Below, piece by piece: positions 1 through 64,000 of a DNA stretch of 64,000 nucleotides; positions within the stretch are counted from its first letter, which is position 1; every line of letters starts with the position of its first letter. Location: the NCBI GenBank assembly GCA_029856365.1, contig JAHQWW010000002.1, positions 69,098 through 133,097 on the forward strand. Reading direction: 5' to 3'. The position numbers and the translations under genes are program-made. The stretch comes from Candidatus Hodarchaeota archaeon. Lineage in GTDB: Archaea; Asgardarchaeota; Heimdallarchaeia; Hodarchaeales; Hodarchaeaceae. A model generated the notes under the pieces. It was not told the DNA's origin and did no database searches. It saw only the letters and a list, made by a program, of their open reading frames with translations.

Positions 1-1
1 G

Positions 2-1840
2 ATATCGACAAAATTCCTAGAACATAACAATATTAAATTTGATATACTTCAAGAAGAGGAAATTTTCTCAAACTTGTCTTTGTCAGTCAAGTTAGATGAA
101 ACACTTTCCGTGGTAGAAGGTAATTTAACTGTGGATTATTATAACAATGATCCTATCACATTTGATCATATTCCTTTCCATCTATATCCGTCTGGTATGC
201 TGTATGAAGACCGTCAAGGCAATATTGACATATTAAAGGTTGTTACTACAGGTTCAGCTACAAATCTTTTCTATAAAGTTCTCTCTGATCAACAATTAAT
301 GTGGGTGAATCTCACCTCCCCATTAGAACCTGATCAGAGTGTATCTTTCCGTATAACCTTCAGGACAACACTTCCTGACGGTCAAGACCGAGCCAATTCT
401 CAAGGTTTTGATAGCAACCAATCAAGGGTTTATTCTTGTACTGCGTTTTACCCCATTCCTTGTGTTTATGATGAATATGATGGCTGGAACATTGATGGGT
501 ATCTTAAGATTGGTGACCCTTTTCATTTTGATATGGCATATTATGATCTTGTTATTGAAATCCCAAATGGAATGATTGTTGCAGCAACAGGTGAATTATT
601 GAATAGTTCGAGTGATGGAACAACAACGAAATATCATTACAATCCTCATTATCCAGTTCGAGAAATGGTATTTTCCGCATCACGATACTTTCAAGTAGAA
701 TCCAAGGTTGTTAATGGTGTAAATATTTCGTGTTACTATCTACCACATAGTAATTGGTTATGGGAAAAGGATACGCTTGATGCAGCGGTTAACTCCTTCA
801 TTCTTTTTAATTCTTCTTTTGGCTCGTATCCTTATAGTACCTTCAACGTTGTAGAAGCATATGGCTTTTATGGCGGTATGGAATACCCCTGTCAAGTGCA
901 AATTTCTGAATCCATTGTTGATCAACATCCAGAGGATTATGAATTTTATCAAGAGCTGATTGTTACTCACGAAACCGCGCATCAGTGGTGGTGCCAGCTC
1001 GTTGGGAATGATCAGATAGATTGGGGGCACCTAGATGAAGGATTAACTTGTTGGTCTACTGACTTTTATTTTGACTTTTATTATCCTGATTGGCATTATT
1101 TTGACAATTACTGGCCACTGGATATCGTAAGGACCTATTATGATACTTTTAGCCAACCAAGTAAGATTAATCAATCGATATACGATTTTCTTGGCACTAA
1201 TATGAGTTACCGTTATACTGCTTACACAAAAGCACCATTAATCATACAGAAACTTCGCTTAACTATAGGTTCCAAGGATTTTATGACAGGATTAAGACAC
1301 TTCTTTGAAGAATACAGGTTTAAAATTGCCACGTTTCCAGATCTTCAGAAATCTTTTGAAAAAGTGATTGGTAAATCCCTGAACTGGTTTTTCTGCCCAT
1401 GGTTCGACAATCCATATCTTCCCAAGTATAGTATTACGAATGTAGATTACAACCATGAACAAGGCTCTATAACAGTCATTGTTGAGGATATCAACGAAGA
1501 AAAGAACGCTTATCCATTCGCTCAGCAATTACACCTGCAGGTGAAGGATACCCGACAATTAGAAGTCTTATATCGTGAACGAGTTTGGATAAATGGTACA
1601 ACAACTTTAGATTTTGAGTTGACTAAGAACAGCGATGCTGGGGTAGTTCTTTTAGTATATGAATCAGATGTTCTTGTTCAGTTATCATCAATTGAAGATA
1701 CAGTGCTGGTTTACAGTATCTATTCCTCAAATAAAGCTAACTTAGTAAGATTAGTTGAACTTACAGTACTTCTTCTTGCTGTTTGCGCTATATTGGTTTT
1801 TACTGTGTGGATTATGAGAAAAAGAAGAAATCTAAGGTAA
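2..1840 (+). CDS. M1 family (gluzincin) aminopeptidase, membrane-anchored; 5' end runs off the window
   Basis: GGMEYP exopeptidase motif, HETAHQWW...DEG zinc motif, C-terminal TM helix plus RKRR. The frame is open from position 2. Confidence 0.9.
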   Translation: MSTKFLEHNNIKFDILQEEEIFSNLSLSVKLDETLSVVEGNLTVDYYNNDPITFDHIPFHLYPSGMLYEDRQGNIDILKVVTTGSATNLFYKVLSDQQLMWVNLTSPLEPDQSVSFRITFRTTLPDGQDRANSQGFDSNQSRVYSCTAFYPIPCVYDEYDGWNIDGYLKIGDPFHFDMAYYDLVIEIPNGMIVAATGELLNSSSDGTTTKYHYNPHYPVREMVFSASRYFQVESKVVNGVNISCYYLPHSNWLWEKDTLDAAVNSFILFNSSFGSYPYSTFNVVEAYGFYGGMEYPCQVQISESIVDQHPEDYEFYQELIVTHETAHQWWCQLVGNDQIDWGHLDEGLTCWSTDFYFDFYYPDWHYFDNYWPLDIVRTYYDTFSQPSKINQSIYDFLGTNMSYRYTAYTKAPLIIQKLRLTIGSKDFMTGLRHFFEEYRFKIATFPDLQKSFEKVIGKSLNWFFCPWFDNPYLPKYSITNVDYNHEQGSITVIVEDINEEKNAYPFAQQLHLQVKDTRQLEVLYRERVWINGTTTLDFELTKNSDAGVVLLVYESDVLVQLSSIEDTVLVYSIYSSNKANLVRLVELTVLLLAVCAILVFTVWIMRKRRNLR

Positions 1841-1972
1841 AAAATCACGATTTTATCAATAATAACTGATTTGGGAGTTATAATATCTTGATACAAAAAA
1901 GTTATTAGTCCTATATAAAACCTTCCTATATAGAACAATCCATCATTTTCAGAAACAGGATGGTTATTTGAC

Positions 1973-2434
1973 ATGAATGAAACAGAAATGAAAGAATTTT
2001 GCAATAAATTAATGGAAGAAGAAAAAGCTACAAGTTTTACAACAATAGATGAAAATGGATATCCTCACACGAGGGGAATTTTCAATCTAAGGAATATTAA
2101 ACAGTTTCCAACATTATCTAAGGTCTTTGAAAGGCATCAAGAAGACCTCACAGTTTATATATCGACAAATACTTCATCAAACAAAGTACAACATGTTAAA
2201 AAAAACCCAAAAGTATCTGTATGTGTTTTAGATCCAGAAAATATACGGGGAATAACGCTTGGGGGAGAAATTAAAATTGTTACAGATGAGAAAATTAAAA
2301 AAGAACTCTGGCTTGACTGGTGGGTTCAATATTATCCGAAAGGAGAAACTGATGAAGATTACACGATATTAATGTTAAAACCCAAATTTGTTGAAATATG
2401 GTATAGAGGTAAGTATAAATTCCAACTTGAGTGA
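1973..2434 (+). CDS. Pyridoxamine 5'-phosphate oxidase-like FMN-binding protein (general stress protein 26-like)
   Basis: TIDENGYPHTR, STNTSSNKVQHVKKNPKVSV, YYPKGETDEDY. Confidence 0.85.
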   Translation: MNETEMKEFCNKLMEEEKATSFTTIDENGYPHTRGIFNLRNIKQFPTLSKVFERHQEDLTVYISTNTSSNKVQHVKKNPKVSVCVLDPENIRGITLGGEIKIVTDEKIKKELWLDWWVQYYPKGETDEDYTILMLKPKFVEIWYRGKYKFQLE

Positions 2435-2892
2435 CATATATGGATTCTATGAAAGAACAGCGAGCAGCAGGATACTTAATTGCTAAAATACATCAAATAA
2501 GTGGTCGAATATTTGCAAAAAAACTTAAGAAATATAATATCACCGATATTAACCCCGCACAAGGGAGAATTGTATTCGCATTATGGAAAAAAGATGGGGT
2601 GTCAATAGTAGAATTGGGAAAGGAAACTGGACTCAGTAAATCTACTTTAACATCAATGCTAGATAGATTAGAAGAATCTGATCACTTAAAACGAGTACCT
2701 TCTGAAGAAGATCGAAGAAAAATACTCATTTTTCTGACAGAGAAAAATGAAAAATTCCAAAGCAAGTACGTAACAGTTTCGAGAGAAATGACAGAGTTAT
2801 TTTATTTGGGGTTTAGTGAAGAAGAAAGAAATCAGTTCGAGCTTTATCTCCAACGTCTTCTCAATAATCTCCTACAAGTTGAAAGAGTCTAG
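2431..2892 (+). CDS. MarR family transcriptional regulator
   Basis: LSKSTLTSMLDRLE...EDRRKILIFLT; overlaps the upstream stop. Confidence 0.92.
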   Translation: MTYMDSMKEQRAAGYLIAKIHQISGRIFAKKLKKYNITDINPAQGRIVFALWKKDGVSIVELGKETGLSKSTLTSMLDRLEESDHLKRVPSEEDRRKILIFLTEKNEKFQSKYVTVSREMTELFYLGFSEEERNQFELYLQRLLNNLLQVERV

Positions 2893-3096
2893 GTTAACAT
2901 ATTAAGTTCTTGAATATTATAGGGAATTTTAGCTATTATTGGTTCGATAGTTATTACTTTAAATCTCTTGAAAGGTTAAGGAATCCCACCAATAAAAAGA
3001 CATATATAAACTGAATCAGAATATTCAGAGTATTAAAAGAAAGATCCAGTACTAATCCCATGGATTCACAAGAAAATACAATAAAAAGGTGAAATC

Positions 3097-3516
3097 ATGC
3101 CAGAAATTCAATATTCTGCAGGAGTATGCAATATCGGTGAAGCTGAAATAAAACAAAGACGTCGAATAGGTTATATAGGCTTTGGTCTTACCTTGATAGC
3201 AACTATTGTATACTTAGGACTGATTTATTACATAAAATTAGATCCGCTCTTTGGAGTGATTATTTTCATACCTGCTGAAATATCATCTATTGGATTAATT
3301 CAAGCTAAGAATAAATTCTGTGCTGCTTACGGCCTGGCTCACCAACAGAACATTTCCTCAAACTTAGGACTAACCATAAAAATAGAGGATAGAGTTTCCC
3401 AGAGAGAAGACAGGAATAAAGCAATTAAAATTATTTTTCAATCCCTAGGAATTTCAATTATTATTACTATTTTCACAATTATTATAGGAATAATAATAGG
3501 ACAGATTAATTTTTAA
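3097..3516 (+). CDS. Hypothetical membrane protein (about 3 TM)
   Basis: AGGTGA SD, hydrophobic segments, GVCNIG..E and FCAAYG motifs. Confidence 0.7.
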   Translation: MPEIQYSAGVCNIGEAEIKQRRRIGYIGFGLTLIATIVYLGLIYYIKLDPLFGVIIFIPAEISSIGLIQAKNKFCAAYGLAHQQNISSNLGLTIKIEDRVSQREDRNKAIKIIFQSLGISIIITIFTIIIGIIIGQINF

Positions 3517-3559
3517 TTTGATTAAATGGAATCCACAGAATTTAGAGACACTACAATCA

Positions 3560-3823
3560 TTAATCATGTTTCTTATACTTCTCTGCCATTTTTGTAATGT
3601 GGTCAGCTCACCAATCATAGAAATGAAAACCTTCACCACCAGTAATCGTATCAGTAGAAATAATGTCAGGAAAGCTTTGTTTAAGCTCTTCTTCGACATT
3701 TCTGATTGTCTTAATGTTAGGAGTAAAGAAGCTTAAGATAACAACAGGCTTTTCAACAACTATCCAACCAACCCACAAATTCTCAGTAAACACTCTTGGT
3801 GCAGAACAAACATTCAAGAACAA
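3560..3823 (-). pseudogene. 3' gene fragment with an internal TGA (possibly the C-terminus of an Lrp/AsnC-like regulator)
   Basis: Protein-like frame continues 15 codons past TGA 3608-3610 (FYDW*ADHITKMAEKYKKHD). No convincing 5' end. Confidence 0.3.
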
Positions 3824-4023
3824 AATCTAAAAAATTAAAAATTGTACTATAATATAAAACATACTGTTCTTAAATTTAGAACACTTGTTTCGTGTAAAAA
3901 GTCATTAAATTTTTTGCCTCGATCTATAGGAATATAAAAGTCTATAATTTTCGTACTAGCTAAATTTAGTGTTTTTATATTTAATTTGTGTAAAGTACAA
4001 TCCAATGGAAAAAGTGAAAATTA

Positions 4024-5514
4024 ATGAGTGTACCTAAACGGCATATTATAGGGGGATATATGATTTTCACACTTATCCTCCTTTCTATCATGATTGTTGA
4101 GATTAATTTCACAATATCTTTCAATTCTTCAAAAATGGAAAAGGAAATCGATATTGAAGAAAAACGTGTTTTTTGGGCATATAATTATGTCAGGGGAGAA
4201 TATTTTGAAGTCCACTCAAAGTTGCTGGCAATTGGTGACTGGTGTTATATCTATATGGATGAAGAATGTATTCTAAAACTAGGAGAAGCATCGATTATGG
4301 TAAAGGTTGAAGAGATTTGCAATGAATTCGATAATGTAATCTATCCTCGCATAATTGACCTAGCTGGACATCCCAATGGCACGATGGGAGATATCGATGG
4401 TGATCCGAAGATTTTCATCTTATTTCTGGATAATTACAATTACTATTCTGAAGTTAATGACATTGAACATAATGTTTCCAATCTTTGTGAAATGATTTAC
4501 ATTTGTTACAGGCTTTTTCATCATAATTGGTTATACCCAACCATGGCACATGAGTTTCATCATCTTATTTGGTTTAATAATGATTGGGGTGAACCACCAT
4601 TTACCTTGGAATCCCTAGCTCAATATGCAACATATCATGCGGGGTATTTAGGTCCATATAATAATCTCGTCCCCCAGGTTGCTTCTTTTTTACCTCATCC
4701 TGAAAATTCACCATTATATTGGACTGATGATCAAGATTATGGAAGTACATATCTTTTTGCTTTCTATATTGCTGAAAAATATGGGGTAGATATTCTCCGA
4801 GACCTAATAACCGAACCTGATGATGGCCCTCATGGAATTGAAACAGTCCTACACGCCGCAGGTTATGATATAACATTTAATGAGCTTTTTATGAACTGGA
4901 TTACTGCTCTTACTCTAGATGAATTGGGTTTTCAGAATAATCTGTTTGGATTTGAAGGATTCGATGCCCGAATCACTAGTTATGAAGTGGTAGACAAACT
5001 TCCACTAGCTAATAAAACCATCTCTGTCAATCATTATGCCTTTTATATTCACAAACTGGAAGCTCCACCGAATAACTTTACAGTCATCATTAATAAGATC
5101 CCACAGGATGTGATTGGAATTTCCCTTGCTATACATGATTCTTGTGGTTGGCATGTCAAGCAAAACTTGCATTATGGAGAAGCAAGTACAATAACTGAGT
5201 CATTTTCAGGTTCATTAATTGATGAGGCGTATGTAGTCACTAGTTACATCTCTAGAAGTACACCGATTGCCCCTGAAGAGAGAGGTTCAGGACCTTCCAT
5301 TAACATTGACATCACCATTATCGAAGGAGTACAAAAAAATGTTGATAGTTCATCATCTATCCAATCTACCGAGACAACAACTGGAGGAAGTAATTGCACC
5401 ACTTCAAAGATGTCTACAACAACATCTGGCAATACTATTCCATTTTTTGATATATCATTTGTTTTTCTTAGCATCCTAGTGATTTCATTAAGAAAAAGAA
5501 GAAATTATTTCTGA
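4024..5514 (+). CDS. Secreted zinc metallopeptidase (M30/M6-like) with Ser/Thr linker and C-terminal anchor
   Basis: N-terminal TM, DIDGDPKIFIL, AHEFHHLI...LES, DYG..YLF; ends IPFF-TM-RKRR. Confidence 0.8.
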   Translation: MSVPKRHIIGGYMIFTLILLSIMIVEINFTISFNSSKMEKEIDIEEKRVFWAYNYVRGEYFEVHSKLLAIGDWCYIYMDEECILKLGEASIMVKVEEICNEFDNVIYPRIIDLAGHPNGTMGDIDGDPKIFILFLDNYNYYSEVNDIEHNVSNLCEMIYICYRLFHHNWLYPTMAHEFHHLIWFNNDWGEPPFTLESLAQYATYHAGYLGPYNNLVPQVASFLPHPENSPLYWTDDQDYGSTYLFAFYIAEKYGVDILRDLITEPDDGPHGIETVLHAAGYDITFNELFMNWITALTLDELGFQNNLFGFEGFDARITSYEVVDKLPLANKTISVNHYAFYIHKLEAPPNNFTVIINKIPQDVIGISLAIHDSCGWHVKQNLHYGEASTITESFSGSLIDEAYVVTSYISRSTPIAPEERGSGPSINIDITIIEGVQKNVDSSSSIQSTETTTGGSNCTTSKMSTTTSGNTIPFFDISFVFLSILVISLRKRRNYF

Positions 5515-5741
5515 TGATGACCAATGGGAGAGTAACAACACCTCCAACAACAATTTCAAGTGCAACAACGTTAACTAAAATAATAACAACAACAATAACA
5601 ATTGAACCAACTACTGAAACTCCTTCTTCTGTCATAACTGGTTGGAATGTTCTTCCTTTGCTTTTGACTTTGTTTATAGTGCTTGTAGTGCGACTTTGTA
5701 AGAAAAAACCATTAATATTCCGCTATTTCTCCTTTTCTTAA
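5514..5741 (+). pseudogene. Orphan Thr-rich linker plus C-terminal sorting anchor (remnant of a surface protein)
   Basis: Thr-rich stretch, TGW, TM helix, KKK; no signal peptide or domain. Confidence 0.55.
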
Positions 5742-5846
5742 CTCTAATACAAACATTAATTACTTTTATATCATTTCAGGTAAGAATATTTTCGGAACAA
5801 TAAGAAAAACAATTATTATCACTCATCAGTATCTATTGATATTTAA

Positions 5847-6464
5847 GTGGTGTTTATTAACCGTGTATCAGGTACAATGGAATCCAGGGTGCCATTTATT
5901 ATGTCAAAAAGAGTTTTGATTGCATATGCATCACGTTTTGGTAGTACAGAAGAGATTTCAATTAAATTTAAGCAAACTTTAGAAGAAAAAGGTTTCGTAA
6001 TTGATTTAGTAAATTTAAAAGCCAGGAAAAAAGAAAAACTTGATATGACAGATTATTCAGGAGTATTAATTGGAAGTGGTATTAGAATAGCTAGATGGAC
6101 AAAAGAAGCAAAAAAATTCTTGAAAAATAATACAAAAGCTATAAACGACAATAAAATATTAGTTGGAATTTATTTAAGTTCTGGAGAGGCTGCTGATCCT
6201 TATAAGAGACCTACAATTATTGAAAAATATTTGATAGATGTCTTTAAAGAATTAGGTTTGAACCTAGGAGAAAATGTACTATATGATGCATTTGGAGGAG
6301 TATTTGATTTATCAAAGAATACCAATCTAAGTTGGATAAATAAGAAAATGTTGAATATGGTGGGAGATGAAGATCCAAACATTGTTCGTAATGAAAGAAG
6401 AGATTATCGCGATTGGGATCAAATTAATAGGTTTATAGACAACTTTATTAGGAAATTAGGCTAA
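5847..6464 (+). CDS. Flavodoxin-domain protein (HemG/Flavodoxin_5-like); probable start ATG 5901
   Basis: IAYASRFGSTEEI, VLIGSGI, FGG, DYRDWDQI. Confidence 0.85.
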   Translation: MVFINRVSGTMESRVPFIMSKRVLIAYASRFGSTEEISIKFKQTLEEKGFVIDLVNLKARKKEKLDMTDYSGVLIGSGIRIARWTKEAKKFLKNNTKAINDNKILVGIYLSSGEAADPYKRPTIIEKYLIDVFKELGLNLGENVLYDAFGGVFDLSKNTNLSWINKKMLNMVGDEDPNIVRNERRDYRDWDQINRFIDNFIRKLG

Positions 6465-6465
6465 G

Positions 6466-6612
6466 ATGAAGGTTTCAAAAGTGACTGTTTCAATTTTTGG
6501 AGCTATTCTTGGAATAGCTGGATTAGAACATGGTATAGGGGAAATACTTCAAGAGAAGGAGGCCCCTGGAAGTAGTTTTATTCAATCATGGCCTAATAAT
6601 CAATTATATTAA
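6466..6612 (+). pseudogene. 5' fragment of a membrane protein, truncated where the LVIVD gene ends
   Basis: MKVSKVTVSIFGAILGIAGLEHGIGEILQ...IQSWP reads as the N-terminus of a longer membrane protein family but stops after 48 aa. Confidence 0.5.
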
Positions 6613-6619
6613 ACAACAA

Positions 6620-7735
6620 TCAACCTATACTTGTTTGTTTCATTTGTTTCTTTTTCTTCATTCTTTTAATGAATTGTATTGCTATAATGCAACCTATGAG
6701 TGAAAAGCCATTAGTACCTTTGTTATTCTCTGTGATCGTCATTTGTATTATTTCTAATCCATCTAGTCCATCCGCAACAAAAGCTATGTTATCTTTTACA
6801 TATAAATTAAAAGCCACTCCGCTATTATCTGAATAAGATGCTACTTTTTTTGGTTCTGCTGGATTGGATATATCTACAATTTCAATTCCAGCATCACTAC
6901 AAGGTACATATAATAAATCCTCATCTACGAAACATTTGTGAGCAACAGTGGCTCCTTTATATTTTGAGATCAAAACAGGATTAATTGTATCACTTATATT
7001 AATTATATGTACTTCACCGGTATTTTGCTGATGATTGGTGGAAAAGACTAGATTTTGCAGGAGAACAGAATAAATTAAATCTACATTTATAGGAGAATAA
7101 TCCCCTAATTTGGTAAGATTTTCTAGATCTCTTATTTCCAACCCACCATGATCATGATTAATTGTGACTAAGAAATTCGTTGAGACTTCTAAACTAGGAC
7201 AAGAATAGGGGATACTAGTGATTTTAACTGGATCAGAGAGATTAGTAATATTAAGTCTGATTAAACCGTGATGAAGATCGCCAATAAAAGCAAAATCTCC
7301 AAAAAGCTTGACACTAGTAGTATACATATTTGTTATTTTGTACGACCCTATTTTAACAGGATTGGAGGGATTACTTACATTAATTATTTCCAAACCGTCT
7401 GAACAATCAGCAACGTAAGCTATATCATCTCGAACAACAACTTCCTGAGCTAAGCCCCCATCAAAAAACCTACTCATTTTAAGAGGATTAGTTGGATCTG
7501 AAATATCAATAATAAATAATCCTCCAAGATTGGCTGTTATATCACATACGTAAGCATAATTATCAGAAATTGTAATGGCGAATGCTCCTCCACCTGTATC
7601 TATTTGGCTGATTTCTTCACAGGAGATACTATAATCATTTTTCGCCATTCCTGAAGTTACAAGTAAAATTATTGTTGTAATGACAATTAAAATCATTAGT
7701 GCCTTTTTCATTAATATTCCTCGAAAATATGCCAC
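6620..7735 (-). CDS. LVIVD-repeat beta-propeller surface protein
   Basis: Repeated YAYV...GL.IIDISDP.NP units, signal peptide, NGF-TM-KKKK tail. Confidence 0.9.
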   Translation of the reverse strand: MAYFRGILMKKALMILIVITTIILLVTSGMAKNDYSISCEEISQIDTGGGAFAITISDNYAYVCDITANLGGLFIIDISDPTNPLKMSRFFDGGLAQEVVVRDDIAYVADCSDGLEIINVSNPSNPVKIGSYKITNMYTTSVKLFGDFAFIGDLHHGLIRLNITNLSDPVKITSIPYSCPSLEVSTNFLVTINHDHGGLEIRDLENLTKLGDYSPINVDLIYSVLLQNLVFSTNHQQNTGEVHIINISDTINPVLISKYKGATVAHKCFVDEDLLYVPCSDAGIEIVDISNPAEPKKVASYSDNSGVAFNLYVKDNIAFVADGLDGLEIIQMTITENNKGTNGFSLIGCIIAIQFIKRMKKKKQMKQTSIG

Positions 7736-7878
7736 TAAAAATAAGGTTAAAAGAAAGGAAAATACGAGGGTATAAAAATAGGATATATTTGTGCAATAAC
7801 CAACGGTATACGTACCAAAAGGTATGAGATAAAAGAATCTAATTCTTGAATTAACACGTAAAACAGATTAGTATAATA

Positions 7879-8571
7879 CTAATTTGTACTATGTTCTCTA
7901 ACTGGATTTTTGAATCTTTCTCTAATTACTATAGTGTTAGCTACGATATCTAATGGTCTTTGAAAGTCAGTTTTCTGAACAATTCCGATAATAACTTCAA
8001 ATAGAAGTATAAAAGCCTCTGTTTTAGTTAAATTCCGTATAATTGCTTGAGACCAGGTTATTCGAACCCCTGATACATCACAAACAGTTAATCCTAGCAA
8101 AGCTTTACCTGGAGTTTTACTTGTTACCTTTTCAAAGAAAATAAAATAGCCCACATTCCAAACTAGTATATATGGAACTAGAAAGAAAAACAATGTTACT
8201 AATGCGATTACTATCTGACTTCGTGATGATCCAATTGCAAAATAATTGGTAGTTAATACTGTTCTCAACCAAATAAAGACACCTGCCAAAATTCCAATCA
8301 TTTGTATAAAAGTGTCAATCATGAAGGCCATGACTCGATCAGAATAACTAGATCGCTGTATGTGCCAATCCTGACCTGAACTTACGTCTTTCGCAACTTG
8401 ATAGGGGTCACCAAAAGCTTGTACAGGATCTTTTTTCTCCGTGTCTTGAATGGCCTCTGTGATTTCCGCCTTTAATCTTTCCAAAACTAGTTCCTTTTTT
8501 GTACTAGGATAAGGAAGCCAATAATCAATTTTTTGCATATAGGAATCTATGGATAAAAATTTGTCATTCAT
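7879..8571 (-). CDS. RDD family membrane protein with N-terminal helical (FGDP) domain
   Basis: R..AFMID, TPGKALLGLTV, QRPLDIVANTIV. Confidence 0.9.
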   Translation of the reverse strand: MNDKFLSIDSYMQKIDYWLPYPSTKKELVLERLKAEITEAIQDTEKKDPVQAFGDPYQVAKDVSSGQDWHIQRSSYSDRVMAFMIDTFIQMIGILAGVFIWLRTVLTTNYFAIGSSRSQIVIALVTLFFFLVPYILVWNVGYFIFFEKVTSKTPGKALLGLTVCDVSGVRITWSQAIIRNLTKTEAFILLFEVIIGIVQKTDFQRPLDIVANTIVIRERFKNPVREHSTN

Positions 8572-8920
8572 CTTCTTTCATCCTCTTTATTTCATTACTA
8601 AAATTTGCTAGCATAATGTTAAGGAATTCAGTTAATGATTCCTGTAGTTCCGTTAGAAAGGACTGACCCTCTTTTGTAAGCCCGTACATGACTTTGCGTT
8701 CTTTCTCTTCTGTTACCCTAATCAATCCTTCATCTTTCAGTTCTTTAAGTATAGGATAAATGTTAGAAGACGCCATTGTTAACATTCCTTGGGTTCGCTT
8801 CGGAATCTGTTTTGTTAACTTGTAAGGATAGCTTTCTCCTTCATCAAGAAGTATCTGGAGGATAGTTGGCTTAGCAAATCCCTTACGATAGCCAGCTTCC
8901 CAACGATCGAGATTACTCAT
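8564..8920 (-). CDS. PadR family transcriptional regulator
   Basis: IYPILKELKDEGLI...Y.LTKEG; overlaps the RDD gene start. Confidence 0.9.
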   Translation of the reverse strand: MSNLDRWEAGYRKGFAKPTILQILLDEGESYPYKLTKQIPKRTQGMLTMASSNIYPILKELKDEGLIRVTEEKERKVMYGLTKEGQSFLTELQESLTEFLNIMLANFSNEIKRMKEDE

Positions 8921-9343
8921 AGTGAATCCTCAATTATTTTAACAATCTATAAAACTATCTATAATACAATAATTTTCAATATAAATACCTTTCCTTAGGG
9001 GAAATTAACACTTAAAAATGATCAATGAATTCAAACCTTTCTTTTAATTAAAACAATATCAATGGATACAGTAATCAACTCATTTCTGATCTATATTCAA
9101 CTTGAATATCAGTAAAATAGTTTTTCTAAGTTATTCAAGTACATAAAACCTCTACAAATCTACCAAACCCTTTATTAGCCTCCCAAATTGATCAAATAAT
9201 TAAATATCTCCATTTTTTCACCTTAGTTCTGAAGAGATACTTAGCTGAGGTACAAGGAAAAGGAATCTTCTTGTAGTTTTATAAACTATTTTCCTATTCT
9301 GAATCAGCCCTTAATGCTTTGATCTGAAAAAGACTCTGATGTT

Positions 9344-9868
9344 TTAATATGTTTTATTATTAATGACTGTTCCTATTAGCGACGCCAATTTATGAAAAGC
9401 ATTCTCCACATTTTCACCAGTCAGAGCTGAAGTAATAAAGTGTTCTCCAACATTAGCGTGATGTTTTAAAAAATCCTTTATATCTTGACGTGAGACCGCC
9501 ACCGATTCTCTTAAATCTACTTTATTTCCGATTAGAACTAACGGAATTTCCCCTGCTATGTTTTGGATATCCTCTATCCATGATGCTTGAAGATTGTCTA
9601 GACTTTTAGGTAACGTTAGGTCGAATACTAAGAAGGCCCCTCTTGTACCGTTGAAAAATCTTTGTCGAAATTTACGAAACGATGTCTGGCCTGCGACATC
9701 CCAGATTTGTAACATAACTTCATAATTGTCAACAAATAATTGCTTTGTATATATTTTAACACCTATTGTTGCTTTGTAATCACCAGTAAAATATCCAGTA
9801 ACAAAACGATTGATTAATGAGGTCTTGCCAACCCCTTCATCTCCCGCTAATACGATTTTATAGTTCAT
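9344..9868 (-). CDS. Rab-like small GTPase (eukaryotic signature protein)
   Basis: G1 GDEGVGKTS, G2 YKATIG, G3 WDVAGQ, G4 NKVD, G5 SAL; no C-terminal Cys. Confidence 0.95.
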   Translation of the reverse strand: MNYKIVLAGDEGVGKTSLINRFVTGYFTGDYKATIGVKIYTKQLFVDNYEVMLQIWDVAGQTSFRKFRQRFFNGTRGAFLVFDLTLPKSLDNLQASWIEDIQNIAGEIPLVLIGNKVDLRESVAVSRQDIKDFLKHHANVGEHFITSALTGENVENAFHKLASLIGTVINNKTY

Positions 9869-10278
9869 TATGATCCCCTTACATTCATTTAACGATTCTC
9901 AGAGCGTCTAATCTTCTCATCATCATCTCACAACGGAATTTTATTTTGTTAAATTGCTTTTCCTCTGTTTACAATGCAATTACAAATATCAAAAAGAATA
10001 GTCATTACAACGTATCCTATAAAATATGAAGAGAGGATAACCAAAATTTAGATAAAATAGGTAACAAAATATTGGAAGATTTAATTAACAGCAGCACAGA
10101 TCAAAAACCTAATCAAATTAACCGAGTTCCACTAGGAATGATACTCAAATACCTCTAGTTCAGGAATTCGTTTAAAGTGATCCACCCCCCCTTGGAAGCA
10201 TAAGAATAATTATGAGCATAAGGAAGAGGTCCCCCGTTCAAAATTGTGATTAGTATATGTAAATATCCATATATTTAG

Positions 10279-11904
10279 GTGTATCTCTTAGATATAAAAG
10301 TGGTAAGTGTAAATATGGTAGATTTAACAGAGTTCCATATGAAAATCCGGCATGTTAAAGAAACTATACCCCAGATAATAGATTACAAGACTCTTCACAG
10401 AGCAGGTAAGGTATCAGTTAAAAAAGCAATGGATTTTCTTAATATCTCAAAAACTGACTCCATCACATTATCGACTGACGACGAAATTTTAATCTCATCA
10501 AAATCTGATGGAATACGACTTCCAATATTACCTAGATACAGGGTACAAATACCTGAATATGTGTTACAAAAACTTGGTATTTCTGGAAAAACAACAATCT
10601 GTTTTATTAAAAGATCTAATGCTGTTGCCATTAAAAGATTTGATATTAAGAAAATAGAATCAGAATATCCTCGCATCATTGATATTGAAACATCTTACGT
10701 TGTTACAAGACAGGTAGAAACATTTGGAGATCCAGTGAACATATATGAGAAATTAAAAACAGAAAAAGCACTCCTAAACATTAAAATCAATCCTAATGAT
10801 TATTGGAAAGAGAAATATACTTTCAATGGGTGGAAAGCAAGACAAATTTTGGATATTGAAAATGATAATGATAAAGTTCTACAATTAGAGTTAATACAAC
10901 AAAGATTAAGTTCACAATCTGAAAACGGATCATGGGAAAACAAACTACCTCTTACAGCTAAAGTTTTAATCGAGTTGAATGAATTGGGATTGACTAGCGA
11001 TCATCCTCAAGTAAAAAAAGCTATTTCTTGGTTATTGGAACAACCACAATCACCGCATAATCCTGGGATGTTTCTTTTATCAAAGGATTTAGTTCAAAAA
11101 CAAATCGAAATTGTAGATCAAAGATTAAAGCAGACCAGTGGTCAACGTCCAAGATTTCGTAATAGAGTTAAGGCTGAAATAAATCAAATCAATGAAGCCG
11201 ATGAGCTTTATTTTAATCCCTGTGGTTCAAGAATCATGTGGGTTAATGGGATGGTGATGGAAGCTTTATTACTTCATGGTTACGAGTCTCATAAGCGATT
11301 ACAGAGCGCACTAGACACACTTGCTTTTGGAGATTGGTGTGAATGTCATTATCAACATGGTAAAAGTGCATGGAAAAGAAAACAATCACTATCACTTCCT
11401 GAAATTGAAGATTATTATAACCAAACCTTGATTGAATTTAAACAGGGGGGAATAGCAGACATAAATTTACTAAGTTCCCTACCCTCTCAAACTTTTATGC
11501 TACGTTTGGAAGAAAAAATACTCGAAAAGCATACAGAATATTTGTTACGAATGCCTATGCCACAACAAGGTTGTGAATACATTACAGTTAATGCCTTGTC
11601 TCAAGTGACCAATGACCGTATAAACCGGTTAGTCGAAGCACATTTATGGCGGTTTGCTGCACTACTGTATAACGCCTTACAACAACCAATTATGTCTATC
11701 GAGGGAGCTAAATATAGTTTGACGATATATTTTCAGTTAAGGGTTTTAGCAAAATATGATTCATTAGCTGCGAAACTAGGTATATTATTTGCTTTACCAT
11801 GGATCATTAACAATCAAAATAGAGATGGAACTTGGGGAACAGAGAATTATCGAGAAAGTGCTACATTAGCAATAATAGAAGCGTTGAAAAGAATAGATTT
11901 CTAG
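10279..11904 (+). CDS. Hypothetical protein: AbrB-like N-terminus plus terpene-cyclase/prenyltransferase-like helical domain
   Basis: RVQIPEYVLQKLGI (AbrB-like), QW motifs QSENGSW and QNRDGTW, HPQVKKAISWLLEQ. Confidence 0.6.
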   Translation: MYLLDIKVVSVNMVDLTEFHMKIRHVKETIPQIIDYKTLHRAGKVSVKKAMDFLNISKTDSITLSTDDEILISSKSDGIRLPILPRYRVQIPEYVLQKLGISGKTTICFIKRSNAVAIKRFDIKKIESEYPRIIDIETSYVVTRQVETFGDPVNIYEKLKTEKALLNIKINPNDYWKEKYTFNGWKARQILDIENDNDKVLQLELIQQRLSSQSENGSWENKLPLTAKVLIELNELGLTSDHPQVKKAISWLLEQPQSPHNPGMFLLSKDLVQKQIEIVDQRLKQTSGQRPRFRNRVKAEINQINEADELYFNPCGSRIMWVNGMVMEALLLHGYESHKRLQSALDTLAFGDWCECHYQHGKSAWKRKQSLSLPEIEDYYNQTLIEFKQGGIADINLLSSLPSQTFMLRLEEKILEKHTEYLLRMPMPQQGCEYITVNALSQVTNDRINRLVEAHLWRFAALLYNALQQPIMSIEGAKYSLTIYFQLRVLAKYDSLAAKLGILFALPWIINNQNRDGTWGTENYRESATLAIIEALKRIDF

Positions 11905-11930
11905 ATCAAAAAAATAGAAGAAAATAAAGA

Positions 11931-11960
11931 AATTCTGTGGAAAACTCACTCTTCACGAGA
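11931..11960 (+). repeat. 30-bp dispersed repeat (second copy 25559-25588), IS-end-like
   Basis: aattctgtggaaaactcactcttcacgaga vs aattctgtgaaaaactctctcctcacgaga, 27/30. Confidence 0.7.
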
Positions 11961-12113
11961 GCTATAAGAAAATCCCACGTGAAAGGCAGAATAACGATGA
12001 TTTAATTAATTAAATTAATATTAATTCTGATTTTAACCTATTATATGGATAATAGAGCAGATAAGAAATTTCTTTTTCAGAATTTATGATAGTCGTTCAA
12101 TGTTAACTAAACG

Positions 12114-12176
12114 GTGTTTAGAGCCTGAACATTGATAGAAAAAACTGTTCAGGTTCTGTACACTCTTGTTTAGAGC
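12114..12176. repeat. 18-bp imperfect inverted repeat with a 10-bp direct repeat (mini-MITE-like scar)
   Basis: Arms 12114-12131 and 12146-12163 (15/18); tgtttagagc at 12115 and 12167. Confidence 0.6.
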
Positions 12177-12243
12177 ATAGTTTTATAAAGAGAGAGAATC
12201 TTTTATTATTCGCAATAAAATTCGTAAAAATAAGGTAATCAAA

Positions 12244-12768
12244 ATGAATATTGTATTGAATTCATTTTTAAAATCTATAGTTGCTATTGCTGTCGTGATA
12301 GCAGCTTCTATTGGATCAACATATATAATAGATCCTTTTGCGGTCTTTATACCTCAGCATCAGTTTGAATTTCAACTATCTGATGTCACAAACGATGTAA
12401 ATATTAGTTACATAGACATTATAGAATATGGTTCTTATAAGCAGGACAAGAAAGTTGTTTTATACATTGAAGTCGCTACCCAAATTAATCTCACCACAAC
12501 ATATCAGTTATTTATTGTTGCTAAAACCCCGAACAATGATGTTTCTCATATATATAATAATGAAGTGAATGGTGGTACTGAAAAGAATTATCAATCAGAA
12601 GTAGCTATCAATGGTAGTCGACTAGAAGTATCATTCTCAATGGATCGTTTTATCTCGAATTCTTATATGGTTGGTATTGAAGTTCGAGCATTAGCCTTTG
12701 CTTCTAAAGATACAACTCCTTCTGCGAGAGATAATCCCTTAAAAACGAGCTTTTTAGGATTATTTTAA
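12244..12768 (+). CDS. Hypothetical exported protein
   Basis: N-terminal TM followed by a beta-rich domain. Confidence 0.65.
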   Translation: MNIVLNSFLKSIVAIAVVIAASIGSTYIIDPFAVFIPQHQFEFQLSDVTNDVNISYIDIIEYGSYKQDKKVVLYIEVATQINLTTTYQLFIVAKTPNNDVSHIYNNEVNGGTEKNYQSEVAINGSRLEVSFSMDRFISNSYMVGIEVRALAFASKDTTPSARDNPLKTSFLGLF

Positions 12769-12800
12769 TGCATTTATTCCTACTACAGAGGTTTATGGAA

Positions 12801-13271
12801 ATGAAACAAATAGCAGAGAACGAAACGAAACTGGAGGAAATCTTTGCTAATAATCATATAACCTCCATTTTCTTATATCTTAAGACTGAAAATAAACCTT
12901 TAGGAGTCAGAGAAATTCAATGAAATCTTAATATAAGTAGTGTGGGTAGTACACATTGGCATTTACAAAAATTACTTGAAAATAATGCTATTGAACAAGT
13001 TGAAGGAAATAAATACCAGCTAACAGAAAAATATGAAAAAATTAGAAGTATCCCTTTAAGAGTTGTAATGAATCATTATTTAGTGGGAAATAAACTTGTC
13101 CCAAATGTATTTTTCTTAATGTTTTTTCTTATTAATGTCATTATTCTAGCTGTACTTATCATGATCCTTAATTTGTGGATTTTAGGGTTTTTCACGGTTT
13201 TCTCCAGCACTATAGTTAGTTTGATTGTAGTTTATCGCTTCTATCAACATATTTCAAAAGGTAATTTATGA
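12801..13271 (+). pseudogene. Membrane-tethered winged-helix regulator interrupted by TGA at 12921
   Basis: ATG 12801 is in frame with the 12942 ORF: PLGVREIQ*NLNISSVGSTHWHLQKL. The family motif GVREIQR implies CGA>TGA. Two C-terminal TMs. Confidence 0.75.
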
Positions 13272-13332
13272 ACAGTACCTTTCTAGCATAACTACTAGTT
13301 TCATGATTGACATAACTGGTACTAAAGTAAAT

Positions 13333-14235
13333 TCAGAAGTTTTTAGGGGCCATTTCTAACCATTTTTTTAATTCCTCTGGTTGATATTCCAATAATTTGG
13401 ATAAAAATCTATTAGTTTTTAGATGTGAGTCAGGAGAAATATTCAATTTCTCCAATGGAGTTTTAAACTTTTTTTTAATAATTTTATAGAAGTACCTTTC
13501 TTGGACGATCATTTGGTCTCTAATACTTACCATAATTTGGTTACTTATCTTATGGGCTGTCGAATAAAAAGATGGATCTGAATCACTCCATCCTCCTTTC
13601 CGATAGTATCTAGTGAAAAAAAGAGGTTTACAAAAGGAGATTGAAATAAATGATTTGAATTTTGGGACAATTTTCCCTTGATTAAGTGCTTCATGAGAGC
13701 CATGAATGTACATTGGCACCACAGGAATCTTCCCATTGAATCTTAATATTAGTCGTCCGACTCCCGATTTTGCCTGCCGAGTCAGATGATGATAATCATA
13801 TAATGGGTTACTAGGAATTCTTTTACCTTGTGGGGCGATGAGGACAGCAAAATTTTCTTTTAGTAGCCTTACGGCATAATCGAGAGCAGGTTCTGGATTT
13901 TGTGGATAGACTGGAAAAGCTCCAAGATATTTAAGTAAACCAAAGAATTTTTGTTCCATTGCTTTTCCACTTGCCATTAAACCACATGAAGTTCGATTTC
14001 CAAAGGGATAAACTAATGCACTTGCAAAAATAAAGGTATCTAAATGGGATCTGTGATTGAAGCAATAGAGAACTGCGGTTCCTTCAGGAAATCTATTCGA
14101 ATTTTCAATGCCATTGATTTCAAATCGAAAATATAGTCGCATAAATCGTGGCAGGATTAACTTAACAAATTGATAGAATGACTTGTGTAGAAGTGACCAC
14201 GATTGTGGGGTAGTTTTTGGAGGAAAAAGAACCAT
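13333..14235 (-). CDS. plsC: Lysophospholipid/1-acyl-glycerol-3-phosphate acyltransferase family protein
   Basis: NHRSHLD catalytic motif, APQGKR (PEGxR variant), PVVPMYIHG. Confidence 0.85.
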   Translation of the reverse strand: MVLFPPKTTPQSWSLLHKSFYQFVKLILPRFMRLYFRFEINGIENSNRFPEGTAVLYCFNHRSHLDTFIFASALVYPFGNRTSCGLMASGKAMEQKFFGLLKYLGAFPVYPQNPEPALDYAVRLLKENFAVLIAPQGKRIPSNPLYDYHHLTRQAKSGVGRLILRFNGKIPVVPMYIHGSHEALNQGKIVPKFKSFISISFCKPLFFTRYYRKGGWSDSDPSFYSTAHKISNQIMVSIRDQMIVQERYFYKIIKKKFKTPLEKLNISPDSHLKTNRFLSKLLEYQPEELKKWLEMAPKNF

Positions 14236-14609
14236 AATTAGACCCTTATTTAATAAAAGCAGTTTCTAAGATGACGATTATGCTAACGAGATTGCAATTT
14301 CAAAAAGCTACTGAAATGAAAGACCAATTCACTTATAATAATTCATTCACCATGTTTCTGCTTTGGAGCTAAAAACACACTTAAATTAGTCTATAATTCG
14401 AGTTAATATATCAGCCTTATGTTTAACGAATATACCTGTAAAAAGAATATATTTTGTCAATTTTCACTGATTTTTTATAAAATAGGTATAAAAACATTGG
14501 AAAATTCCAGTAATAAAATTAAATATCAAAAAGAAATTTAATTTCACAATTAATATAAATAAAAGACTTTCAAATTGGAGTTAGGTAGATATTTGAGAAG
14601 AGGATATAA

Positions 14610-15158
14610 TTGAATACTATCGAAAAGGAACAGAAAAAAGATTCCAACATACTCGAAATTTTTAATGTTATAATAATGAGTTCTGGTTATATTGGTTTGT
14701 TTTTTTCGGGTTTTATTTCACAAAATCAATCTTATTATCTACTTGTTGGGATTATGGGGTGGACTATTTGGATATTTGGTTTAATACTTGCTTTCTCTCC
14801 AAATATTGTTTTTAAAAGGCGAGGAGGGGTTGCGAAGGGAAAATCATACATTTATACAACAAAATTAGTGAATGATGGGATTTATGGGCTAATACGACAT
14901 CCTCAATATACTGGTGGTATGGTGATCGTTTTTTCTATGTGTTTAATTGTTCAGACACCATTAACATACATTTTAGCGATAATTGCTATGGTAACTACAT
15001 ATTTAGCAATAGTTTTTGAAGAAAAGCGTTTAATGATAAAATTTGGCTCTCAATATGAGAACTATAAAAATGAAGTTCCACGAGTAAACCTTCTAATAGG
15101 TTTAATACGAAAACTGAGAAAAAGAACCGAAAATGAAACATGTCTTTCGAATGATTAA
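14610..15158 (+). CDS. Isoprenylcysteine carboxyl methyltransferase/PEMT family membrane protein
   Basis: LVNDGIYGLIRHPQYTG, EEKRL..KFG..YENYKNEVPR. Confidence 0.9.
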   Translation: MNTIEKEQKKDSNILEIFNVIIMSSGYIGLFFSGFISQNQSYYLLVGIMGWTIWIFGLILAFSPNIVFKRRGGVAKGKSYIYTTKLVNDGIYGLIRHPQYTGGMVIVFSMCLIVQTPLTYILAIIAMVTTYLAIVFEEKRLMIKFGSQYENYKNEVPRVNLLIGLIRKLRKRTENETCLSND

Positions 15159-15311
15159 AGAGAATAAAAAGGTGATAAGGCATTGAGGGAACACTTTACA
15201 TCCAAAATCAGATCTTCCAAGATGACTCTTTCTAATTTTTCTCATCCTCCGTAGAATAATGATTGTTAAGATATATTCATACTATTTTTAATTAATCTGA
15301 TTAGTTATTTA

Positions 15312-17144
15312 GTGTTAGATTGTACAAATATTAATTACATAATTCTAGTTACCTTAATATGGGGGCACCTTTGGAAATATCTATTTAGTAAAAGAAAAAG
15401 GGATGTTAGTTTGTTGTTAAAAGAGATATGGCAAACGTCTTATTTACGCCCGATTTTGATTTATCTAATCATTTCTATTAGTACAATTACTATTGAGCTA
15501 ATATTCGTGGGTGAAATCTTTTGGGGATTTTGGATATCTTGGTTAGGGTCATTTTTCGTTGCACGCTACGTATTAAAAGCCTTAGATGAACTATTCAATC
15601 AATTCCACATTACTAATAAAGTCAGGAATCTAATAAATCCATGGATCTTTGCGATTGTTGCATTCATATATTTCAGTATGATTACTTTTACTGGATATTT
15701 TACTAGAACTGAAAGATCCGCTAATATTATCAGTTACGTTCTTCTTATGATTTTTATTTTTTTAATAATTGCTTCTATTACTCCAGCAATCCGAATATTT
15801 GCAGTAGCATTTCACCGACGGAAGACTGATATTTTTCCCATTAATCGAGTCGAATATGCTGCTATGCGATGTTTAAAAACTGGTGATTACAGCTTTTTGA
15901 AGCTAAAGAAAAGACTGAGAAATGTTTTCAATATCTTTATTCCAAACTTATATTTCGACGAAAAGACATCAAAATCTGCGATTTATCATTTATGTGGGCT
16001 TCGATATGCTGACATTAAGGATAATACTGTTTCCTTAAATCAAGACGGAAAAGAACAGCTTTTAATTTGGGAAGAGACATTACAAAAGCAAGATGAAGGT
16101 TTTAAAAGGATATTAAATAGTCAAAGTGTATTAATTAGATCTTTCATATTTTTATTAGCTCTGAGCCTTCTAAAGATCTTTATTGGCTTTTTTAATTCAG
16201 AATCATTATTAGCTGATGGTTGTGAGAATTTCCTCGATGTGCTAGCTGTTGTTTTAATTGCTTTAGGTATCAAATACGAGAAAGAAAAAATTGCTAATAT
16301 CATTATTGCTGGACTAATGTCTTTTACAGCGATAACACTCTTTTATGATTCATTTTTATTGTTATTTCACCCAGAACCTATTTCTAATTCAATTATTATT
16401 ATTAGTATTTCTATCATATCGATTTTTTTGAATACATATCTTAGAACTTTAAAGAATTTTGTAGGTAAAAAGAATCGTAACTCCTCTCTTGTTGCTAGTG
16501 CTATTGATAGTAAAATTAACATCTACATTTCTCTAGGTGTAATAATAGGAGCCTTCTGCTCTGAATTAGGAACATCCTTTAATATTCCTGAACTCTATTA
16601 CTTAGACGTTATAATAGCAATTTTTGTTTCGTTCTTCATCGCAAAGGAGGTTTTCGAGATTATTACAGAGTTCATCACAGAAGCAGAAGAAGAGATAGAT
16701 TTCGAGAGTTTTCAAATGAAATATGAACAGTCATTTGAGGAATACATTACTAAATGGATAATGTCAGTCATTTACAAGGGTGAAGACGGTGAATTTTCAC
16801 CTGAGCGATTAAATCAGCACTTTCTAGGTTCTTTGATTAAAGGTGAGGAAATATATTCGGACTTTACTCACTTTGGGTTATACATTTTTCAGGAGAAAGG
16901 GATAGTCTTTGTAATCAATAAATTACTTGATCAGAAGATATTAAATTTATCAAAAGAAAAAACATTGGCAATTACCGAGAAAGGTAAGTATCTGTATGAA
17001 GAATTTTATTCTAGACAACTTTTAGAGGACATAGTAGATCCTTTTGATTTTTTCTTTGAATATGAGTACGATATACGCAATTTATTCAGAAGAAAGAGAG
17101 AGCTTTTGAAGAAATTTGAAACACAGACCCCTGTGACGTCATAG
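15312..17144 (+). CDS. Cation diffusion facilitator-like protein with extra N-terminal TMs and flanking winged-helix-like segments
   Basis: SESLLADG..N..D, SLVASAIDS..N, YYLDVIIAIFVS; true start may be a later TTG. Confidence 0.7.
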   Translation: MLDCTNINYIILVTLIWGHLWKYLFSKRKRDVSLLLKEIWQTSYLRPILIYLIISISTITIELIFVGEIFWGFWISWLGSFFVARYVLKALDELFNQFHITNKVRNLINPWIFAIVAFIYFSMITFTGYFTRTERSANIISYVLLMIFIFLIIASITPAIRIFAVAFHRRKTDIFPINRVEYAAMRCLKTGDYSFLKLKKRLRNVFNIFIPNLYFDEKTSKSAIYHLCGLRYADIKDNTVSLNQDGKEQLLIWEETLQKQDEGFKRILNSQSVLIRSFIFLLALSLLKIFIGFFNSESLLADGCENFLDVLAVVLIALGIKYEKEKIANIIIAGLMSFTAITLFYDSFLLLFHPEPISNSIIIISISIISIFLNTYLRTLKNFVGKKNRNSSLVASAIDSKINIYISLGVIIGAFCSELGTSFNIPELYYLDVIIAIFVSFFIAKEVFEIITEFITEAEEEIDFESFQMKYEQSFEEYITKWIMSVIYKGEDGEFSPERLNQHFLGSLIKGEEIYSDFTHFGLYIFQEKGIVFVINKLLDQKILNLSKEKTLAITEKGKYLYEEFYSRQLLEDIVDPFDFFFEYEYDIRNLFRRKRELLKKFETQTPVTS

Positions 17145-17263
17145 TTCAATTATTAGAGCAAGAGAAGTATCAATTAGTCATATAAACGATTATCAGAGAA
17201 TGAATTGAATCCTTTTTAATAATGGAAGAGTAATAATCAACAATACATGTTCTGAAAATAAAG

Positions 17264-18247
17264 GTGATTACAACCATGAAAGCTATAGTATGTGAAAAAT
17301 TCGGGTCAGCTGATGTTCTTGAACTGAAAGAAATAGAAAAACCTCTACCTAAAGACAATGAAGTCCTCATAAGAAACCATGCTTCTGCAATGCAAGCATT
17401 AGATATAACATTTAGAAGTGGTAGGAAGGTATTATCGGGATTGGATAGAATATTTATGAGTGGAATCAGAAAACCACGAGTGAAAGTTGTTGGCCTGGAT
17501 TATTCTGGTGAAGTTGTAACTGTAGGGAAGAATGTATCACAATTCAAGGAAGGAGATCAAGTTTATGGACTTTCCAAGAAAGGAGGCGCGTGTGCTGAAT
17601 ATCTGAGTGTTCCATCCACTTCGGAGTTGGCCATAAAACCTACTAATATGAGCTTTCAAGAAGCAGCAGCAGTTGTCGGAGGTGCAATTCCTGCATTAGC
17701 AGCTCTTAAAGATTTAGCTAAAATTCAACCAGGTCATAATGTCCTTATCAACGGAGCTTCGGGAGGAATAGGTACCTTTGCTGTACAAATCGCTAAAAAT
17801 GTATATAATACTGAAGTTACTGGTGTATGCGGCACAAATAATTTAAGTATGGTTAAGGACATTGGTGCAGATTTTGTAATAGATTATACAAAAGAAGATT
17901 TTACAAAAAACGGTCAAATTTATGATGTTATATTCGATGCTGTTGGGAAAAATACATTTTCAAATTGTAAAAATTCATTGACTAAGAATGGAATTTACGT
18001 AACTGTTGATTTCTATAATCCTAAAATGCATCTGTTACAGCTAATTACTAGTAAATTTACCAGTAAAAAAATAAAATCAGGGATGTTGGGGAATTTTGAT
18101 GATCTTAATTTACTTCGAGATTTGATTGAAGAAGGCAAGATCAGATCGGTCATTGATAAAGTGTATCCTTTACACCAAACTGCAGACGCTCATCGGCATT
18201 ATGAGACAGGTCACGCCAAAGGTAGAATTGTCATCACTATCGATTGA
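17264..18247 (+). CDS. Zinc-independent MDR oxidoreductase (quinone reductase-like)
   Basis: VLINGASGGIGTFAVQIAK, VIDKVYPL...AHRHYETGHAKGRIV. Confidence 0.92.
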   Translation: MITTMKAIVCEKFGSADVLELKEIEKPLPKDNEVLIRNHASAMQALDITFRSGRKVLSGLDRIFMSGIRKPRVKVVGLDYSGEVVTVGKNVSQFKEGDQVYGLSKKGGACAEYLSVPSTSELAIKPTNMSFQEAAAVVGGAIPALAALKDLAKIQPGHNVLINGASGGIGTFAVQIAKNVYNTEVTGVCGTNNLSMVKDIGADFVIDYTKEDFTKNGQIYDVIFDAVGKNTFSNCKNSLTKNGIYVTVDFYNPKMHLLQLITSKFTSKKIKSGMLGNFDDLNLLRDLIEEGKIRSVIDKVYPLHQTADAHRHYETGHAKGRIVITID

Positions 18248-18486
18248 ACGAATAAGGAGACAGTCTAAGTTTAAAACATTTACACTGCTACAGTTAATCA
18301 ACCCAACAATAAATCCCAAAAAGAGAAGATCATGAACATTGGGAATCCAGCCCTTAAAAAGGTATTCTAGGGGCTTTTGACGTGTGGCTACAATGAATTT
18401 TAATGAGAAGGGTTTATTTGAAAAATAACGGAATTTTAATAGAATTATTTATACAAAAGAATTGTGGTCATAAATGGATATGTAAT

Positions 18487-18545
18487 CAACGTTTAACCCA
18501 TGAAAAGCTGTACATCTGCTTTATATACTCTTGATGTCATTTAAC
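18487..18545 (+). repeat. 59-bp dispersed intergenic element; full copy at 33359-33417, half copies at 20101, 25525, 26125, 26844, 33422, 51558, 54494
   Basis: Gap-free alignment of caacgtttaacccatgaaaagctgtacatctgctttatatactcttgatgtcatttaac with caacgttaattcaacgaaaatctttatgttttctttatatagtctggatgtcgtttaac. Confidence 0.75.
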
Positions 18546-18859
18546 CTTTGGTTTACGACTAAAAAGCAACAAGACTTATGATAACAATGATGAGTATCAA
18601 ATCTTGAATATATTTCTGATTCATTTTATATAGTCTTGATGCTATTCAATTATTTTGTAAATTTCCTTATGGATAAGTCCTATCGAATCTTAAACAAGAA
18701 TAGGAATGATTTTTCTCCATTATAACTATACAATTCATAAATAATAATTTCTCTCTGTATCAGCAATAATCGTTCCTCCATTTTACTAAAATTTCCCCTA
18801 CCTTTCTTCTAAACTAAGGATTTTCTTAACAGGAAGGATGTCTTCTTGTAAGGCTTAAA

Positions 18860-19153
18860 TTAAAAATACGGTAATATTCCCCATTCATGGAGTACTAAAT
18901 TCGAATCAGAGGAATATGACGGAGGATTTTGAAGATTTAAACCTTCTATAGAAGGATGACATATGAAAAAGAGCCTTAATTGTTCATATGAATATTTGGT
19001 TGTTAAAATAAAGTGTTGATCTATCCAAATAGGATCAATCATTCTCAAAACATATTTTCCATCTTTTTGTAGAAGTTTACTATCATCATTAAACCACCAT
19101 TCAACAAAATCTTCAGCCTCATTCTGATATAATCCAATTGATAGTACATTCAT
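18860..19153 (-). pseudogene. Probable 3' fragment of an uncharacterised protein
   Basis: GLYQNEAEDFV and LHEWG motifs; the frame is closed just upstream. Confidence 0.35.
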
Positions 19154-19241
19154 TAAAATTCGATTTTTTTAACAAAATATAAAAAAGCTTACATTATATA
19201 TCATTACTAACAAATGTTAATCATTTCGAGGTGACCTCAAC

Positions 19242-19631
19242 GTGCCAAATGTATTGATAAGAGATGTGGATACAGATACTTATACTAATTTTAAGGCGAA
19301 AGCAGCTCAAGAAGGACTCAAATTAGGCGAAGCGATTACAAAAGCAATGCAAGTGTGGATGGAAAGCAAAAAAACCTTGACAAAAAAAGATAAACAACGT
19401 CAAATGAATCTGCTCACTTATAGAAAACTAAAAACAACTTTACACAAGGAATACTTTGGGAAGTGGATTCTGATTGGTCAAGGTGAATTTCTAACCTCTG
19501 GTGATACTTTAGATCCAATAATTTCGAAGATAAAAGACTTGAAACTTGAAGGAGAGCACTGTTTTGTATTTCAAGTCGGTAAAGAAGTGCAAAAAAGAAC
19601 CTTTGGATTTGGAAGGAGAGTACAGAGATGA
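19242..19631 (+). CDS. Ribbon-helix-helix protein fused to a DUF5678-like domain
   Basis: IRDVDTDTYTNFKAKAAQEGLKLGEAI (RHH) and YFGKWILIGQGEFLTSGDT; GAGGTGA SD. Confidence 0.7.
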   Translation: MPNVLIRDVDTDTYTNFKAKAAQEGLKLGEAITKAMQVWMESKKTLTKKDKQRQMNLLTYRKLKTTLHKEYFGKWILIGQGEFLTSGDTLDPIISKIKDLKLEGEHCFVFQVGKEVQKRTFGFGRRVQR

Positions 19632-20056
19632 ATGTAGAATATAGTTATGAAAAAACAGGATATAGTAATATTTTAGCGCCTAAAATTCCAGAGTTAACAA
19701 TCAAGAACCTTCTTGGGTCAAAACAGAAGAGTTTAAATGTACTATTAGATACAGGATATGATGGTTTTCTTGTGATTCCAGAGGAAATTTATGAGGATCT
19801 AGAATTACATACATTTGAGGTTATGGAAGATGAAATTCCCATAGTTGAAACTTTTTCAGGAGAAAAATTCATTTTAAGAACTGCTAATACTTTAATCGAA
19901 GTTGAAGAATTGTTAGATGAAACAATTATAGAAGTAGATACAACACCTTACTGTAAAGAGCCATTAATTGGAAGACAGCTATTGGAACTCTTTATCGCGG
20001 TATTAGATGGACGAGAAAAAATACTCAAACTTGAATACCCAGAAAATGACGTCTAA
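19628..20056 (+). CDS. Clan AA (retropepsin-like) aspartic protease
   Basis: LLDTGYDG and PLIGRQLL; ATGA overlap with the upstream gene. Confidence 0.85.
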   Translation: MNVEYSYEKTGYSNILAPKIPELTIKNLLGSKQKSLNVLLDTGYDGFLVIPEEIYEDLELHTFEVMEDEIPIVETFSGEKFILRTANTLIEVEELLDETIIEVDTTPYCKEPLIGRQLLELFIAVLDGREKILKLEYPENDV

Positions 20057-20225
20057 TTTTTGAAAAAAGGGTCAAATAACTCTAGAAATTCCTTTCCTTC
20101 CAATGTTAAATGACATCATACGTATTAGTTTCATAGGAATAAAAAAAGAATAAGTTTTACAGTCCGATGTTTCGAATAAATGGAAAGTTCAATAATTAAA
20201 GCTTGAGGAAGTAGGTGATGAATGA

Positions 20226-20930
20226 GTGGAACTGATTGTTAGATGGGATAACCAGATCAGGAAGGAGTTTCGACATTTAAGAATTTCAATGATCCATCTG
20301 AGTGAGGTCACAATTTCAAAAACCCCCAAAAACATCAATCAGATTGAACAACAATATTTCACTCAAATAAAAGAGAAATTTAACCTAGTGAACATAAAGG
20401 ATGATTTGCGAATTAGGGCTTATCGTGATTTCTATTGGGCAATAAATATAGATCCCACAAAAACAAGGCCTGCTTCAGAAGCGCTAGTGCGCCGTATATT
20501 AGCTAAAAAACCTCTATGGCGCATAAATACGTTTGTCGATTCATATAATATCGCCTCAGCTGTAACTAGGATTACTCTAGGAGCTTATGACTTGAATACG
20601 ATGCTAGAAGAATCCAAAAAAGTGTATTTAAACATAAGGATGTCTGAAACTAATGAAGAATTTCATGGAATAGGTATGAAGGAATTAAAACTTTTAAAAG
20701 GAACGGAACTAGTTGTAGAATCAAATAATAAGATAATTTCTATTTATCCATATCGTGATGCCCATTTTTCACGAATTCAGAATCATACAAAGAATATACT
20801 CCTCTTAGCTTATGGCGTTCCTGAAATATCATCTGATAACCTAAAGGAATCGCTGGAGTTAACAGTCAAAATATATCGAAATTTTGACAATAATTTTCGA
20901 ACATCAGACATTCACACATTCTATCCATGA
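20226..20930 (+). CDS. B3/B4 domain protein (PheT editing-domain related)
   Basis: RAYRDFYW..IDPTKTRPASEALVRR, INTFVDSYN, GAYDL. Confidence 0.9.
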   Translation: MELIVRWDNQIRKEFRHLRISMIHLSEVTISKTPKNINQIEQQYFTQIKEKFNLVNIKDDLRIRAYRDFYWAINIDPTKTRPASEALVRRILAKKPLWRINTFVDSYNIASAVTRITLGAYDLNTMLEESKKVYLNIRMSETNEEFHGIGMKELKLLKGTELVVESNNKIISIYPYRDAHFSRIQNHTKNILLLAYGVPEISSDNLKESLELTVKIYRNFDNNFRTSDIHTFYP

Positions 20931-21231
20931 ATTTAGAAGATAGTGCTCCACCATAAAAGAATTTTTATCAAACTTTGTCATTCTACGAGTAGCAAACCTT
21001 GATGAAATAGCAGCACATTCCAGTATTAATGTCTTCCAACATGCTAAAGAATCCTTTTCTTTGGACTAAATCTGAAGGAATTATCCTCCTTTGCATATGA
21101 TTGTGGACATCGATCACGATTTCCTCTCCTATTCATAATTAAATGATTGTATCACCAGTACTTTCGACCTATAACTTTTTGTTTTTCCTTAATCAGTGTA
21201 AAAATAAAAGCAATAAGAGCTGTTATGTAAA

Positions 21232-21726
21232 GTGGCCAAAAAGAAGGTTAAAATAGATAATTTTTATAACGCATACTGCCCCGTTGAAAACAACGCTCTC
21301 GCAGACTGGTTACTCAATCAATTGACTCCTAAGTTTCAGGGGGTTACTTGTGAATGGATTATACTTGAAATATTTCGTGCTTTAAAAAAACAAGTCAATC
21401 TTGAAAAGATTGAAGAAAAAGCTGCAAAAATAGCTCTGGATTTCTTCCTTTCTGAACTTGGAGAAATGACTGAAGAAAAAGTACTAAAAATAATCCCTGT
21501 AACACGATCTGCTATCATGGCATCTCGGAAACAAATTTTTGAACACAATCTTTATGCAGCTGACGCGTTACATGCAGCTATCGCTCTAGCTTCCCAGGTT
21601 AAATCGTTTATTACTTTTAATAGTGATTTTCGTGGTAACTTAGAAAATATACCTATTTTGAATCCAATTGATCCTGACTTTAAAGATAAACTCATGAATC
21701 TCCTGGAAACTTTTTCCCAATCTTGA
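21232..21726 (+). CDS. PIN-domain (VapC-like) protein, no adjacent antitoxin seen
   Basis: IILEIFRAL, LYAADALHAAIA, FITFNSDF. Confidence 0.75.
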   Translation: MAKKKVKIDNFYNAYCPVENNALADWLLNQLTPKFQGVTCEWIILEIFRALKKQVNLEKIEEKAAKIALDFFLSELGEMTEEKVLKIIPVTRSAIMASRKQIFEHNLYAADALHAAIALASQVKSFITFNSDFRGNLENIPILNPIDPDFKDKLMNLLETFSQS

Positions 21727-22287
21727 ACTTAAATTTAAACACAAAAATAATCACTTATAACAAATTATATAAACATTATGGTCGTTTCGGGGATTTCCTT
21801 CCCTCTTACAAAGTAGATACGCTTTGTTTATCCATGATTGAGGAGATAATGAAAAGTTATAATGCTTTGAAAGATGGGTGATTTGAATTTTCCTTTTCCT
21901 TGTTCCAATATTTATATCTTGATTAAATACTGGTTTTAATGGAATAACTCCTAATTTTAAAAGGATTTTTGATGCTATTTCTCTAACGCTCATGATCAAG
22001 GAGGATAAAAATCGTAATCTGAACTATGAGGAAAATATCTTGATTTTCAGGAGTAAATAAGCCTCTAAGGAATCCCATCAAATATTGAATGTGGCTAAGA
22101 GTAAGTTATAAGTATTAATACTCTGGTGTAAAGGAGATCATTCTCCTGATACTCCACCACCCGTACCCTCTTATAAAAAGACCTCAAGAAGAAAACCAAC
22201 CTCTCATTAGAAAGGTTTTTATTGGTAAAGTCTATTATTTGAATGTCTCGGTATATTGGAAAGAAAGGCATTTAATCGTGAGGAAAG

Positions 22288-24822
22288 GTGTTAAGGAATA
22301 GAAACAGCTTTTCACAAATTTGTTTTTCTTTTACTGTTTTATTGTGGTATCTGGGTATCAGTGTTTCTCCAGTCCAATTTAGTTTATCAGACTCGTTTGT
22401 TTTAACAAACATAACAATACCCCAGAGTTACACTGGGCATGACCCCATTAATATTACCAATGATGCTCAACTAGCTGTTATAGCGAATAATGGTACGGGA
22501 ACGACTAATGATCCATATATTATAGCTAATTGGATTATAGATGCTTTTTCAAATTATGGAATTTACATCACGGGGACAACGAAACATTTTAGAATAGAAA
22601 ATTGTTGGATTCGCTATTCTATTCTTTCTGGTATATATGTAAATGATGTTACCCCAAGAACAGCTACTATTAGCAACAATACCTGTATTAGCAATGATTA
22701 TCATGGCATCTACTTTAGGTATTCTGCTAATTCGACAATAGTTAACAATATCTGTACCAATAATGATAGGATTGGTATCTTCATATATCATTCTAGGTCT
22801 TCAATTTTAGCCAACAACACCTGTGTCAGCAATAATGGGCTTGGTATCTCTCTTTACGAAAGTATTTCTTCGACAGTAGCTAACAACATCTGTATTGATA
22901 ATGGTGAGGATGGTATTGGCCTTGGGGAGTCTGATTCTTCAATTATAGCCAACAACACTTGTACCAGCAATACTGGGCCTGGTATCTCCCTTTATGAAAG
23001 TATTGCTTCGATAGTAGCTAACAACACCTGTACCAGCAATACAAAGCCTGGTATCTCCCTTGAGTATTCTGCTTCTTCGATGATAGCTAATAACATCTGT
23101 ACCGGCAATGAAGAGGATGGTATCTATATCTATCATTCTAGTTCTTCAACTATAGCCAACAGCACCTGCACCACCAATAATGGACCTGGCATCTCCCTTC
23201 ACGGCAGTAGTTCTTCGAGGGTAGCCAATAACACCTGTACTAACACTGGAGGGGATGGCATCTATATCTATCATTCTAGTTTTTCGATTATAGCCAACAA
23301 CACTTGTACCAGCAATGGAGGAATTGGCATCTTCCTTCACGGCAGTAGTTCTTCGAGGGTAGCCAATAACACCTGTACCAGCAATGTAGGGGATGGCATC
23401 TATGTGTATCATTCTACTTCTTTGACTATAGTCAACAGCACCTGTACCAACAATGGAAGAGTTGGAGTCTCCTTTCACGGAAGCAGTTCTTCGACGGTAG
23501 TCAATAACACATGTGCCAACAATGGAGGAGCTGCTATCTCTCTTAGAATTTCTGGTTCTTCAAAAGTAGTCAATAACACCTGTACCAGCAATGAAGAGGA
23601 TGGTATCTATATCTATTATTCTAGTTCTTCGAGTATAACCAACAACACTTGTACCAGCAATACTGGGCCTGGCATCTCTATTTACGGAAGTAATTATTCA
23701 ATAATAGATAACAACATCTGTACCAGCAATGGTGAAGATGGCATTGACCTTAGGAAATCTGATTTTTCAACTATAGCTAAGAACACCTGTACCAACAATA
23801 ATGGGTCGGGCATGTACCTTTACGAAAGCAGTTCTTTGACCTTAGTCAATAACACTTTTTTTGATGATGGGGTTGTTTTTTGGCAGTTCTCCAAAGTGGA
23901 AATATTTTCGTGTACAGTTGAGAATAACATAGTTAATGAACTCCCTCTAGTTTTTTTGGAGAATATAACTGATAGGACGATTACTGAGACATGTGGACAG
24001 CTTATTCTAGTAAATTGTAACAATACGATCGTGAAAAACCAAAACTATACTCATACTTCTATAGGAATAGCTCTATATTATTGTGATAAGAACCAATTGG
24101 TCAATAACATTTGTAACAAGAATAATGAGTATGGTATTTACCTTAGTTATACTACTTCTTCTATTGTAGCTAACAACACCTGTACCAGCAATGGAGAAAA
24201 TGGCATCGACCTTGAGTATTCTAGTTCTTCAACTATAATTAATAACATCTGTACTAACAATGGCAAGAATGGCATTACCCTTTATGAAAGTAGTTCTTCA
24301 ACAGTAGCAAACAACATCTGCACCATCAATTCCAAGGATGGTATCGCCCTTAGGGGTTCTGAATCTTTGATAGTAGCCAATAATACCTGTACCAGTAATA
24401 ATGAGAATGGTATTTCCCTTGATTATTCTGATTACAACTTTATTGTTTGGAATACGTTTTTTGGGAATGGAGATTACGGGATAGAATTAATTAATGATTC
24501 AGACAATAATTTCATCCATCATAATTCTTTTATCGCGAATAGACAGAATAGAAAATCACAAGCTTATGATGATGGCACAAACAATCAATGGTATGATGAA
24601 ACAGTTTTGGAAGGAAATAGCTGGTCAGATTACAATGGTACAGGTGGATATTTAATAGCTGGTCCAGCTCATGCTAGTGATCCCTATCCCTCTATGGCTG
24701 GTGCAACAGATCCTAGTAGCTTTTCTTTACCACAGGTTTTCTATCGAATTGGATTATTTATATTCGTCCTTGGATTATTATTCTTATTATTATTCGTAAA
24801 CAGACTTAATAAGTCAGTATAA
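22288..24822 (+). CDS. NosD/right-handed parallel beta-helix surface protein
   Basis: Signal peptide, G.GT..DPYII, 23-aa NNTC repeats, GNSWSDY, C-terminal TM. Confidence 0.9.
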   Translation: MLRNRNSFSQICFSFTVLLWYLGISVSPVQFSLSDSFVLTNITIPQSYTGHDPINITNDAQLAVIANNGTGTTNDPYIIANWIIDAFSNYGIYITGTTKHFRIENCWIRYSILSGIYVNDVTPRTATISNNTCISNDYHGIYFRYSANSTIVNNICTNNDRIGIFIYHSRSSILANNTCVSNNGLGISLYESISSTVANNICIDNGEDGIGLGESDSSIIANNTCTSNTGPGISLYESIASIVANNTCTSNTKPGISLEYSASSMIANNICTGNEEDGIYIYHSSSSTIANSTCTTNNGPGISLHGSSSSRVANNTCTNTGGDGIYIYHSSFSIIANNTCTSNGGIGIFLHGSSSSRVANNTCTSNVGDGIYVYHSTSLTIVNSTCTNNGRVGVSFHGSSSSTVVNNTCANNGGAAISLRISGSSKVVNNTCTSNEEDGIYIYYSSSSSITNNTCTSNTGPGISIYGSNYSIIDNNICTSNGEDGIDLRKSDFSTIAKNTCTNNNGSGMYLYESSSLTLVNNTFFDDGVVFWQFSKVEIFSCTVENNIVNELPLVFLENITDRTITETCGQLILVNCNNTIVKNQNYTHTSIGIALYYCDKNQLVNNICNKNNEYGIYLSYTTSSIVANNTCTSNGENGIDLEYSSSSTIINNICTNNGKNGITLYESSSSTVANNICTINSKDGIALRGSESLIVANNTCTSNNENGISLDYSDYNFIVWNTFFGNGDYGIELINDSDNNFIHHNSFIANRQNRKSQAYDDGTNNQWYDETVLEGNSWSDYNGTGGYLIAGPAHASDPYPSMAGATDPSSFSLPQVFYRIGLFIFVLGLLFLLLFVNRLNKSV
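22670..24400 (+). repeat. Coding 69-bp (23-aa) tandem repeats with a 138-bp higher-order period
   Basis: For example cacggcagtagttcttcgagggtagccaataacacctgtac at 23200 and 23338. Confidence 0.85.
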
Positions 24823-24936
24823 ATATGTGTTGTTTCTATCTTGTCGAAGTGACCCCAACCTCCAATTAATACTTATATGACATCCAAGAATTTTCAATAA
24901 CAACGAATTTTACCGTTACTCCATTTATCACCGAAG

Positions 24937-25395
24937 TTAGCTAGCCACTGCCAAATATCTGTCTAAAATCCACCACACGATAAAAAATACACCAAAAATT
25001 ATCCAATCAATAATCCAGAATAGTGGAATCGGAAAATTAATTTGAAAAAGATCCCATAAAGGAGTCCAGACTGGATCACCAAATTTCCAGGTGCCTTGAA
25101 AAAGCGCTTTAGTCAACCAATGTCCAATATCTTGAAAAAATTGGATCAAAAAAGAGCCACCAATCGTCAACAACCAGTCAGTTTTCTCTCGTGTGAGGAA
25201 TGGAACAATTGATAACATCAAAAAGATAAAAAACGCGTAAATCATCCAATAAAACGGAAAGTTATGTAGTTCATAGTCCAAATAATAGACAAATGCCTGT
25301 GCTTCAATTCCTCCAAGTAATAAAGCAATTAAAACAGCCCAAAGGATAATTATGGCTTTATCATATCTATCTAAGTCGATACGACGATTTTCCAT
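24937..25395 (-). CDS. Hypothetical membrane protein
   Basis: About 4 hydrophobic helices, FFQDIGHW. Confidence 0.7.
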   Translation of the reverse strand: MENRRIDLDRYDKAIIILWAVLIALLLGGIEAQAFVYYLDYELHNFPFYWMIYAFFIFLMLSIVPFLTREKTDWLLTIGGSFLIQFFQDIGHWLTKALFQGTWKFGDPVWTPLWDLFQINFPIPLFWIIDWIIFGVFFIVWWILDRYLAVAS

Positions 25396-25767
25396 TTAAG
25401 TTCAACCAGAATTTATCAAACAGTTATCTGTTTAATCAAATGTTTATAACTTTGATTGAGTATCAGAATGTATCTAACGTATCAATTTAAGTAGAAGTGG
25501 CAATTATAGAAACTAGGACATAATCAATGTAAAACAACATCATACATATTAATAGAAAAATTCTGTGAAAAACTCTCTCCTCACGAGACCCACACTTTAA
25601 ACAGTCTTCTTACAAAATAAAACTGGGATAAAATACATAAAAACTGAAAAAAACCAAGTAGTAGAGGAAAAAGTAAGTTGATATTCGGGGAACTTCTTTA
25701 GTTCGCTTTTTCAACTTGATGGTCATAATCTGGAAATAATTAATTTGACTTCGGAAACTGAGTTAAA

Positions 25768-26100
25768 ATGTTAGTTCATGAAAAGGAAGAGAAAACACTT
25801 TTCCAAATATCCGAAGATGATTCTGGTGAACTTGAACCCTATAAAAGCTCCTCTCGCTTATTAAAGAAGGACTCTGTTTATGTTTTACTGGATAACACAC
25901 TGAAAAAGATTTTTCTATGGATTGGACAATCAGCTAATGTTCGTTCAAGGTTTATCGCATCTACAGCAGCCCAGAAATTGCGGAATATGACAGGTTTAAC
26001 CTATCGAGTAATCACTATTGATCAAGGAGGAGAATCAAAGGAATTTATGAAAGCCTTATCACCAATGACTATTCCTGGGATTCTTGAGAGAATTGTTTGA
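25768..26100 (+). CDS. Single-domain gelsolin-like protein (eukaryotic signature protein)
   Basis: VYVLLD....IFLWIGQSA....R, IDQGGESKEF. Confidence 0.85.
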   Translation: MLVHEKEEKTLFQISEDDSGELEPYKSSSRLLKKDSVYVLLDNTLKKIFLWIGQSANVRSRFIASTAAQKLRNMTGLTYRVITIDQGGESKEFMKALSPMTIPGILERIV

Positions 26101-26353
26101 TAACTTTACAATTTCTTCTTTAACCAACGTTTAATATGTGAAAAGTTTTACATTCGCTTTATAGCGCTCTTGAGCTAATATAGTCCAAATGTTATTTATC
26201 CTTAGGTTCAAGATAGAGATCATTCCCTTTCAAATGTATATCTTGTACCTTCATCTCTGCGTATTTGTTTGCCCTTAATCCGTAATTCTCTCCAACCCAA
26301 AAGATAGTTCTCAATATAGGGTTGTTTACTTGTTACTTTATTGAAACCAAACT

Positions 26354-26716
26354 TCATCGTCTCTCTGTTACAGCTTTTAGTCGTTCATACGTATCAGAAC
26401 TCTTTGAAAATGGACATATCTTCACACACGGAGCACCCAAAGTACTGTGCAAAGCATTCGAAGCAATCCTGTTGAGAGAGATTGAAAGAAGGCGTCTAAT
26501 AGGCAATTTATGCCTTATTTCGATACCATCTCGCTCTTGAAAGAGATTCAACATCTCGAGAGATATCTCAAACCTTTTAGGAGAATCTGATCTAGGATGA
26601 AGAATCCCAGACATCTCAAGCAGCGATCTCTGCTTCGCTATCATTCGTTTGACTCTAGGTATACCGAATCTCATGACGAAAGTTTTCATGAACCTGTGCT
26701 TTATTCCCATTTCCAT
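26354..26716 (-). CDS. Hypothetical protein (possibly degraded) lying between two repeat copies
   Basis: ORF with GAGAAG upstream; bracketed by repeats at 26125 and 26844. Confidence 0.4.
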   Translation of the reverse strand: MEMGIKHRFMKTFVMRFGIPRVKRMIAKQRSLLEMSGILHPRSDSPKRFEISLEMLNLFQERDGIEIRHKLPIRRLLSISLNRIASNALHSTLGAPCVKICPFSKSSDTYERLKAVTERR

Positions 26717-27048
26717 CTTCTCTCAAACGAAATTCACCCATCGCTTAAATAGGTGACAGAACAATTCCACAATATATGCATTTTAACGAATTTACTAACC
26801 AATACGGGGTAAGGTTCAAATAAATAACAGCTGTGCAGCTTTCCAACGTTTAACTTATGAAAAACTTCACGTTGCTTTATCTAAAAAGAATATAGTTTCT
26901 TTATTCTCGCTTTTATTCGGGGTTTTGCTTATGAAATGGAGAGAAAATTAGCCAATTAGTTTAGTAAAATATAAAATTCAAAGAAAAGTGTTAAATAATT
27001 CATATAAAAGAACTGGGATCATTTTAAGAATATTATGGAGATATTTTT

Positions 27049-27558
27049 ATGAATATATTAGAGATAACAGGAATAGAACAATTATTTTTAGGCTTGTACC
27101 TAATAGCACACGGTTTAATACATTTAATTTTCCTGATATATAGTTATGACAAAAAAAGTAATGTTTATACCGGATGGTCAGGACGATCTTGGCTCTTAGA
27201 CAAAGTAATACCCCTAAAATTAACTACTTATATTGGAAAAATTACTTGGGTTCTTATTATGATTTTATTCGTCTTGAGTGGATTATCTGTTCTCGATTTA
27301 TTGGCCATAAATGACTATTTAACACCATTGATAATCATTTCTTCGGCTATTGCTACTTTAGCCTTTATTATATTCTACGATGGGCTATCTCCAACACCTT
27401 ATCATTGGATACTTGGAGTAGTAATTGATTTGGTCTTAATTGCCTTTGTAATCGTCTTTCCGAATGATATCTCGTTATTATTGCCTATCTTGATACTCAT
27501 ATGGTTGTATGGAATGTTCTTCCATACAAAAATTATACCAAAAACAACAGCTCCTTAG
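27049..27558 (+). CDS. Hypothetical membrane protein
   Basis: AHGLIH, SWLL, 5 TM, GGAG SD. Confidence 0.75.
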   Translation: MNILEITGIEQLFLGLYLIAHGLIHLIFLIYSYDKKSNVYTGWSGRSWLLDKVIPLKLTTYIGKITWVLIMILFVLSGLSVLDLLAINDYLTPLIIISSAIATLAFIIFYDGLSPTPYHWILGVVIDLVLIAFVIVFPNDISLLLPILILIWLYGMFFHTKIIPKTTAP

Positions 27559-27871
27559 TCTTCAAAATTTTCAAGCACTTGAAAACACTTGCCTATATTA
27601 AGTTTTTAATTTAACTAAGGTCATATTCCATTTTCTGTACGTTTTTACGTAAGTATAGTGATATATCTAACGTACTATCCCTAAATGTATACACCGAGTT
27701 TAAAAAGCTCGATCGGAATATATAAACCCGAAATTTCGTGGTGTAGACAAGTGTTGAAAACTCTTGCTCATTAAGACAGTGAAATTTTAATTGTAAAATG
27801 AATTAGAAAAAAGGAAAAGGGAAGAAGAAAAAAGTCGGAAATTTGTGTTTATTAGATGAAGACGAAGCAAT

Positions 27872-29605
27872 TTAGGCGATATCTCTTGTCGGGATCCACT
27901 TTGTGGTCACAGCAATGAAGAATGCGGTAATAACTGCTCCGAAAACGATTAATTCTGGAATTACTTTCTCAAAGGAAATGTCTTGCAGAAAAATTCCTGC
28001 CACATCAAAATAATAAAAGGGGGTAAGGTAGAGTAACCATGACAAATCTTGATTCAGGATAGAAATCATTGGTATGAAAACTGCTATGAGAAAAACGCTA
28101 AGAAGTGCTACCAAAAGGTATTTGGGACGGGGAATGGAAGCTAACGCCACAAAGAGAACGAGAAAAAGACTGTACCCAATTCCGAGAAAGATAAAGGTTA
28201 AAACAGTAGCCCCAAAGTCTGACAACACAACATCTGCATATGTTCCAAGAACAATTTGGCTAGCGTAAAGCACCACAAAATTAGCAAGCATAATTATCCA
28301 GAGGTACACAAGAGCTGCAATTGTCCTTTCCATAATGATACGGGTACGAGTTCGAGGCATAGACCAAGTGATTTCGTCATATCCAGCATTACGATCACGC
28401 ATAATAATAGTGTAGGTTCCAATGAAGAGAAAAGGACCGTAGTATATCCAATGAAATGCCATGATTTTGTATAGTAAGAATCCTTCCAAAGTCGCAGTCA
28501 AGCTATGTCCAAACAGAAAAGCTGCTATGATAGGAGATTCAAATACTATATCCAAATCAGAAATTACAACCTCCATCGCTGCATCTCCAGGATACACAAT
28601 AACTACAATCGCTAGTAGCATGCTCGTTACAACTAAATATATCAGGAATAATCCAGCTGAGGACTGGAGATGATCTCGAAAAGCGGGATAGTTCCAACCT
28701 GTTCGTGAGAGAATCGACTCAATAGGAGTTCGTACGAATTTACGAATGAAGGAAAATCTAGCCATTATTTTCCGTTTTCCATGATCATTTTCTTCTTCAA
28801 CCGTTTCTTGATAAGCTGACCGTGTTTTAATGTGATCTATTCGATATAAGAAGAAAATTGTCAAGACTATGAGAAGTATCACTAGAAAAAGGCATCTGAG
28901 GATGAATTCTTCATTCCACGTTCCATTTAAGGCGTGTTCAATAGCGCCAATTTGTGTCATTAGGTTGATATCCTTCACGAAATCAATTTCCTGTTGAAGT
29001 AAGTCCAAAGTAAACGAAACTATAAAAAAAAGACCGCCTAAAGCATAACCGGTTCTTGTGGAAGACGAAATCGCACAACCCAAACTCGTTACCGTTGTTA
29101 CAACGAATGCAAAAAAAAGGGGAAGGATAAATGCTATCGTAAAAGAAGACACGCCACCTCCACCTGATAACAGCGATCCTACTCCTACGAGATACGCAGG
29201 TAACACGACAAGCGGAATTAAGACAATAACAAGCAATAAATTCTCCAAAAAATATCTGAGTGGGGACTTTTCAGTACTAAAAATGAGTTCTTTCCCATCT
29301 CGTTCGTCCCATGGCAATATCCGAGCACCAAAAAAGATTCCTATTACAGGGTAGATAATGTTGGCGAATATAGAAAACAGCAATAGAAACCAGAAGAGTA
29401 GACCGGGATTGTCAACATCAGGTATCGATCCAATAAGAGCCTGAATAACAGGTATTTCGAAAAAAGTTCCGAAGAACTCTGGACCAGGGTAGATTATACC
29501 AAATGCGGCCACGATTACCGCCAAGACTATAGCTGCTAACAAAGCAAAAGTCCTATGCCTTTTCAAATCGAGCCAATAGCGCCGAACTGTGAATTGAACT
29601 ATCAT
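27872..29605 (-). CDS. ABC-2 type exporter permease (two fused halves)
   Basis: About 12 TM; DERDGKELIFS and DRNAGYDEITWSMP motifs; LTPFYYF. Confidence 0.85.
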   Translation of the reverse strand: MIVQFTVRRYWLDLKRHRTFALLAAIVLAVIVAAFGIIYPGPEFFGTFFEIPVIQALIGSIPDVDNPGLLFWFLLLFSIFANIIYPVIGIFFGARILPWDERDGKELIFSTEKSPLRYFLENLLLVIVLIPLVVLPAYLVGVGSLLSGGGGVSSFTIAFILPLFFAFVVTTVTSLGCAISSSTRTGYALGGLFFIVSFTLDLLQQEIDFVKDINLMTQIGAIEHALNGTWNEEFILRCLFLVILLIVLTIFFLYRIDHIKTRSAYQETVEEENDHGKRKIMARFSFIRKFVRTPIESILSRTGWNYPAFRDHLQSSAGLFLIYLVVTSMLLAIVVIVYPGDAAMEVVISDLDIVFESPIIAAFLFGHSLTATLEGFLLYKIMAFHWIYYGPFLFIGTYTIIMRDRNAGYDEITWSMPRTRTRIIMERTIAALVYLWIIMLANFVVLYASQIVLGTYADVVLSDFGATVLTFIFLGIGYSLFLVLFVALASIPRPKYLLVALLSVFLIAVFIPMISILNQDLSWLLYLTPFYYFDVAGIFLQDISFEKVIPELIVFGAVITAFFIAVTTKWIPTRDIA

Positions 29606-30534
29606 TCCATGTTCACCTTTGTTTTTCCTTCGTAGAATTGCAGGAAGAACTCTTCAAGGCTCGCAGGAGGATAGATAAGTTCTTCAGGATCCATAGCTAA
29701 AAGAATACCAATATTGTCTTTAATCGAATCCTCCATCCGAATTAACAATCTAACGAAATTATCTTCTTTTCGAAACTCTAAAAGACGATCACCAAATTCA
29801 ATCAGGCGTGCTTCATCTGGACTTCGAAGACGTGCCTCCAAGATACGGGGAACATCCTTATTAAGATCCTCAATCTCCTCGATACTAATTAGAAAGCCAT
29901 CGTTAACTATACCAACACGATCACATACCCGTTGAACTTCTTCAAGATTATGAGAACTCATAAAGAGTGTTTTTCCTTCCTTCTTCGATTCTAAAAGGAG
30001 TTTAAACACTACCTGTTGGAGCAAAGGATCTAATCCCGCTGTTGGTTCATCCATGATTAATACTTCAGGATCATTCATAAAAGCTGCAACAATACCGACT
30101 TTCTGTTTATTTCCTTTTGACAAGGCACCGATTTTCTTCTTGAGGTTCGAATTGAGATCGAATCGGTCTATGATTTCTTGTCGTCGTGTCGATGGTTTGG
30201 TGCGCATGGCTTCTATATAGCTTAAGAATTCATTAACTGTATAATATTCGGGTAAGGCCAATTCGCCGGGGATATACCCTATCTTCTCTCGTAACCTTGA
30301 ATTTCCCCGTGAAACTAACTCACCTGAAATTTTTATTTCTCCTTTAGTAGGCAAGAGTGTATTCATCATGCAGCGTATAGTTGTCGTTTTCCCTGCTCCA
30401 TTAGGACCAAGAAAACCAAATATTTCACCAGTTTGAACCTCGAGATCTAAATCCTCTATCCCGCGAGTGGAACCGTAGTATTTCGTTAAACCTTTAATTT
30501 CTATCTTAATCTCTTGAGGCAATTCTTTCACCAA
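29602..30534 (-). CDS. ABC transporter ATP-binding protein
   Basis: GPNGAGKTT, LSKGNKQK, IMDEPT, SSH. Confidence 0.97.
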   Translation of the reverse strand: MVKELPQEIKIEIKGLTKYYGSTRGIEDLDLEVQTGEIFGFLGPNGAGKTTTIRCMMNTLLPTKGEIKISGELVSRGNSRLREKIGYIPGELALPEYYTVNEFLSYIEAMRTKPSTRRQEIIDRFDLNSNLKKKIGALSKGNKQKVGIVAAFMNDPEVLIMDEPTAGLDPLLQQVVFKLLLESKKEGKTLFMSSHNLEEVQRVCDRVGIVNDGFLISIEEIEDLNKDVPRILEARLRSPDEARLIEFGDRLLEFRKEDNFVRLLIRMEDSIKDNIGILLAMDPEELIYPPASLEEFFLQFYEGKTKVNME

Positions 30535-31118
30535 ATTCTAAGGGGAAAAAATCATATTCTATATTGTTTATTACTGAAAAAAATTTATTGAAGCACTTTT
30601 GGGCCCTATATTACCAAGTATTATTTCTAATATTGAATTTACGACTAAAAAATTAAATTGATATATGAACATCCTTTGATCAGTATTTAAATATTCCCAT
30701 GTAAAACACCGTAAAAATAAATAAGCAGAGAATTTTACAGATAAGAACGAGCTATCTCCCAATAAACTGACTTTCAAAAGATTTTGAGTGATTGCTAAAA
30801 GATCATTCCGCTCTTTCCCTAGTCTTTGAAAAGTAGCAATATCATTTAATGATTATTATGTTATTCTCACTCCTCTTCATCATCCTCTTTTCATTAGATG
30901 ATTTTACTGAAGGATCATTTCTTGGAATAATAACTATTATTTTGATCTTTACCGCTTTTGGCCTCCCGAGAATAAAACTAGTCGGTCATTCAACTGAAAA
31001 ACTTATCCAATGAAATATTACTTTTTATATAACGTTTTATATAAAAAACTAGTTATACCCAACGATATGTGCTTATTCCATCTGTTTTCAATAAAAAAGG
31101 TGATTAGGAAGATTATCG

Positions 31119-31388
31119 TCATAAATCTCTATAAATTTTTGCTCTTTTATCAATTTTTAATATAAAAATTTCATTTGTCTTTGGTATTAATTCAATTATT
31201 ATTCGAATAGCCCCTAATCTGATCCTGTAAGTCTTCTCCAAACCTTTGATCTTCGCAATATCATAATTATGTAAAGGGAGAGGATCTTCCATTAAGAGTT
31301 CAAATAGTTCATCAAGGCGTTTTCGTAAGTTATCATCACATGTCGATAGGAATTTTTTTGCCTGTTTACTTAAGAAAATGGAATACAT
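31119..31388 (-). CDS. relE: RelE/ParE family toxin
   Basis: SKQAKKFL...KIKG...YRIRLGAIRII. Confidence 0.88.
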   Translation of the reverse strand: MYSIFLSKQAKKFLSTCDDNLRKRLDELFELLMEDPLPLHNYDIAKIKGLEKTYRIRLGAIRIIIELIPKTNEIFILKIDKRAKIYRDL

Positions 31389-31403
31389 ACTGTTATTGAA
31401 CCC

Positions 31404-31607
31404 TCATGCCCTTTTCCAAAGTATTTTTTCACCATCGGCCATTCGTTTACTAATCTGCTTAAGCTCTTGAATTTCTGAATTAGATAATTCTTCTTCAGGC
31501 AAGGTAATGAGGAGTTCTAATCGTTCAACCTTTTTCTTAAGCTCTAATAATTCCTTATAAATTGTTTCAAGAGTTATGGTTGCCATCTTTGCCACTTTAT
31601 TCAACAA
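31404..31607 (-). CDS. Putative antitoxin of the RelE module (likely start at MATIT)
   Basis: Small acidic protein upstream of relE, EEELSNSEIQEL. Confidence 0.7.
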   Translation of the reverse strand: MLNKVAKMATITLETIYKELLELKKKVERLELLITLPEEELSNSEIQELKQISKRMADGEKILWKRA

Positions 31608-31757
31608 ACTTAGTTCATGAAAGATTTACTCTTATTATCTTATAAATTCTTGGATAAAATTTGCATTAAGTTCTGAAACAATTTTTCTAGATTATTTCAT
31701 AGAATATAAGGAGGTTCGTGTGTAATACCAACGATATATTACTTTTTATATAACGTT

Positions 31758-32964
<1,207 letters not shown>

Positions 32965-33562
32965 TGTAAGAAAAAAAATGATCGATTTTGTTCAAGAATT
33001 TGAATTATTCTTTGAAAAAATACCAGAAGACAATTTTATTAACGAAATAGCTTTTTCACCAACCAGACAGATTGTAAATAGAATATTTTTAGAATAATTT
33101 CTTGAATTCCGAAAAAAAGTGATATAGGAATAGTTTCCAAATTAGTATAGCTATAGAAACATTAATTAATGAATTACTTAACTAATTAATGAATAGAAAC
33201 TTATCATTTTACATTCAGATTTATTTAACATTCAGATTATTTCATCTAGAAAATTCAGATTATTTTGTCATCCTCACAAACTGTATGTATTAACATACTG
33301 TTTGATCTTTTTTTTTGTCGTGATAGACATACTTTACATATAAAAAACTAATCTTATCCAACGTTAATTCAACGAAAATCTTTATGTTTTCTTTATATAG
33401 TCTGGATGTCGTTTAACCAGAGTTATAGTACATCATACGTATCAACATACGTATTTTCGGTAACATATCCAACGTTAATGAAGACTTTTTACATAAAATT
33501 AAGTGTCATCCAGTTTGTAAGTTATCCAAAGTTACAAGCCATATTCCGGAGGTTTTTTGTTT

Positions 33563-33611
33563 AATGGTAAAAATTGTTTTATTTAACCACAAAATATTAA
33601 AACTTACCATT
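33563..33611 (+). promoter_or_regulatory. Inverted repeat (aatggtaa...ttaccatt) around the TATA-like element of the AbrB-VapC operon
   Basis: Arms 33563-33570 and 33604-33611. Confidence 0.45.
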
Positions 33612-33631
33612 TCATATTGAATTGACCTGAA

Positions 33632-33874
33632 ATGTCTGTTACAAAAATTGATAAAAACAATCGGATTGTTATAGATAAAAAAACTCGAACAAAACTCGGG
33701 CTAAAAACAGGAGATTCTCTCATATTAATCCCTTCTGGAAAAGAAATCCGGTTAATTCCAGTAAAAAATAACAAGACATTCATCGGAAGTCTCAATAATT
33801 TGAATTATGATCCTGATGATCATAAAGCAACAGAAATATTACTTAGAGAAGGAAACAAGGCATCTCTAAAATAG
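33632..33874 (+). CDS. AbrB/MazE/SpoVT family antitoxin
   Basis: KIDKNNRIVIDKKTRTKLGLKTGD. Confidence 0.85.
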   Translation: MSVTKIDKNNRIVIDKKTRTKLGLKTGDSLILIPSGKEIRLIPVKNNKTFIGSLNNLNYDPDDHKATEILLREGNKASLK

Positions 33875-33885
33875 GAAGCGAGACA

Positions 33886-34326
33886 ATGCCCGTTATTGAC
33901 ACCATAATCCTCTTTTCCGCAGCAAATACAGAACATAAATGGCATTTGATCGGAAAATCAGCCTTAAACTGCGTTAATACCTGGGATAATTGGTGGATTC
34001 CTTCTTTCACACTGGTAGAATTTGATCTTGTTTTAAAAAGTCGAGGATTTTCAAATGAAGAAAGAATGGAAAAATACAGCTTACTCATCCATGATTTTCC
34101 TAATATCCTGAATAAATCCTACCCGATTACTCCCCTTGTATTACATGAAACAAGCCGCTTAGAGGAGGTGTACGAGTTAGATTATTTTGACGCTGGAATC
34201 GCTGCTACCTCTTTGGCCGTAGATGGAAAAATTGCGACTAATGATCAACAATTAAAACGAATAACCGAAATTGAATCGCTATGGGAAGAAATTCTGAACC
34301 AACGAGGAAGGGGAAATAACAATTAG
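33886..34326 (+). CDS. vapC: PIN-domain VapC toxin
   Basis: VIDT, LVEF, LDYFDAGIAAT, IATND. Confidence 0.88.
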   Translation: MPVIDTIILFSAANTEHKWHLIGKSALNCVNTWDNWWIPSFTLVEFDLVLKSRGFSNEERMEKYSLLIHDFPNILNKSYPITPLVLHETSRLEEVYELDYFDAGIAATSLAVDGKIATNDQQLKRITEIESLWEEILNQRGRGNNN

Positions 34327-34410
34327 ACTTTATATTCTATCTTAATAATACACCTACTATTTTTAGATATGAATAATGTTAGATTCACTTTGATCTAAGA
34401 TTAGCTTCTT

Positions 34411-35567
34411 CTATACTCTGGTTCCTGTGATTTGCCACGATTGAGAAGTACAATCAAAACACGTGCTACCAAAAAATTTTACTGTAAATGTCGCCTGCCA
34501 AGTGTCATTATCGATAAAAGTCCCCTGTAAGGCGAACAGATAAGAACAGGATCCAGGTGAATAAAAGCTAACATCTATAGTACCTTCTGATGCCGAAGAA
34601 CCCGTCATATACCCTTCACCATTCATAGCTGGTTGGATAACTACTGTTGAACCATCGTCTACAAAGGTAAACTGCGTATATTGTAAGTCAAGAAGTCCAA
34701 AAGCACAGTTAAAAGAAATAGATGGATTGAGATTATAAGTACCCGAAATAATGACCTTAATTGTAATGCTATCACTTCCAGAAAGCCCAAAATCACGCCC
34801 ATCATAAGGAGTGACCACACATGTCCATTCATCTCCAATCAAAGTCTGATTTGATGGTACAGAGATACCTGTTAAACCAGTCGTGATTCCATTCCGAAAC
34901 CACTCATAAAAATAAGTAACTGTATCATTATCTGCATCATAGCTAGAAACAAGGATTGTACAGCTAAGAGTTTCATTACTATATGCAGGATCAGGTTCAA
35001 TGAGGACAATAGGTGCCGAGGGAGGGATGTTTTCAGGTCCTTCAGCTTGTGAAATCACAATGGTATCATTTCCAGGGGAGCCATAATCAGTTCCATCATA
35101 GGGGGTAACTATACATGCCCATTCATCTCCAACTGAAGTCAGAGTAGGAGAAACAGTCTCCCCTGTCAAACCAGTCGTATTCCCATTTCGAAACCACTCA
35201 TAAAAATAAGTAACTGTATCATTATCTGCATCATAGCTCGAAACGAGGATTATACAGCTAAGAGTGTCATTATTATATGCAGGATCAGGTTCAATGAGAA
35301 CAATAGGTGCCAAGGGAGGGGTGTTTCTAGATCCTTCAACTAGGTATCAATGATAATACATGTAAGAGAACTATTACTGAATGCGGGATCTGGTTCGATA
35401 AGAACCTCAGGAGCGGTAGGAGGAATGTTTTCTTGGATCTGCTCCTAGTCCAAAAGTTGAATGCAACCAGAAAGAAGGATGACAAGAATGAGTGAAGATA
35501 TACGCAGGAGTGAAGGAATGATACTTCGAGCATAGGGAGGATGATTCAGCAAGAGGAGTCTAACCAA
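34411..35567 (-). pseudogene. Disrupted lipoprotein with Ig-like 98-aa repeats
   Basis: Lipobox LLSGC (Cys 35463-35465), TAG at 35445-35447, truncated first repeat joined out of frame to two intact repeats 294 bp apart. Confidence 0.7.
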
Positions 35568-36021
35568 AAAATAAGAATAACCTAAGAAGAATTAAACTTG
35601 GGAATAATTAAAGTTTTGGTATGTACAATAGTGCGTCCAGGATTCATGGAGGAATTGAAATACATTTGTACGCGATGAAATATTGCCACAGGTAATTTTT
35701 AGTTGAGGTGATGCGGGAAAACTGAATTTTTTATAACATTAAATGGAAAAAGAAAGGAAAATGACACATTAAAAATTGTAGATATACTGCAAAGTAGGTG
35801 TAAATTATTTGGTACAAAAGAAAGATAGTATTATTATTCCAAGCAACCCCAAAATGGTTATACATTGTATAATTGGAATAGTTTCATTTTTTTTATTCAA
35901 TTTTCTCTATCATTTCATATTCTCATCATTAGTCTCCCTCACTGAAAAATATATTTTCACTCTCAGTACTTTCGTTATTTTTATTACATTTTACATATTT
36001 ATTATCTAAAAAGGGGTAAAG

Positions 36022-36234
36022 ATGATGACCCTTCTAAAAAGTAATTTATCCACATTACAAATAAGACAAATTGGTATCTATTATGGTAGTCTATTTGGAA
36101 TTGTAGAGATTTTTATCTTTAGCTTTCTTAGTTTGATTTCACTAGTTCTTATCTTTATTGGATCATATTTAGCAGTAGTGACTATCTCGGTAATTCTTGA
36201 AAAAGTGAAACTAGGAACTTATGATCCAGATTAA
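36022..36234 (+). CDS. Small hypothetical membrane protein (a similar small hydrophobic ORF lies at 35809-36009)
   Basis: AGGGGT SD, two hydrophobic segments. Confidence 0.35.
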   Translation: MMTLLKSNLSTLQIRQIGIYYGSLFGIVEIFIFSFLSLISLVLIFIGSYLAVVTISVILEKVKLGTYDPD

Positions 36235-36444
36235 AATAAAACATAATAGTTTTTTATAGATAATTTGAAGAGTTCTGATCCTTTCTCTTACTTTCACACA
36301 GACAATAGATATTATTCCTTGGGAAAAAAAGAATTTTGTATCAAGTTAGTTGCTTTTATAGGAGTGTGAGCCAGATGATTAAAGAACAACCTTTACAACA
36401 AAGCTTTGAAGAATAGATTGTTATTACTCAAATCTCAATATTTA

Positions 36445-36470
36445 TATAAATGGTTATAAATGGTTATAAG
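36445..36470 (+). promoter_or_regulatory. Tandem (tataaatggt)x2 overlapping the TATA box; probable antitoxin operator
   Basis: Copies at 36445 and 36455, just before ATG 36480. Confidence 0.5.
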
Positions 36471-36479
36471 TGAACTATA

Positions 36480-36701
36480 ATGAAGACTACAATTCAAATA
36501 GATAAAGAAGTTTTGAATGCATTAAAAGAACTGAAGAAGCATTCACGACAAACCTATAATGAGCTCATTTCTGAGTTAATTACTTTTTATAAAAATGTAT
36601 CTATCAACAACCAATATGATGAGTTTCTTCACAAGATCCAACAAGAAAAAATGAAAGAATTATGGGATAATAAAGAGGACGAGGCGTGGGAAAATGTATA
36701 A
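36480..36701 (+). CDS. RHH-type antitoxin
   Basis: TTIQIDKEVLNALKELK...TYNELISEL; acidic LWDNKEDEAW tail. Confidence 0.8.
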   Translation: MKTTIQIDKEVLNALKELKKHSRQTYNELISELITFYKNVSINNQYDEFLHKIQQEKMKELWDNKEDEAWENV

Positions 36702-37008
36702 AGCTGGAGACGTGATTCTTGCTCAGATTCAGTTTACAGATACCTTCGAAATTAAAAAACGCCCATCAGTTATATTATTTGAGGAATTTGATAATGTTAT
36801 TGTGGCAGGAATTACTAGTAATTTGAGAATGGAAGGAATATCGTTATCAAAAGATGAGGGGGCAATTAAAGATAGTATTATTAAGCTGAATTATATTTTT
36901 ACTATTTCTACTAAAATGATTGTTAAAAAACTCTTCTCCTTAAGCATCACGAAGAAAAAACTTCTTTATCAAGAACTGACCAACCGTTTGAGCGAGCTCA
37001 TCAACTGA
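36694..37008 (+). CDS. mazF: PemK/MazF family toxin
   Basis: GDVILAQIQFTD..KKRPSVIL...VAGITS. Confidence 0.88.
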   Translation: MYKAGDVILAQIQFTDTFEIKKRPSVILFEEFDNVIVAGITSNLRMEGISLSKDEGAIKDSIIKLNYIFTISTKMIVKKLFSLSITKKKLLYQELTNRLSELIN

Positions 37009-37011
37009 TAA

Positions 37012-37686
37012 TCTAATGAAATAATTGAAGGGAGTATTATTCGGCTTAATATCTTAAAAGATTTAGCTAACTTTGATGTTCTCAATCACTCGTACACTGA
37101 ATTCCAAGAGTATTTTTCAATCATAATTGATGATAAAATTGAATATACTCAGCTAGATGATAAGATCAACTATATAATAATGCTTCTAGATTCAGGTATG
37201 GCTCTTGGATTTCCGATGGTATAATCTACCCGATTTAAGTATAATGATGGAGTTAATTTTACCTTTGCTGAAGAAGTTACATATCGATTGGGTTCCAATA
37301 GTGAATATAATCTTTCAATTAATGAAACAATGGTGAGTTGGACTTTCAATAATTCACATTTAATCTCTGTATTTGATAGTACACAAGAAACTTATACGTT
37401 TAATACCAGTAAAGGAGTGTTATTATCAGCGGATCTTGTATATAATTCATTAAACTTCAGTGTATCATTAGTTTTAGTAAGTTATGAAAATTCTAATCCT
37501 AATGGAGAAACTACATCATTAATAACGACTACACCTTCTTCCATGTATCCTAAAACAACTACTACCGTTAATCCCAGTTCGACCACCACCTCTACTACTG
37601 TCATTCCAAGTATCATACCAGGATTTTATCTAATTTCCGTTTTAATGGCGGCAATCAGCATATTAGTACGTAGAAAAAAGAAATAA
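37012..37686 (+). pseudogene. 5'-truncated surface protein with internal TAA (37222) and an IPGF C-terminal anchor
   Basis: Frame open from 37012 except for one TAA; Thr-rich linker, IPGF-TM-RRKKK. Confidence 0.7.
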
Positions 37687-38224
37687 TCTTAAAACGTCGT
37701 AAAAGGTTGATAGTATGAAACTTTAACACGATCGTTCATTAAAAACACCAAAAAAAGCAGTTCAATTTAGGGCTTTAGGAATCTATGAAAGCGACGCGAT
37801 GCATAATATAGGAAGAATGAAAATTCATGAAAATCCAGAAATATTAGAAGAAGCAATTGAAAGATTTTACGAAAAGGAAGAAATTGTCTACATCAACAGA
37901 GTACTATTTTTGTGATTTTCTTTCTCTTTACAGGTTTAATCAGTTTGATCATAGAACGAAAATCGTTGTAAGTGTATTTCTTGTCCATCGATTATCACTC
38001 GAACCTAGCAAGGTAGATATCCGTCATTGAGTTCTTCCATTGTAAATGGCAATTGATATCTGATATAACTTGCTTCTGAGGCAGGAAATGTTAGTTTCTC
38101 ATCATACCAAGCATGTATTCTATACCCATAATCCTTAGTCTTAGTTGTGGAAGAAATGATTATCCTAAAAATGGTACTCACACACATATTTTATTAATGT
38201 AACAAAATTAAAGGAATATAGGAA

Positions 38225-38857
38225 TTAGCTTCTCCTCTTTTTCATAAAGACCTGTATTTTAGCTATCTCCTCCCTATCCTGATCTTCTAATGCTTCATTA
38301 ATAACATATATCTCGTTTTTTATTTCTTTGATTAAGATATTATCCAGAGCATTAACTCGTTTTTGTGTTTTTCTGATTTGTTTTCCTATTTTTCTTAAGA
38401 GGCTTTCTTCAGAAGCTAGCCTAACTATTATAGAAATCAATTGTTCAAAGATTTTGGTTACAGCATCTATTTTACTACTTGAATCAAGAAGTGATAGCTG
38501 TCTTTTTCTTAATGTGCTTATTTTTCCCTCCAGTTTTAATACAGAAGCTTTGACACCACTAATATTTGTGTTCATCAGAGAAACAAAGAAATGCTCTTTA
38601 GAACTGAACGCTGCATATTCTATCTTTCTTCCCTCGCTACCTTGAACTAAAGAAAGCATAATTCGGGCTTGGTTCGTTTGTTCTAGTACTCTAATCCGTA
38701 ATTCAACAAGTGCCTTTCCTCTTCTGGTAAGCTCATCAATAAGTGAGGTAACTCGATCTTCTAAAAGATCTCGTGCAGAGATTGCTGTTTTCAGTTCCTC
38801 TTTTTTTTTCTGAAGTTCTAGCTGTGTAATATTAATAGTAGAACTCATTTTAAGCAT
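38225..38857 (-). CDS. atpD: A/V-type ATPase subunit D
   Basis: LLEDR, IRKTQKRVNALDNILI, LEDQDREE. Confidence 0.92.
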   Translation of the reverse strand: MLKMSSTINITQLELQKKKEELKTAISARDLLEDRVTSLIDELTRRGKALVELRIRVLEQTNQARIMLSLVQGSEGRKIEYAAFSSKEHFFVSLMNTNISGVKASVLKLEGKISTLRKRQLSLLDSSSKIDAVTKIFEQLISIIVRLASEESLLRKIGKQIRKTQKRVNALDNILIKEIKNEIYVINEALEDQDREEIAKIQVFMKKRRS

Positions 38858-38875
38858 CCATCTTATTGCAAGCTT

Positions 38876-40249
38876 TTAATAATAGTGATCGACAACGCTT
38901 TTTTTGATTCGTGTAAGTTCATCCTTGGGAATCATTCGTAATAATTCCCAAGACAAATCAAGACTATTTTCGATGGTTCTTCTGACCTGACCTTGATGAA
39001 TGAATCTTTGTTCAAACTCATCTGTAAACTTTAAGAAACGTCTATCCTTGTCCGAAAGAGAATCTACTCCTGCGATAGCAACTAATTGTCGTAGTTGAAC
39101 ACCTTTGGCATAAAATGCGTATAGTTGATCTGCTATTTCTCTATGATCTGCTCTTGTTTTCCCCTTACCGATGCCTGCATTCATGAGACGACTTAGTGAA
39201 GGTAATGGATTAATTGGAGGGTAATAACCCATATTGAAGAGATTACGGTCCAAAAAGATCTGTCCCTCAGTAATATAACCTGTTAAATCAGGAACAGGAT
39301 GAGTAATATCATCATTTGGCATAGTTAATACAGGAAAAAGAGTTACACTTCCCTTTTTAGAAATAATTCTTCCGACTCTTTCATATATCGTAGCTAAATC
39401 GGTGTATAAGTAACCCGGATAACCTAATCTACCAGGAAACTCTTCACGTGCAGCAGACACTTCTCTTAAAGCCTCTGCATAGTTGAGTATATCTGTTAAT
39501 ATTACCAACGAATGATATCCCTTTTCAAATGCCAAATATTCAGCAATGGTCATAGCTATCCTTGGAATTAATAATCTTTCAATTATCGAATCACTTGCAT
39601 AATTACTAAAGAAAATTAGATTGCTAATTTTTGCATTTTCAAAAGACCTTTGGAAGAACCTCCCATCACGTTCGGTAATCCCCATCGCACCAAATATCAC
39701 AGCAAAATCTGCCTCTTGATTTTTAATTCTAGCTTGAGTGGCAATTTGTGCTGCTACTTCCTTTGTTGGAAGTCCTGCTCCACTGAAGATTGGAAGTTTT
39801 TGACCCAAAACTAAAGAGTTAAGCATATCAATTGAAGAAATTCCTGTTTCTATAAAATCTCCCGGTTTAATTCTTTCAGCGGGATTAATTGGATTTCCAG
39901 TGACCTCATGAAAAGCTTCAGGTAGTATTTCTCCTTGACCATCTATCGGTAACCCCCTTCCGTTCATTGTTCTTCCAAGCATAGCTTCCGCTACCCCAAG
40001 TTTAAAGACATCTTGACTGAATGTTACTTTAACACTATCCTTTTCAATTAATTCTGTACCTTCAAATACTTGAATTATGGTTAGATTAGGATCAGCTTGC
40101 AGGACTTGTCCTTGTCGGATTTCCCCATTAGACATTTCAATATTGATCATCTCTTCAAATAAGACTCGTTTAATATTATTTAAGAACAATAATGGCCCTT
40201 GAATCCGCTCAACTGTTTGATATGTAACACTTTCTAAACCTGTATTCAT
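38876..40249 (-). CDS. atpB: A/V-type ATPase subunit B
   Basis: GQKLPIFSG, GYPGYLYTDLATIYER, DDITHPVPDLTGYITEGQ. Confidence 0.98.
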   Translation of the reverse strand: MNTGLESVTYQTVERIQGPLLFLNNIKRVLFEEMINIEMSNGEIRQGQVLQADPNLTIIQVFEGTELIEKDSVKVTFSQDVFKLGVAEAMLGRTMNGRGLPIDGQGEILPEAFHEVTGNPINPAERIKPGDFIETGISSIDMLNSLVLGQKLPIFSGAGLPTKEVAAQIATQARIKNQEADFAVIFGAMGITERDGRFFQRSFENAKISNLIFFSNYASDSIIERLLIPRIAMTIAEYLAFEKGYHSLVILTDILNYAEALREVSAAREEFPGRLGYPGYLYTDLATIYERVGRIISKKGSVTLFPVLTMPNDDITHPVPDLTGYITEGQIFLDRNLFNMGYYPPINPLPSLSRLMNAGIGKGKTRADHREIADQLYAFYAKGVQLRQLVAIAGVDSLSDKDRRFLKFTDEFEQRFIHQGQVRRTIENSLDLSWELLRMIPKDELTRIKKSVVDHYY

Positions 40250-40264
40250 AAAAAAGCCTCATTT

Positions 40265-42094
40265 TCACGCTTTTCGCTTTCTATAAGCTTCTAACTTCTC
40301 TGCAACAATATTTCGGATCTCTGAGATCTGTTTTAAATTTTCTAGCTCTTTCATTCTGTTAACACGTTCAAATATACTTTTTTCTTTTTCAAAAATCTCC
40401 TTAGTAGTATGACCAGATCTAATCGCACTTGTAATCCATTCATATGTCATTTGAAGTGTTAGAGCCATTTCATATGTCTTCTTAATAGGACAATATCCAT
40501 CAATATCGGAAAAAGCAGATTGTCGTAAAAAACCATCTCGTATTAGTTCAGCAGCCGCTAGGGTACCAAGCTGTGGTTCTGTTAATGTATCCTTACCAAT
40601 TAGTCTGACAATCTTCTCGATTTCTTCCTCATCTTTTAAAATCTTAACTATTACTTTCCTACTTTCTCTCCAATTTCCTCCAATATCAGGGTATTTGTCC
40701 CAATAAGCTAGGATTTCATTAAGATATTGTGTAAAACTAATTTCAAAATTTATTGCAGGGTAATGTCGTTGTCTGGCAAGATTAACATCAAGACCCCATA
40801 ATGCATTGGCATATCTAAGCGTGTACTGGCTTATAGGATCCGAAAAGTCCCCACCTGGAGGTGAAACCGCTCCTATTACTGTAACACTTCCGATTCTATT
40901 TGATTGTGCTTTCACTTTTCCGGCACGTTCATAAAACCGTCCAATAAGTTTGGGAAGATAACTTGGATATCCTTTCTCACCAGGAACTTCCTCTAATCGT
41001 ACACTCACTTCTCTAAGTGCTTCAGCCCAACGACTAGTTGAATCTGCAGTCACCGCAACTTTATAGCCCATATCACGGAAATACTCAGCCAAAGTCATTC
41101 CTGAATAAATTGAGGCTTCTCGGGCAGCAACAGGCATATTAGAGGTATTTGCAATTATTATTGATCTTTCAGACATCGGTTTTCCAGTCAAAGGATCATT
41201 TAATTGCTTGAATTCAGCTAAAACATCAGCGATCTCGTTACCTCTTTCCCCACATAAAGTTAATATCGCTATATGGGCACTAGAAAACTTTGCTAAAGTT
41301 TGTTCAAGTATGGTTTTACCAGTTCCAAAACCTCCAGGAATCATTGCTGTTCCTCCATCAATTATTGGATAGAGAAAATCTAGTACCCTTTGTCCAGTTA
41401 TAAAAGGTTGAGTGTCAATCACTCTTTGTTGGAATGGTCGGGGGATCCTTACAGACCAATAGTGATAAAGCATAATAGGATTCCCATCTGTATAATGACC
41501 AATCGGGTCTTCGATCGTAAATTTCCCCTCATTTATTTCTTTTATAACGCCTTGACGATTAGGGGGGTTAAGAATATAATGTTTAATTGCATCCGTTTCT
41601 TGTACATAACCTAAAATTTCACCTCCGTTGAGTTTATCCTTAGATTTAACCTCAATTGTATTATATTTCAATTCAGCAAACTTTTCACCTATTTCTATCT
41701 CTTTAATATTTTCATATTCAGGAATAAAATGCCACTGCTTTTTAATTGGTAAAGGATTTCCACTCATACCTTTTTCGATAAAAAGATAGCCTGATCCTTT
41801 CAACTGTCTTTGAACACCGTCAATGATATTTCCCAGAAGCCCAGGACCTAATTTCAGACTCAATGGTCTATTAAGGTCTTGAATTGGTTCTCCAATACCC
41901 AATCCAGAGGTTTTTTCATATACTTGAATAATTGTTTTGTTTCCTTGGATTTGTACTATCTCCCCAATGAGCTTATCCTCGCCCACATAGACTATTGAAT
42001 TCTTTTTTGATCTTTTTAGACCTTCTGCATGAACCACAGGTCCAATCACCCTTATAATTCTCCCCAAATTGTTACTTGAGCTCATTCTTCTCAC
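40265..42094 (-). CDS. atpA: A/V-type ATPase subunit A
   Basis: GGFGTGKT, CGERGNE, ANTSNMPVAAREAS, VSPPGGDFSDP; no intein. Confidence 0.98.
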   Translation of the reverse strand: MRRMSSSNNLGRIIRVIGPVVHAEGLKRSKKNSIVYVGEDKLIGEIVQIQGNKTIIQVYEKTSGLGIGEPIQDLNRPLSLKLGPGLLGNIIDGVQRQLKGSGYLFIEKGMSGNPLPIKKQWHFIPEYENIKEIEIGEKFAELKYNTIEVKSKDKLNGGEILGYVQETDAIKHYILNPPNRQGVIKEINEGKFTIEDPIGHYTDGNPIMLYHYWSVRIPRPFQQRVIDTQPFITGQRVLDFLYPIIDGGTAMIPGGFGTGKTILEQTLAKFSSAHIAILTLCGERGNEIADVLAEFKQLNDPLTGKPMSERSIIIANTSNMPVAAREASIYSGMTLAEYFRDMGYKVAVTADSTSRWAEALREVSVRLEEVPGEKGYPSYLPKLIGRFYERAGKVKAQSNRIGSVTVIGAVSPPGGDFSDPISQYTLRYANALWGLDVNLARQRHYPAINFEISFTQYLNEILAYWDKYPDIGGNWRESRKVIVKILKDEEEIEKIVRLIGKDTLTEPQLGTLAAAELIRDGFLRQSAFSDIDGYCPIKKTYEMALTLQMTYEWITSAIRSGHTTKEIFEKEKSIFERVNRMKELENLKQISEIRNIVAEKLEAYRKRKA

Positions 42095-42111
42095 TTATTT
42101 ATGTCGAATCA

Positions 42112-42450
42112 TTAACCAAGTTGAATATGAATTCCACTGCTTTGAACAATAATGTTTTCTACATATTTAATCGTCGCTTGGCTCCTCTTTCTATTGTCAA
42201 GTATTGCTTTAAATGGAGTCGATACAATTACAGGCTTATTCAACGTTTCTAGCTTTTTCTTAAAAGTAACATCAAATTCTGAGTATAGGTAATCCGCGAT
42301 TGCAATTAATCCAATGTCTGATTCCTTTAATAGAGTATCAATTTTTTTCTGAGCAGAAATTGAATCAACAACAGAATATGTTACAATTCCAGCTAATTGA
42401 AATCCAAGGTTTATATCAGCACCAGCGACGATTATAATTCTTTCAGGCAT
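42112..42450 (-). CDS. atpF: A/V-type ATPase subunit F
   Basis: GFQLAGI, DIGLIAI; operon position. Confidence 0.88.
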   Translation of the reverse strand: MPERIIIVAGADINLGFQLAGIVTYSVVDSISAQKKIDTLLKESDIGLIAIADYLYSEFDVTFKKKLETLNKPVIVSTPFKAILDNRKRSQATIKYVENIIVQSSGIHIQLG

Positions 42451-43552
42451 AAATTATCCTTCTAGCAAGTAATTGGGGATTAATTCTACCATGAATACCA
42501 TAGATAATAATTTCTAAATTTCTCAATTCAGCAATCAAACTGTAATAATAGGAAATTAATACATTGAGCTTCATTGAAAAATCATACTTTTTCTTCATTT
42601 GGTATCTAATGAATTCTCTTTCTAATTTTGTTTCATAGTCCAATTCTTGAATCCCTATTTCTTTATAAACCTCTGAAATAGAAATTTTCGAAAATGGAGA
42701 TCTACCAAGTATTTCTGATATTTTTTCGAAATCACCATTTTCTAAATAACCAGAAATCCTTCGAATGTCAAATTTTTCTCCTCCAGGAATAAAAATTTCT
42801 CTCGGAGGGTATACAATAACACTAGAAGGCTCGAATCTGTATGTTCGAATCCATCGTAAAGCAATTTTGATATTCTCGTGATCAATTTCCTCTTGAACTA
42901 GTTTTAAAAAGGCATTTCTTCTTGTAAGGTTAAAAATAGATCTATCATTAAATGTTTTTAAAAGATCAATAATTTTGGAATAATAAAATTTGTTTAATAG
43001 GTTTTCAGTATGCCATTCCTTGTTTTCAAGATTTATTTCATTAATTTGTGTTAATATATTACAAAAAGTTGACTTTTTTGCACATAATAATTTTATGAGA
43101 CCCTCTAAATTTGTTGTTGTGAAAAGATCTAATAGATCCGAGGCGTTTAGATCTCCAATAGGGAGACAATGGTTACAAGCTGTTAGGAAATTTCGCCGTT
43201 CTTTAAGTGGAATAGAGCTATTCAATGTTCTGATAGCAATTTTAATATTAAAGACATCCCAATATCTTAGCAACCACGAGATACAATCTGAATAAGGTTG
43301 ACTAACAATATGTTTAATAATCTCTATTTGGTTGCGAAAATAAAAAACAATCGCTTGATTTAATGTTTTAGCAGGTTGCGTGTTCAGATAAGTCAATTTA
43401 ATATTTTGATTATATCTGGTTCTTGAAAGAACAGTTGCCACATGATCAACTGATGGTTGCTGAAGCAATGTTTCATATTGATCCTTTTTCAGGAGGTAGC
43501 TTTTCATTGCTCGTAAACGTACATTTAACCAATCAAAATTCATTTTACTCAT
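42443..43552 (-). CDS. atpC: A/V-type ATPase subunit C (d/AC39 family)
   Basis: NVRLRAMKSYLL, WDVFNIK, EID..NI, ELRNL. Confidence 0.9.
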   Translation of the reverse strand: MSKMNFDWLNVRLRAMKSYLLKKDQYETLLQQPSVDHVATVLSRTRYNQNIKLTYLNTQPAKTLNQAIVFYFRNQIEIIKHIVSQPYSDCISWLLRYWDVFNIKIAIRTLNSSIPLKERRNFLTACNHCLPIGDLNASDLLDLFTTTNLEGLIKLLCAKKSTFCNILTQINEINLENKEWHTENLLNKFYYSKIIDLLKTFNDRSIFNLTRRNAFLKLVQEEIDHENIKIALRWIRTYRFEPSSVIVYPPREIFIPGGEKFDIRRISGYLENGDFEKISEILGRSPFSKISISEVYKEIGIQELDYETKLEREFIRYQMKKKYDFSMKLNVLISYYYSLIAELRNLEIIIYGIHGRINPQLLARRIIYA

Positions 43553-43594
43553 TATAAATGCCTTATATGTTTAGCAACATGAAATAGTGAATAT

Positions 43595-44242
43595 TCATTT
43601 ATTCATCAAATTACTAATAATTCGATCTTCATCCCACGCTGGTTGCGATATAGAGCTAAATAATATTGATCCAAGTTCCTTTTGCAAGACTCTCCGACTA
43701 TTTTCTATACGTTTTGCCAAAGTATTATTTATAACGATTTTTTTGTGGAGAATTTCTATTAAATAACCCCCAAGGAGATTGGGATTTAAATCGTCTAATA
43801 TTGATGTTTTACTTGTGTTTAAATCGACAAGGTGTACGTCTTTGGATAAAACATGAATAATAACTGAATCATTTGATCTAATATATTTATGAGTGATTAT
43901 TTTTAAAGATTGACGAAAGAAATTATTGTAATCTTCTAATGTTATTCTATTTAGTGACCCTTGAAAAGTGTCTAGGAAGTTATTAATTAATTCTAACTTT
44001 TTTAAATTAGTTTTATGTCTAACCTCAAGCTTTTTTTCAGCTAAGGTGTTTCTAATAATTTGAATAATCTCACGATCTGAGGTTTGATTACTATCTTCTA
44101 TTAGTGCTATTCTTTGTCTCTTAAAATCATCCTCAAGTTTTTTAAGAGTTGTATCAAGATCCTGTTGAATTTCAGCTATCAACTGCATTTGCTTTTCTTC
44201 TAAACCAAATAGAACTGACGATTTCTTGTTCATTTTTTCCAC
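43595..44242 (-). CDS. atpE: A/V-type ATPase subunit E
   Basis: N-terminal coiled coil, LGGYLI...INNTL..RI. Confidence 0.8.
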   Translation of the reverse strand: MEKMNKKSSVLFGLEEKQMQLIAEIQQDLDTTLKKLEDDFKRQRIALIEDSNQTSDREIIQIIRNTLAEKKLEVRHKTNLKKLELINNFLDTFQGSLNRITLEDYNNFFRQSLKIITHKYIRSNDSVIIHVLSKDVHLVDLNTSKTSILDDLNPNLLGGYLIEILHKKIVINNTLAKRIENSRRVLQKELGSILFSSISQPAWDEDRIISNLMNK

Positions 44243-44328
44243 TGTTTGCTTTATTTATATAGGATTCATAGCGTTTCTAGATCATTGCGAGTTAAGCAAA
44301 GTTGTTTGAACACTAAACTTAGATTTAT

Positions 44329-44559
44329 TTAGCCTCCACCTATTCCAAACAAGATCATGATAGCTATTACAAAACCAAGGACAACTAATGTTTCAGGAAT
44401 GGCAAGAAGCACTAATGCTAAACCTCTTTCTTCTGGTCTTTCCGCAATTAACCCCGCTACGGCTGAACCAATGTGGGATTGAGCTAAACCAGTTCCCAAT
44501 GCACAAAGTCCAATTGATATTGCTGCAGCAATAAAACCAACATCTGTCATTTTCTTCAC
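44329..44559 (-). CDS. atpK: A/V-type ATPase proteolipid subunit K/c (single hairpin)
   Basis: AQSHIG...AERPE...AIPETLVVLG. Confidence 0.95.
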   Translation of the reverse strand: MKKMTDVGFIAAAISIGLCALGTGLAQSHIGSAVAGLIAERPEERGLALVLLAIPETLVVLGFVIAIMILFGIGGG

Positions 44560-44566
44560 CTAAATT

Positions 44567-46510
44567 TTACTGATTTATTATTTGTGTGTCAATATACCCA
44601 AAGGGTTTATATTCTATTCCACCACCTAGGTAAAAATGGCTCATAAATTCATACATGTTCAAACGTAAAGCTTGAATACTGGGACTTATTATAATTATCA
44701 CGAAATTTAATACGTGTAATGCAAAACCAAAAGGTATTCCAATTACTCCAAGTGTTCCATCAAAGATGAACATGTTGGCGATATTAGCTATAATTATACC
44801 TACTAATCCTATAGCCATAAGTCGAGCAAATGACAATATATTAGTAAGAATTTCAAGAGGTTGAATTACACCTGCTATACCCTCAAACTGTATCATACTT
44901 AGTATTGATAGAAGAAGAATAATCATCATTAGGTAAAGCAATTGCAGATGTAAAAAGATAACATCAATAACACTCAAACCAATTGCAATTAACATTATTA
45001 AAGTTGACAGCGATATTTTTGTCATGTGGGGATCATGTACCATAATTCCATTAATTAGACCAAGTGAAATCGATAATACAATAATGAAATATGCAAAAAC
45101 AAGAGTTATCACAAGATATTCAATTATTGATACAGATCGATCAAATAATGGGTAGAAATCAAAGTTAATGATCTTAAAAACTCTAGATGGGATATCCCCA
45201 AAAAATTCGCCATAAATAACTCCAAAAATCGCAGTAATAAAGCCTGTGTAAACAAGAATCAAAGTTAACTGTTTAATGCTTTCATTTTTCATTTTTTTAT
45301 GAATAATTATGGCGAGGATTATAATAGTGAGAGCATAACCAACATCACCGACCATAAAACCCCAGAATAATGGCCAAAAGAAAGCAATCATAAAAATCGC
45401 ATCATAACTCCCATATTTAGGTTTTCCTAATAAATCAGAAAATAACGCAAATGGTTTTATAATTCGGGGTATTTTTCTGAGAATTGGAACATTCTCATCC
45501 CTTGAATCGACTTTATCAATAAAAATACTTACTTTTTCCCCTAATATTATTTTTAGATCGTCTTGAAAGAAATTCATTTTTGTTTCAGGGAAGTATCCAA
45601 AGATCATGAATGTATACTTTGTTAGTTTCACATGATTGATCAATTCTGTTAAGGAGAGCTTTTCATTAACAATCTGAATAAGCTTGTCTACTACTGGTTT
45701 ATTCTCTAAGATAATATTCTTGATTTTACTTTGTAGTTCTAAGACTTCTATTTCCATTTGTTTTGTCCGTTCAAAATTAATTTCAATAATCATTCTTTTA
45801 ACGGGTCGCTCTAAAGTATCAAAATTTGTCTCAGAGACCATGATTTTATGTTGTTCTACAACTTTGTACACTGCTGATAAATCATGAGCCAGGGCTACAA
45901 GTACCAGATATTTTTCACTCATTGTATTAAGGTATATCTCAACTGGATTTTTACTTTCTTCATTGATTTCGTTCATCAATTGCTCAATGAGCAGTTCTGA
46001 TTTCTCTAAAATAAAAAATGTATATTGTAAAGTTGTATTTTTAGAAAGCTTTTTTAAAAGAGGTTCTAAATTAGATGAATAATCCTTATAAAGTGAATGC
46101 ACATCTAAAATTTTGTTTAATTCAACAATTCTTTCTTGATATCTCTGATAATTCTCAGAAATTTCCCGAATCTTGTAATTTATATAGTTTTTAAACTGCT
46201 TTTCTGAAGTTGGGATATCATCTATGGCTAATGATGAGGTTTTTTTCATTTTCTCTTTCGTAAGCTCTAAATTCGTCTTCAGAATGTTGTTTGAAAGATT
46301 TTCAAGAGAAGTTTTTAAAATACTCAATTCATTTTGTAAATTTAAAATCTCATTGAATGATGAATAGAAACTCTTATTTTCCAGATCCAAAACTAAAGAA
46401 TGTTTAAATTTACCAACCTGAAAAACTTGATTGTCATGTAATACTTTAGTTATTTGTAGAAAATCATCACGCAAGCCAGTAATAGACACTTGATACATAG
46501 GTATAATCAT
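44567..46510 (-). CDS. atpI: A/V-type ATPase subunit I/a
   Basis: PKYG, GFMVGDVGY, YGEFFG, LSFARLMA (essential Arg), LRL..YEF. Confidence 0.95.
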   Translation of the reverse strand: MIIPMYQVSITGLRDDFLQITKVLHDNQVFQVGKFKHSLVLDLENKSFYSSFNEILNLQNELSILKTSLENLSNNILKTNLELTKEKMKKTSSLAIDDIPTSEKQFKNYINYKIREISENYQRYQERIVELNKILDVHSLYKDYSSNLEPLLKKLSKNTTLQYTFFILEKSELLIEQLMNEINEESKNPVEIYLNTMSEKYLVLVALAHDLSAVYKVVEQHKIMVSETNFDTLERPVKRMIIEINFERTKQMEIEVLELQSKIKNIILENKPVVDKLIQIVNEKLSLTELINHVKLTKYTFMIFGYFPETKMNFFQDDLKIILGEKVSIFIDKVDSRDENVPILRKIPRIIKPFALFSDLLGKPKYGSYDAIFMIAFFWPLFWGFMVGDVGYALTIIILAIIIHKKMKNESIKQLTLILVYTGFITAIFGVIYGEFFGDIPSRVFKIINFDFYPLFDRSVSIIEYLVITLVFAYFIIVLSISLGLINGIMVHDPHMTKISLSTLIMLIAIGLSVIDVIFLHLQLLYLMMIILLLSILSMIQFEGIAGVIQPLEILTNILSFARLMAIGLVGIIIANIANMFIFDGTLGVIGIPFGFALHVLNFVIIIISPSIQALRLNMYEFMSHFYLGGGIEYKPFGYIDTQIINQ

Positions 46511-46535
46511 TATTATTCGTTCCCTTATGGAGTTA

Positions 46536-46886
46536 TCAAACTTTGATTAGTCTCTTAATCATTAATTCAATCATCCTATCTTTTTTATCAACGATTATCT
46601 TTTCAAGTTGTGAACAATAACTGTTACATTCTCTATCTATCTCTTTGAGGGTTTCTTGGAGCTTGTAGAATACTTCATCCTTCCTTTTCTTCCCACTTGT
46701 TTCAAGTTCTTTTTTTAAATCCTGAAGATCATGTTGGTATTTCCTTTTTACTTCCGAGATCTTCTGTAATTTAGCCATTTGTACTCTATTTATTGCATTT
46801 TGAATTTCTGCTTCTTTTTTATGAATTTCAATGTATAAATTTTCAAGATCTTTATTTGTTTCTCTATTTTCATCCATAATAATCAC
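46536..46886 (-). CDS. atpH: A/V-type ATPase peripheral stalk subunit G/H
   Basis: 116-aa charged coiled coil directly upstream of subunit I. Confidence 0.7.
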   Translation of the reverse strand: MIIMDENRETNKDLENLYIEIHKKEAEIQNAINRVQMAKLQKISEVKRKYQHDLQDLKKELETSGKKRKDEVFYKLQETLKEIDRECNSYCSQLEKIIVDKKDRMIELMIKRLIKV

Positions 46887-46914
46887 TCAGGAGAACACGA
46901 TTCTTTTTTCAAGA

Positions 46915-47916
46915 TTATTTTGTTCCAGGAGATATTGGTTCAACATTAAAATTTATTTTTGATTCGAATTCCTCCTTTAACTGCAATTGAAAGGTCTCAA
47001 TATCTGAAGTTAAGAGAATTCCAGTCACAAAAAAAACAAAATTACTGATATATATATTTCCACTAATTTTTTCCAAGATTTCCAATTTTCTTTCTAATTC
47101 AGGGATAATAACCCTTAATAGTCCTTTATATTCTTTAGCTAGTGAAGCTAGTTGATCATAAAGACTTGTTAGCTCTGATTCGATAGTATCAAGGTGTTCA
47201 TGGATTTCTACAACTGCTTCATGAACTGAAACGTCTTCATATTCCTCTGGCACTTCCATGGGACTACTAATACGCTCTTGTTTAAAAAAATCAAAAATAT
47301 TTGAAAGGTCCTCTTCCAAAATAATTAGAGCTGTTATCTTATCATCTATTACTTCTTCGTATATTTCTACTTCGTCACTACTTGCCTCTCTAATTTTTTC
47401 TATTATAGTGTCAAGTTTAAAACTAGTTTTATCAATAAAGAATACATCATAGTCTTTATAGCTATGTTTTGCCAGTTCATCAATAAGCGGTTTGATTTTT
47501 TTCATAATGTCCTTATATCTGTTGAAAATGAGTAATTTGTGCCTTAAAACATTTATACGGATTTGTACCGAGTGAAATCGATGTTGAATTTCTTTAGTTT
47601 TTTTTTCAGTAAAAAGTAAAAGTTCTTCATTTGTTTTGGGCAAACTTTCCTTTAAGAAAGGGGAAAAATTTTTTACTTCAGGTAAATCTATGTTTATAAC
47701 TGATAATTGATGGTAATATTTCTTGAATTGTATATTGAGATCAGATAATTTTTTTTCAACAATATAACCATGCTCAGTAGATAGATTCATTAACACTGAG
47801 TTGTCAAACTTCTCTATTTTAAAATCACTATTTTCAATAAGAAATTCGACAATATCGAATAAATAATCCTCAACTCCCCACAATAGAATCTTAAACTTTT
47901 CTAACGGGTCAGTCAT
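46915..47916 (-). CDS. Free-standing paralogue of the soluble N-terminal domain of ATPase subunit I/a
   Basis: Colinear resemblance to about residues 1-335 of 44567-46510 at start, middle and end; no TM domain. Confidence 0.7.
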   Translation of the reverse strand: MTDPLEKFKILLWGVEDYLFDIVEFLIENSDFKIEKFDNSVLMNLSTEHGYIVEKKLSDLNIQFKKYYHQLSVINIDLPEVKNFSPFLKESLPKTNEELLLFTEKKTKEIQHRFHSVQIRINVLRHKLLIFNRYKDIMKKIKPLIDELAKHSYKDYDVFFIDKTSFKLDTIIEKIREASSDEVEIYEEVIDDKITALIILEEDLSNIFDFFKQERISSPMEVPEEYEDVSVHEAVVEIHEHLDTIESELTSLYDQLASLAKEYKGLLRVIIPELERKLEILEKISGNIYISNFVFFVTGILLTSDIETFQLQLKEEFESKINFNVEPISPGTK

Positions 47917-48066
47917 CGCTGCTTTCTCACAAAACCAAACATTCTTAATATTTATTTGTTAATATTTTTGATTACATTCTTCAATTGTGACGTAAAATCA
48001 GCCATTAGGGTTTCAGCTTCACTTTGAGAAACAGCTTCCACAGTTATACATTATGTGTTTACCTAA

Positions 48067-48288
48067 TTAGTCATAGTCATTTCGAATCGTCTCATATGAT
48101 TCAATTGAGGTGGGAATTTGACCGTATATCGTAAAAGCAGGTATGACCTTATGATGCTCAGTTGAATGAAATGCTAAAATCTTGCATTTCCATGTTTTAT
48201 AGAATTCCACGACCTCGTTTACAGCTTTATGTGCATCTTCAGAACCATCTATAAAGAGTAATATTTTTTTATACGTAATACCTTTCAC
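48067..48288 (-). pseudogene. Truncated universal stress protein (UspA family)
   Basis: YKKILLFIDGSEDAHKA N-terminus; the C-terminal half is missing. Confidence 0.7.
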
Positions 48289-48422
48289 CTTTCACCATTT
48301 TCTAAAACTACAGTAGTTAGGACTCCATGAATCCCTGAATTTCTTTTATTGAAAATCCTATCATGCTTTCTCCTTTCGTTGTTTAGTTGATTTTCATAAT
48401 ATATGAAAAAATAACTATATTA

Positions 48423-48505
48423 TTTTAACGTTAAAAATAATTATTTAAAAACTTACCTATAATAATAAAACGTAAAATATATATATCATAATATTTAACG
48501 TTTAA
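48423..48505. promoter_or_regulatory. Palindromic operator candidates in the divergent promoter region
   Basis: ttttaacgttaaaa (48423-48436), related copy at 48494-48505, partial copy at about 48467. Confidence 0.45.
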
Positions 48506-48569
48506 TTAAAGTATATAATATTTAATAAATAATTAACAAACATGAGATCAGAGAATATGCTATCATCTA

Positions 48570-49337
48570 TTGTCCATTAAAAATCGAAGTGGTATTATGT
48601 CACCAAACAAGAATAAAATACAAATACAGGATAATAGTGATGAAATCAAATCAAAAATTTGGTTAAAAATTTTCAATAGCAAGATTAAGTTCCGTATTCT
48701 TCAACTTCTCTTTGTGTATGGAGAGCTTAGTCTAACTGAGCTTAGAAAACATATGAATAAGAGTAAACCTGCCTTATATCATCATTTACGAAAAATGATT
48801 GATTTTGGAGTGGTCAAGGTTTCTAAGGAAGAAAAAGTTCGTGGTTCAATCATGGCTAAATACTATAAGCTTGATGAACAAATAGCTCTAAAAATTCAAT
48901 TAATTTCTGATGAAGAATTAAAGAAAATCGAAAATCCAAAAAAACGTCTTAAAACACTTGAAAGTATGATTGATACTTATAAAAGCTCAATATCTTTATT
49001 CAGAAAAAAAATGGACATACTTGATCTTTATACAGACTTTTTAGAGAAAGAAGTACAGGCTAGAGAAGATTCTGATTTGTATCACCTCGATTTTCAGCGA
49101 CTGATCTCTGATTATAATATTGAGTTTTATGCTCAATATCTGACAAAGATACAATATACAAAATTCCTAGAATATTATCAAGATTTTTATTTAAAAATTA
49201 GAGAAATAATCATCAATTATGACTATAGGGAAGATCAAAAGAATGGGAAAATAGCAGAACGACCCTATTTTGTCCTAATGGTGATCATGCCTTTGAAAGA
49301 ATTGTTAGATCTAGAATTAGAAAAAATAAAGAGTTAA
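48570..49337 (+). CDS. ArsR-like winged-helix transcriptional regulator (long form)
   Basis: RILQLL....ELSLTEL....KSKPALYHHLRKM...KYYKL. Confidence 0.85.
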   Translation: MSIKNRSGIMSPNKNKIQIQDNSDEIKSKIWLKIFNSKIKFRILQLLFVYGELSLTELRKHMNKSKPALYHHLRKMIDFGVVKVSKEEKVRGSIMAKYYKLDEQIALKIQLISDEELKKIENPKKRLKTLESMIDTYKSSISLFRKKMDILDLYTDFLEKEVQAREDSDLYHLDFQRLISDYNIEFYAQYLTKIQYTKFLEYYQDFYLKIREIIINYDYREDQKNGKIAERPYFVLMVIMPLKELLDLELEKIKS

Positions 49338-49478
49338 TTCCTTCTAAAAATGATTGCAACATAATTAGGTGTGAAAAAGAAGTAGGTTATCTGTGGAAAC
49401 AATCAAGCATAGCCAAAATCAAGTGAAACAGAATGTGAAAAGTAGAATTCTATCTATACTCGTTAAAGGTGTTTAATT

Positions 49479-49850
49479 ATGGGAATTCATGAATATCATC
49501 ACATCCATTTGAAAATGCCCATTCTTGAGATATGGACTACTCATAAGATGGTAGTTGAGCTGTTTGAACTGTTGAAGTCAAATGGAGTAGAGATTTCAAC
49601 ATTTGATAAAGACTTTAAAAATAAAAACTCAATTATTTCGATTAACAATGGCGCTTTCCATATTAGTATTGAGCAAGAAACAGGAGAAAATGACCAGATA
49701 ATTAGTTTTTATGAATCTGATGCTTCTTTACAACCTCATTTATTACATATTGTGCTCACTTTCGCGAGGGAAAAAGGTTTAAAGATAATAACTAACAAGA
49801 TAAGTAATTTACACCCTGAAGATTACCCTCTCTCTTCCCTCCATGACTGA
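49479..49850 (+). CDS. Hypothetical protein
   Basis: AGGTG SD, 123-aa ORF. Confidence 0.55.
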   Translation: MGIHEYHHIHLKMPILEIWTTHKMVVELFELLKSNGVEISTFDKDFKNKNSIISINNGAFHISIEQETGENDQIISFYESDASLQPHLLHIVLTFAREKGLKIITNKISNLHPEDYPLSSLHD

Positions 49851-49999
49851 TAATCTTCTTTCCGTTTAGGATCATGGTTCGTCTTAACTTTATTAAATAA
49901 TACATACATTTAAAGAGTATCCATATCTTTAAATAAACATTTGAAAAATATAAGAAAATTACGACGGAGCTATATGGCATAAAGGAGAAATACCTAATT

Positions 50000-50728
50000 A
50001 TGACTAATGGAAATGTCTCCTTACGTTTGAATACTGAAAAATTCGCTACAGACAATTCATATGGATTTTTCCTCTTTTTTTTTGACGAAATCAAAGGCCA
50101 TATCCCGCTTTTTGCATATCCTAAGGAGCTACTGATGAATGAAAACGAGAAACGGATAATTTCAGTTCATAGCATTTGGTGGAACCAAGACAAATTCTTA
50201 GAAACACGCAAATTTACTTGTATGGATGTTGAATTAGGAAATCTCGTCTACTCGGCCACACTAGTTCCTTGTCATACGCATAGAATGAAAAGACGCCCTG
50301 GAATGGATTCAATAAAGTGGCAAGACGAACGATTTGTGCTTGTTGTCAGAACACCTTCATTAGTCTCTTTTATTGCTCATGAAATACTACATGAGCTTAA
50401 GACTCGGATTCAAGGCAGTATTGGCGAAAATTTAGGGTTTCTTGTAGAAAATAATATTAGATTGAATGAAGCTTCAGATATTGGAGAATTTCTTAAAAAA
50501 AAGACTAAAAATGTCGAGGAGGAACTCACAAAGCTGTGTACATCACTAATTCCGAAATTCTCTATAGCAAGGCTAGAAGATCAACTGAAAAAAAGCCACC
50601 AGGAAGGAATAACAGAGTCAGAGAATTCTAATATTCTAGAATCCCAAAATCTAGCGCACTCTACAAAACATAAAACGTTACATTTTTCAATACCCACAAG
50701 AAAGAAAACTGAGATTCATGAGGAGTAA
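50000..50728 (+). CDS. uDENN/longin-like domain protein
   Basis: FFFDEIKGHIPLFAYP resembles the FDxxxGP...YP start of uDENN/longin domains. Confidence 0.55.
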   Translation: MTNGNVSLRLNTEKFATDNSYGFFLFFFDEIKGHIPLFAYPKELLMNENEKRIISVHSIWWNQDKFLETRKFTCMDVELGNLVYSATLVPCHTHRMKRRPGMDSIKWQDERFVLVVRTPSLVSFIAHEILHELKTRIQGSIGENLGFLVENNIRLNEASDIGEFLKKKTKNVEEELTKLCTSLIPKFSIARLEDQLKKSHQEGITESENSNILESQNLAHSTKHKTLHFSIPTRKKTEIHEE

Positions 50729-51002
50729 AAAAAGCAGCTCTGACTGTTAATGATATTTTAATCAAGAAGAATTAAGTTTCTGATGGCTTCGGAGTAAGTT
50801 TTGGATTGTAGGAAATAAACAGCTCACAAGCTAATCGTATAGCCTCAGTAATTGCTTCTTTGCTAACAGATTGAAATGAGGAAAATTTGGCGATTTCCCT
50901 CATCACATCACAAAGTGTATCTATATATCGCTAAGTTTATATGACAATACAATCTTATGTGAAATAAAACGAAATCTGTATTAGTTTGGGGATCTTGATT
51001 TT

Positions 51003-51398
51003 ATGGGTCACGAAGATGTAATCTCTGCTTTTGAACAGACCTTCAGGAATATTGATGTTCCAGGAATAGTGAGTATCGTTGATAATGAGGGGATGGTAAT
51101 TTACTCTAATAACCAATTTGAAGAGCTGGACATTCTTCAAGGGATTTATGCCCAACTGTTAACATCTTTTGAGAAAACTGCTTCAGGAGTGTCGAGAGTT
51201 TCCTCAAATCATCTACAAAGTATTAATCTCACTCTTACTAGTGACGATGATAAATCTCTTTCATACGTTGTCTTCGATTTAAACTGGAAAGGGGTCTATT
51301 TTATTATTAGAGCTGAGATTGATTTAATGCACAAAATCCATCCAATTTTAAATGCCCTTATCCCTCAGATTACCAAAGTATTACAATCCGAAGATTAA
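51003..51398 (+). CDS. Roadblock/LC7-like protein
   Basis: alpha-beta-beta-alpha-beta-beta-beta-alpha pattern, IVDNEGMVIYS, 131 aa. Confidence 0.7.
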   Translation: MGHEDVISAFEQTFRNIDVPGIVSIVDNEGMVIYSNNQFEELDILQGIYAQLLTSFEKTASGVSRVSSNHLQSINLTLTSDDDKSLSYVVFDLNWKGVYFIIRAEIDLMHKIHPILNALIPQITKVLQSED

Positions 51399-51593
51399 CA
51401 AGACACTCATAGATTGCGAAAGGATTTCCAATCAAAGATATTCAAGAACCATTGTATCTTTTATTTTTCCTCTCTTCAGTTTTACTAGTTTCGCATAATT
51501 TTAGATCGTTGGGTAAGTTTAGCGTTTTATATAGTAGTTATTTCTTGAGTTGTTTCTGATGGTGTTTAACGTTGGTTATATTCAAAAATGACT

Positions 51594-51627
51594 TCAAAAT
51601 GACTTCATAATATGTCATCGATCGTTG
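51594..51627 (+). repeat. 34-bp dispersed repeat (second copy 63539-63572)
   Basis: tcaaaatgac(tt/aa)cataa(t/a)atg(t/c)catcgatcgttg, 30/34. Confidence 0.8.
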
Positions 51628-51649
51628 TTTAGGTTTTGAAAAGTATATA

Positions 51650-53276
51650 CAATTGTGAGATGTGCGCGAAATTCTAATTTTTTCTTTTTTGACTTCTCGG
51701 GGGAGATGGAAGAACAATAATCCGACGATAATATGATTATTATTGAGCGAGAGAGGTGAGGAAAACATTCGACGAAAAATGCCCATCACACTGCTCTTGC
51801 TCAGTTATGGGGTGATTGTGACCTCGTTTTTAACTATTGTGTATGTCAGAAGCGAGTATTATAAACACTTGTACCAAAACGTCCTGTGGGATAGTTACTC
51901 ACTGGAAAGAATACGGTTATTTTTTCAAAAGATTGCACCACTGTTAAAGCTGATATATCCCATAGTGGATAAATTAAACAAGAGGAGAGGACGACCAGCA
52001 ACCAATAGACGATTTCAATTACGTTTTGTGATTTGGTGGAAATTTTTTGCTCCTGGACCGCAAAAAACTGCAGTAAATAGACTGAACAAGTCACCAGAAC
52101 TCCAACAAATTCTGGAGGCGCCCGTAGATCCATATACTAGGTCAAGTCTACGTCGGTTCCTCAAAGATGCAGGAGAAGAGGGATTCAGACGAATGGGTTT
52201 TTTACTCGGGTTGAAATTGCTCAAGAAAGGGATAATTGATACCTCAAAAGTTGTTTTAGATTCTTTTCCAGTCTATTCGTATTTGAATATGAAAAAATGT
52301 CTAAAAATCCCAAAATTCAATAAAAAACTGGCGAAGCAATTTTATCAGGAATTAAACCTGAACCACATCATCTCCAAATTCCCAAAACAGCGTGCAAACT
52401 CAGCCCCGTTAGTAGACAAATTAAAAGTCTGGATTCACCAGTATTTGTGGGATATTCCCTCCAATCAACGTAACCACTATTATATTTTTGGGAGAACCAA
52501 TCGAAAGGAGGTACTTGGGCTTGAAAAAGGATGGAAGGCGGCAAAAACCTATCAAGATTTCTTAGCTGTCTTGAAAGCTCTTCCCAACACATCTGAGATC
52601 GAATATGCAACCGTGACAGAAGTGGCGCGTGTACTTCGACAGCTGGGAGTAGCTCTTAAGAGTGCCCAATATCAGCGGATAGAAGCCCTTCGTTTCGTGT
52701 TCCATACTCCTCATCGTCTTAAAGATCCAACTATCACCTTAAATTATTGTGCTCCCAAAGATCAACATTTTATGGGACGTGGGGGATTGTTGGCAATATT
52801 ACCTTCCTTAGGAATACCACTATTCTTACAGCTAACTGCAAAGTACAAGCAAAGTGAAGAATCAATTCGAACATTTCTAAAGTCGATGTCTCAACAGTAT
52901 GGAGGACTTTTAAGGGAAATAGAGGTATATGCGGATAGTGAGTTCGGTACCGAGGGAATTAAAGATGCGTTAAAGCGCTTATTTAAGGCCACTCCCTATA
53001 TCGATGTGTATGCTCGGAGTGCTACACGATCTACATTAACAATTGAGCAAAAAAACATCCGTAAGACCGTTGAACGCGTAATTGCCCGTTTAGAAAATAA
53101 TTTCTCCCTTGAACATCCTTCTGTTCTTGGAGATGACTCAGTAGCTATCCATACTCAGCTATGCTTCCTTTGCGATCTGCTTCTTGTTTCGCATAACCTT
53201 TTAACAGGAAATCACACTCACCCCTACTCCCTCTCTTACGTTCGGGGATAAAAGTTTCGAACACCTCTCACCAGGG
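51650..53276 (+). mobile_element. Insertion sequence (DDE transposase, IS5/IS1182-like), about 1.63 kb
   Basis: IRs 51655-51673 and 53253-53271 (15/19); gtatatac on both flanks (51643, 53276), so exact ends and TSD are ambiguous by a few bp. Confidence 0.85.
51743..53251 (+). CDS. DDE transposase
   Basis: RRGRP, VVLDS (D), YADSEF (D), RKTVERVIARL (E). Confidence 0.85.
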   Translation: MSERGEENIRRKMPITLLLLSYGVIVTSFLTIVYVRSEYYKHLYQNVLWDSYSLERIRLFFQKIAPLLKLIYPIVDKLNKRRGRPATNRRFQLRFVIWWKFFAPGPQKTAVNRLNKSPELQQILEAPVDPYTRSSLRRFLKDAGEEGFRRMGFLLGLKLLKKGIIDTSKVVLDSFPVYSYLNMKKCLKIPKFNKKLAKQFYQELNLNHIISKFPKQRANSAPLVDKLKVWIHQYLWDIPSNQRNHYYIFGRTNRKEVLGLEKGWKAAKTYQDFLAVLKALPNTSEIEYATVTEVARVLRQLGVALKSAQYQRIEALRFVFHTPHRLKDPTITLNYCAPKDQHFMGRGGLLAILPSLGIPLFLQLTAKYKQSEESIRTFLKSMSQQYGGLLREIEVYADSEFGTEGIKDALKRLFKATPYIDVYARSATRSTLTIEQKNIRKTVERVIARLENNFSLEHPSVLGDDSVAIHTQLCFLCDLLLVSHNLLTGNHTHPYSLSYVRG

Positions 53277-53346
53277 TATATACTAACCTTATTCTACTAT
53301 AGAAACCAATTTTTTAATCCTCGCGCTCCTCTCAACTCGTGAGAAG

Positions 53347-54399
53347 TTAGAGTCCCACTTTCTCGATGTCGTTGTATAGAACAATTCGGTAGCGTGCCTT
53401 GTTCTCCTTAACCTTTCGAATAGCTTCGTTTACCTTTGTCATGGGCATTAACTCTACCTTGGGAACGATGCTGTGCTCCTGTGCGAACGAAAGCATCTCT
53501 CGCATTGTAACCCGATTGCCAAGGAAGGAACCAGTGATCGTTAGTTGGTGTGCCACGAGGTCAGTCGAATTGAACACTATGTCTGGGAAGCCAGTAAGGA
53601 TCAGTTCCCCATTTTTCTTCAGGGTATTCAACAGTACTTCCCATTTTATCTTACCATGAGCAGTAAATAACAGCAGGTCGAAGCTGAACATCGCCCGTTG
53701 CATGCTGGCCTGGTTGTTTGAAACAATGAAGTGGTCTGCGCCAAATGCTAGCGCTTGCTCCTTCTTATCTGGAGAGGAGGAAATGGCGGTTACTTCGTAG
53801 TTGAGGGCGTGAGCGAACTGTAATGCGAGGTGACCCAGCCCTCCTACGCCGATAATGCCAATTTTCTTCCCTTGTTGAGCTGAGTAAGAACGGAGTGGTG
53901 AGTAAACCGTGATCCCAGCACACATGAGTACTGCAGCCACTTCAGAGGGCATGGTGTCAGGAATTGGGTAGGCAAAACGACTATCTACACAGACAGAGGT
54001 CGAGAAACCGCCGTAGGGAACCCATGTTCCTGACGACACGATGTCCATACAGAGTTGTTCTTCGCCCTGCAAACACCACTCACATTTCATGCACGAACGA
54101 CCCTGCCAGCCTATGCCGACCCTATCACCTTCTTTGAGGCCAGATACTGCACTACCCACAGCCGACACATATCCAACAATCTCGTGACCAGGGACAAAGG
54201 GAAAGGTGGTTATTCCGTAGTAGTTGTTGATAGCGTGGATGTCAGTATGGCACAGACCGCAGTGTGTTACCGAAACCAGGACATCATGTGTATCTATTTT
54301 TGGTTGTTTGTAGGTGAATGGTTCCAGTGGCTGTCCTACTGCTTTCGTTGCGTATCCCAAGACCTTTATGTTCGACACGTTCCTATTTATCTCAACCAC
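53347..54399 (-). CDS. Zinc-dependent NAD(P) alcohol dehydrogenase (cinnamyl-ADH/Ahr-like)
   Basis: CGLCHTD, PGHEIVG, C..CEWC..G.EQLC, GVGGLGH. Confidence 0.95.
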   Translation of the reverse strand: MVEINRNVSNIKVLGYATKAVGQPLEPFTYKQPKIDTHDVLVSVTHCGLCHTDIHAINNYYGITTFPFVPGHEIVGYVSAVGSAVSGLKEGDRVGIGWQGRSCMKCEWCLQGEEQLCMDIVSSGTWVPYGGFSTSVCVDSRFAYPIPDTMPSEVAAVLMCAGITVYSPLRSYSAQQGKKIGIIGVGGLGHLALQFAHALNYEVTAISSSPDKKEQALAFGADHFIVSNNQASMQRAMFSFDLLLFTAHGKIKWEVLLNTLKKNGELILTGFPDIVFNSTDLVAHQLTITGSFLGNRVTMREMLSFAQEHSIVPKVELMPMTKVNEAIRKVKENKARYRIVLYNDIEKVGL

Positions 54400-55270
54400 T
54401 GAGCACTAGCCTATTCTTCCAATAGTTATTTCATCATTTTAAAACATTTATCTGTCATCCATTATTGTTCACTTGTTTTTTCTCTACGGAGGAGATGTCG
54501 TTTAACGTTGCAGTACTTCGCATCACCTCCTCGGAAATACCCCTTGTCCGTTAAATAGCGTCCGATCCCATGATGTACGGAGGAATTCACAAAAATCGCA
54601 CAAATCTTTTGTCCCTTTAAAATTCCCAAAAATGTCAGTTTTCTCTACAATGTCCCTAATTTCTTCAATTTGTGGGGTTTGTTTGAATTCAGATAATACT
54701 TGTTCAAAATCTTCCCTTGTAAGTCCTGATCCTCTAATACACCTTAAATTCCAGGCCAGAGTTTTCAAACTTTTCTATCTACACCCTTAGAAGATGAAAA
54801 CTTCGTAAAACGATTGCGAAACCATCATGAGAAAACATACGATCCGCTAATAAGCATCTTCCATATTTATGATCAGTGGGCTGCTGGTGTTACTCGAAAG
54901 ATCCGTTCACCAGTAACCAGTCGTTATACATGGCAAGCCAAGAAAATGAGGGAAAAAATTGACTTTAATAATCTCGCACATGAAATAAAGGAGGTGTCTA
55001 CGAACATCTGGACACTTTATAAGTATATTTACAATAGTAAGGAACTACATTACTTAACAGAATCCATGAACCATGGTCATAACTCTTTAAGAAACCATTT
55101 ACTGGTAATCGCCAATTTAATAGTGCAAGACCATAAATTCTTTAGGAATTGAGGAGAAATGCACAAAAAAACGTCTAATTGCCGTTTCCAAATCGCATGA
55201 CGGTAGTAGGGCCTGAGATTTGGGTAAGAGGATTGGAATGTGAAACCCTCAGATAAGAAGGTTTATAAGA

Positions 55271-56620
55271 ATGAGGGAACCTAATAACCTTTCAGATTCA
55301 GATTTCAACATTCAAATTCCTGATGATTTTGAAGTAGCCATCCTAGCTAATGGAACTCCAGTAATTGAATTACTCTCGAATGGAAATGCTTTGAACAAAA
55401 CAGCAAACCAGGATCATTTTAGAGTCCTATTCACGTTGAGAACATATAATACAACTGTACTTCCTCGAAACTACTTACTTGACATAAACTCCTTTGGAAT
55501 GCGATACTCCACACTTATCACCCCTCAGTGGCCGGAACAAACCCAACCTCAAACCCCCTCGGGCGGGGGTGGTGCTGGTATTCAGGCTTACGAGCCATAT
55601 ATCACTAGTTTCTTTGCTTACGACCGTAATAAAGGTCAGAAAGCATGTGTTAAGACCTGGATTCACAATCCTTGCTCTGAGGAGCGAAGAGTTGATAAGT
55701 TGAAATATAAACTAGAACATCATGTTCCATACTCTCCTTATCAAGAGACTTGGGAGGATTGGACACCATATTAAAATGAATATACTTACGTTGGTCAACT
55801 CGAAACCTTGGAAGTGCATGATTATTTGAACAAAATCTTCACTACTTCAGGGAAGACATATGCACTTAATAAAGGATTATACAATGTTAATGAAGTGTAT
55901 GTCACGGGTTGGAAACCTGGCGGATCTTGGTCGGATACTGATTATCCTTCCGTCTCAGAAGGGCAATTTAAAATGAGGAATTCTACGGATAATTATGTAT
56001 TTGTGGCACATTTATATGACTCTTTGTTCCCTGCCTTTGCTGATGATTTTGGAAAAACCGTTAATGGATGGTTCGACTTCATCGAGAGCTGGGATTTCTC
56101 TTACGGAGGAACTACCGACCTAAAAACACTTTTCAACATTAACTTTCATAGTAAGACCTTTGAATGGAATCCTTCCTCTTATAAAATAAATGATCTTTTT
56201 TATGACTATTTAGCACCTGCTGGAGGAGCAGCCTTAGGGAAAAGTGGTGATTGGCAAGAGAGAACGGGAACTGATTCTAATAATCATGGATTTGACCTCC
56301 TTTTTGCTACCCTTGGTGGATTAAATGAGGATGGTACTAGCAATATAGGTATAACAGTAGGACATTCAAATATGGGTATTGCCATGGGAGGCTATTGGAT
56401 ATGTATTGGAGGTTTTCCAGTTTGGCCAGTTATGAACCTGAATATTGATCATACAACCATTCATGAGGTGCTCCATACCTATAAGGCTGAGGATCTTTCT
56501 TCTTCAGGATATATTATGACTGGAAGTGGATCATGGGACAATGTCATGCATTCGGATACATATGATGTTGTTAATCATTATCAAGATCGATATTACGGTG
56601 ATGGAAATTTTGACTTTTAA
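55271..56620 (+). pseudogene. Secreted metzincin-like metalloprotease split by an in-frame TAA (55772)
   Basis: The two ORFs are in the same frame with an open 33-nt linker; HEVLHTYKAED...IM; degraded signal region near 55159. Confidence 0.7.
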
Positions 56621-56721
56621 AATCTTAACCCTTCCCTTTTCTCGATTATTCTCGAGTTTATCGTTTCAATTGTGAACCAATAATGCCTAAATGAGGGCTA
56701 AAAGGATTGTGAAATGTAAAA

Positions 56722-58212
56722 ATGAGGAATAATAAGACTCCTGACAAGAAACCATTAATGAAGACTCCAAAAAGTCTGGCCATCATCCTGCTTCTTTTGT
56801 TTGCTTCTTTGTACTCAGGAGCTCTCCTGTTGCAGAATAAAAACTCTCTGCCCAGTTTGATTACATCTGTATCGGCTTCCCGCGATTTTGATTCCCACAC
56901 TCCCAGAGCCTTCCGCTCAGATTCAGGCCAAACCCATCTCCTCTTTCTTCATCAAACTCAGAAGTATGATTTTGGTGATCGTTACTTTTATCATTCTTAC
57001 GAACTGGAGGATCGGAGCTGGTCGGTCCCAGTTAAACTGGAGGACCTAGCTTTCTCAGACCTGTATTCTATGACTAATTTCCTGATAATTCAAAATGAAT
57101 CCCGAGAAGATGACTTTGATGTCTATTATAACAAAGAGGGTGAACTGTTCAAAACCAGTTATAATGGCCAATCAAATCAATGGATAGATTCCGAAAAGTT
57201 ATTTGGCAAGCTTGACATCCATGACTATTTGCACCTTCCACTATCGAGCGATCTTCTGAGTCTTTGTGGACATTCTCTCTTTTACTTGCATGATGAAACC
57301 ATTAACGTTGTCTGGAGTTTCAAAAGTCGCAACGCCAGTCTTTTTAAACACGAATATGAAAGACATTATCTTATCAGTGCTGTCTTCTCAAACGCAACCA
57401 TTAAGTCTCAAGTGATTCCAGGGTTAGATGCCTTCTATCACTACTATTCATCGTTAAACTTTGTGTCTAGGAATGCCTCGTTGATAATATATTCTCCCCA
57501 ATATTTTTATCGCTCAATTCTGCTGCCAAATGGTTCGTGGTCTACGTGGCAACATTCTGGTTTCGCTGCAGCTTTAATGGATCTTTACGGGGAAATACAT
57601 GGAGAATTAACTCAACATTTAATCCATAATCATTATTTAGTGAGTTCTCACAAAGATGAGGATGCGAATATCAATTGGGTATGGACTGATCTGACAGCTA
57701 CAAATCTTTCAGTACACCCCATTCATTTTCCCAAAAAATTAGATCCCAGGGACACCAGTATCCGCGCCACATTTAACCTACGAGAAAGTACCGATGGAAG
57801 TTCCTCTTTTTTGACCGCTTTTGTCACCAATAGCTCCATTGAACTTTGGACGTATCACCTTCTAAATGATACCTGGACTCTGATCAATCAGCTTGCCTAT
57901 TCCCAGACAAACACACATAATTTTTATGGAGAACCTAAGGTTTTCAATATCGATTTATTAGCTGATGGGCCCACCTGGCGGGTGTTCTGGAACCAGCAGG
58001 TTAAAGCAGGGAACTTTTTACACGAGATTTTTACCGTCTCGTATCACACTGAGACTGGGGAGTGGAGCCAGGTCACTCAAATTACCGACACCCGTGCCAT
58101 TACTGATGATTTTACTGATGGAGTTGTCCCTGGGTTCCCCCTCCTCATTCTCTGCTTAACTTTCTTGATCATTATCACTCTAAGAAGAATAAAAAAGCCT
58201 GTTATATCCTAG
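56722..58212 (+). CDS. Beta-rich surface protein with VPGF C-terminal anchor
   Basis: N-terminal TM, WS.P repeats, VPGF-TM-RRIKK. Confidence 0.8.
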   Translation: MRNNKTPDKKPLMKTPKSLAIILLLLFASLYSGALLLQNKNSLPSLITSVSASRDFDSHTPRAFRSDSGQTHLLFLHQTQKYDFGDRYFYHSYELEDRSWSVPVKLEDLAFSDLYSMTNFLIIQNESREDDFDVYYNKEGELFKTSYNGQSNQWIDSEKLFGKLDIHDYLHLPLSSDLLSLCGHSLFYLHDETINVVWSFKSRNASLFKHEYERHYLISAVFSNATIKSQVIPGLDAFYHYYSSLNFVSRNASLIIYSPQYFYRSILLPNGSWSTWQHSGFAAALMDLYGEIHGELTQHLIHNHYLVSSHKDEDANINWVWTDLTATNLSVHPIHFPKKLDPRDTSIRATFNLRESTDGSSSFLTAFVTNSSIELWTYHLLNDTWTLINQLAYSQTNTHNFYGEPKVFNIDLLADGPTWRVFWNQQVKAGNFLHEIFTVSYHTETGEWSQVTQITDTRAITDDFTDGVVPGFPLLILCLTFLIIITLRRIKKPVIS

Positions 58213-58242
58213 GACCTCGTTAGAAAAGAAAAGGAGTTAGAT

Positions 58243-58340
58243 TGTGGAGAGCAGCGCTTAGGTTGATGTCAGAAACTCCGATGGGGTGACCCTGACGAGC
58301 TACCAGAAGCTGGATTACTCTCTGGAGCGACGCCTCTACA
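58243..58340 (+). ncRNA. Candidate structured RNA (about 98 nt, three-way junction)
   Basis: GC-rich island with paired ends, two internal hairpins, G-U pairs favouring +, followed by T7. Confidence 0.4.
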
Positions 58341-58483
58341 TTTTTTTAACATGAGAGAATCGAAAAACGGATATTTTGGAATCTTTGGTAATATTAAGTC
58401 GCTTCCAAACAATACTCATGGAACTTGAAAAATCTTAAAAAGTGATAAATCATTGAAAGGAATAGGAGAGTCAATAATAGGAA

Positions 58484-58945
58484 ATGGAAACACGCCTAGC
58501 ACCTCGTCTCCATATTTTTGGTTGTGTTATTAGTTTTACATTCGTGATTCTCTCAATTGTTCTAGGGAATGTTCAATTATTGCTGTTAGGATTCATTCTA
58601 TCTGTTTTAACATGGTTAACATTTGGGTTACGGGAACTTCTAATATTTTTAGCGATTGTAAATCATCAACCAAGAGAAAGAGGAGTTTTAATCTACGTGG
58701 GATTAAGAGCGAGTGCCCTAATTGACATCGCTCTGGTCAATGCGAATATGTTGGGGGTATATAACAATATACCACCTTTTTCAATCCTCAGATATGATCC
58801 TATTTGGTATACAATTGGCTTAATATTCCCAATAATTCTACTGCTTGGAATAGCAATTATCTGGCTTTTTGCAGACCAAAAATTTTCTCTCACATTACCC
58901 ATTGGTAGAGGTTTTGTCTCTCAGTGGCCGTTTAAATCAAATTGA
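58484..58945 (+). CDS. Hypothetical membrane protein
   Basis: About 4 hydrophobic segments. Confidence 0.6.
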   Translation: METRLAPRLHIFGCVISFTFVILSIVLGNVQLLLLGFILSVLTWLTFGLRELLIFLAIVNHQPRERGVLIYVGLRASALIDIALVNANMLGVYNNIPPFSILRYDPIWYTIGLIFPIILLLGIAIIWLFADQKFSLTLPIGRGFVSQWPFKSN

Positions 58946-59011
58946 CTATATTAAGCATTAATTAACAAGCAAATGTGCTGGATCACATTGAAATGATATG
59001 AGTAGTAAATA

Positions 59012-59227
59012 TTGCCGAAGATTGAACTTACCGACCTCAACATGGGAAATATCGATGATCTGATCAATTTATGTATTCCCCGTGATCAAAAAAATAATCC
59101 TCTTTTTATAGAAGGATATAAACTAAAGAAAAAGTGGGTAGAGCAGAATATAAAGAAATATGGAAACATTGCTAAACTGGCTTTTTTCGATTCAACACCT
59201 GTTGGATTTATAGGATCACCAATCTGA
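59012..59227 (+). pseudogene. 5' fragment of a YoaP-like GNAT acetyltransferase
   Basis: NI..L..LC...EG...KKKW....PVGFI, then abrupt loss of the expected continuation. Confidence 0.6.
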
Positions 59228-59451
59228 GGGATAGATCAGGGGGAGCTATCCCAATGATGATTCTTTTATACCTACCAAAATAAAGTTTCGACTTGACGTT
59301 GGTAGTGGCGTTACGTGTGTGGTTTACGAACGCGTAAACTCCGTTGCGGCTATGGTTTCTGTATTCCATATGAAAAAGATACAGTGGTGGATCGGTGGTA
59401 CTTTGCACCGTCCGCCCTGTTGGGTGAGTGGAGTAATCCGACCCACCCACA
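59209..59451 (+). ncRNA. Candidate structured RNA with a canonical box C/D kink-turn
   Basis: CUGA 59224, 7-bp stem, AAU bulge plus AUGAUGA 59254; four further hairpins; GUAA tetraloop. Confidence 0.55.
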
Positions 59452-59545
59452 AAACAAACCAAAAATTAACTTCACTATCTATTCATAGACCTTCATGTTT
59501 TTAATAATGAAGCTCTAATTCTTCATCAAAACAATTTAAGAACAT

Positions 59546-60373
59546 TTGATTGAGCTGAAATTTATGCGGAAAATTGGTTTCTCATTTCAGGCTAGTACTA
59601 GTACATCAATTGATCTTGAAAAAGTTCTTACTACAGGTTTTACACACATTGAGCTGAAATGGGGCAATTTCACCTCCCAATCTGAACAGAAGAAGATTAT
59701 TACTTTTTTACAGACTCAAGTCTGGGGAGAAGTCACTCTCTCTCTTCATACGCCATTAAAAAACATTAATATTGGGTCTTTATCAGAAATTAAGCGTAAA
59801 CAATCAGTCACCTGTGTAACCAAGGCAATTCGTATAGCAAAAGAGTTAGAGACCACATTTGTTGTAGTACACGGGGGAAAAATCCATGCTGGAACACCGA
59901 GAGATCAAGAATCAAGGCGAAGGGCATATCAAGCGCAGTTAAAATCGCTTCAAGAAATCAATTCATTCTGCAAAGAACAAGGAATGGAACTTGCTCTAGA
60001 AAATGGGTATTCAATAAAAGACTTGGGCTTGTTATCAACTATTGATGAAATGGCTCAATTAGATGACCTTGTTGATGATTTATCTTTTATTCTCGATATT
60101 GGCCATTTTATCCTCAATAATCCTTTATCAAATATTCGGATACAACTCAAAAAGCATCCCTCCCTTCGATTTAGTGCTATTCATTTACATGATAACAACA
60201 AAACCGCTGATGATCATTTGGCGCTAGGAAAGGGAATTCTTCTCCAACAAAAGGAAGAATTGAAAGCTATCTTCAAATCATTAAATAATTGTCCAATTAT
60301 TATCGAAAATACAGGATTAAAAGTTTCTCTAATAACGAAGAATCGGCTTATTCAAAATGATCTTCTAAACTAG
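59546..60373 (+). CDS. Sugar phosphate isomerase/epimerase (AP endonuclease 2 TIM barrel)
   Basis: SLHTP..NINIGS, VVHGG, LALEN, LDIGH, IHLHDN...DDHL. Confidence 0.9.
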   Translation: MIELKFMRKIGFSFQASTSTSIDLEKVLTTGFTHIELKWGNFTSQSEQKKIITFLQTQVWGEVTLSLHTPLKNINIGSLSEIKRKQSVTCVTKAIRIAKELETTFVVVHGGKIHAGTPRDQESRRRAYQAQLKSLQEINSFCKEQGMELALENGYSIKDLGLLSTIDEMAQLDDLVDDLSFILDIGHFILNNPLSNIRIQLKKHPSLRFSAIHLHDNNKTADDHLALGKGILLQQKEELKAIFKSLNNCPIIIENTGLKVSLITKNRLIQNDLLN

Positions 60374-60996
60374 CTTTGTTCACTATTTAGATTGTTTTTC
60401 GCTTGGATTATTCGAAGGAATACAGCCCCGTGTGTTTGTATGGTAAGGAGAAACAGGCAAAGAGGAATTGTCCAAAGAGTAAGAACGGAGCATATCCCAG
60501 CGAGAAAAATAAGTAGTAATCGCGAGTCTCGGCCTTGAATAGTACGGGGGAAATGAAGATCGTTTTTAGTCTCCGCTTTGGCTGCAGTATAACTGACAAG
60601 AAAAGATCCTGACAGAGAGGTTGTAGCCAAGAGGAGAACCCACAGAGGTGAAAGTAAAAACAATGAGAAGAAAGCCATTGAGGTTATTACGGCAAAATCA
60701 ACATAACGATCAAGAACCGAGTCAAAAAATCCTCCAAAAAAGGTTTCCTTTCCTGTAGCACGAGCTATTTCCCCATCAGATCCATCAATGATGCTTGAGG
60801 TCTGGATGAGAATTCCTCCTATAACTGGTTGATATCCTCCAAAGAAAATCGCTGCCATAACCCCAAGTATTACTGAAATAATTGAAATCAGATTGGGGTG
60901 ACAATTCGGCCAGATACGAAGGATAGCCACGGATAAAGGGTGGGAAAAGCGTCTATTTATATACTGAGAGACTAATCCATCATTCTTCGCTGGCAC
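60370..60996 (-). CDS. CDP-alcohol phosphatidyltransferase, DIPP synthase-like
   Basis: DGLVSQYINRRFS, PNLIS, DGSDGEIARA...GGFFDSVLDRYVD. Confidence 0.88.
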   Translation of the reverse strand: MPAKNDGLVSQYINRRFSHPLSVAILRIWPNCHPNLISIISVILGVMAAIFFGGYQPVIGGILIQTSSIIDGSDGEIARATGKETFFGGFFDSVLDRYVDFAVITSMAFFSLFLLSPLWVLLLATTSLSGSFLVSYTAAKAETKNDLHFPRTIQGRDSRLLLIFLAGICSVLTLWTIPLCLFLLTIQTHGAVFLRIIQAKNNLNSEQS

Positions 60997-61845
60997 TTAA
61001 TCATCTTCCACTTGGTAGCTCTTAAGCGCCTCTAAGTAAGTAGTGGAAGTATTAGGAGGACTGATTTGAGAGACTGTCACTAGTCTATGGTCTGATAAAG
61101 CTGGTGTCACGTAGTCTAGTAGTCGTTCCTCTGCGTGCTGTAAAACTGAAAATGTGTCAATGTCTGCCCACCTACACCCTGAAACATCGATGCCTTTGAC
61201 ACGATCCCTACATCGAATCATTTCAGTGACTCCATCCGTGAGAGTAAGATATTTCTTAGAAAGCTGATTTAACCGTTGAAAAATTAAAGGAGAAACATAA
61301 AATAATCCTGTATCAAATGCAGTCCAACTTAAGAGATTTTTACCAATTTGGGTGATCTGATTTTTCTGATCTAATAAGACTTTAGTTGCATCATCTACTT
61401 GAATGGTTGGATCTGGGGTCGTGTCAATACATAATGAGAGATCAACTTCCTTTTCAATCCCCATTTTAAGAGTTTGATAAATTCTATCTTCAAAGAGATG
61501 ATCACACATGGTTAAGAAAAAGGGTTCTGTAATAGAAGATTCCAGTGCGAGAATGGAGTGTCCATTGCCCTGCTTATAGTGTGGCGCTTCTAGACAAACC
61601 AGTTCACATGAGAACGAGTAGTTTAATTGGTTAATATAATCAGCAAGAATGTGTTTTTTATAGCCAATCACAACAAAGATTTTATCTAATTCTGGGAAGT
61701 TGTCCATGATATTATATATTACATAATCAATGAGGGGTCGTCCACCGAATTCTATCAGAGGTTTAGGGATAGATGAAGACATATTATTGAATCGAGAGCC
61801 CAATCCAGCGGCTAAGTTAACGAAGGTACCATTAAAAATGATCAC
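60997..61845 (-). CDS. Nucleotidyltransferase, inositol-1-phosphate cytidylyltransferase (IPCT)-like
   Basis: LAAGLGSRF, PKPL, GNGHS, MCDH, DATKV, IGK....FDTG, WADIDT. Confidence 0.85.
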   Translation of the reverse strand: MIIFNGTFVNLAAGLGSRFNNMSSSIPKPLIEFGGRPLIDYVIYNIMDNFPELDKIFVVIGYKKHILADYINQLNYSFSCELVCLEAPHYKQGNGHSILALESSITEPFFLTMCDHLFEDRIYQTLKMGIEKEVDLSLCIDTTPDPTIQVDDATKVLLDQKNQITQIGKNLLSWTAFDTGLFYVSPLIFQRLNQLSKKYLTLTDGVTEMIRCRDRVKGIDVSGCRWADIDTFSVLQHAEERLLDYVTPALSDHRLVTVSQISPPNTSTTYLEALKSYQVEDD

Positions 61846-62108
61846 CTCTTTCGTTTAAACTCCCTATCATCACTTTTTCTTAAGACAATTAATAATTTAA
61901 ATAGCTTATGCTAAATAAATTACTAATGTTAATTTTCAATCACCCCTTTTATAATTCTTTTATATGATTGGGAATGTTTCACGATTCTGTATCATTAAAA
62001 GGCACATATAAATTTTTCGATTAAAAATAATCTCCTAAATCCAAATTTCCTGTCAATTCCATCCTCAGATTGCAATAATTTTTTCTATTTTAATGAATAA
62101 AATAATCT

Positions 62109-62408
62109 TTGTTAGTGAATAAAATAGGAGATGAGATGAATATCGAATCAAAAACTTTTCCACAAATGAAATTTGTTTCATATAGATTGGCCTTTACTGT
62201 CATTAATGCGCTTATTTACGCATCTATCTACGCAATCATTGGTTTTTATAATTGGTTGCTTATACCTGTTTATATTTCAAACATAGCAATTGCTATTTTA
62301 GTTGCCATTTTAATAGAACATTCTTTTCAATTGTTAGGCATTGGATTCAAGAACATTATATTGAATCAAGAAATTTCAGGACCTATTATAATACAAGAAG
62401 AGATTTAA
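62109..62408 (+). CDS. Small hypothetical membrane protein (likely start ATG 62137)
   Basis: Two hydrophobic segments, GGAG SD. Confidence 0.4.
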   Translation: MLVNKIGDEMNIESKTFPQMKFVSYRLAFTVINALIYASIYAIIGFYNWLLIPVYISNIAIAILVAILIEHSFQLLGIGFKNIILNQEISGPIIIQEEI

Positions 62409-62826
62409 GGAGATGATTTACTAGATTAGTTCTATAACAGTTTGAATCCTACGATTCATGAGTCGCGATAGTTTTTACCGTGATAAGTAGTCAATGAGTT
62501 GTTCACTTTCAGATTATTGAAAATGTCCTTCTAGAACAATATGGGTAATTTTTCCTCTATTAACAAGATTGGGGTTAAATAGCTCAAAACTAGCACCTAA
62601 AAGCGTCAAATCACAAAATAAGAAAATAAAAAAAAATGAGCGACATTTTCAGAGAAGACATCTAGTGATAGTTTGACCTGTTCATTTTACTATTAATACT
62701 AGTCAAAACGATATAAGAACCGAGATTGAAGGAAGTTGTTTAATCTTAGTATAACAATCTTCGGGGTATAAAAATAAAATATAAAGATTTAGAGAAATTT
62801 TATTTGGCAAATGTTTTGTTACTTTT

Positions 62827-63230
62827 TTGCCTGCAATCATAAGCCTTTTTATTAGTCTACCTATTTTTGCATTTCTAGTTGATATACTTACGATAGATAA
62901 ATATGGATCTTTTATCTTACCCAATGAGAAATTTTGGATTATATTTCTTCTTGATATTCCTCTAGCTGTACTTTTAAGTGTTGAAGTGGTTGTTTTAATC
63001 TCTATAAAGCAAATGATGTTCGTACAGCAAACCAATATGGAACATTAGTTGTTTTACCTTATGGAGGTTTATATATATTGATAGAACTAGGAAAATTAAA
63101 ACTTACACAAGACACATTATTGATAATTTCAGCAGTTATTTCTGTTGTTATACTTGTTTTTCTATTTTTAATCAAAATATCTTTTCACAGAGAAGAAATC
63201 CTTTCAAAATGGAGGACTTATGATCTTTAA
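62827..63230 (+). other. Small hydrophobic ORFs or fragments (62827-63048 and 63078-63230)
   Basis: Hydrophobic short ORFs; GGAGG upstream of 63078. Confidence 0.3.
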
Positions 63231-63693
63231 AGTTGTCTAAAAAGATCATATTTAATATATGGAGAATTTAATCTATAGATTATTTGATGAGTACAAGCAA
63301 GATGAGCTATCAAAAAACTTAACTAAACTTGATAAGAGTTTAATGAGCAGTGCTCGCAGAATCTTTTTCTCTGGTTGTTTCATAGTTATTGGATTATTCA
63401 TATCTTATATCAGAGTGTTAAACAATTAGGCCTTTAATTAAGAATAAGGATTTATTTAGAGTATTGGTTTTCTTGCTTCTTTAATTAAAAGCTAATTACT
63501 GAGATGTCAGTTAATTTTTGTAAAGTGAAAAAATTGAGTCAAAATGACAACATAAAATGCCATCGATCGTTGGAAAGAAAGAAATTTCCTAGGAATTTTC
63601 CAATTCCATCTCTCTATTCGTTGGAATGAATGATTTTTCATATGCGATAGTGAAAAAATTTTTAAATCTCTGGAAAGTTCTCCCCAAATATCT

Positions 63694-64000
63694 ATGACAT
63701 CCAGATCGAAGGTTAAGCGGAGTTTAGACCTAATCTCATTAACATTTGATGTTATTATAAACTCTCGGAGATCAATCTTGCCCTCAATATTCGGGCTTAT
63801 TTTGGCTTTAGCGGTAATTGCAGAAGCTCAATTGCTGGTAGAGTCCTCTCGAGAAGATTTTTTTGAGTTGATAGTATTTCAGGCATCTTCTGAGAACGAT
63901 AAATCTGCTGATATCAATATCGCATTGAATGGATTTTATCCTGAGGTGCATGGAGCAAAAAGATATTCTGATTTTTCCCACTATGAGGAAATGGTGAATC
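63694..64000 (+). CDS. 5' part of a probable FtsX-like ABC permease (runs off the window)
   Basis: MTSRSKVKRSLDLISLTFDVIINSRRSILPSIFGLILALAVIA..., open to the end of the window. Confidence 0.55.
   Translation, partial: MTSRSKVKRSLDLISLTFDVIINSRRSILPSIFGLILALAVIAEAQLLVESSREDFFELIVFQASSENDKSADINIALNGFYPEVHGAKRYSDFSHYEEMVN

Follow-up and report, generated by a model that had tools for sequence, protein, structure and literature searches.

The N-terminal stator domain of subunit I/a of the rotary ATPases (a-NT) and subunit C of the eukaryotic V-ATPase (Vma5) resemble each other in fold, as has been remarked on previously. In the Thermus enzyme, both lobes of a-NT bind peripheral stalks, one EG stalk each, and in the isolated Vo the a-NT arm touches subunit d through its coiled coil and distal lobe, blocking rotation (PMC7367684). 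In the eukaryotic enzyme, the head of subunit C binds EG3 tightly, and its foot forms a weak ternary junction with the distal lobe of a-NT and EG2 (PMC3569449, PMC6131620). Subunit C and the third stalk have been called eukaryote-specific, with no homolog of C in A- and F-ATPases (PMC6131620; bioRxiv 10.64898/2026.10.01.756066). With respect to additional ATPases in Archaea, the V-type operon of acidophilic and piezophilic Thaumarchaeota is a horizontally acquired second atp operon (PMC6863869).

Here, we analysed a window of 64,000 nucleotides from a genome of the genus Hodarchaeum (Hodarchaeales), in which an ATPase operon carries an extra gene, termed I', that encodes a stand-alone version of this stator domain. 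I' is like the subunit I N-domain of Thermus thermophilus (6QUM/6R0Z/5GAR chain N) and Meiothermus ruber (3RRK) in its sequence (profile E 2e-37), in its two-lobe barbell and in its operon type, G-I-K-E-C-F-A-B-D. It differs from them in that it is a separate, soluble protein existing alongside a complete subunit I, lacks the membrane domain and no longer carries the proximal-lobe motifs. With Vma5/subunit C (PF03223; 1U7L, 4DL0), I' shares a free-standing, soluble state and the a-NT fold; the Vma5 head corresponds to the I' distal lobe, the foot would by topology correspond to its proximal lobe, and a collar role is possible for I'. Unlike Vma5, however, it gives no sequence match to subunit C, its fold match is no better than that of an ordinary subunit I N-domain, and its origin lies in an accessory operon. 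The second atp operons of Thaumarchaeota are, like the window operon, compact and patchy, and stand alongside the native enzyme or apparently replace it, but they belong to a different clade and host, and no description of an additional stator-arm gene in them turned up in the literature searched.

Results

An additional stator-domain gene in the window

The cluster reads I'-G-I-K-E-C-F-A-B-D on the minus strand, with the following features:

48067-48288, minus strand: truncated universal stress protein (Usp) ORF, 73 aa
47955-48047, minus strand: phosphomutase remnant (last 31 codons); the gene precedes I' in the relatives L001 and L020
46915-47916, minus strand: I', soluble protein of 333 aa, paralogous to the N-terminal stator domain of subunit I/a (from ORF, BLASTP, hhalign, AF2 model and fold searches)
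47776-47916, minus strand: I' proximal lobe, N-terminal part (aa 1-47), family-divergent, kept across orthologs
47227-47463, minus strand: I' distal lobe (aa 152-230), ancestral-like; putative EG-binding site and structural counterpart of the Vma5 head
46918-47055, minus strand: I' proximal lobe, C-terminal part (aa 288-333), G-W/Y-x-P motif gone
46536-46886, minus strand: subunit G (archaeal H), EG stalk (PF03179 at E 0.002, below cut-off, with position and sister-operon alignment)
44567-46510, minus strand: complete subunit I of 647 aa, carrying both its own N-domain and the membrane domain
45803-46036, minus strand: subunit I distal lobe (aa 159-236), family-divergent, conserved Pro changed to Asn, under purifying selection across orthologs
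44329-44559, minus strand: subunit K/c, single hairpin
43595-44242, minus strand: subunit E, EG stalk
38225-43552, minus strand: subunits C(d), F, A, B and D, the remainder of the Thermus-like G-I-K-E-C-F-A-B-D operon

The I' frame starts with ATG and is intact. Since its 5' side holds just the Usp fragment and the phosphomutase remnant, the intact part of the ATPase cluster starts with I', as the first-pass annotation of this DNA had stated. The protein ends at about residue 336 of subunit I, ahead of the membrane domain, and only 28 bp separate its stop codon from subunit G, so that no membrane-domain remnant trails the gene. Its maximum 19-residue hydropathy (1.63) sits on a predicted beta-strand, and thus no transmembrane helix is indicated. 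No family was assigned to I' in Pfam and NCBIfam searches; compared with a full member of PF01496, it lacks the C-terminal membrane domain with the ion half-channels, and its end point is identical in all orthologs. I' is strongly acidic, with a net charge of -23 against -5 for the N-domain of its own subunit I.

Around the operon, a truncated Usp ORF has taken the place of the phosphomutase gene found ahead of I' in relatives, of which the last 31 codons survive (47955-48345). A gene for an ArsR-type HTH regulator (48570-49337) is divergent from the operon, at the same position in L001 and L020. Immediately 3' of the operon lies a pair of antitoxin-like (DUF7557/VapB) and PemK/MazF-like genes (36480-37008), with a PIN-domain gene nearby (33886-34326); a DDE transposase of 502 aa (PF01609) is encoded at 51743-53251. 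A promoter and terminator scan remained at chance level.

I' is a paralog of the subunit I N-domain

Residues 8-314 of I' align with residues 6-320 of its own subunit I at 23% identity (BLASTP, E 2e-18), and the profile-profile comparison of I' with the subunit I N-domain (hhalign) gives a probability of 99.65 and an E-value of 5e-25. The match to subunit I of the sister operon L021 is stronger still (E 2e-41). No meaningful similarity is left between the I' and I genes at the DNA level, which indicates that the duplication is old. The AF2 model of I' (pLDDT 86) is a two-lobe barbell with a long coiled coil, the proximal lobe being built from both termini and the distal lobe spanning about residues 152-230. 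I' thus has both whole-domain sequence homology to the subunit I/a N-terminal domain and its two-lobe coiled-coil fold. These data bear out most of what had been read from the letters alone: an intact, soluble gene of 333 codons colinear with the N-domain of subunit I, three quoted segment pairs (all in register in the BLASTP alignment), an end where the membrane domain would begin, and a sequence highly diverged yet intact (open frame, dN/dS 0.16-0.47).

The fold check against a-NT that had been suggested was also positive, the best match of the I' model being Thermus subunit I (E 3e-13, TM 0.61, Z 13.8). In order, the matches run from Thermus I and Meiothermus 3RRK through eukaryotic subunit a to Vma5 (rank 25). 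The I' model matches Vma5 (1u7l) over its full length (E 2e-7, TM 0.47, Z 9.7, rmsd 9.8, 275 aligned), and the yeast subunit C head (4dl0) aligns to residues 133-242. As a control, a model of the N-domain of the operon's own subunit I was run through the fold search and matched Vma5 about equally (E 7e-7). The head-coiled coil-foot fold of subunit C is therefore found in I' and equally in an ordinary I N-domain, and the likeness of I' to Vma5 is generic and family-wide. At the sequence level, the I' profile finds Thermus and Meiothermus subunit I among PDB sequences (E 1e-37 to 1e-32); up to E 10, subunit C chains are absent from its hits. Neither I' nor 24 relatives match PF03223; this profile found no match in 399 Asgard genomes, the controls likewise being without match.

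The window operon is an accessory ATPase

The host genome contains a second, native ATPase, whose genes are scattered: A, with a long insertion, on contig C24, B on C91, I-C-K on C160 and D on C152. Of the 21 other genus members, 15 have an ortholog of native B that is at least 89% identical; native B scores 657 bits against Methanosarcina, 620 against yeast and 612 against Thermus. For the B subunit of the window operon, the best score is to Thermus (547) and that to yeast (489) is the lowest among full-length matches. Operons of the window type occur in 7 of 22 genus members and in one genome outside the class, at differing genomic sites. In trees of B and of the I N-domain (I-NT), they form a clade of their own, apart from the native copy, and the accessory I-NT sequences are placed among bacterial and Methanomicrobiales sequences. 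We infer that the window operon is a patchy, Thermus-like accessory ATPase that was horizontally acquired. Because both trees are free of eukaryotic sequences, Vma5 included, it is the bit scores, along with an Asgard-eukaryote signal published for trees of subunit B (bioRxiv 10.1101/2023.04.11.536006), that connect the native copy to eukaryotes.

Several observations concern other ATPase loci. In five Hodarchaeum genomes (G048, G059, G060, G061 and G064; completeness 74-94%), the query used retrieved accessory-type B only and no native B; in these genomes, the native ATPase may have given way to the accessory operon. Native subunit A (L015:6708-10118, G000:C24) has 1136 aa, with an insertion of about 530 aa past the P-loop region that is probably an intein. 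Many Methanomicrobiales genomes carry two A-ATPase operons face to face (L039, L046, L049, L062, L100 and similar) or an operon beside an opposite-strand subunit I gene (L058, L072).

Origin, distribution and constraint of I'

In the tree, I', the subunit I of its own operon and that of L021 are grouped at 100/100, inside the accessory clade (100/98), and a topology that places I' with native Asgard I is rejected (p-AU 0.0005). The free tree unites L021 with the own subunit I (94/91); a union of I' with the own subunit I is not rejected (p-AU 0.148). Either I' would have arisen after L021 split off, or L021 would have lost it. On the evidence of the sequences, I' is a local duplication of the 5' half of the subunit I gene in one sub-lineage of the accessory operon; given such an origin, it cannot reasonably be the source of Vma5. 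Descent in the lineage leading to the eukaryotic V-ATPase is likewise not what the tree, which holds no eukaryotic sequence, and the B-subunit scores indicate for I'.

Orthologs of I' were found in six other assemblies, full-length or nearly so at 99, 83, 73 and 66% identity, together with partial copies; the gene is therefore not an assembly artefact. Wherever the contig extends far enough, G or G-I lies directly downstream, and the I'-G-I order is conserved in orthologous operons. The upstream side varies: it holds the phosphomutase gene (L001, L020), its remnant and the Usp fragment (window) or no matching sequence (L002). The pairwise dN/dS of I' is 0.21, 0.24, 0.47 and 0.16 at dS up to 1.2, comparable to G (0.44-0.57), I (0.19-0.31) and E (0.54) in the same pairs, and the distal lobe is the part most conserved towards the most distant ortholog (80% identity, dN/dS 0.08). 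I' is a real gene under purifying selection. One ortholog carries the NCBI label Thorarchaeota, by either mislabelling or transfer. Seven sister operons start at G, without I' (G048, G050, G060, G061, G064, G396 and L021); L021 is 72% identical to the window operon in A and 79% in B.

Among 80 GTDB loci with a subunit I of the accessory type, none has an extra N-domain gene. The I-NT profile matched in 119 of 399 Asgard genomes; besides the window, these matches are long frames or contig ends, with one 132-aa frame (G287:C28), and I' itself was found only in the window's own genome among the GTDB Asgard genomes searched. One full I' cluster emerged from 1.84 billion representatives, with L021 subunit I as its next relative, and metagenome pattern scans gave no additional I' loci. 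In the ESM Atlas, a fold search returned full subunit I families only. A feature search there pointed to several unnamed clusters in Bacillota, Thermoplasmatota and Synergistota that share features with a-NT at 250-370 aa; these may be truncated subunits I or stand-alone N-domains.

Candidates for independent I' genes or stand-alone N-domains were rejected when a contig end cut the frame (P0022, G070:C566), when they proved to be subunit I genes interrupted by a stop codon or a frameshift (P0013, P0018) or otherwise split I genes (L052, L086, L112), and in one case when an I' ortholog was broken near a contig end (P0006).

No description of I' was found in the literature searched. As far as these searches reach, it is an undescribed variant of the prokaryotic A/V-ATPase, neither a member of the subunit C family nor its ancestor.

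The two copies diverged in opposite lobes

Each region of I', of its own subunit I and of L021 was scored against 30 outgroup N-domains, a post hoc comparison of a single duplication event. For the distal lobe, the scores are 0.78 for I', 0.29 for the own subunit I and 0.83 for the single-copy L021; for the proximal lobe, they are 0.43, 0.76 and 0.81, respectively. This reciprocal pattern has permutation p-values of 0.002, 0.005 and 0.019 with three outgroup sets, and a Fisher p of 0.02 against L021 alone. It is marginal by a circular-shift null, being reached by 20 of 313, 1 of 301 and 20 of 308 shifts (0.3-6%). The I' distal lobe retains P223 (97% conserved), D191 and E214. From its proximal lobe M5, W/Y300, P302 (a proline invariant in the 30 outgroup domains) and, in most copies, G318 have been lost. 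Conversely, the conserved proline in the distal lobe of the own subunit I is Asn, and this lobe is still under selection across orthologs (dN/dS 0.27-0.41). The N-domain of the own subunit I evolved about 1.9 times as fast as that of L021, against 1.08 times for its membrane domain and 0.97 for B; because A, E and F are also about 2 times faster than in L021, the acceleration is partly operon-wide.

Tandem N-domains in a native Asgard subunit I

In the Heimdallarchaeia family f4 (Heimdallarchaeaceae), the native subunit I has 1042-1070 aa, with tandem N-domains NT1-NT2, and is followed by subunit C(d) (L166:5279-8407, L167-L178; G002-G029). The two domains are present in all 13 loci examined, including two single-contig genomes, with an internal repeat at E 2e-15 to 4e-19. 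NT1 and NT2 form one group (100/100) that falls within the native Asgard sequences and is remote from I', and the NT1 profile gives no subunit C match in the PDB. No tandem NT1-NT2 subunit I was found in the literature searched. Like I', this protein brings an extra, lineage-conserved a-NT to an Asgard rotary ATPase; it differs in being a single fused chain of the native ATPase, of independent origin, and the reciprocal lobe pattern was not reproduced in it (p 0.90).

About 19 f4 genomes (L146-L159, L161, L163, L164; e.g. L147:2229-2657) carry another second ATPase operon, A-B-D-Usp-(214-aa ORF)-I; where the locus reaches that far, the operon encloses a complete universal stress protein gene (PF00582, E 2e-12). 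The 214-aa ORF is probably subunit E, and the Usp could be an ATP-sensing regulator.

Discussion

Our results point to I' as an accessory subunit in the stator collar of the second A/V-ATPase of the cell, where it would divide the work with subunit I, and we give this reading somewhat better than an even chance. The 5' half of the operon's subunit I gene would have been duplicated locally, and the two copies would then have split the work. The membrane-anchored subunit I would keep holding one EG stalk through its conserved proximal lobe, the conserved distal lobe of I' would bind an EG stalk in the manner of the Vma5 head, and the remodelled surfaces, namely the I' proximal lobe on one side and the distal lobe and arm of subunit I on the other, would dock on each other. 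Two outcomes can be considered: a three-stalk collar convergent with eukaryotic subunit C, which is a tentative possibility, or a two-stalk motor whose distal stalk has been taken over by I', which we regard as unlikely.

The opposite changes in the two lobes agree with a convergent collar subunit gripping an EG stalk, and would be compatible with the anchoring of a third such stalk; the independent collar-like subunit proposed by the first-pass annotation is supported to that extent. Against this stand the post hoc nature of a pattern drawn from one duplication event and marginal by the circular-shift null, an acceleration that is partly operon-wide, and the fused f4 duplication, which does not show the pattern. 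Moreover, seven sister operons function without I', and sequence data cannot count stalks.

The same annotation had also offered I' as an ancestral or proto-subunit C in the archaeal lineage closest to eukaryotes. The host is indeed a member of Hodarchaeales, but the operon encodes its accessory ATPase; it is the native enzyme that scores nearer to eukaryotes. That I' descends from, or represents, an archaeal precursor of Vma5 could draw on this host and on the full-length fold match (1u7l). Yet the plain I N-domain model matches Vma5 equally, and the I' profile retrieves Thermus and Meiothermus subunit I and no subunit C. In addition, the operon's B is nearest to Thermus, I' nests with its own subunit I and L021 in the accessory clade, its grouping with native Asgard I is rejected, and the window's own genome is the sole carrier among the GTDB Asgard genomes searched. 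The proposed ancestry is thus hardly credible.

What I' may otherwise do was weighed on the same observations. A protein that is soluble, strongly acidic and encoded first in its operon, that retains one ancestral EG-type lobe and that has a divergent ArsR-type regulator gene upstream in the window and two relatives could be a chaperone or regulator that binds EG without being part of the holoenzyme. While the enzyme is being assembled, or once it has come apart, I' would keep hold of EG on its own or of A3B3DF with EG attached, and so gate a conditionally needed second ATPase. We consider this rather doubtful, although it deserves serious attention; it leaves the remodelling of the subunit I distal lobe and arm in the same lineage unexplained. 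By analogy with Thermus, where the coiled coil and distal lobe that contact d are the very parts in which I' is more ancestral than its own subunit I, I' might instead clamp the free membrane sector and act in trans as a brake on Vo via subunit d. An untethered clamp is, however, less economical than a covalent one, and such a role is improbable. Slightly more improbable still is a decaying truncated duplicate, or a job unrelated to the ATPase. The narrow distribution, the single pair with a dN/dS of 0.47 and the gene remnants just upstream would agree with decay, but the frame is open, length and end point are equal across lineages at dS up to 1.2, constraint equals that of bona fide subunits, and the linkage to G-I is held despite a different upstream gene.

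For the passage from a duplicated a-NT to a separate collar subunit, no living intermediate had been available for study. I' is not the ancestor of subunit C but a natural replicate of such a step, and it comes with a natural control, the sister operon L021 without I', both being compact single operons. Should I' be only an assembly factor, it would represent a modest lineage-specific variant. If it is a collar subunit, the accessory ATPase might, though we would not yet expect it, be a prokaryotic rotary motor with three peripheral stalks, in which a free-standing subunit re-invented subunit C from a duplicated a-NT. Were this three-stalk reading true, then, together with the fused f4 case, the duplication route proposed for subunit C would have been taken at least twice independently in Heimdallarchaeia.

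What the first reader, a model, noticed from the sequence alone, without database searches (positions are those of the whole stretch)
59209..59451. Unassigned roughly 240-nt structured RNA with a canonical C/D kink-turn
Seen: AAUCUGA-GGGAUAG...CUAUCCC-AAU-GAUGAUU (59221-59262). This gives a 7-bp C-stem, an AAU bulge, tandem G.A pairs, U.U, G-C and three A-U pairs. It is followed by stems ctaccaa/ttggtag, gtttacg/cgtaaac, acag-ggtgga-cggtg/caccg-tccgcc-ctgt and gggtg...gga GTAA tcc...caccc (GNRA loop). It is GC-rich in AT-rich DNA, and G-U pairs favour +. Known: such K-turns bind L7Ae, while typical archaeal C/D guides are only about 50-70 nt. I see no RNase P, SRP, tRNA or 5S signatures. It begins where a GNAT gene is cut off. 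Inference: a novel L7Ae-bound RNA or a mobile-element-derived RNA. The last two hairpins loosely recall group II intron DV/DVI but lack the catalytic triad.
Basis: partly seen in the sequence, partly recalled or inferred. Interest (0 to 1): 0.8.

Follow-up and report, generated by a model that had tools for sequence, protein, structure and literature searches.

The report
Orphan kink-turn RNA fragment at breakpoint
This is a real, tightly folding stretch of non-coding DNA with a textbook binding site for the archaeal RNA-binding protein L7Ae, but it sits at a rearrangement scar in one Asgard species, was not found in any relative searched, and looks more like a displaced piece of an unknown RNA gene than a conserved new RNA.

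Summary
The stems and the C/D-type kink-turn are as described and far beyond chance (fold z -4.5; the strict K-turn pattern occurs twice in the genome, never in 10 shuffled genomes). No Rfam match. The '240-nt RNA' is not shown to be one unit. Its 5' end is a breakpoint: a 263-aa gene, intact in two relatives, is cut at 59212. The 60-bp K-turn block (59223-59282) has a near-identical second copy on contig C127 with different flanks, also starting at a breakpoint. The locus lies in a shuffled gene-cassette array behind RNase P RNA 3' fragments. No homologue was found in 398 Asgard genomes, GTDB, IMG/VR, phages or plasmids, so covariation cannot be tested; expression could not be checked. It fails C/D-guide, canonical H/ACA, RNase P, SRP, tRNA and group II tests. 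Best reading (0.45): a truncated, cassette-borne relic of an unidentified L7Ae-binding archaeal RNA. First readers of this scan flagged the C127 copy separately, and rnpB-tail arrays were reported in other Asgard genomes.

The parts
58245..58334 (+). 3' ~90 nt of the RNase P RNA gene (spare 'tail' copy marking a cassette junction)
   Evidence: 94% identical to the 3' end of complete rnpB of G007 and to that of other relatives
58987..59212 (+). 5' part of an acetyltransferase-like (GNAT) gene with its upstream bases, cut after about codon 67; the rest is absent from the assembly
   Evidence: 89% DNA identity to the intact 263-aa gene of G017 ends at 59212; tblastn finds no other part. The GNAT label rests on a motif seen by eye in the intact homologues; Pfam gave nothing on the fragment
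59213..59540 (.). 328-bp stretch with no counterpart in relatives, between the cut gene and the next cassette
   Evidence: left homology ends 59212, right homology (88% to G007:C9) begins 59541
59221..59262 (+). canonical kink-turn, box D - 7-bp C-stem with 11-nt loop - box C (the D'/C' or H/ACA orientation)
59223..59282 (+). 60-bp block duplicated at G000:C127:5166-5226 (one-base indel in the T run, one substitution near the 3' end)
   Evidence: blastn 96.7% over 61 columns, E 5e-21
59272..59305 (+). hairpin with 4x4 internal loop and UUCG loop; its 5' arm is the end of the duplicated block
   Evidence: pair probability 0.97
59307..59350 (+). interrupted hairpin with 7-8 bp apical stem
   Evidence: pair probability 0.65-0.73; this middle part is only z -1.5
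59381..59451 (+). two abutting GC-rich hairpins, the second with a GNRA loop; the most stable domain
   Evidence: z -4.6, 0 of 200 shuffles
59546..60373 (+). AP-endonuclease-2 / xylose-isomerase-like TIM-barrel gene, start of the next cassette
   Evidence: PF01261 E 8e-26; 86% identical to G007, where other DNA lies upstream

Best explanation
The stretch is a displaced, 5'-truncated piece of a structured archaeal RNA gene of unknown family that arrived with, or was shuffled among, accessory gene cassettes. Shown: it fills the gap between two cassette pieces in the variable array behind the RNase P locus, starts at the base where a gene was cut, and shares a 60-bp K-turn block with a second structured segment that also starts at a breakpoint. 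Inferred: a deletion or recombination fused the gene stump to the RNA piece; the K-turn block was copied recently; if the region is read through from the upstream genes, L7Ae binds the K-turn (canonical consensus, L7Ae gene present), but no methylation or pseudouridylation guide is assembled because the second box pair, the lower stem and a target are missing. It would then work as an L7Ae docking site on a read-through transcript, not as a guide or ribozyme.
For: Breakpoints at 59212 and 59541. In G017 the order is tail, gene X, about 1.6 kb, tail, intact GNAT, tail; the window has tail, X, GNAT stump, so DNA was lost here. G000 holds four rnpB 3' fragments and several 23S-end copies. At C127, homology to G007/G014 ends near 5051, the structured segment starts at about 5055, and those relatives have a tRNA 3' half on the other strand at that spot. 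No homologue by blastn in 398 Asgard genomes, by K-turn model in 21 genus and 149 phylum genomes (the two weak hits lack the K-turn), by 3'-part model in 82 class genomes, or by patterns in GTDB, IMG/VR, phages and plasmids.
Against: The donor RNA was not found, so 'relic' is inferred from position only. The fold is as strong as that of working RNAs, the K-turn is undamaged, and six of the ten bases between the breakpoint and the shared block region do not contradict the fold (two of them extend the K-turn stem), which fits a functioning or very recent RNA. No sequence variation between assemblies was seen, so decay cannot be measured. Relatives are incomplete MAGs in which repeats and stable-RNA genes are often unassembled.
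Confidence: 0.45

Rival explanations
1. A working, species-restricted stand-alone RNA of about 240 nt, bound by L7Ae at its 5' end; C127 is a second family member with the domains in another order.
For: Very stable fold and intact K-turn; window 59337-59460 resembles the C127 segment that precedes its K-turn at p 0.006-0.05 in four scoring schemes.
Against: 5' end equals a gene breakpoint; no promoter or terminator seen (by eye; the bacterial-type scan, does not cover archaeal promoters); no homologues; the similarity to C127 is marginal and was tested after being noticed; the 3'-part model does not find C127.
Confidence: 0.2
2. A stray copy of part of this organism's own rRNA operon leader, spacer or intron, which is missing from the assembly; pre-rRNA spacers with C/D-like L7Ae sites are known in archaea (Tang et al. 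2002, from memory; paper not held).
For: G000 lacks 16S, 5S, most of 23S and a whole rnpB, yet holds stray 23S-end copies; the A/C-rich run after 59449 resembles spacer composition; the K-turn loop is complementary over 9 nt to the conserved 16S trailer of four relatives.
Against: rRNA leaders and trailers of genus relatives share conserved motifs that are absent here, have no D-stem-C K-turn, and give no blast or model hit; no bulge-helix-bulge was found at the ends.
Confidence: 0.12
3. A degenerate H/ACA-like guide hairpin (K-turn on top, pocket below, ANA box), followed by unrelated hairpins.
For: K-turn orientation fits; an AAA lies 14 nt (15 at C127) after the stem below the G.A pairs, and the duplicated block ends there; truncated-lower-stem motifs exist in Pyrobaculum (PMC4652768).
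Against: GA stem of 7 layers, not 10; lower stem 4 bp at most, not 7-9 (PMC4652768); ANA is easy to find in this A-rich run; no Watson-Crick-rich rRNA target.
Confidence: 0.1
4. The K-turn block is an L7Ae-repressed translation start: a G-rich Shine-Dalgarno-like run in the loop (59239-45), 8 nt before the AUG inside box C, left from a lost gene.
For: L7Ae represses mRNAs through leader K-turns that mask the SD (PMC5539422); the spacing fits.
Against: The AUG opens only 9 codons here and 19 at C127; the long frame through the hairpins has no credible homologue (repeat-inflated hits); it does not explain the 3' hairpins.
Confidence: 0.08
5. End of a MITE, IS element or group II intron remnant.
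For: Interrupts a gene; MITE-like elements with C/D boxes exist in Pyrobaculum calidifontis (PMC6009581).
Against: Two partial copies only, no terminal inverted repeats or target duplication, far side of the cut gene missing; no likeness to the IS110 or TnpB ends of this genome; no reverse transcriptase found; no Rfam intron hit.
Confidence: 0.05

Closest known systems
Archaeal box C/D sRNAs, including orphan, composite and MITE-like ones (Lui et al. 2018, PMC6009581)
   Same: Perfect CUGA and RUGAUGA boxes forming a K-turn; modular duplication of box-bearing pieces in unstable regions
   Different: Only one box pair, D before C; no second pair at guide distance; no target; about 190 nt of extra hairpins
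[quoted passage not shown]
   Same: Hairpin with apical K-turn in this orientation; ANA 14-15 nt downstream
   Different: GA stem 7 instead of 10 layers, almost no lower stem, no target, other hairpins lack K-turns
L7Ae-bound mRNA leaders and unassigned sRNAs of Sulfolobus (PMC5539422)
   Same: Lone K-turn outside guide RNAs; SD-like run and AUG inside the motif
   Different: No real reading frame follows; binding and expression untested here
Tandem genomic-island scars at tRNA/tmRNA 3' ends
   Same: Partial duplicate of an RNA gene at a cassette junction, inside such an array
   Different: The parent RNA gene is unknown, and no full copy was found

Membership tests
Kink-turn (C/D type) | C-stem, 3-nt bulge, tandem G.A/A.G, NC stem | tested here: met
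Kink-turn (C/D type) | Binds L7Ae and kinks | not testable with these tools
   two L7Ae-family genes present; binding needs a gel shift
Box C/D guide sRNA | Two box pairs (C, D', C', D) about 12 nt apart | tested here: not met
   no C box upstream and no D box at guide distance downstream, in either copy
Box C/D guide sRNA | Guide of 8-9+ bp to rRNA/tRNA covering D+5 | tested here: not met
   window best 7 bp, 79 of 100 shuffles equal; C127 9 bp to 23S, 10 of 100 shuffles equal; own rRNA mostly missing, relatives used
H/ACA guide | ANA box 14-15 nt from the GA stem | tested here: met
   but in an A-rich run
H/ACA guide | GA stem of about 10 layers and lower stem of 7-9 bp | tested here: not met
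   7 layers; 4 bp at most (sequence; rule from PMC4652768)
H/ACA guide | Bipartite target around a U | tested here: inconclusive
   only G-U-rich 9-12 bp matches, no shuffle control
RNase P RNA | Match to RF00373 / similarity to genus rnpB | tested here: not met
SRP RNA, 5S rRNA, tRNA | Family model or ARAGORN match | tested here: not met
   SRP-like match lies on C9
Group II intron | DV with AGC/CGC triad followed by DVI with bulged A; Rfam match | tested here: not met
   triad absent, order reversed on +, no Rfam hit
MITE / IS element | Terminal inverted repeats, target duplication, several full copies | tested here: not met
Conserved structured ncRNA (any new class) | Homologues with covariation | tested here: not met
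   only an almost identical partial paralogue
Conserved structured ncRNA (any new class) | Discrete transcript | not testable with these tools

The most novel reading that the evidence does not exclude
The window and C127 segments are two members of an undescribed class of mobile, L7Ae-bound structured RNAs of about 200-240 nt, with the K-turn module and a second domain in permuted order, that land at cassette junctions in Hodarchaeales.
Probability: 0.12. Interest if true: 0.75.

Novelty: new variant of a known kind. Interest (0 to 1): 0.36.

Why it matters
[quoted passage not shown] That case needs conservation, and none was found. As it stands the finding mainly shows that K-turn modules are copied and fused to other structured DNA at cassette junctions, a possible raw material for new guide RNAs, and it leaves one unassigned RNA fold to look for in closed genomes.

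Tried and rejected
Rfam, permissive: only wcaG at E 0.04-0.3, 25 of 42 bits, taken as chance. 16S 3'-end origin of the first eight bases: relatives continue differently. rRNA leader or trailer homology: none. Split-gene idea (C127 front + window back = one 346-nt RNA): best cross helix reached by 33 of 200 shuffles, no extra folding gain, 28 of 60; rejected. Protein coding: 89-aa frame hit only repeat proteins at 30 bits per stretch. tRNA or intron-containing tRNA: none at usable thresholds. Hammerhead: core not met by eye. Pattern hits in IMG/VR and GTDB were unrelated hairpins. Phylum model hits G355 and G398 lack the K-turn. Misassembly: rejected. The metagenome scan found only the C127 locus and leaves out near-identical records, so it is weak evidence. 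Tang et al. 2002 could not be read.

Full report
Observation. Every stem and the kink-turn are present at the stated coordinates. The region folds at z -4.5 (+) and -4.7 (-), more stably than 600 GC-matched windows of the genome, and ranks third among GC-rich non-coding windows. A strict descriptor (CUGA, seven Watson-Crick pairs, 3-nt bulge, RUGAUGA) has two hits in 4.2 Mb and none in ten shuffled genomes. The stability is concentrated in 59381-59451. Rfam gives nothing above noise. Four independent assemblies carry the same bases.

Host. Neighbouring proteins have relatives named from Hodarchaeales and Promethearchaeota, so this is an Asgard archaeon. It encodes L7Ae-family proteins and Nop5. 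The assembly (84% complete) lacks 16S, 5S, most of 23S and a complete RNase P RNA gene.

Boundaries. The upstream gene is 263 aa in G017 and G007; identity stops at 59212 and the remainder is not in the assembly. Homology resumes at 59541 with a three-gene block that lies elsewhere in G007, behind other DNA. The structured stretch therefore begins at a breakpoint, not at a shown transcription start.

Context. 58245-58334 is the 3' end of the RNase P RNA gene; G000 has four such fragments and G007 and G017 have several, separating gene cassettes in different orders. Window 54782-55287 is the DNA that precedes rnpB in relatives. The finding thus lies inside a shuffled cassette array, and comparison with G017 shows DNA was lost both before and within the cut gene. 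I noted this pattern myself; earlier notes of this scan describe it in other Asgard genomes.

Second copy. 59223-59282 recurs at C127:5166-5226 with one indel and one substitution. There it is preceded by about 110 nt of different GC-rich hairpins, which start where homology to G007 and G014 ends; those relatives carry a tRNA 3' half at that spot. The C127 segment as a whole folds no better than shuffles (z -1). Its front part resembles window 59337-59460 weakly (p 0.006-0.05). Joining the C127 front to the window back gives no extra folding, so they are not shown to be halves of one gene.

Homologues. None were found by blastn in 60 relatives and 398 phylum genomes, by covariance models of the K-turn block or of the 3' part, or by patterns and blast in GTDB, IMG/VR, phages and plasmids. 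The models were built from one or two near-identical sequences and most genomes are incomplete, so distant relatives could be missed. RNase P tails at about 90% identity were found easily in the same genomes, which argues against a conserved housekeeping RNA of the genus.

Function. The K-turn meets the consensus, so L7Ae binding is likely if the DNA is transcribed (inference from PMC5539422). A C/D guide needs a second box pair and a target; neither is present. H/ACA geometry is met only for the ANA distance (PMC4652768). An SD-like run and an AUG lie within the motif, but no real gene follows. Group II, MITE and IS readings fail their defining features. I therefore read it as a truncated, cassette-borne piece of an unidentified archaeal RNA that at most docks L7Ae on a read-through transcript (0.45), ahead of a working species-restricted RNA (0.2), an rRNA-spacer copy (0.12), an H/ACA-like hairpin (0.1), a regulated translation start (0.08) and an element end (0.05).

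Verdict. Interest 0.36. The most novel reading, a mobile K-turn RNA class, stays open at about 0.12.

Noticed in passing
window 55290-63290; G000:C82:3344-7084: Variable gene array at the RNase P locus: one rnpB 3' fragment in the window and three on C82, no complete gene in the assembly; cassette order differs in G007 and G017.
   Followed up: partly
L079; G000 C184, C41, C49: A 23S 3' piece (model 2721-2973) and several shorter copies of the 23S end and trailer occur apart from a full gene; the same 3' piece stands alone in several genus genomes, some twice. G004 has a contiguous 23S, so these are probably duplicates.
   Followed up: partly
L069-L071, L078, L084, 100-400 nt upstream of 16S or 23S: A conserved multi-hairpin element in rRNA leaders of the genus, shared by 16S and 23S leaders, partly complementary to the trailers, with no Rfam match.
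   Followed up: no
L071 (G007 16S), about position 733: About 750-nt intron with a bulge-helix-bulge and a 230-aa frame with LAGLIDADG-like motifs, seen by eye; G004 23S has a short hairpin insert.
   Followed up: no
L078, L084: The 23S genes of G016 and G001 both break off at contig ends at model position 2078, suggesting a repeat or intron there.
   Followed up: no
window 59236-59244: The K-turn loop is complementary over 9 nt to the processing-stem strand behind 16S in four relatives; chance not excluded.
   Followed up: partly
L031:5156-5164: Nine bases before box D of the C127 copy pair with 23S near position 556 of G007 and G002, covering D+5; 10 of 100 shuffled guides do as well.
   Followed up: yes
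L031:4914-5054; L120, L121: A 46-aa frame conserved in G007 and G014 abuts a tRNA 3' half there and the structured segment in G000.
   Followed up: partly
window 59546-61845: TIM-barrel gene facing a CDP-alcohol phosphatidyltransferase and a nucleotidyltransferase, a pair typical of di-inositol-phosphate-type solute synthesis (own knowledge); found in only one of 30 relatives at the cut-off used.
   Followed up: no
G000 C35, C96, C124, C26, C36, C48: One IS110-family transposase and six TnpB-like pieces; none resembles the finding.
   Followed up: partly
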